Assembly: GCA_044226625.1 (NCBI GenBank)
Contig: JBGAGQ010000095.1
Coordinates: 1 to 17,523, forward strand
DNA from: Thermoanaerobaculia bacterium
GTDB lineage: Bacteria; Acidobacteriota; Thermoanaerobaculia; Multivoradales; UBA5704
Direction: 5' to 3'
Length of the DNA: 17,523 nt
A program made the translations under genes and the position numbers. Below the pieces are notes generated by a model that saw only the letters and a list, made by a program, of their open reading frames with translations, was not told the origin of the DNA and searched no databases. Shown here piece after piece: positions 1 through 17,523 of the stretch. Positions within the stretch are counted from its first letter, which is position 1; each line of letters opens with the position of its first letter.

Positions 1-3
1 TAC

Positions 4-33
4 TTGCCGATCGCGGAGGTTTTCGTCTATTCT
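4..33 (+). promoter_or_regulatory. Putative sigma70 promoter of the tRNA gene
   Basis: TTGCCG (4-9), 18-bp spacer, TATTCT (28-33), then a GC-rich discriminator (TCCGCGCC) typical of stable-RNA promoters, about 27 nt upstream of the tRNA. Confidence 0.55.
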
Positions 34-60
34 TCCGCGCCTGCCGTTGGCCTTGCCCGT

Positions 61-137
61 GCAGCCATAGCTCAACTGGATAGAGCGACAGACTACGGAT
101 CTGTAGGTTGGGGGTTCGACTCCTCCTGGCTGCACCA
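61..137 (+). tRNA. tRNA-Arg (anticodon ACG)
   Basis: Acceptor stem GCAGCCA (61-67)/TGGCTGC (127-133), D-arm TAGCTCAACTGGATAGAGC, anticodon stem ACAGA/TCTGT with loop CT-ACG-GA (ACG at 95-97), T-loop GTTCGAC, encoded CCA at 135-137. Confidence 0.97.
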
Positions 138-296
138 CCTTCACTGCTGATTTACCATAGCATTGAGGGAGTAATTGTGCTGTGGCTGATACCCTGACTT
201 TCCGTGACCCGGGACCTGACTCGACCAGAAAAAGCTCTTCGACCTGAGGGGAAGCTCGCCCTTAGGCCGTTGGTGCTAACGGACAGTTACAGTCCT

Positions 297-1010
297 CTAT
301 CCACCGACGGGCATTTCATCCCAAGTTCGTCCGTCGAGGAGCCGCCCAGCCCTCTTTTTGTTCACGCCACCCCATTGTTTGAAGAAGAAAGGGACGTTTG
401 CGGCTCTACATTGGTCGCGAATAGAAACAACCCAGTCTGTCTGCATTGGGCGCGAACCGTGGCCGGACTCCCCTCCGACGATAACCCAGCCGATTCCTTT
501 AAGTTCCAGGTTCGACAAAGGGCCCAAGAGAGGTTCCAGCGACAAGAACCGCACTCTCGCGGGAATTGTTCGCAGGTCGTCAATTCGGGTGACGTACCTA
601 TCGCTCTCTACACTAACTCCTACCCAGATATTTTCCGTCCAATTCAATAGCGAAGCAACCTGCGCGAGCCTATTTGCTCGCTTAGTGAGGATCTGAAATC
701 GGTGCCAGTGAGCACGGTTCATCACAGAAAAGACTTGCTCAATATACTGTATCGGCACTCTGTCATGAAAAAGATCGCTCATCGAGTTGACAAAAATTGC
801 CTGTGGCTTCTTCCAGCGTAAAGGTAGCTCTAACATTTGAGGTTGCAACGTCAGATTGAAACCATCCCGATAGTTTGGCTGCCCCATTGCCTGCAATCTC
901 TCGGCCATCCTTTCGGCGTAGCAGTGTTTGCATCCGGGACTGACCTTGTCGCAGCCGGTAACGGGGTTCCAGGTGGACTCTGTCCATTCAATCGCTGATC
1001 CAAGGCCCAT
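297..1010 (-). CDS. DUF5131 / phage Gp37-Gp68 family protein (three-Cys motif, radical-SAM-like)
   Basis: 237 aa. Family signatures: [29 protein letters not shown] (Cx6Cx2C), [46 protein letters not shown]. Confidence 0.93.
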
Positions 1011-1015
1011 GGTTT

Positions 1016-2140
1016 TTATACCTCTCTACGCGGGAAGGTGGCCCAGATGTCGTCCGCAAAGCCTTTAGTAGACTTACGTCCGGAGGTTGTAATTCCTCCC
1101 CTCGTCTCGAGAGCCGCCAAGACATCTTTGTAGTTCCGCTTAATATATGGACGATCTACGCTATGTTCTCTGTAGATGTCTTCCATCTTCAGGGTGCGAC
1201 CTTCGAATTGAGTAAGCAGCATCGCCTCCAACTCATCGAGGGGACGATTCAAGTCAAAGAGAAGTTCTTGCCTAGCGCTATCGGCAGGTGAAAAAGTAAA
1301 GCTCGGAACTCCTTGCGAGAACGATGAACTGCTCTTGCTCATGACCTCCTTCATAACCTCATAACCCTTGAAGTGTTTCGTAACCAAGATCAAGTGATGG
1401 GTCGTCCTTGTGCCCCTATCATTCTTGAAGCAGAATGGTAGTACGAGCCGATGTCCGTATGCCTTCAGCGCGAGAGCAAGGGCATTAACAATCGTCGCCT
1501 CTCTTTGAATTGGGGTCATTGGCTCAAGTTCACTTCGAAGCCTATCCGCTTCTTGCTCTCCAAAAAGTGCAGCCATGTGTTGTCTCACTAGGGGGTTAGA
1601 CAGGCCAGCATTGATTCTGGCATAGTTAAAGAAGAATATGCAGTCACACCCCCAATCCTTCAGAAAAGCATCGACGAGGCGTAGGGTCAAGCCCTTATAG
1701 CCCCATGGATCGATGAAGGCAAGTATGGGAATCTTGTTGATGGATTCAAACTGGCGAGCGATCTCATCTCCAACCTCCTGATTCCATATTTGAGGCTTAT
1801 GACGGAGGCTGTTGATGCCTGGCAACGCTTCAATCGCCGAAGTGAGGCTGCTAGCATATTCCGGGTCGCGATCGTTAAAGATAGTGGTTAGTCGTGATGC
1901 CAGATTCGGATCGCTTATGGCCTTTTGAAGGACCCGTAGAGGAGTCGAGATGGCTCCGTCCTTATACCGCCCAGGGCCGGCAAAAAGGTCGATATAGCCA
2001 ATCTTGTTCATTGGACTTGACGACCATTTATTCTGTGCACCTGAAATGATGCGAGCCCAAGCGTCGAAGTACTTCTCGACAATTGTGGCCTTCACTAGAG
2101 ATTGCTCTGTGGTCTCGTTAAAGAATTTATCCGTTGCCAT
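1016..2140 (-). CDS. tcmP: Three-Cys-motif partner protein TcmP family (SAM-dependent methyltransferase-like, probable C-terminal winged HTH)
   Basis: 374 aa. N-terminal [29 protein letters not shown] (SAM-binding motif I-like) and AFIDPWGY. It stops 5 bp upstream of the DUF5131 gene, the usual partner of this family. GAGG RBS. Confidence 0.85.
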
Positions 2141-2524
2141 GGATACCTCAAAAAACTAGGTTCTCGCGGTGGAAGTTTCAGGGCTAGAACAAAGCGACTA
2201 CTCGGCTTTAGCGTGCGGCGCGTCGAGCATTCATTATTATGAGATTATACGTCAACATCGCCAGGTTTAGGTAGGCTAATAATGTTGCGGCCTCGAGAAT
2301 CCTTTGGGACACCGCCTTCAGCCTTCCTTGTGCCTGCAATCCAAACCGGCCACATGAGAGCGGAATCCATTTACGCAGGGCGATTCGACGGTGAGGCGGG
2401 CCGAGGTAGAGACCACGCCCAGAGTCTAAAGGTCCACTATTTTTTGGTTGTTTCCCAGCCCTTGGCGAAGCTGGCGTTCAGATGTTCCGGAAACGTCAGG
2501 GCTCGGCCTGAGCCCTGACCCGCC

Positions 2525-2941
2525 GAGGTCGTAGGAAAGGTTCGCACCCTGGGGCGGGTTTTCGGCGGTGAAGTCGTCGGTCCCCCTGCTCCTGCCGTCC
2601 TGGCGCCTGGCTCGGATGTGAGGGGGACGAACCACCAGGCGGTCCTGACAGGGAGGAGCTGAGCCTCTCGTTCGAACCCGCCGGAAGAGAGCTGTCGCAG
2701 CGGGATGTAGACGTCGAGCACGTATCCCCGGCCGAAGCTCGCTCCCCCGACGTCACGAACGGGATCGTCGGTAGGCCGCTCATCTTTTCCCAGTGTCTGC
2801 CGTGGTCAACGGTAAGGTAGATGCCAAATTCCGTTCCGAGGAGGAATGGGTCGGGGCGGGCCTGGTTCTGCTGGATCGCCCAAAGATCGTCCCCCTCCGG
2901 TGGGTCGCCACCGATCGAGCCCACGAGCTGCCGTGGTCGGT
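2525..2941 (-). pseudogene. Degenerate internal fragment of the BNR/VPS10 gene (copy of 5176-5631)
   Basis: Colinear with 5176-5631. The ungapped block 2781-2882 vs 5461-5562 is 88/102 identical. The translation WAIQQNQARPDPFLLGTEFGIYLTVDHGRHWEKMSGLPTIPF matches WAIQQDQVRPDLFFLGTELGIYFTIDHGKHWEKMGGLPTIPF. It has several frameshifts and a deletion of about 27-30 nt near 2748. Confidence 0.92.
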
Positions 2942-2973
2942 CGCGGCGGGGTAGGGACAGGGAAGCTACTAAC

Positions 2974-3058
2974 CTATTGTGGCTCGCAATCCGACTCGAT
3001 GACGTAGCCGATGGCCTTGATCACGTGCCGCGATGCAGATCTCGCCGGGTTCGATCAC
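2974..3058 (-). pseudogene. PemK/MazF-like toxin remnant with internal deletion
   Basis: The GTG start overlaps the upstream stop (GTGA). It reads MIEPGEICIA (MazF-like N-terminus), then out of frame VIKAIGYVIESDCEPQ*, which I recall as a C-terminus of some PemK/MazF homologues. Only 85 nt remain. Confidence 0.6.
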
Positions 3059-3273
3059 GGTTCATCTTGCGTCCGACCCGTTGCATTTCGCAAGGCAACC
3101 GAACGAATCGTGAGTTGCCGACGCTCCTCGAGGAGTACTTCGCGTACCTCCTGGTACTCCTCAGCCCGAATCAGAACGCAAGCCTCGCCGGTCCGGGGAT
3201 CTACCATTTCGGGAATGGAAGATCCGGTCCAGTCGGCCGCTTGCTGCTGTTCCTTGGTCAACGGAATCGCCAC
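3055..3273 (-). CDS. Small putative antitoxin (72 aa) upstream of the MazF-like remnant
   Basis: GGAGG RBS 7 nt before the GTG at 3273. Sequence MAIPLTKEQQQAADW...VDPRTGEACVLIRAEEYQEVREVL; its stop overlaps the toxin-remnant start. Confidence 0.6.
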   Translation of the reverse strand: MAIPLTKEQQQAADWTGSSIPEMVDPRTGEACVLIRAEEYQEVREVLLEERRQLTIRSVALRNATGRTQDEP

Positions 3274-3328
3274 GACGGCACCTCCTGGGATTCGCACATG
3301 GGGGAAGTAGGTGCCGCAGCCCAGCGCC

Positions 3329-3616
3329 TTAGGCCGCGCTCTTCTTGTGCGCCTCCATGTAGGCTCGCATCAAAGCGTTGATCCTCGTCTGGTATCCGCT
3401 TCCTTGCTGGCGAAACCACTCCAGAACCTCACGGTCCACGCGGATCGTCAGTTGTGCTTTCGGAGCGACCGGTTTGAGCCCGCGCCGGACAATCGCTCGT
3501 GCGAAGAACTCCGGGCTCAACTCGGGAATCTCGCTCGTGTCGATGTCCTCGTCGCTCAACGCATCAAGGCGGGCGAAGTCAGTGCCTAATACTCGCGAGG
3601 AAGATTTTCTTTTCAT
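3329..3616 (-). CDS. brnA: BrnA family antitoxin
   Basis: 95 aa. DEDIDTSEIPEL and C-terminal KAQLTIRVDREVLEWFRQQGSGYQTRINALMRAYM (BrnA RHH signature). Overlaps brnT by 38 bp. Confidence 0.92.
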   Translation of the reverse strand: MKRKSSSRVLGTDFARLDALSDEDIDTSEIPELSPEFFARAIVRRGLKPVAPKAQLTIRVDREVLEWFRQQGSGYQTRINALMRAYMEAHKKSAA

Positions 3617-3854
3617 GGTTCGTCGCTCTTCGTGCCGAGATGATCCGAATTACCTGATCCGTTTCAGTATGTGCAACTACCAGCAGCCGCTGGTTGAGTA
3701 ATCCGAACGTCAGGAAACGAGATTCGGGGTACTCGAACCGGTCGTCTCTATCCGTGTAGGTGGGGCCCGCAAACAGAACCTCGAGATCGGCAAAGTCGAC
3801 GCCGTGCTTTGCGAGATTCGATCGCCTCTTGCGCTCGTCCCACTCGAACTTCAC
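3579..3854 (-). CDS. brnT: BrnT family ribonuclease toxin
   Basis: 91 aa, GTG start. MKFEWDERKRRSNLAKHGVDF...ESRFLTFG...IRIISARRAT signatures. Confidence 0.94.
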   Translation of the reverse strand: MKFEWDERKRRSNLAKHGVDFADLEVLFAGPTYTDRDDRFEYPESRFLTFGLLNQRLLVVAHTETDQVIRIISARRATNHEKKIFLASIRH

Positions 3855-3861
3855 GCAAGAG

Positions 3862-3890
3862 ATCGTAACTACAGGGAGTAACTACGTCAA
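3862..3890 (-). promoter_or_regulatory. sigma70 promoter of brnTA with overlapping GTAGTTAC operator repeats
   Basis: Minus strand TTGACG (3890-3885), 17 bp, TACGAT (3867-3862), ending 7 nt before the GTG start. Two exact GTAGTTAC copies (3865-3872, 3878-3885) overlap the hexamers. Confidence 0.7.
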
Positions 3891-3949
3891 GGCTCGCGCC
3901 GAGGCCCATGCCTGCGGCTGGGCGCTGGCCTCCCCACAAGTCACGCCAA

Positions 3950-4003
3950 TTAGGGATCGATCGGCATGAAGGCCAGAATGATGTGGGTATCGAGAACGAT
4001 CAC
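3950..4003 (-). pseudogene. Truncated VapC/FitB (PIN) toxin remnant
   Basis: The GTG overlaps the antitoxin TGA. It reads MIVLDTHIILAFMPIDP*, i.e. the PIN N-terminal motif (I-V-L-D-T) and a stop after 17 residues. Confidence 0.7.
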
Positions 4004-4247
4004 GACTCGAACTCAGCAGGCCGAGCCTCTCCCCCGCGCAACTCAGGAATCTCCTCGGTGAGCCCGATACCGACGAAGCGGGCTGCCAGCCTTGACCCGA
4101 GCGGCACGCGAGACCGACCTTCTTCTCGAACCGCGATGCGGGGGACCTCTCGAACCTCTTCCTCGGGCTGCGGCCGTGCCGGCGCGCGCGGATTTCCAGT
4201 TTGTTCTTCACATCGCCCTCGGGGTGTCGCACGACAAGTTGAGTCAT
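4000..4247 (-). pseudogene. Frameshifted FitA-like ribbon-helix-helix antitoxin
   Basis: MTQLVVRHPEGDVKNKLEIRARRHGRS in one frame continues as EEEVREVPRIAVREEG...LGSRLAARFVGIGLTEEIPELRGGEARPAEFES in another. A 1-nt deletion near 4165 breaks the usual HGRSxEEEVR motif. Confidence 0.75.
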
Positions 4248-4299
4248 GGTGAAGTGAGGTCACGATATCTGGCATGAAGGCCGGCGGCGCCCCGGGGAT

Positions 4300-7200
4300 T
4301 CACCGCCCCGGAGTCCAAGGCGCCCCCGCCGCCGTGAAGGCCTCCTTCAGCCGTGCGAAATCCCCTGCGATCAGCGCCTTCAAATCGCGCTCCAGCGCAA
4401 CCAATCCCGCCTCGGCGATCTCGAGATCTCGCCGCTGAGTGGCGGTCGGCATCTGGCGGGTCTCCCAATGTCCGTCTTTCACCGTAGAGACGCGGCTGCC
4501 GATCGTTGGGGATTCCGACTCGGATAGTTTCTGTCGTGCGGGGTCGCCTTCGAGCCGAAGCTTCAAGCCCGCCGCGGCGCGGCTCACGGCGTCCAGTTGG
4601 CCGTAGAGCGCCGGGTCCGCCTTGGGCGTTTCGGCGAGCGTCGCGCGCATGTGCTTGAGCTGATCTTGGAGCTTATCGAGCTCGGCCGAGGCGGACGACA
4701 CGCGCCGTAGCGCCTCCGCCGTTCGCTGTTGGAAGGCGGCGACCGCCTGAGGGTCGGTGCCGGGGGCGAGGTTTTCGACCGGCTTCACTTCGAAGGACTG
4801 GGGCGTCCCGAGCGAACGCACGCCGCTTGCCGAGACGACCACCAGCTCGACGGTATAGCGGCCTGGGGCGACCAGCGGGCCTCTTGAGGGCTGGTCCCAG
4901 GGCGACTGGAAAGCGGGGGGTTCGAGCACGACCGGCTCGGGGTTGGCGCTCCGCAGATCCCAATTCACGCGCTGGAGCCCTTCTTTTGCCGGCCCTTCGA
5001 TCGCCCGAACCTTTCGCCCGGTCGCATCGGAGACGAGGAGCAACACTTTCGGTTTCTCTTCGAGCGCCTCGTCGCGCAGGCGTTCGAAGCCGGGAAACGG
5101 CGCGTCGGCGCCCTTCTTGGCGAGCGCCTCTTCGCTCTTCTGCCGCGCCTCGTGCGCGGTCGTTGGCGCCTCGCGGAGGTAATAGGAAAAGAGCGCGCCC
5201 TGGGGCGGATTCTCGGTGGTGAAGTCGTCGGTCCCCTGCTCTGGCCGTCCGGGCGCCTGGCCCGGCTGCCAGGGGACGAACCACCAGGCGGTCCTGACGG
5301 GGAAGAGCTGAGCTTCCCCGTCGAAGCCAGCGGAGGTGAGCTGTCGGAGCGAGGAATAGTCGTCGAGCACGTAGAGGCCCCGTCCGAAGCTCGCTCCCAC
5401 GAGGTCGCCGTCGCGCCGTTGGATCTTCACGTCGCGGAACGGGATCGTCGGCAGGCCGCCCATCTTTTCCCAGTGCTTGCCGTGGTCGATGGTGAAGTAG
5501 ATGCCGAGTTCCGTCCCGAGGAAGAACAGGTCGGGGCGGACCTGGTCCTGCTGGATCGCCCAGGCGATCGTTCCCTTCGGCCCCTTCGGGAGATCGCCCG
5601 CCATCGAACGCCACGAGCGGCCGAGGTCGGTGCTCTCGAAAACGTATGGCGAAAAGTCGCCGGTCTTGTGATTGTCCGCCACCACGTAGAGCGTCGACCC
5701 GTCGACGACCGACATCTCGACGTCGTTGACGAACGAGAGAACCGGAAGCCCGGGGAGGGCGGCCGAACGGCTCCAGCTCTCGCCGCCGTTCGCGCTGATC
5801 TGCACCAGGCCGTCGTCCGTGCCGACGGTCAGAACCCCTTCTTTCACCGGCGATTCGGAGATCGCCGTGGTGGTCGCGTATTTGGACATCGCGCTGTTGT
5901 CGAACAGGGAATCGACGCTCCAGACCCGCCCCATGAACTTCTGCTCGTAGCGGTTCTGACCCTGCGTGAGATCGCCGCTGATCGGCGTCCAGCTGTTGCC
6001 CCGGTCGTCGCTTCGCCAGACTCTCTGCGAGCCGAAGTAGATCCGGTTCGGGTGATGAGGGCTCACGAGGATCGGCGAGTCCCACCCCCACCGCTCGGGC
6101 GCTTCGCCCTCCGCGGGCTGCGGTTGGATCATCAAGCCCTCGTCGTTCCGCCGGTCTTTGCGGAAGAGATTCCCCTCCTGCGACATGAGATACATGAGGT
6201 CCGGATCTTCCGGATCGAACGCGACGCCGTACCCGTCGGCTCCGAACGGCACGTACCAATCCTGGTTGCGGATCCCGTCGCGGTTGAGCGTCCGGGATGG
6301 GCCGTGGAGGGTCCCCAGGTCCTGCGCGCCGGCCAGGATGTCGTAGAACGGCTCGCGCTGGTTGAGCGCGATCTTGTAGATCTGGGAGACCGGCAGGTTG
6401 GGAAAATGCCGCCAGGTCTGGCCTTCGTCGAAGCTCTCGTAGAGCCCGGCGTCCGTGCCAACCAGCAGATGGCGGCCCATGCCCGGGTTGCTCGGGTCGA
6501 TCCAGAGCGCGTGGTTGTCGCTGTGTTTGTCGTACCCGGTCTCCAGATAATCCATCGTCTTTCCGCCGTCGCGGGTCACGTGGAGGAAGACGTCCATCTG
6601 ATAGACCAGGTCGGCGTTCGTGGGCGAGGCCTCGATCTCCTGGTAGTAGTGCGGTCCGGTGCCGCCGGAGATGTAGTCGTTCCGCTTCTCCCAGCTCTCC
6701 CCCCGGTCGCGCGAGCGATAGAAGCCGCGCTCCTCCGCGTTCGCCTCAATGGTGGCGTAGACGATCGACGGGTCGGCCGGTGTCGTCGCGAGGCCGATCT
6801 TCCCCATGTCTCCCTTGGGGAGGCCGCTCGTGACCTGGCGCCAGGTCTTGCCGTTGTCGGTCGATTTCCAGATGCCGGATTTCGGCCCGCCGCCCAGGAA
6901 TCCCCAAACGTGGCGGCGCCGCTCGTAGGCCGCGGCGTAGACCACATCCGGATTCCCCGGATCGAACTCCAGATCGGTCGCCCCTGTGTTTTCGTCGATC
7001 TGGAGCACGGGCGTCCAGGTGGAGCCGCCGTCGACGGTTCGGTAGACGCCCCGCTCTCCCCCCGAAGACCAGAGCGGCCCTTCGGCGGCTACCAGCACGA
7101 CGTTGCCGTCGCGCGGATCGACCAGAATTCTGCCGATGTGCTGCGAGGCGGCAAGCCCCATCCGTTGCCACGATCGGCCCGCGTCGCGGCTTCGGTACAC

Positions 7201-7569
7201 CCCGTCGCCCCAGCCGACGTGCCGGCCGCTCACGTTCTCGCCCGTTCCCACCCACACCACGTCCGGGTTCGTCGGATCGAGCGTGATCTCGCCGATCGAG
7301 TAGGACGCCTGATCGTCGAAGACCGGGGTCCAGGTGACCCCGGCGTTGGTGGTCTTCCAGACGCCGCCCGAGCCGGCCGCCACGTACCAGGTCCCCTGCG
7401 CCGTCGGATGCACCGCGATGTCGGAGATCCTGCCGCTCATGAACCCGGGGCCCAGGCTCCGAAACGGCAGCGCGGAGGCCACCTTGGCGAGGGGAGAGTC
7501 GGCGGCCTCGGAGGCCTGGGCGGCCGAAGCCAAGGCCAGGGCGAAGAGAGCGATCGAGAGGGTGCGCAT
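4300..7569 (-). CDS. Secreted BNR/Asp-box repeat, VPS10/sortilin-like beta-propeller protein (often annotated as glycosyl hydrolase)
   Basis: 1089 aa. Signal peptide MRTLSIALFALALASAAQA, FRSLGPGFMSGRISDIAV, many S/T-x-D-x-G-x-S/T-W Asp boxes (KTTNAGVTW, SRDAGRSW, TVDGGSTW, STDNGKTW, SRDRGESW, SFDEGQTW, SDDRGNSW, STDLGRSW), and a helical C-terminus. Confidence 0.9.
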   Translation of the reverse strand: MRTLSIALFALALASAAQASEAADSPLAKVASALPFRSLGPGFMSGRISDIAVHPTAQGTWYVAAGSGGVWKTTNAGVTWTPVFDDQASYSIGEITLDPTNPDVVWVGTGENVSGRHVGWGDGVYRSRDAGRSWQRMGLAASQHIGRILVDPRDGNVVLVAAEGPLWSSGGERGVYRTVDGGSTWTPVLQIDENTGATDLEFDPGNPDVVYAAAYERRRHVWGFLGGGPKSGIWKSTDNGKTWRQVTSGLPKGDMGKIGLATTPADPSIVYATIEANAEERGFYRSRDRGESWEKRNDYISGGTGPHYYQEIEASPTNADLVYQMDVFLHVTRDGGKTMDYLETGYDKHSDNHALWIDPSNPGMGRHLLVGTDAGLYESFDEGQTWRHFPNLPVSQIYKIALNQREPFYDILAGAQDLGTLHGPSRTLNRDGIRNQDWYVPFGADGYGVAFDPEDPDLMYLMSQEGNLFRKDRRNDEGLMIQPQPAEGEAPERWGWDSPILVSPHHPNRIYFGSQRVWRSDDRGNSWTPISGDLTQGQNRYEQKFMGRVWSVDSLFDNSAMSKYATTTAISESPVKEGVLTVGTDDGLVQISANGGESWSRSAALPGLPVLSFVNDVEMSVVDGSTLYVVADNHKTGDFSPYVFESTDLGRSWRSMAGDLPKGPKGTIAWAIQQDQVRPDLFFLGTELGIYFTIDHGKHWEKMGGLPTIPFRDVKIQRRDGDLVGASFGRGLYVLDDYSSLRQLTSAGFDGEAQLFPVRTAWWFVPWQPGQAPGRPEQGTDDFTTENPPQGALFSYYLREAPTTAHEARQKSEEALAKKGADAPFPGFERLRDEALEEKPKVLLLVSDATGRKVRAIEGPAKEGLQRVNWDLRSANPEPVVLEPPAFQSPWDQPSRGPLVAPGRYTVELVVVSASGVRSLGTPQSFEVKPVENLAPGTDPQAVAAFQQRTAEALRRVSSASAELDKLQDQLKHMRATLAETPKADPALYGQLDAVSRAAAGLKLRLEGDPARQKLSESESPTIGSRVSTVKDGHWETRQMPTATQRRDLEIAEAGLVALERDLKALIAGDFARLKEAFTAAGAPWTPGR

Positions 7570-7671
7570 GGTCCGGGTCCTCGGGCTGGGAGCCGCGAAA
7601 GTCGTGACGGTGGGGGCGGCGCGATGATGTCACGAGCGTTTTCTGCGCGAGCGGCCCGGGTGCTCTGACCC

Positions 7672-8163
7672 TCAGAAGAAAGCCACCGCCGCCCCCCACA
7701 CCAGGTACCCCCCGAAGCCCAGGACGGTGTTCGCCAACCGATACAGATCCCCCGTGAACGTCTCCTGGATCACATGCAGGGCGACGACCGTGGCGAGCAG
7801 GCCGACCAGGTAGAGGAGACCCGCCTGCCACCAGACCGCGGGGGTGGTTGCCTGGTCGAGGAGGCTCACGGCGTGGACCAGCCAGCCTACGGTCAGGGAG
7901 CCGCTCGCGAGCAGGTTGAGGGCGATGTAAGCGTAGGGCTTCCGGTAGATGTCCCAGCGTAGGACCCTGGCGAGGCCCGCCGCGAGCGGTGCGATGAGGA
8001 GGGAGGCGCCGAGGAGGAGGGCGAGCCCTCCGGCCAGGGGAAGGACGAGCCGTGGCCGACCGCCGAGCCAGGCGAGTAGGCCGCCGAGAACCAGGAAGAC
8101 GGAGAAGCTGATCCCTAGCGCGAGCCAGGTGAGGCCGACTTCTCGGGCGGAGTTTTCGCTCAT
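7672..8163 (-). CDS. Hypothetical integral membrane protein (about 5 TM helices)
   Basis: 163 aa, very hydrophobic with several 20-residue Leu/Gly/Ala segments. Co-oriented upstream of the BNR gene. Confidence 0.7.
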   Translation of the reverse strand: MSENSAREVGLTWLALGISFSVFLVLGGLLAWLGGRPRLVLPLAGGLALLLGASLLIAPLAAGLARVLRWDIYRKPYAYIALNLLASGSLTVGWLVHAVSLLDQATTPAVWWQAGLLYLVGLLATVVALHVIQETFTGDLYRLANTVLGFGGYLVWGAAVAFF

Positions 8164-8211
8164 TACGAGGGGGAGGGCGATCGTTCCAGGGAGATCCTAG
8201 CGCCTTGCGTC

Positions 8212-8513
8212 GTGGCCCAGAAATACGCTGACGTCCCCCAGAAAACCCCTCGCGCGAGCCAGCCGCCACCGAAACCACGCAATCGAGCCGGTGAAATCTA
8301 CCCGGCGAGTCCCGAAGCAGCCGAGATCACCCTCCAGGTCGGTGGAAAAACCGCCGAAATGGCACACCGAGAGGCTCTTTCGATCGGCAAATCGGGTAGC
8401 GCTGTGGCGTGAGCGAATTTCTGGGTGCCGAAAGGGGTCGTTTGTGTGGCTCGAGGGGTTTCTTGGGTGACACGAGGGGCATTTTGCGCGACTTCGGCGA
8501 ATTCGCCGTTCAC
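8212..8513. repeat. Degenerate 21-bp periodic repeat array in two inverted arms
   Basis: Plus-strand units from 8212: GTGGCCCAGAAATACGCTGAC, GTCCCCCAGAAAACCCCTCGC. Minus-strand units from 8492 downward: GTCGCGCAAAATGCCCCTCGT, GTCACCCAAGAAACCCCTCGA, GCCACACAAACGACCCCTTTC, GGCACCCAGAAATTCGCTCAC. Cross-arm matches are 17/21 and 16/21. Confidence 0.65.
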
Positions 8514-8642
8514 GTCGGCTCTTGGCCGGTGAGGCGAGCGATCGGGGCGCCGACGCCCGGGCTCGGCTCGACGCCGTCGCGGCTCTTCTCACTCGCCGGA
8601 CCGTTCGTCTCCGTGGGCTCCGAAAATTTCTTTGCACCGGGA

Positions 8643-8669
8643 TGTCGATTCCCGGGGATTCCGTTCGAC
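8643..8669 (+). promoter_or_regulatory. ECF42-type promoter (TGTCGA-N17-CGAC)
   Basis: TGTCGA at 8643-8648, 17-bp spacer, CGAC at 8666-8669, upstream of the DGPF gene. This fits the TGTCGA/CGWC consensus described for ECF42 autoregulatory promoters. Confidence 0.7.
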
Positions 8670-8741
8670 GTCCTGGTAGAAAGGGGCAAAGCCAGGCGCC
8701 GAACGCCGGGCCGGACACCCGAAACCGACGAGGAGACCACC

Positions 8742-9176
8742 ATGCGCGTCATCGTAATGGTCAAGGCGAGCAAAGATTCCGAGGCGGGCGTGATGCCCTC
8801 CGAGCAGTTGCTGACCGAGATGGGCAGGTACAACGAAGAGCTGGCGAAGGCGGGGATCATGCTCGCCGGTGAAGGGCTCCACCCGAGCTCGAAAGGGGCG
8901 CGGATCCGCTTTGCGGGCGAGCGGCGGTCGGTGATCGACGGGCCGTTCGCCGAAACGAAGGAGCTGGTCGCCGGCTTCTGGATCTGGCAGGTGCGCTCCA
9001 TGGACGAGGCGATCGAGTGGGCGAAGCGCTGCCCGAATCCGATGCCGGGCTCGGAGGAATCCGAGCTCGAGATCCGTCCGGTGTTCGAAATGGAGGACTT
9101 CGGCGAAGCGGTCACCCCCGAGGTGCGCGAGCAGGAAGGGCGCATCCGGACCGAGATCGAATCGCGGCAGAAATGA
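8742..9176 (+). CDS. YciI family / DGPF (DGPFAETKE) domain protein
   Basis: 144 aa from the ATG at 8742 with a GAGGAG RBS. Motifs MRVIVMVKA, GEGLHPSSKG, IDGPFAETKELVAGFW, EIRP. The ORF track's start at 8409 is an upstream extension. Confidence 0.92.
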   Translation: MRVIVMVKASKDSEAGVMPSEQLLTEMGRYNEELAKAGIMLAGEGLHPSSKGARIRFAGERRSVIDGPFAETKELVAGFWIWQVRSMDEAIEWAKRCPNPMPGSEESELEIRPVFEMEDFGEAVTPEVREQEGRIRTEIESRQK

Positions 9177-9188
9177 GCTGAGGAGGAC

Positions 9189-9208
9189 CCTCCGGCTTGC
9201 GCCGGAGG
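9189..9208 (+). other. Intergenic GC-rich hairpin inside the operon
   Basis: CCTCCGGC-TTGC-GCCGGAGG forms a perfect 8-bp stem with no U-tract; possibly an mRNA-stabilising element. Confidence 0.35.
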
Positions 9209-9234
9209 ATCGGGGATGGTGAGATCGGAGGCCG

Positions 9235-10536
9235 ATGACGGAACGTTCGGCCTCCGAGACCACCGCGCTCCAAACGATCGAGACGGTCTTCCGCATGGAA
9301 CAGGCGAAGCTGATCGCCGGGCTCGCGCGGATCGTTCGCGACGTCGGGCTGGCGGAGGAGCTGGCCCAGGACGCCCTCGTCGCCGCGCTCGAGCAGTGGC
9401 CGGCGACGGGGGTGCCGCAGAAGCCGGGTGCCTGGTTGATGGCCGCGGGGAAGTTCCGCGCCATCGACCGGCTGCGGCGGGAAAAGCTCGTCGAGCGGAA
9501 GCACGGGGAGATCGGCCGCGATCTCGACGCCGAAGGGCGAGATGCCGTGGAGCGATTGGAAGCCGAGATCGACGATCCGATCGGCGACGACCTCCTCCGC
9601 CTCGTCTTCATCGCCTGCCACCCGGTCCTCTCGCGCGAGGCGCGGGTGGCGCTCACCTTGAAGCTCCTCGGCGGCCTCAAGACCGAGGAGATCGCCCGGG
9701 CGTTCCTCATGCCCGAGGCGACCGTCGCGCAGCGGATCGTCCGGGCGAAGCGCACGCTGTCGGAAGCCGGCGTGCCGTTCGAGATCCCGCGCGGCGAGGA
9801 GCTCGCCGCGCGGCTCTCCTCGGTGCTCGAGGTGGTCTATCTGATCTTCAACGAGGGGTACGCGGCGACCGCGGGCGACGACTGGATGCGTCCGCAGCTT
9901 TGCGACGAGGCGCTCCGGCTTGGGCGCATCCTCGCCGGGCTCGCTCCGGACGAGCCGGAGGTCCACGGCTTGGTGGCGCTGCTCGAAATCCAGGCTTCGC
10001 GAACCCGCGCCCGCACCGGTCCGGGGGGCGAGCCGATCCTCCTCCTCGATCAAGACCGATCGCGCTGGGATCGGCTGCTCATCCGGCGCGGCCTCGCGGC
10101 GCTCGATCGCGCGGAAAGCCTGGCTCGCAAGCGGGAGCTTTCGGCGGGACCCTATGCGCTGCAGGCGGCGATCGCGGCCTGCCACGCGCGAGCTCGGACC
10201 GCTGAAGAGACCGACTGGGCGGGAATCGCGAGGCTCTATCGGGAGCTGGGGACGGTCCTTCCCTCGCCGATCGTCGAGCTCAATCGTGCCGTGGCGGTCG
10301 GCATGGCTTTCGGTCCCGCGGCCGGGCTCGAGCTGGTGGATCCCCTGCGATCCGTCTCCGCCCTCGCGGGATACCACCTGCTGCCGGCTGTCCGCGGTGA
10401 TCTCCTTCAGAAGCTTGGCCGGTTCGCCGAAGCGCGGGAAGAGCTCGAACGCGCGGCGGACCTCGCAAAGAATGGACGGGAGCGCGCCTTGCTCCTGGAA
10501 CGGGCCGCTCGATGCGAGGAAGGGGCCGCGGCGTGA
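9235..10536 (+). CDS. ECF42-type RNA polymerase sigma factor with C-terminal DUF6596/TPR extension
   Basis: 433 aa. LAEELAQDALVAALEQWP (sigma2), DDLLRLVFIACHPVL, TVAQRIVRAKRTL (sigma4), VYLIFNEGY, LLDQDRSRWD, GPYALQAAIAACHA. Lies directly downstream of a DGPF gene. Confidence 0.92.
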   Translation: MTERSASETTALQTIETVFRMEQAKLIAGLARIVRDVGLAEELAQDALVAALEQWPATGVPQKPGAWLMAAGKFRAIDRLRREKLVERKHGEIGRDLDAEGRDAVERLEAEIDDPIGDDLLRLVFIACHPVLSREARVALTLKLLGGLKTEEIARAFLMPEATVAQRIVRAKRTLSEAGVPFEIPRGEELAARLSSVLEVVYLIFNEGYAATAGDDWMRPQLCDEALRLGRILAGLAPDEPEVHGLVALLEIQASRTRARTGPGGEPILLLDQDRSRWDRLLIRRGLAALDRAESLARKRELSAGPYALQAAIAACHARARTAEETDWAGIARLYRELGTVLPSPIVELNRAVAVGMAFGPAAGLELVDPLRSVSALAGYHLLPAVRGDLLQKLGRFAEAREELERAADLAKNGRERALLLERAARCEEGAAA

Positions 10537-11765
10537 GCTCGGGCGGGAAAGCCGCATCCGACGCCGCTTCCGGCCCTCGTCCACTCGACGGCATCCGCGT
10601 GCTCGAGATGGGACAGCTGCTCGCGGGACCGTTCGCCGCGACGGTGCTCGCCTATTTCGGGGCGGAGGTGATCAAGGTCGAGCCGCCGGGCGTGGGCGAC
10701 CCGATTCGCACCTGGCGCGTGCTCGATCAGGGGACCTCCCTCTGGTGGTACTCGCTCGGCCGCAACAAGAAGTGCGTGACGCTCGATCTGCGGAAGGAAG
10801 AGGGGCGTGCGCTCCTGCGTCGGCTGCTCGTCGGCGTCGACGTCCTGATCGAGAACTTCAAGCCCGGCACGCTCGAAGCGTGGGGCCTCTCGCCGGACGA
10901 GCTACGTGCGGATCGTCCGGAGCTCCTGATCGCCCGGGTCTCGGGGTACGGCCAGACGGGGCCGTATTCGCACCTCCCCGGCTATGCCTCGGTCTGCGAA
11001 GGGGTGGGGGGGATGCGCTACGTGAACGGCCTCCCGAACCAGGTGCCGACGCGCGCGAACCTGTCGCTCGGCGACACGCTCGCGGGACTTCACGCGGCCC
11101 TCGGGATCGTGCTCGCCCTACTCGATCGCGAGCGGCGCCGCCCGGCGCGCGGGCAGACGGTCGACGTGGCGATCACGGAATCGGTGTTCAACTGCCTCGA
11201 GGCGGTCGTGCCGGAGTTCGACCGCTTCGGGCTGATCCGCGCCCCATCCGGCTCGACGATCACCGGCATCGCGCCGAGCAACGCCTATCCGACGCGCGAC
11301 GGCCGGCACGTGATCCTGGCCGCGAACGGGGAATCGAACTTCCGGCGCATGATGCGCGCGATCGGCCGCGAGGATCTCGCGCTCGACCCGCGCCTCCAAA
11401 CGAACGCGGGCCGCGTCGAGCATCAGGTCGAATTGGACGGCGCGATCTCCGCCTGGACCAGCGGCCGGACGGCCGAGGAGGCGATCGCCGCGATGCGCGC
11501 GGCCGACGTGCCCGCCGGCTCGATCTACAGCGTGGCCGACATGTTCGGCGACCCGCAGTACCTCGCCCGCGACCTGTTCGAAACGGTGGACACGCCCACC
11601 GGCCCGCTCAAGGTCCCGGCGATTTTGCCGAAGCTCGGGGACACGCCCGGCCGGACCGAATGGGCCGGCCCGGCGCTGGGTGAGCACAACCGCGAGATCT
11701 TCGGCGGGCGGCTGGGTCTGACGGAGGGTGGGCTTAAAGATCTCGCTGCGCGTGGGGTGATTTGA
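10533..11765 (+). CDS. CaiB/BaiF family (class III) CoA-transferase
   Basis: PLDGIRVLEMGQLLAGPFAATVLAYFGAEVIKVEPP, RNKKCVTLDL, IENFKPG, SGYGQTGPY, catalytic Asp in SLGDTLAG. The likely GTG start at 10533 overlaps the sigma stop (GTGA). Confidence 0.93.
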   Translation: MSSGGKAASDAASGPRPLDGIRVLEMGQLLAGPFAATVLAYFGAEVIKVEPPGVGDPIRTWRVLDQGTSLWWYSLGRNKKCVTLDLRKEEGRALLRRLLVGVDVLIENFKPGTLEAWGLSPDELRADRPELLIARVSGYGQTGPYSHLPGYASVCEGVGGMRYVNGLPNQVPTRANLSLGDTLAGLHAALGIVLALLDRERRRPARGQTVDVAITESVFNCLEAVVPEFDRFGLIRAPSGSTITGIAPSNAYPTRDGRHVILAANGESNFRRMMRAIGREDLALDPRLQTNAGRVEHQVELDGAISAWTSGRTAEEAIAAMRAADVPAGSIYSVADMFGDPQYLARDLFETVDTPTGPLKVPAILPKLGDTPGRTEWAGPALGEHNREIFGGRLGLTEGGLKDLAARGVI

Positions 11766-11778
11766 GCGACCTGAGCAG

Positions 11779-12013
11779 GCCCCCCTCCTGACCTCCCCCC
11801 GCAAGCGGGGGGGGGGACCCTTCGGCGGGGCGCTGAGTTCTGGATCTGGGCGAATTCCGCTCCGCACATGGGCTTCCTCCCCCGCTCGCGGGGGAGAATC
11901 AAGGTGGGGGTGCCAAACCAGGCCGGGCATTCAGAGGCCCCACTCGCTCCGTTCGGTCACTCATTTCGCAGCAATCTTCCTCCCCCGCTCGCGGGGGAGG
12001 ACCGAGGTGGGGG
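11779..12013. repeat. Cluster of three REP-like palindromes
   Basis: CTTCCTCCCCCGCTCGCGGGGGAG occurs identically at 11873 and 11976, each followed by ...AGGTGGGGG. An inverted variant lies at 11779-11818. The cluster sits between convergent genes. Confidence 0.8.
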
Positions 12014-12030
12014 CGTCCGGAGAAACCCGC

Positions 12031-12933
12031 TCAATCCAGCACGATCCGCGTATCTCGCCCTGACACTTTCCAGGCTCCCTCTTCCTGAACCAGGAACACC
12101 CTGCCGCGGAACTTGTCGCCTCCGAAGCTCTTCCCTTCGACGTCGAGCGCGGCGCGGTTGCCGTTCTGGAGGCCTCCCGTAATCGTCGCGGTCTGGAATT
12201 CCAGGTCGCGGGTGATCTCGAACATCTCCTTCCAGATGCCCCCTTCGAGCTGTTCGGCGATCTCGGTCGCTTTCTCCTTCGCCACGACCTTCTGCAGCGC
12301 GGCCGGATCTTTCTTCGCGACCGCCTTCAGGTAGCTCTGGTATACCTTGCCGGGATCGCCCCCTCCCTTGGGGAGCGGCGTGCCGGCGAGCGAGCCCGCG
12401 AGCAGGTCGACCGCGAACGGCAGGTCGAACTCGTAGGTCTTGTCGAAGAAAGCGTCGGGCTTTTCCGTGTAGTAGCGCCCTTCGAGCCGCCGGTCGTCGT
12501 TCCGCGCGAGCGTGAGCTTGCCCTGGCCGCCGAAGCTGAAGCCGTCGTTCGGCTCGATCGAGCGCCAGTTGCCGTCGGCGCGCTCGCCGGTCTCGTCGAC
12601 GTGAAGGCTCACGTAGGCCCCCTGCTTGGCCTCGACCTGCGCCTCCGCCGCGGCCACCGGGTTGAAATCCTGGTCGGCCGCGGCGCAGTCCAGCGGCACG
12701 CTCGCGAAGACCACCATCCGGCGCACGACGCCCCGTTCGTCGGGCGACGGCACGCGGAAGCCGCACGTGGAGCTGAACGTCGAAGTGATCTTGTCCAGCC
12801 GGAAATAGGGCGCCTTCGGCGCGGCAGCTTTTTTCGGTGCCGGCTTCGCCTTGGCGGGAAAGGCGTCCGCCGGCAGGAAGAAGAGCAACGCGAGGACGGT
12901 CGGGAACAGGGAACGAAGCATGCGTTTCGGCAT
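12031..12933 (-). CDS. Hypothetical exported protein (300 aa)
   Basis: AGGAGG RBS 9 nt before the ATG at 12933. Signal peptide MPKRMLRSLFPTVLALLFFLPADA, Lys/Ala/Pro-rich linker, and a C-terminal segment ending VFLVQEEGAWKV reminiscent of NTF2-like/DUF4878 domains. Confidence 0.75.
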   Translation of the reverse strand: MPKRMLRSLFPTVLALLFFLPADAFPAKAKPAPKKAAAPKAPYFRLDKITSTFSSTCGFRVPSPDERGVVRRMVVFASVPLDCAAADQDFNPVAAAEAQVEAKQGAYVSLHVDETGERADGNWRSIEPNDGFSFGGQGKLTLARNDDRRLEGRYYTEKPDAFFDKTYEFDLPFAVDLLAGSLAGTPLPKGGGDPGKVYQSYLKAVAKKDPAALQKVVAKEKATEIAEQLEGGIWKEMFEITRDLEFQTATITGGLQNGNRAALDVEGKSFGGDKFRGRVFLVQEEGAWKVSGRDTRIVLD

Positions 12934-13106
12934 CGGGTCGAGCCTCCTAGGGTTCTGGACGGTTCGGCGCGGCAGGGCGGCGGACGTTACCGATCGCGGC
13001 GCGATCGGAAGGTGCCGGAAAGATCGTTGACGGAGTTTTTCCCGTTCCTCCGCTGCAAGCAAGTGAGGCCGGGATGTTCCCGCCCTCGACTCGGAGGATT
13101 CGAATC

Positions 13107-13538
13107 ATGCGTGCATCCGCCCAAGCCCTCTCTCTCGCTCTGTTGCTCGCCGGTGGCGCCTCGCTCGCGGCGCGTCCCGCGCAGGCGGTGAACTACTGGC
13201 CCACCGGGACCCCCTACGCCTGCACCTGGTCGAAGCCGAATCCCGCCACCGGAGCCATCGACCATGGCGTCTCGATCGTCCAGTTCTTGGGCATGGTGGG
13301 CGCCGGGCAGTTCGGGGCCGATTTCCAGCGCGCCGGGACGCTGCAGACGACCTACGCGAGCGGCGGCACGCCGAACAGCGTGGGCGTCAACCTCTGGTGG
13401 GATTGGCCGATCGGGGAGAACCAGTTCCTCCTCGCGACCTCGACCAACATCCAGTGCCGCCTGCGAACCTCGAACCTCGGCCACACTCTCATCTTCGACC
13501 TCTGCAATAACGGCGCGGTCCAGAACTGCTCCCAGTAG
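13107..13538 (+). CDS. Small secreted hypothetical protein with four cysteines (143 aa)
   Basis: GGAGG RBS before the ATG at 13107. Signal peptide MRASAQALSLALLLAGGASLAARPAQA; mature part rich in Gly/Thr/Asn/Trp with 4 Cys; strong GC at third codon positions. Confidence 0.8.
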   Translation: MRASAQALSLALLLAGGASLAARPAQAVNYWPTGTPYACTWSKPNPATGAIDHGVSIVQFLGMVGAGQFGADFQRAGTLQTTYASGGTPNSVGVNLWWDWPIGENQFLLATSTNIQCRLRTSNLGHTLIFDLCNNGAVQNCSQ

Positions 13539-13550
13539 GACGGGACGCCG

Positions 13551-13577
13551 GGTAAGGGCGGAGGCGAGTCTCCGCCC

Positions 13578-13582
<5 letters not shown>
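13551..13582. terminator. Hairpin between convergent genes (probable bidirectional terminator)
   Basis: GGTAAGGGCGGAG (13551-13563)/CTCCGCCCTTACC (13570-13582) forms a perfect 13-bp stem overlapping the kinase stop codon. No clear U-tract. Confidence 0.6.
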
Positions 13583-16408
<2,826 letters not shown>

Positions 16409-16412
<4 letters not shown>

Positions 16413-17080
16413 CGCGGTCTCACCGAATGGCTCCGGACGTCTCCGCCGGACGCCTCGGCGAGCTCCGCCTTGAGCCAGGCGCGTGCCGCGCGCCATTCGC
16501 GGGTGACCGTCGCCTCGGAGATTTCGAGCACCGCGGCAGTCTCGTCGAGGGTGAGCCCGCCGAAGTAGCGCAGCTCGACGACCCGCGCCTGCCGCGGGTC
16601 GAGCGCGGCCAGACGATCGAGAGCCCCGTCGAGCGCCAGGACGTCGGCCGCTTCACCGCCACCGCCCGGATCGGCGATTCGTTCGAGCTCCTCCGGTTCG
16701 AGCCCCGCGCGCAAGCCTCTGGGCGGCCGTCGACCGGCGTGTGCGCGCCGCGCGCCATCGACCAACACCCTCCGCATGGTCTGCGTCGCGAGCGCGAAGA
16801 AATGATTGCGGTCGTTGATTTCGAGCGCCCGTCGGCCGAACAGCCGCAGGTAGACCTCGTGCACCAGCTCGGTGGTTTGCAGCGTGAGGCCCGGCGATTC
16901 TCGGCGCATCTGACGCGACGCGAGGCGCTTCATCTCGGCGTAGATGAGCGGGAGAAGCTCTTCGAGCGCCCGCGCGTCGCCCGCGCGCCAGTGATCGAAC
17001 AGCAGGGAGATCGCCCCCGGTGAGCCCTCTGAGCGGAACGGTTCGGACATCGATTCGACCCCGCGCGAGTTTTCGCTCAT
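16409..17080 (-). CDS. ECF sigma factor, TIGR02999 / ECF43-like (kinase-associated)
   Basis: LEELLPLIYAEMKRLA, TLQTTELVHEVYLRL, DRNHFFALATQTMRRVLVD, VVELRYFGGLT, TVTREWRAARAWL. Translationally coupled to the kinase. An alternative start exists at 17050. Confidence 0.92.
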
Positions 17081-17141
17081 TTTGACAGGTTGGTCTCCCC
17101 GGGGAAACGCTTGGTTTCCTTTCGGCGGCGGCAGCTCCCGG

Positions 17142-17523
17142 TCACTCGCGCTCGATCCGCCGTTCGAGCGCCTTCCGAAAGCGTCGGACCGTTGGCCGGA
17201 TCAGAGGGCGGTAGAGATAGCGCAGCAGGGCGCCCGGCACGCCGCGCCCGCGCTCTTCGAGGGCGACGCGGGCGCGCGGATGGTCCATGAACCGAAACGC
17301 GGCCGGCCGGTACTTGCGGTCGTCGCGCCAGAAGCCGATCTTCGAGAGGTGTTTGACGTTCTTGTAGCCGTAGTGATCGGGAGCGACGAGGCGCAGCGGA
17401 GCGCCATGCGCGATCGACAGCGGCTCGCCGTCGAGCCGATCGGCGAGCAGGACGTTCGGAGCGAGCAAATCCGCGAGCGGCAAGCTCGTCGAGGCGCCGT
17501 CCTGGCCGCGCAGGATCACGAAC
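17142..17523 (-). CDS. Molybdopterin-dependent oxidoreductase (sulfite oxidase/MsrP-like family), 5' part outside the window
   Basis: LLADRLDGEPLSIAHGAPLRLVAPDHYGYKNVKHL matches the Oxidored_molyb C-terminal signature. The frame is open to the window edge. Confidence 0.85.
   Translation of the reverse strand, partial: FVILRGQDGASTSLPLADLLAPNVLLADRLDGEPLSIAHGAPLRLVAPDHYGYKNVKHLSKIGFWRDDRKYRPAAFRFMDHPRARVALEERGRGVPGALLRYLYRPLIRPTVRRFRKALERRIERE

What the first reader, a model, noticed from the sequence alone, without database searches (positions are those of the whole stretch)
297..2140. tRNA-linked TcmP + DUF5131 operon: candidate methyltransferase/radical-SAM nucleic-acid modification or anti-phage system
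Seen: two intact genes 5 bp apart on a lower-GC islet abutting tRNA-Arg, next to a TA cluster in which other genes are decaying. TcmP has YIDLFAGPG (SAM motif I-like), FIDPWGY (resembling the DPPY-type catalytic motif of amino-methyltransferases) and a probable C-terminal wHTH. The partner has Cx6Cx2C instead of the canonical radical-SAM Cx3Cx2C. Knowledge: these families are known to co-occur and DUF5131 also occurs in phages, but I know of no demonstrated function. Inference: a two-step DNA/RNA base-modification module acting in defence or counter-defence. No nuclease is present in the window.
Basis: partly seen in the sequence, partly recalled or inferred. Interest (0 to 1): 0.72.

Follow-up and report, generated by a model that had tools for sequence, protein, structure and literature searches.

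The report
Mobile methyltransferase plus radical-SAM gene pair
Two intact, foreign-looking genes beside a tRNA gene encode a methyltransferase-shaped DNA-binding protein and a small iron-sulfur radical enzyme; the pair is widespread, already catalogued as an untested anti-phage candidate, and its chemistry is still unknown.

Summary
Window 297-2140 (minus strand) carries two intact genes 5 bp apart: TcmP (374 aa) and DUF5131 (237 aa). Their G+C is about 0.50, against 0.65-0.72 for the rest of the window.

The pair is a member of a catalogued kind: NCBIfam TIGR04474 plus Pfam PF07505, which PADLOC lists as candidate systems PDC-M30/PDC-M41. Both were predicted by "guilt-by-embedding" and are unvalidated. 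This scan has noted the pair before on other DNA (160 notes, at least 155 genomes), and one note is marked "in print".

Confident models show TcmP as a class I SAM methyltransferase closest to rRNA m6A methyltransferase RlmJ, with a C-terminal winged helix. DUF5131 is a radical-SAM barrel closest to spore photoproduct lyase, with an invariant Cx6Cx2C.

In 79 of 80 related loci the two genes lie in the same locus, adjacent in most, in four different orientations. Only the two genes are shared at DNA level. In 33 of 79 loci an immediate neighbour is a restriction, defence, toxin-antitoxin or mobile-element gene. A Gordonia temperate phage carries the pair beside its immunity repressor.

Best reading (about 0.5): a mobile two-enzyme module that modifies nucleic-acid bases, probably with a conflict or defence role. 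The chemistry, target and phenotype are inferred, not shown. The tRNA link looks incidental.

The parts
61..137 (+). tRNA-Arg(ACG). It flanks the islet and is not shown to be part of it.
   Evidence: ARAGORN. Rfam RF00005, 65.9 bits. No repeat of its 3' end in window 1-5000.
297..1010 (-). DUF5131 / 'Gp37/Gp68' three-Cys radical-SAM-type enzyme, 237 aa
   Evidence: PF07505 E 1.1e-104. PADLOC PDC-M41B E 4e-122 and PDC-M30B E 2.2e-117. phrog_2045. Model pLDDT 90.5. Best fold match is spore photoproduct lyase, Z 13.9.
921..953 (-). Codons of the Cys triad C20-x6-C27-x2-C30, the presumed [4Fe-4S] ligands
   Evidence: Translation. All three Cys are invariant in 90 aligned sequences.
1011..1015 (-). 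5-bp spacer between the two genes
   Evidence: ORF coordinates.
1016..2140 (-). TcmP, 374 aa: RlmJ-like class I SAM-methyltransferase fold plus a C-terminal winged helix
   Evidence: TIGR04474 E 4.2e-59. PADLOC PDC-M30A E 5.3e-21. Model pLDDT 95.1. RlmJ Z 16.8.
1073..1294 (-). Winged helix-turn-helix domain of TcmP (residues 283-356)
   Evidence: PF22560 GMT-wHTH E 1.6e-15.
1964..1996 (-). TcmP motif I, Y49[10 protein letters not shown]59 (SAM-binding loop)
   Evidence: G55 and G57 are invariant; Y49, D51, L52 and Y59 are at least 90% conserved in 132 sequences. Resembles YLDTHAGAGRY of E. coli RlmJ.
1697..1711 (-). TcmP motif IV, D144-P-W-G-Y148
   Evidence: D144 and G147 are invariant; P145 and Y148 are at least 90% conserved. 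It follows strand 139-143 of the model.
2090..2092 (-). Codon of the invariant K17 in the first helix of TcmP
   Evidence: Invariant in 132 sequences. Helix 12-39 of the model. Proposed counterpart of RlmJ K18 (inference).
2141..2300 (-). Low-G+C leader upstream of tcmP, with GAGG at 2146-2149, 5 nt before the ATG
   Evidence: Sequence. G+C 0.475. The consensus scan called no promoter here.

Best explanation
Window 297-2140 is a horizontally acquired two-gene cassette of the TcmP-DUF5131 kind (PADLOC candidate PDC-M30 type).

I propose that the two enzymes act together on a base in nucleic acid, most likely DNA:
- TcmP binds through its winged helix and holds a flipped-out base in an RlmJ/Trm1-like amino-methyltransferase pocket. 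That pocket contains K17, the motif I GxG and D144 of DPWG, and would use SAM as methyl donor.
- DUF5131 holds a [4Fe-4S] cluster on C20/C27/C30, cleaves a second SAM to a 5'-deoxyadenosyl radical and abstracts a hydrogen from the base or sugar, as its closest solved relative, spore photoproduct lyase, does on DNA.

The cassette most probably serves in conflict between hosts and mobile elements (defence or self-marking).

Shown: gene integrity, family membership, folds, conserved residues, tight genetic linkage, mobility and genomic contexts.
Inferred: the substrate, both chemistries, cooperation of the two proteins and the phenotype.
For: Identity: HMM hits far above cut-off.

Folds:
- TcmP model has pLDDT 95.1. 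Its best matches are RlmJ 6qe5 (Z 16.8, rmsd 3.1, 210 residues), the RlmJ-family protein 2oo3 (Z 16.0) and tRNA m2,2G methyltransferase Trm1 3axt (Z 14.7). Foldseek gives only class I methyltransferases at the top.
- DUF5131 model has pLDDT 90.5. Its best match is spore photoproduct lyase 4fhc (Z 13.9, rmsd 2.9, 196 residues). That is 2.3 Z units above the next match, viperin (11.6), and other radical-SAM enzymes follow. SPL is also the only Foldseek hit at E <= 1e-3.

Catalytic residues:
- K17, G55, G57, D144 and G147 are invariant in 132 TcmP sequences of 36-81% identity.
- In RlmJ, K18 and D164 of DPPY are essential for methyl transfer (PMC3814359, passages read).
- C20, C27, C30 and G179-G180-E181-S182 are invariant in 90 DUF5131 sequences.

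Linkage:
- 79 of 80 related loci hold both genes. The arrangements are 53 co-directional TcmP-then-DUF5131, 20 convergent, 5 DUF5131-then-TcmP and 1 divergent.
- In a 151-genome phylum sample, 18 of 19 TcmP-positive genomes have DUF5131 within about 400 bp. The 19th match is at a contig end.

Mobility:
- DNA similarity to all 80 loci stops at window 292-2143.
- The pair is more than 3 G+C points below its flanks in 54 of 71 loci.
- Distribution is patchy: 21 of 106 genera.

Context:
- In 33 of 79 loci an immediate neighbour is a restriction, defence, toxin-antitoxin or mobile-element family. This is my hand classing.
- Examples: hsdS-TcmP-DUF5131-hsdR (L023), hsdM-hsdS-TcmP-DUF5131 (L025), and Mrr plus an AAA_5 ATPase next to the closest relative, L003.
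- Gordonia phage Angelique gp43 is a TcmP (TIGR04474 at 125 bits; hhalign probability 98.8%). It lies directly downstream of, and on the same strand as, the immunity repressor gp44, and is convergent with the DUF5131 gene gp42.

Variable partner: this genome has a second pair of PDC-M41 type on contig C58. The two DUF5131 proteins are 62% identical, but the two TcmPs only 25% over 99 residues (E 0.021).
Against: - I found no experiment on any member. Literature searches for DUF5131, TcmP, TIGR04474, PF07505, PDC-M30 and PDC-M41 gave only listings.
- The cassette has no recognisable effector such as a nuclease.
- TcmP is not a sequence-level member of the RlmJ family. It gave no PF04378 hit at E <= 0.01. 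hhalign against E. coli RlmJ gave probability 11%, and a pairwise alignment scored z = 2.5 against shuffles.
- The K17/K18 and D144/D164 equivalence is read from motif order and alignment ranges, not from a residue-level superposition.
- DPWG is not the canonical (D/N/S)PP(Y/F/W).
- The neighbour count has no background control. 46 of 79 loci have no such neighbour, and many cyanobacterial copies sit between housekeeping genes.
- In most phages DUF5131 stands without a detectable TcmP, inside early or DNA-metabolism gene blocks. That fits DNA metabolism or repair as well as defence.
Confidence: 0.5

Rival explanations
1. DNA-damage repair or tolerance module. DUF5131 reverses or processes a DNA lesion by radical chemistry, as spore photoproduct lyase does. 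TcmP recognises or processes the lesion. The cassette is simply mobile.
For: - SPL is the best fold match.
- Phage copies lie among replication and recombination genes: RecT, RuvC and a PAPS-reductase-like gene in prophiGD08-3; MazG-like, HNH and ParB-like neighbours elsewhere.
- Earlier notes of this scan report LexA operators at some pairs.
- Here an E. coli-type box with one mismatch lies in the divergent promoter of the betaproteobacterial locus L035. Exact CTGT-N8-ACAG boxes lie upstream in L045 and L047.
- A Peptidase_S24 gene is next to the pair in L014.
Against: - None of the five LexA-type consensus patterns was found upstream of tcmP or beside the tRNA in this window (the consensus patterns were recalled from memory).
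- With one mismatch allowed, boxes are only 2.4-fold enriched upstream (0.51 against 0.21 per kb). Two of the four exact hits are TcmP coding sequence.
- Patchy distribution, low G+C, embedding in type I restriction operons and a place next to a prophage repressor are unusual for core repair genes.
Confidence: 0.17
2. RNA-directed abortive-infection or housekeeping RNA-modification pair. TcmP methylates a tRNA or rRNA base as RlmJ and Trm1 do, and DUF5131 modifies the same RNA further.
For: - The three best fold matches of TcmP are RNA methyltransferases: RlmJ, the RlmJ-family protein 2oo3 and Trm1.
- Embedding between hsdS and hsdR (L023) recalls the anticodon nuclease PrrC. The Payne preprint names PrrC as almost exclusively embedded in type I RM systems.
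Against: - The best DUF5131 match acts on DNA.
- Per the RlmJ paper, the RlmJ active site resembles DNA m6A methyltransferases.
- TcmP carries a winged helix.
- A housekeeping role does not fit presence in only 19 of 151 sampled genomes.
Confidence: 0.12
3. Small-molecule route. DUF5131 converts a free nucleotide into an antiviral analogue, as viperins do, and TcmP methylates or senses it.
For: Viperin is the second-best fold match (Z 11.6). Prokaryotic viperins are known radical-SAM defence enzymes (my recollection; Bernheim et al. 2021 appears only as a citation).
Against: - SPL scores 2.3 Z units higher than viperin.
- TcmP has a DNA-binding-type domain, and its closest folds act on polynucleotides.
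- No nucleotide kinase or transporter accompanies the pair in the neighbours scanned.
Confidence: 0.06

Closest known systems
PADLOC phage-defence candidates PDC-M30 and PDC-M41 (TcmP + DUF5131), predicted by 'guilt-by-embedding' (Payne et al., bioRxiv 10.1101/2024.01.29.577857)
   Same: Both window proteins match the A and B models: PDC-M30A E 5.3e-21, PDC-M30B E 2.2e-117, PDC-M41B E 4e-122. They are adjacent. Relatives are embedded in type I RM operons.
   Different: Nothing differs in kind. This is one more instance. PDC candidates are unvalidated (PMC12988326 and PMC10855318, passages read). The preprint's tables defining each PDC are supplements that I could not open.
RlmJ, 23S rRNA m6A2030 methyltransferase (Pfam PF04378; PDB 6qe5, 4blu)
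   Same: Best fold match of TcmP (Z 16.8). Same order of features: a first-helix Lys, a Y-x-D-x-x-A-G-x-G-R-Y loop, an (S/T)-P-L turn and an I-D-P motif IV. The Lys and Asp are essential in RlmJ.
   Different: No significant sequence match. TcmP has DPWG where RlmJ has DPPY. From my reading, TcmP lacks the helical insertion after motif I, has a helical insert after strand 166-172 and adds a winged helix. RlmJ works alone, on rRNA.
Spore photoproduct lyase SplB (PDB 4fhc)
   Same: Best fold match of DUF5131 by two methods. Neighbouring megacluster in RadicalSAM.org. Radical-SAM enzyme acting on a DNA base.
   Different: 10-13% identity. DUF5131 is about 100 residues shorter (237 against 340). 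Its cluster motif is Cx6Cx2C, not Cx3Cx2C. The SPL catalytic Cys/Tyr relay was not mapped here. No SPL or Radical_SAM Pfam hit.
rSAM_mob_pairA (NCBIfam TIGR04471), 'radical SAM mobile pair protein A'
   Same: Weak homology (89.2 bits), and the same idea of a mobile two-gene radical-SAM pair.
   Different: The score is far below the cut-off of 355, so this is a different family.

Membership tests
TcmP (NCBIfam TIGR04474) | HMM score above the curated cut-off | tested here: met
   200.6 bits against cut-off 53, profile positions 1-262 of 263.
TcmP (NCBIfam TIGR04474) | Adjacent three-Cys (PF07505) partner gene | tested here: met
   5 bp apart in the window. Both genes present in 79 of 80 related loci.
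DUF5131 (Pfam PF07505) | HMM score above the gathering cut-off, full length | tested here: met
   349.7 bits against 28.9, profile positions 2-243 of 243.
DUF5131 (Pfam PF07505) | Conserved three-Cys motif | tested here: met
   C20, C27 and C30 are invariant in 90 sequences.
PADLOC PDC-M30 | Components A and B both present and adjacent | tested here: met
   PDC-M30A E 5.3e-21; PDC-M30B E 2.2e-117. The B protein scores slightly better on PDC-M41B (E 4e-122).
PADLOC PDC-M30 | Anti-phage activity | not testable with these tools
   PDCs are described as unvalidated. No test was found in searches.
Radical SAM superfamily | Partial TIM-barrel fold shared with solved radical-SAM enzymes | tested here: met
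   The top 20 VIA matches are all radical-SAM enzymes: SPL 13.9, viperin 11.6, LAM 11.2, LIAS 10.9 and others. Listed as a subgroup by RadicalSAM.org.
Radical SAM superfamily | Canonical Cx3Cx2C cluster motif | tested here: not met
   The motif is Cx6Cx2C. Variant spacings are known in the superfamily (my recollection).
Radical SAM superfamily | Match to Pfam Radical_SAM (PF04055) | tested here: not met
   No hit at E <= 0.01.
Radical SAM superfamily | [4Fe-4S] binding and reductive SAM cleavage | not testable with these tools
   Needs anaerobic biochemistry.
Spore photoproduct lyase family | Sequence-family membership | tested here: not met
   No SPL-family Pfam hit. No PDB sequence hit at E <= 10. 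Fold likeness only.
Spore photoproduct lyase family | Catalytic Cys/Tyr hydrogen-relay residues | not tested
   No residue-level superposition was available.
RlmJ family (Pfam PF04378) | HMM or profile match | tested here: not met
   No hit at E <= 0.01. hhalign probability 11%. PF04378 does find E. coli rlmJ at 424 bits.
RlmJ family (Pfam PF04378) | Fold with a first-helix Lys and a motif IV Asp | tested here: inconclusive
   Best fold match, Z 16.8. K17 and D144 are invariant. Their equivalence to K18 and D164 is inferred from motif order.
Class I SAM-dependent methyltransferases | Rossmann-like fold with a GxG motif I and an acidic residue after strand 2 | tested here: met
   412 Foldseek matches at E <= 1e-3, with the listed top ranks almost all methyltransferases. 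G55 and G57 are invariant; N89 and D90 are at least 90% conserved after strand 84-89.
rSAM_mob_pairA (TIGR04471) | HMM score above cut-off | tested here: not met
   89.2 bits against cut-off 355.

The most novel reading that the evidence does not exclude
A nuclease-free, restriction-like system. The conserved SPL-like radical enzyme would run lesion chemistry 'forwards': it would write a cross-link or other radical lesion into DNA at sites chosen by the highly variable TcmP subunit. TcmP's methyl mark, or the winged helix's choice of site, would spare the host's own DNA.

This would explain three observations:
- No nuclease is needed.
- DUF5131 stays 62% identical while the two TcmPs of this genome are barely alignable.
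- The pair sits inside restriction operons and beside a prophage repressor.
Probability: 0.12. Interest if true: 0.85.

Novelty: new member of a known kind. Interest (0 to 1): 0.3.

Why it matters
The pair is very common: 2,441 clusters of TcmP relatives at 50% identity, and presence in roughly one genome in eight of the sampled phylum. It is tightly linked and mobile, yet nobody has shown what it does.

If it modifies DNA or RNA, it would add a radical-SAM step to the known repertoire of epigenetic or defence chemistry. If it defends without a nuclease, that would be a new effector logic.

This particular instance adds little beyond the catalogue entry. Its use is as a clean, intact, compact (1.85 kb) example. 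It also comes from a genome that carries both subtypes, PDC-M30-like and PDC-M41-like, which makes partner-swap experiments natural.

Tried and rejected
- Complex prediction of TcmP with DUF5131: no verdict (score 0.17, mark 0.32). This says nothing either way.
- Sequence search of PDB: one chance-level hit for TcmP (E 0.43), none for DUF5131, and none of relevance for the TcmP profile.
- hhalign of the TcmP profile against E. coli RlmJ: probability 11%, covering only the motif I stretch. Smith-Waterman against shuffles gave z 2.5 and misplaced motif I.
- ESM Atlas search: best named cluster 0.78, 'hypothetical protein', no lead.
- Search for an att-type repeat of the tRNA end or any inverted repeat in window 1-5000: only one 14-nt chance pair.
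- Promoter/terminator scan of 1-2600: nothing upstream of tcmP, and counts were at shuffle level.
- Rfam: only the tRNA.
- LexA-type boxes: five consensus patterns, recalled from memory, were all absent from the window's two non-coding flanks. Across relatives the enrichment is small.
- tblastn of the window TcmP against 50,697 phage records: no match. This was a sensitivity limit, because a phage TcmP was then found by HMM and 8 Gordonia phage records by tblastn with that protein.
- Fused forms: 2 long proteins found. P0391 (664 aa) is DUF5131 followed by TcmP, but it is a single contig and loses the invariant WGG after FFFKQ, so it may be a frameshift artefact. P0392 (911 aa) carries PF20441 and was not followed up. 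N-terminal extensions of 13 longer TcmPs held no Pfam domain.
- A PF04378 search in the window's phylum, meant to collect RlmJ sequences, gave only 2 of 151 genomes over cut-off and was of no use.
- The Ophion radical-SAM defence system (bioRxiv 10.1101/2025.09.30.679545, passages read) is a different three-gene system.
- My recollection that Trm1 has a DPFG motif IV could not be confirmed: no paper held both terms. It is therefore not used as evidence.
Full report
**What is there**

The window is a whole 17.5-kb contig (G000:C103) of a 6.6-Mb, high-G+C genome. On the minus strand lie two intact ORFs: 1016-2140 (374 aa) and 297-1010 (237 aa). They are separated by 5 bp, with GAGG 5 nt before the first ATG. 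tRNA-Arg(ACG) lies at 61-137 on the plus strand.

The two genes have G+C 0.49 and 0.52 and GC3 0.54 and 0.58. The resident sortilin/BNR gene has G+C 0.67 and GC3 0.86.

Upstream of the pair lie:
- a three-frame remnant of a paralogue of that sortilin/BNR gene, at about 2525-2900;
- an intact BrnT/BrnA pair, 3579-3854 and 3329-3616;
- an ORF with a sub-threshold FitA-like start, 3882-4247.

The rest of the window holds ordinary genes: YCII, two sigma factors, a CoA-transferase and a TPR protein kinase.

**Family identity**

The long protein is a TcmP: TIGR04474 at 200.6 bits against a cut-off of 53. It carries a PF22560 winged helix at residues 283-356.

The short protein is DUF5131/'Gp37/Gp68': PF07505 at 349.7 bits against 28.9, and phrog_2045 of unknown function.

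PADLOC's models for the candidate systems PDC-M30 and PDC-M41 match both proteins. PDCs are 'phage defence candidates' predicted by 'guilt-by-embedding', and they are not validated. My sources were passages of bioRxiv 10.1101/2024.01.29.577857, PMC12988326 and PMC10855318. The last reports PDC-M30 in 32 of 100 Pseudomonas aeruginosa strains, 68.8% of them in its phage-resistant groups.

Searches for DUF5131, TcmP, 'three-Cys-motif partner', TIGR04474, PF07505, PDC-M30 and PDC-M41 returned only listings:
- a RadicalSAM.org table;
- two Sinorhizobium papers that merely name TcmP;
- two Pseudomonas surveys.

I found no functional study.

This scan has noted the same pair 160 times in at least 155 other genomes, and one of those notes is marked 'in print'.

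**Structure of TcmP**

With 132 sequences of 36-81% identity, the model has pLDDT 95.1. Foldseek returns class I SAM methyltransferases.

The full alignment search ranks:
- RlmJ first (6qe5: Z 16.8, rmsd 3.1, 210 residues);
- the RlmJ-family protein 2oo3 second (Z 16.0);
- Trm1 third (Z 14.7);
- generic methyltransferases follow at Z 13.7 or less.

Only five residues are invariant across the family: K17, G55, G57, D144 and G147.

By eye, TcmP and E. coli RlmJ share four features in the same order:
- a Lys in the first helix: LVK17ATIV against VLK18HTV;
- the loop Y-(I/L)-D-x-x-A-G-x-G-R-Y;
- an (S/T)-P-L turn;
- I-D-P at the end of strand 4.

In RlmJ, K18 and D164 of DPPY are essential, and the authors liken its site to DNA m6A methyltransferases (PMC3814359, passages).

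The likeness is structural, not statistical. There is no PF04378 hit, hhalign gives 11% and a pairwise alignment gives z 2.5. So TcmP works like an amino-methyltransferase on a flipped base (inference), but it is not an RlmJ family member.

**Structure of DUF5131**

With 90 sequences of 45-83% identity, the model has pLDDT 90.5.

Spore photoproduct lyase is the best match by both methods. VIA gives Z 13.9, rmsd 2.9 and 196 residues, with viperin next at 11.6. Foldseek gives E 3e-4, the only hit at or below 1e-3. Every other top match is a radical-SAM enzyme.

C20, C27, C30 and G179-G180-E181-S182 are invariant. That GGE-type motifs bind SAM is my recollection. The cluster motif is Cx6Cx2C, not the canonical spacing.

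**Linkage and mobility**

Of 80 loci from other genomes, spanning many phyla at 51-81% TcmP identity, 79 hold a DUF5131 gene. The arrangements are:
- 53 co-directional downstream. 46 of these are within 100 bp by my ORF calls. The other 7 show larger overlaps or gaps, partly from over-long ORF starts.
- 20 convergent with overlapping ends, mostly cyanobacteria.
- 5 with DUF5131 first.
- 1 divergent.
- 1 with none (L074).

Adjacency that survives changes of orientation argues for a functional tie, not just a shared transcript.

DNA similarity between the window and every locus is confined to 292-2143, so the two genes alone are the unit that moves.

The pair is more than 3 G+C points below its flanks in 54 of 71 loci and above them in 1. 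Only 2 of 79 loci have a tRNA within 3 kb, and no att-type repeat exists here. The tRNA is therefore probably just a neighbour.

In a sample of 151 genomes of the window's phylum:
- TcmP is over cut-off in 19 genomes.
- DUF5131 is over cut-off in 31. One of the 31, G024, is flagged unpublished. G049, also flagged, has only a sub-threshold match.
- None of the three same-order genomes has either gene.
- In 18 of the 19 TcmP genomes a DUF5131 gene lies within about 400 bp.

**Two subtypes in one genome**

Contig C58 holds a second pair: a short TcmP (274 aa, no winged helix, PDC-M41A E 1e-71) convergent with a DUF5131 gene. The two DUF5131 proteins are 62% identical. The two TcmPs share 25% over 99 residues, E 0.021. 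So the radical enzyme is conserved and the partner is highly variable. This agrees with earlier notes of the scan and suggests that TcmP is the specificity-bearing part (inference).

**Context**

I scanned the nearest ORF on each side of the pair in the 79 loci, 150 proteins in all. By my own classing, 33 loci have a restriction, defence, toxin-antitoxin or mobile-element family next door. Ten of these have unambiguous restriction-modification parts (L003, L006, L017, L019, L023, L024, L025, L026, L044, L081). No background rate was computed, and 46 loci show nothing of the kind. Many cyanobacterial copies lie between housekeeping genes, and L075 lies between gyrB and gyrA.

Telling cases:
- hsdS-TcmP-DUF5131-hsdR in L023;
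- hsdM-hsdS-TcmP-DUF5131 in L025;
- the pair directly upstream of hsdM-RhuM-hsdS in L044;
- Mrr plus an AAA_5 ATPase after the pair in L003, the closest relative;
- GmrSD after the pair in L024;
- a Thoeris-type TIR gene in L013.

**Phages**

DUF5131 is found in 181 of 50,697 phage records, mainly Mycobacterium and Gordonia phages. The window's TcmP finds none by tblastn.

Even so, Gordonia phage Angelique gp43, annotated 'methyltransferase', is a TcmP: TIGR04474 at 125 bits and hhalign probability 98.8% over 334 columns. It lies directly downstream of, and on the same strand as, the immunity repressor gp44. It is convergent with the DUF5131 gene gp42 and lies near the integrase. Eight Gordonia phage records hold such a gene. 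This is the position where temperate actinophages keep prophage-expressed defence genes (my knowledge; compare PMC6426606, of which I read one passage).

Elsewhere in phages DUF5131 stands without TcmP among early and DNA-metabolism genes. Its neighbours include a PAPS-reductase-like protein with a weak SspD match (E 9.4e-8), a MazG-like pyrophosphohydrolase, HNH and ParB-like nucleases, and a C5 cytosine methylase. This again points to DNA as the substrate, but it fits repair or self-modification as well as defence.

**Regulation**

None of five recalled LexA-type consensus patterns occurs in the window's flanks. Among relatives:
- Exact CTGT-N8-ACAG boxes occur upstream in L045 and L047.
- A one-mismatch, E. 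coli-like box lies in the divergent promoter of L035.
- Two further 'hits' are TcmP coding sequence.
- With one mismatch allowed, the enrichment is 2.4-fold.

SOS control may hold for some lineages but is not general in this subfamily.

**Verdict**

The best-supported reading is a mobile, two-enzyme, nucleic-acid base-modifying cassette with a probable conflict or defence role (about 0.5). The rivals are a DNA-repair module (0.17), an RNA-directed module (0.12) and a viperin-like small-molecule route (0.06).

This is a new member of a known, catalogued but uncharacterised kind.

Noticed in passing
G000 contig C58, locus L083:7560-9234: The same genome holds a second pair of the other subtype, PDC-M41-like: a short TcmP without winged helix, convergent with DUF5131 and overlapping its 3' end. 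It lies in a 61-63% G+C dip next to a multi-haem cytochrome gene.
   Followed up: partly
window 2525-2900 (-): A remnant of a paralogue of the 1089-aa sortilin/BNR-repeat gene (4300-7569). It matches residues 664-798 of that protein in three different reading frames, so it is a frameshifted pseudogene.
   Followed up: partly
window 3329-3854 (-): An intact BrnT (91 aa) / BrnA (95 aa) toxin-antitoxin pair whose reading frames overlap by 38 bp. Next to it, ORF 3882-4247 matches a FitA-like ribbon-helix-helix only in its first 25 residues, below the cut-off. It is probably a decayed antitoxin.
   Followed up: no
L086 (Gordonia phage Angelique, MH651167.1) 3992-5844: gp42 (DUF5131) and gp43 (annotated 'methyltransferase', here shown to be a TcmP) form a convergent pair directly downstream of the immunity repressor gp44. 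Related phages (Bosnia, ThankyouJordi, WelcomeAyanna, Easley) have gp43-like genes.
   Followed up: partly
L087 (Mycobacterium prophage prophiGD08-3, MW584201.1) 4001-6114: A 325-aa DUF5131 protein, annotated 'RNA methyltransferase', is followed by a PAPS-reductase-like protein with a weak match to the phosphorothioation protein SspD. This may be an alternative partner for DUF5131 in phages.
   Followed up: no
L075:7866-9867: In an Abditibacteriales genome the pair sits between gyrB and gyrA.
   Followed up: no
L015:10034-12892: A UvrD/PcrA-type helicase gene next to the pair carries an intein (Intein_splicing and Hint matches at residues 247-462).
   Followed up: no
P0391 (664 aa, single 3.1-kb contig): A single reading frame with DUF5131 followed by TcmP. 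The invariant WGG after FFFKQ is lost at the junction, so it may be a frameshift or assembly artefact and not a true fusion.
   Followed up: partly
Pfam PF04378: The model is named 'RsmJ' in the library, but in E. coli K-12 it hits rlmJ (b3499) at 424 bits and not rsmJ (b3497). The short name is misleading.
   Followed up: yes
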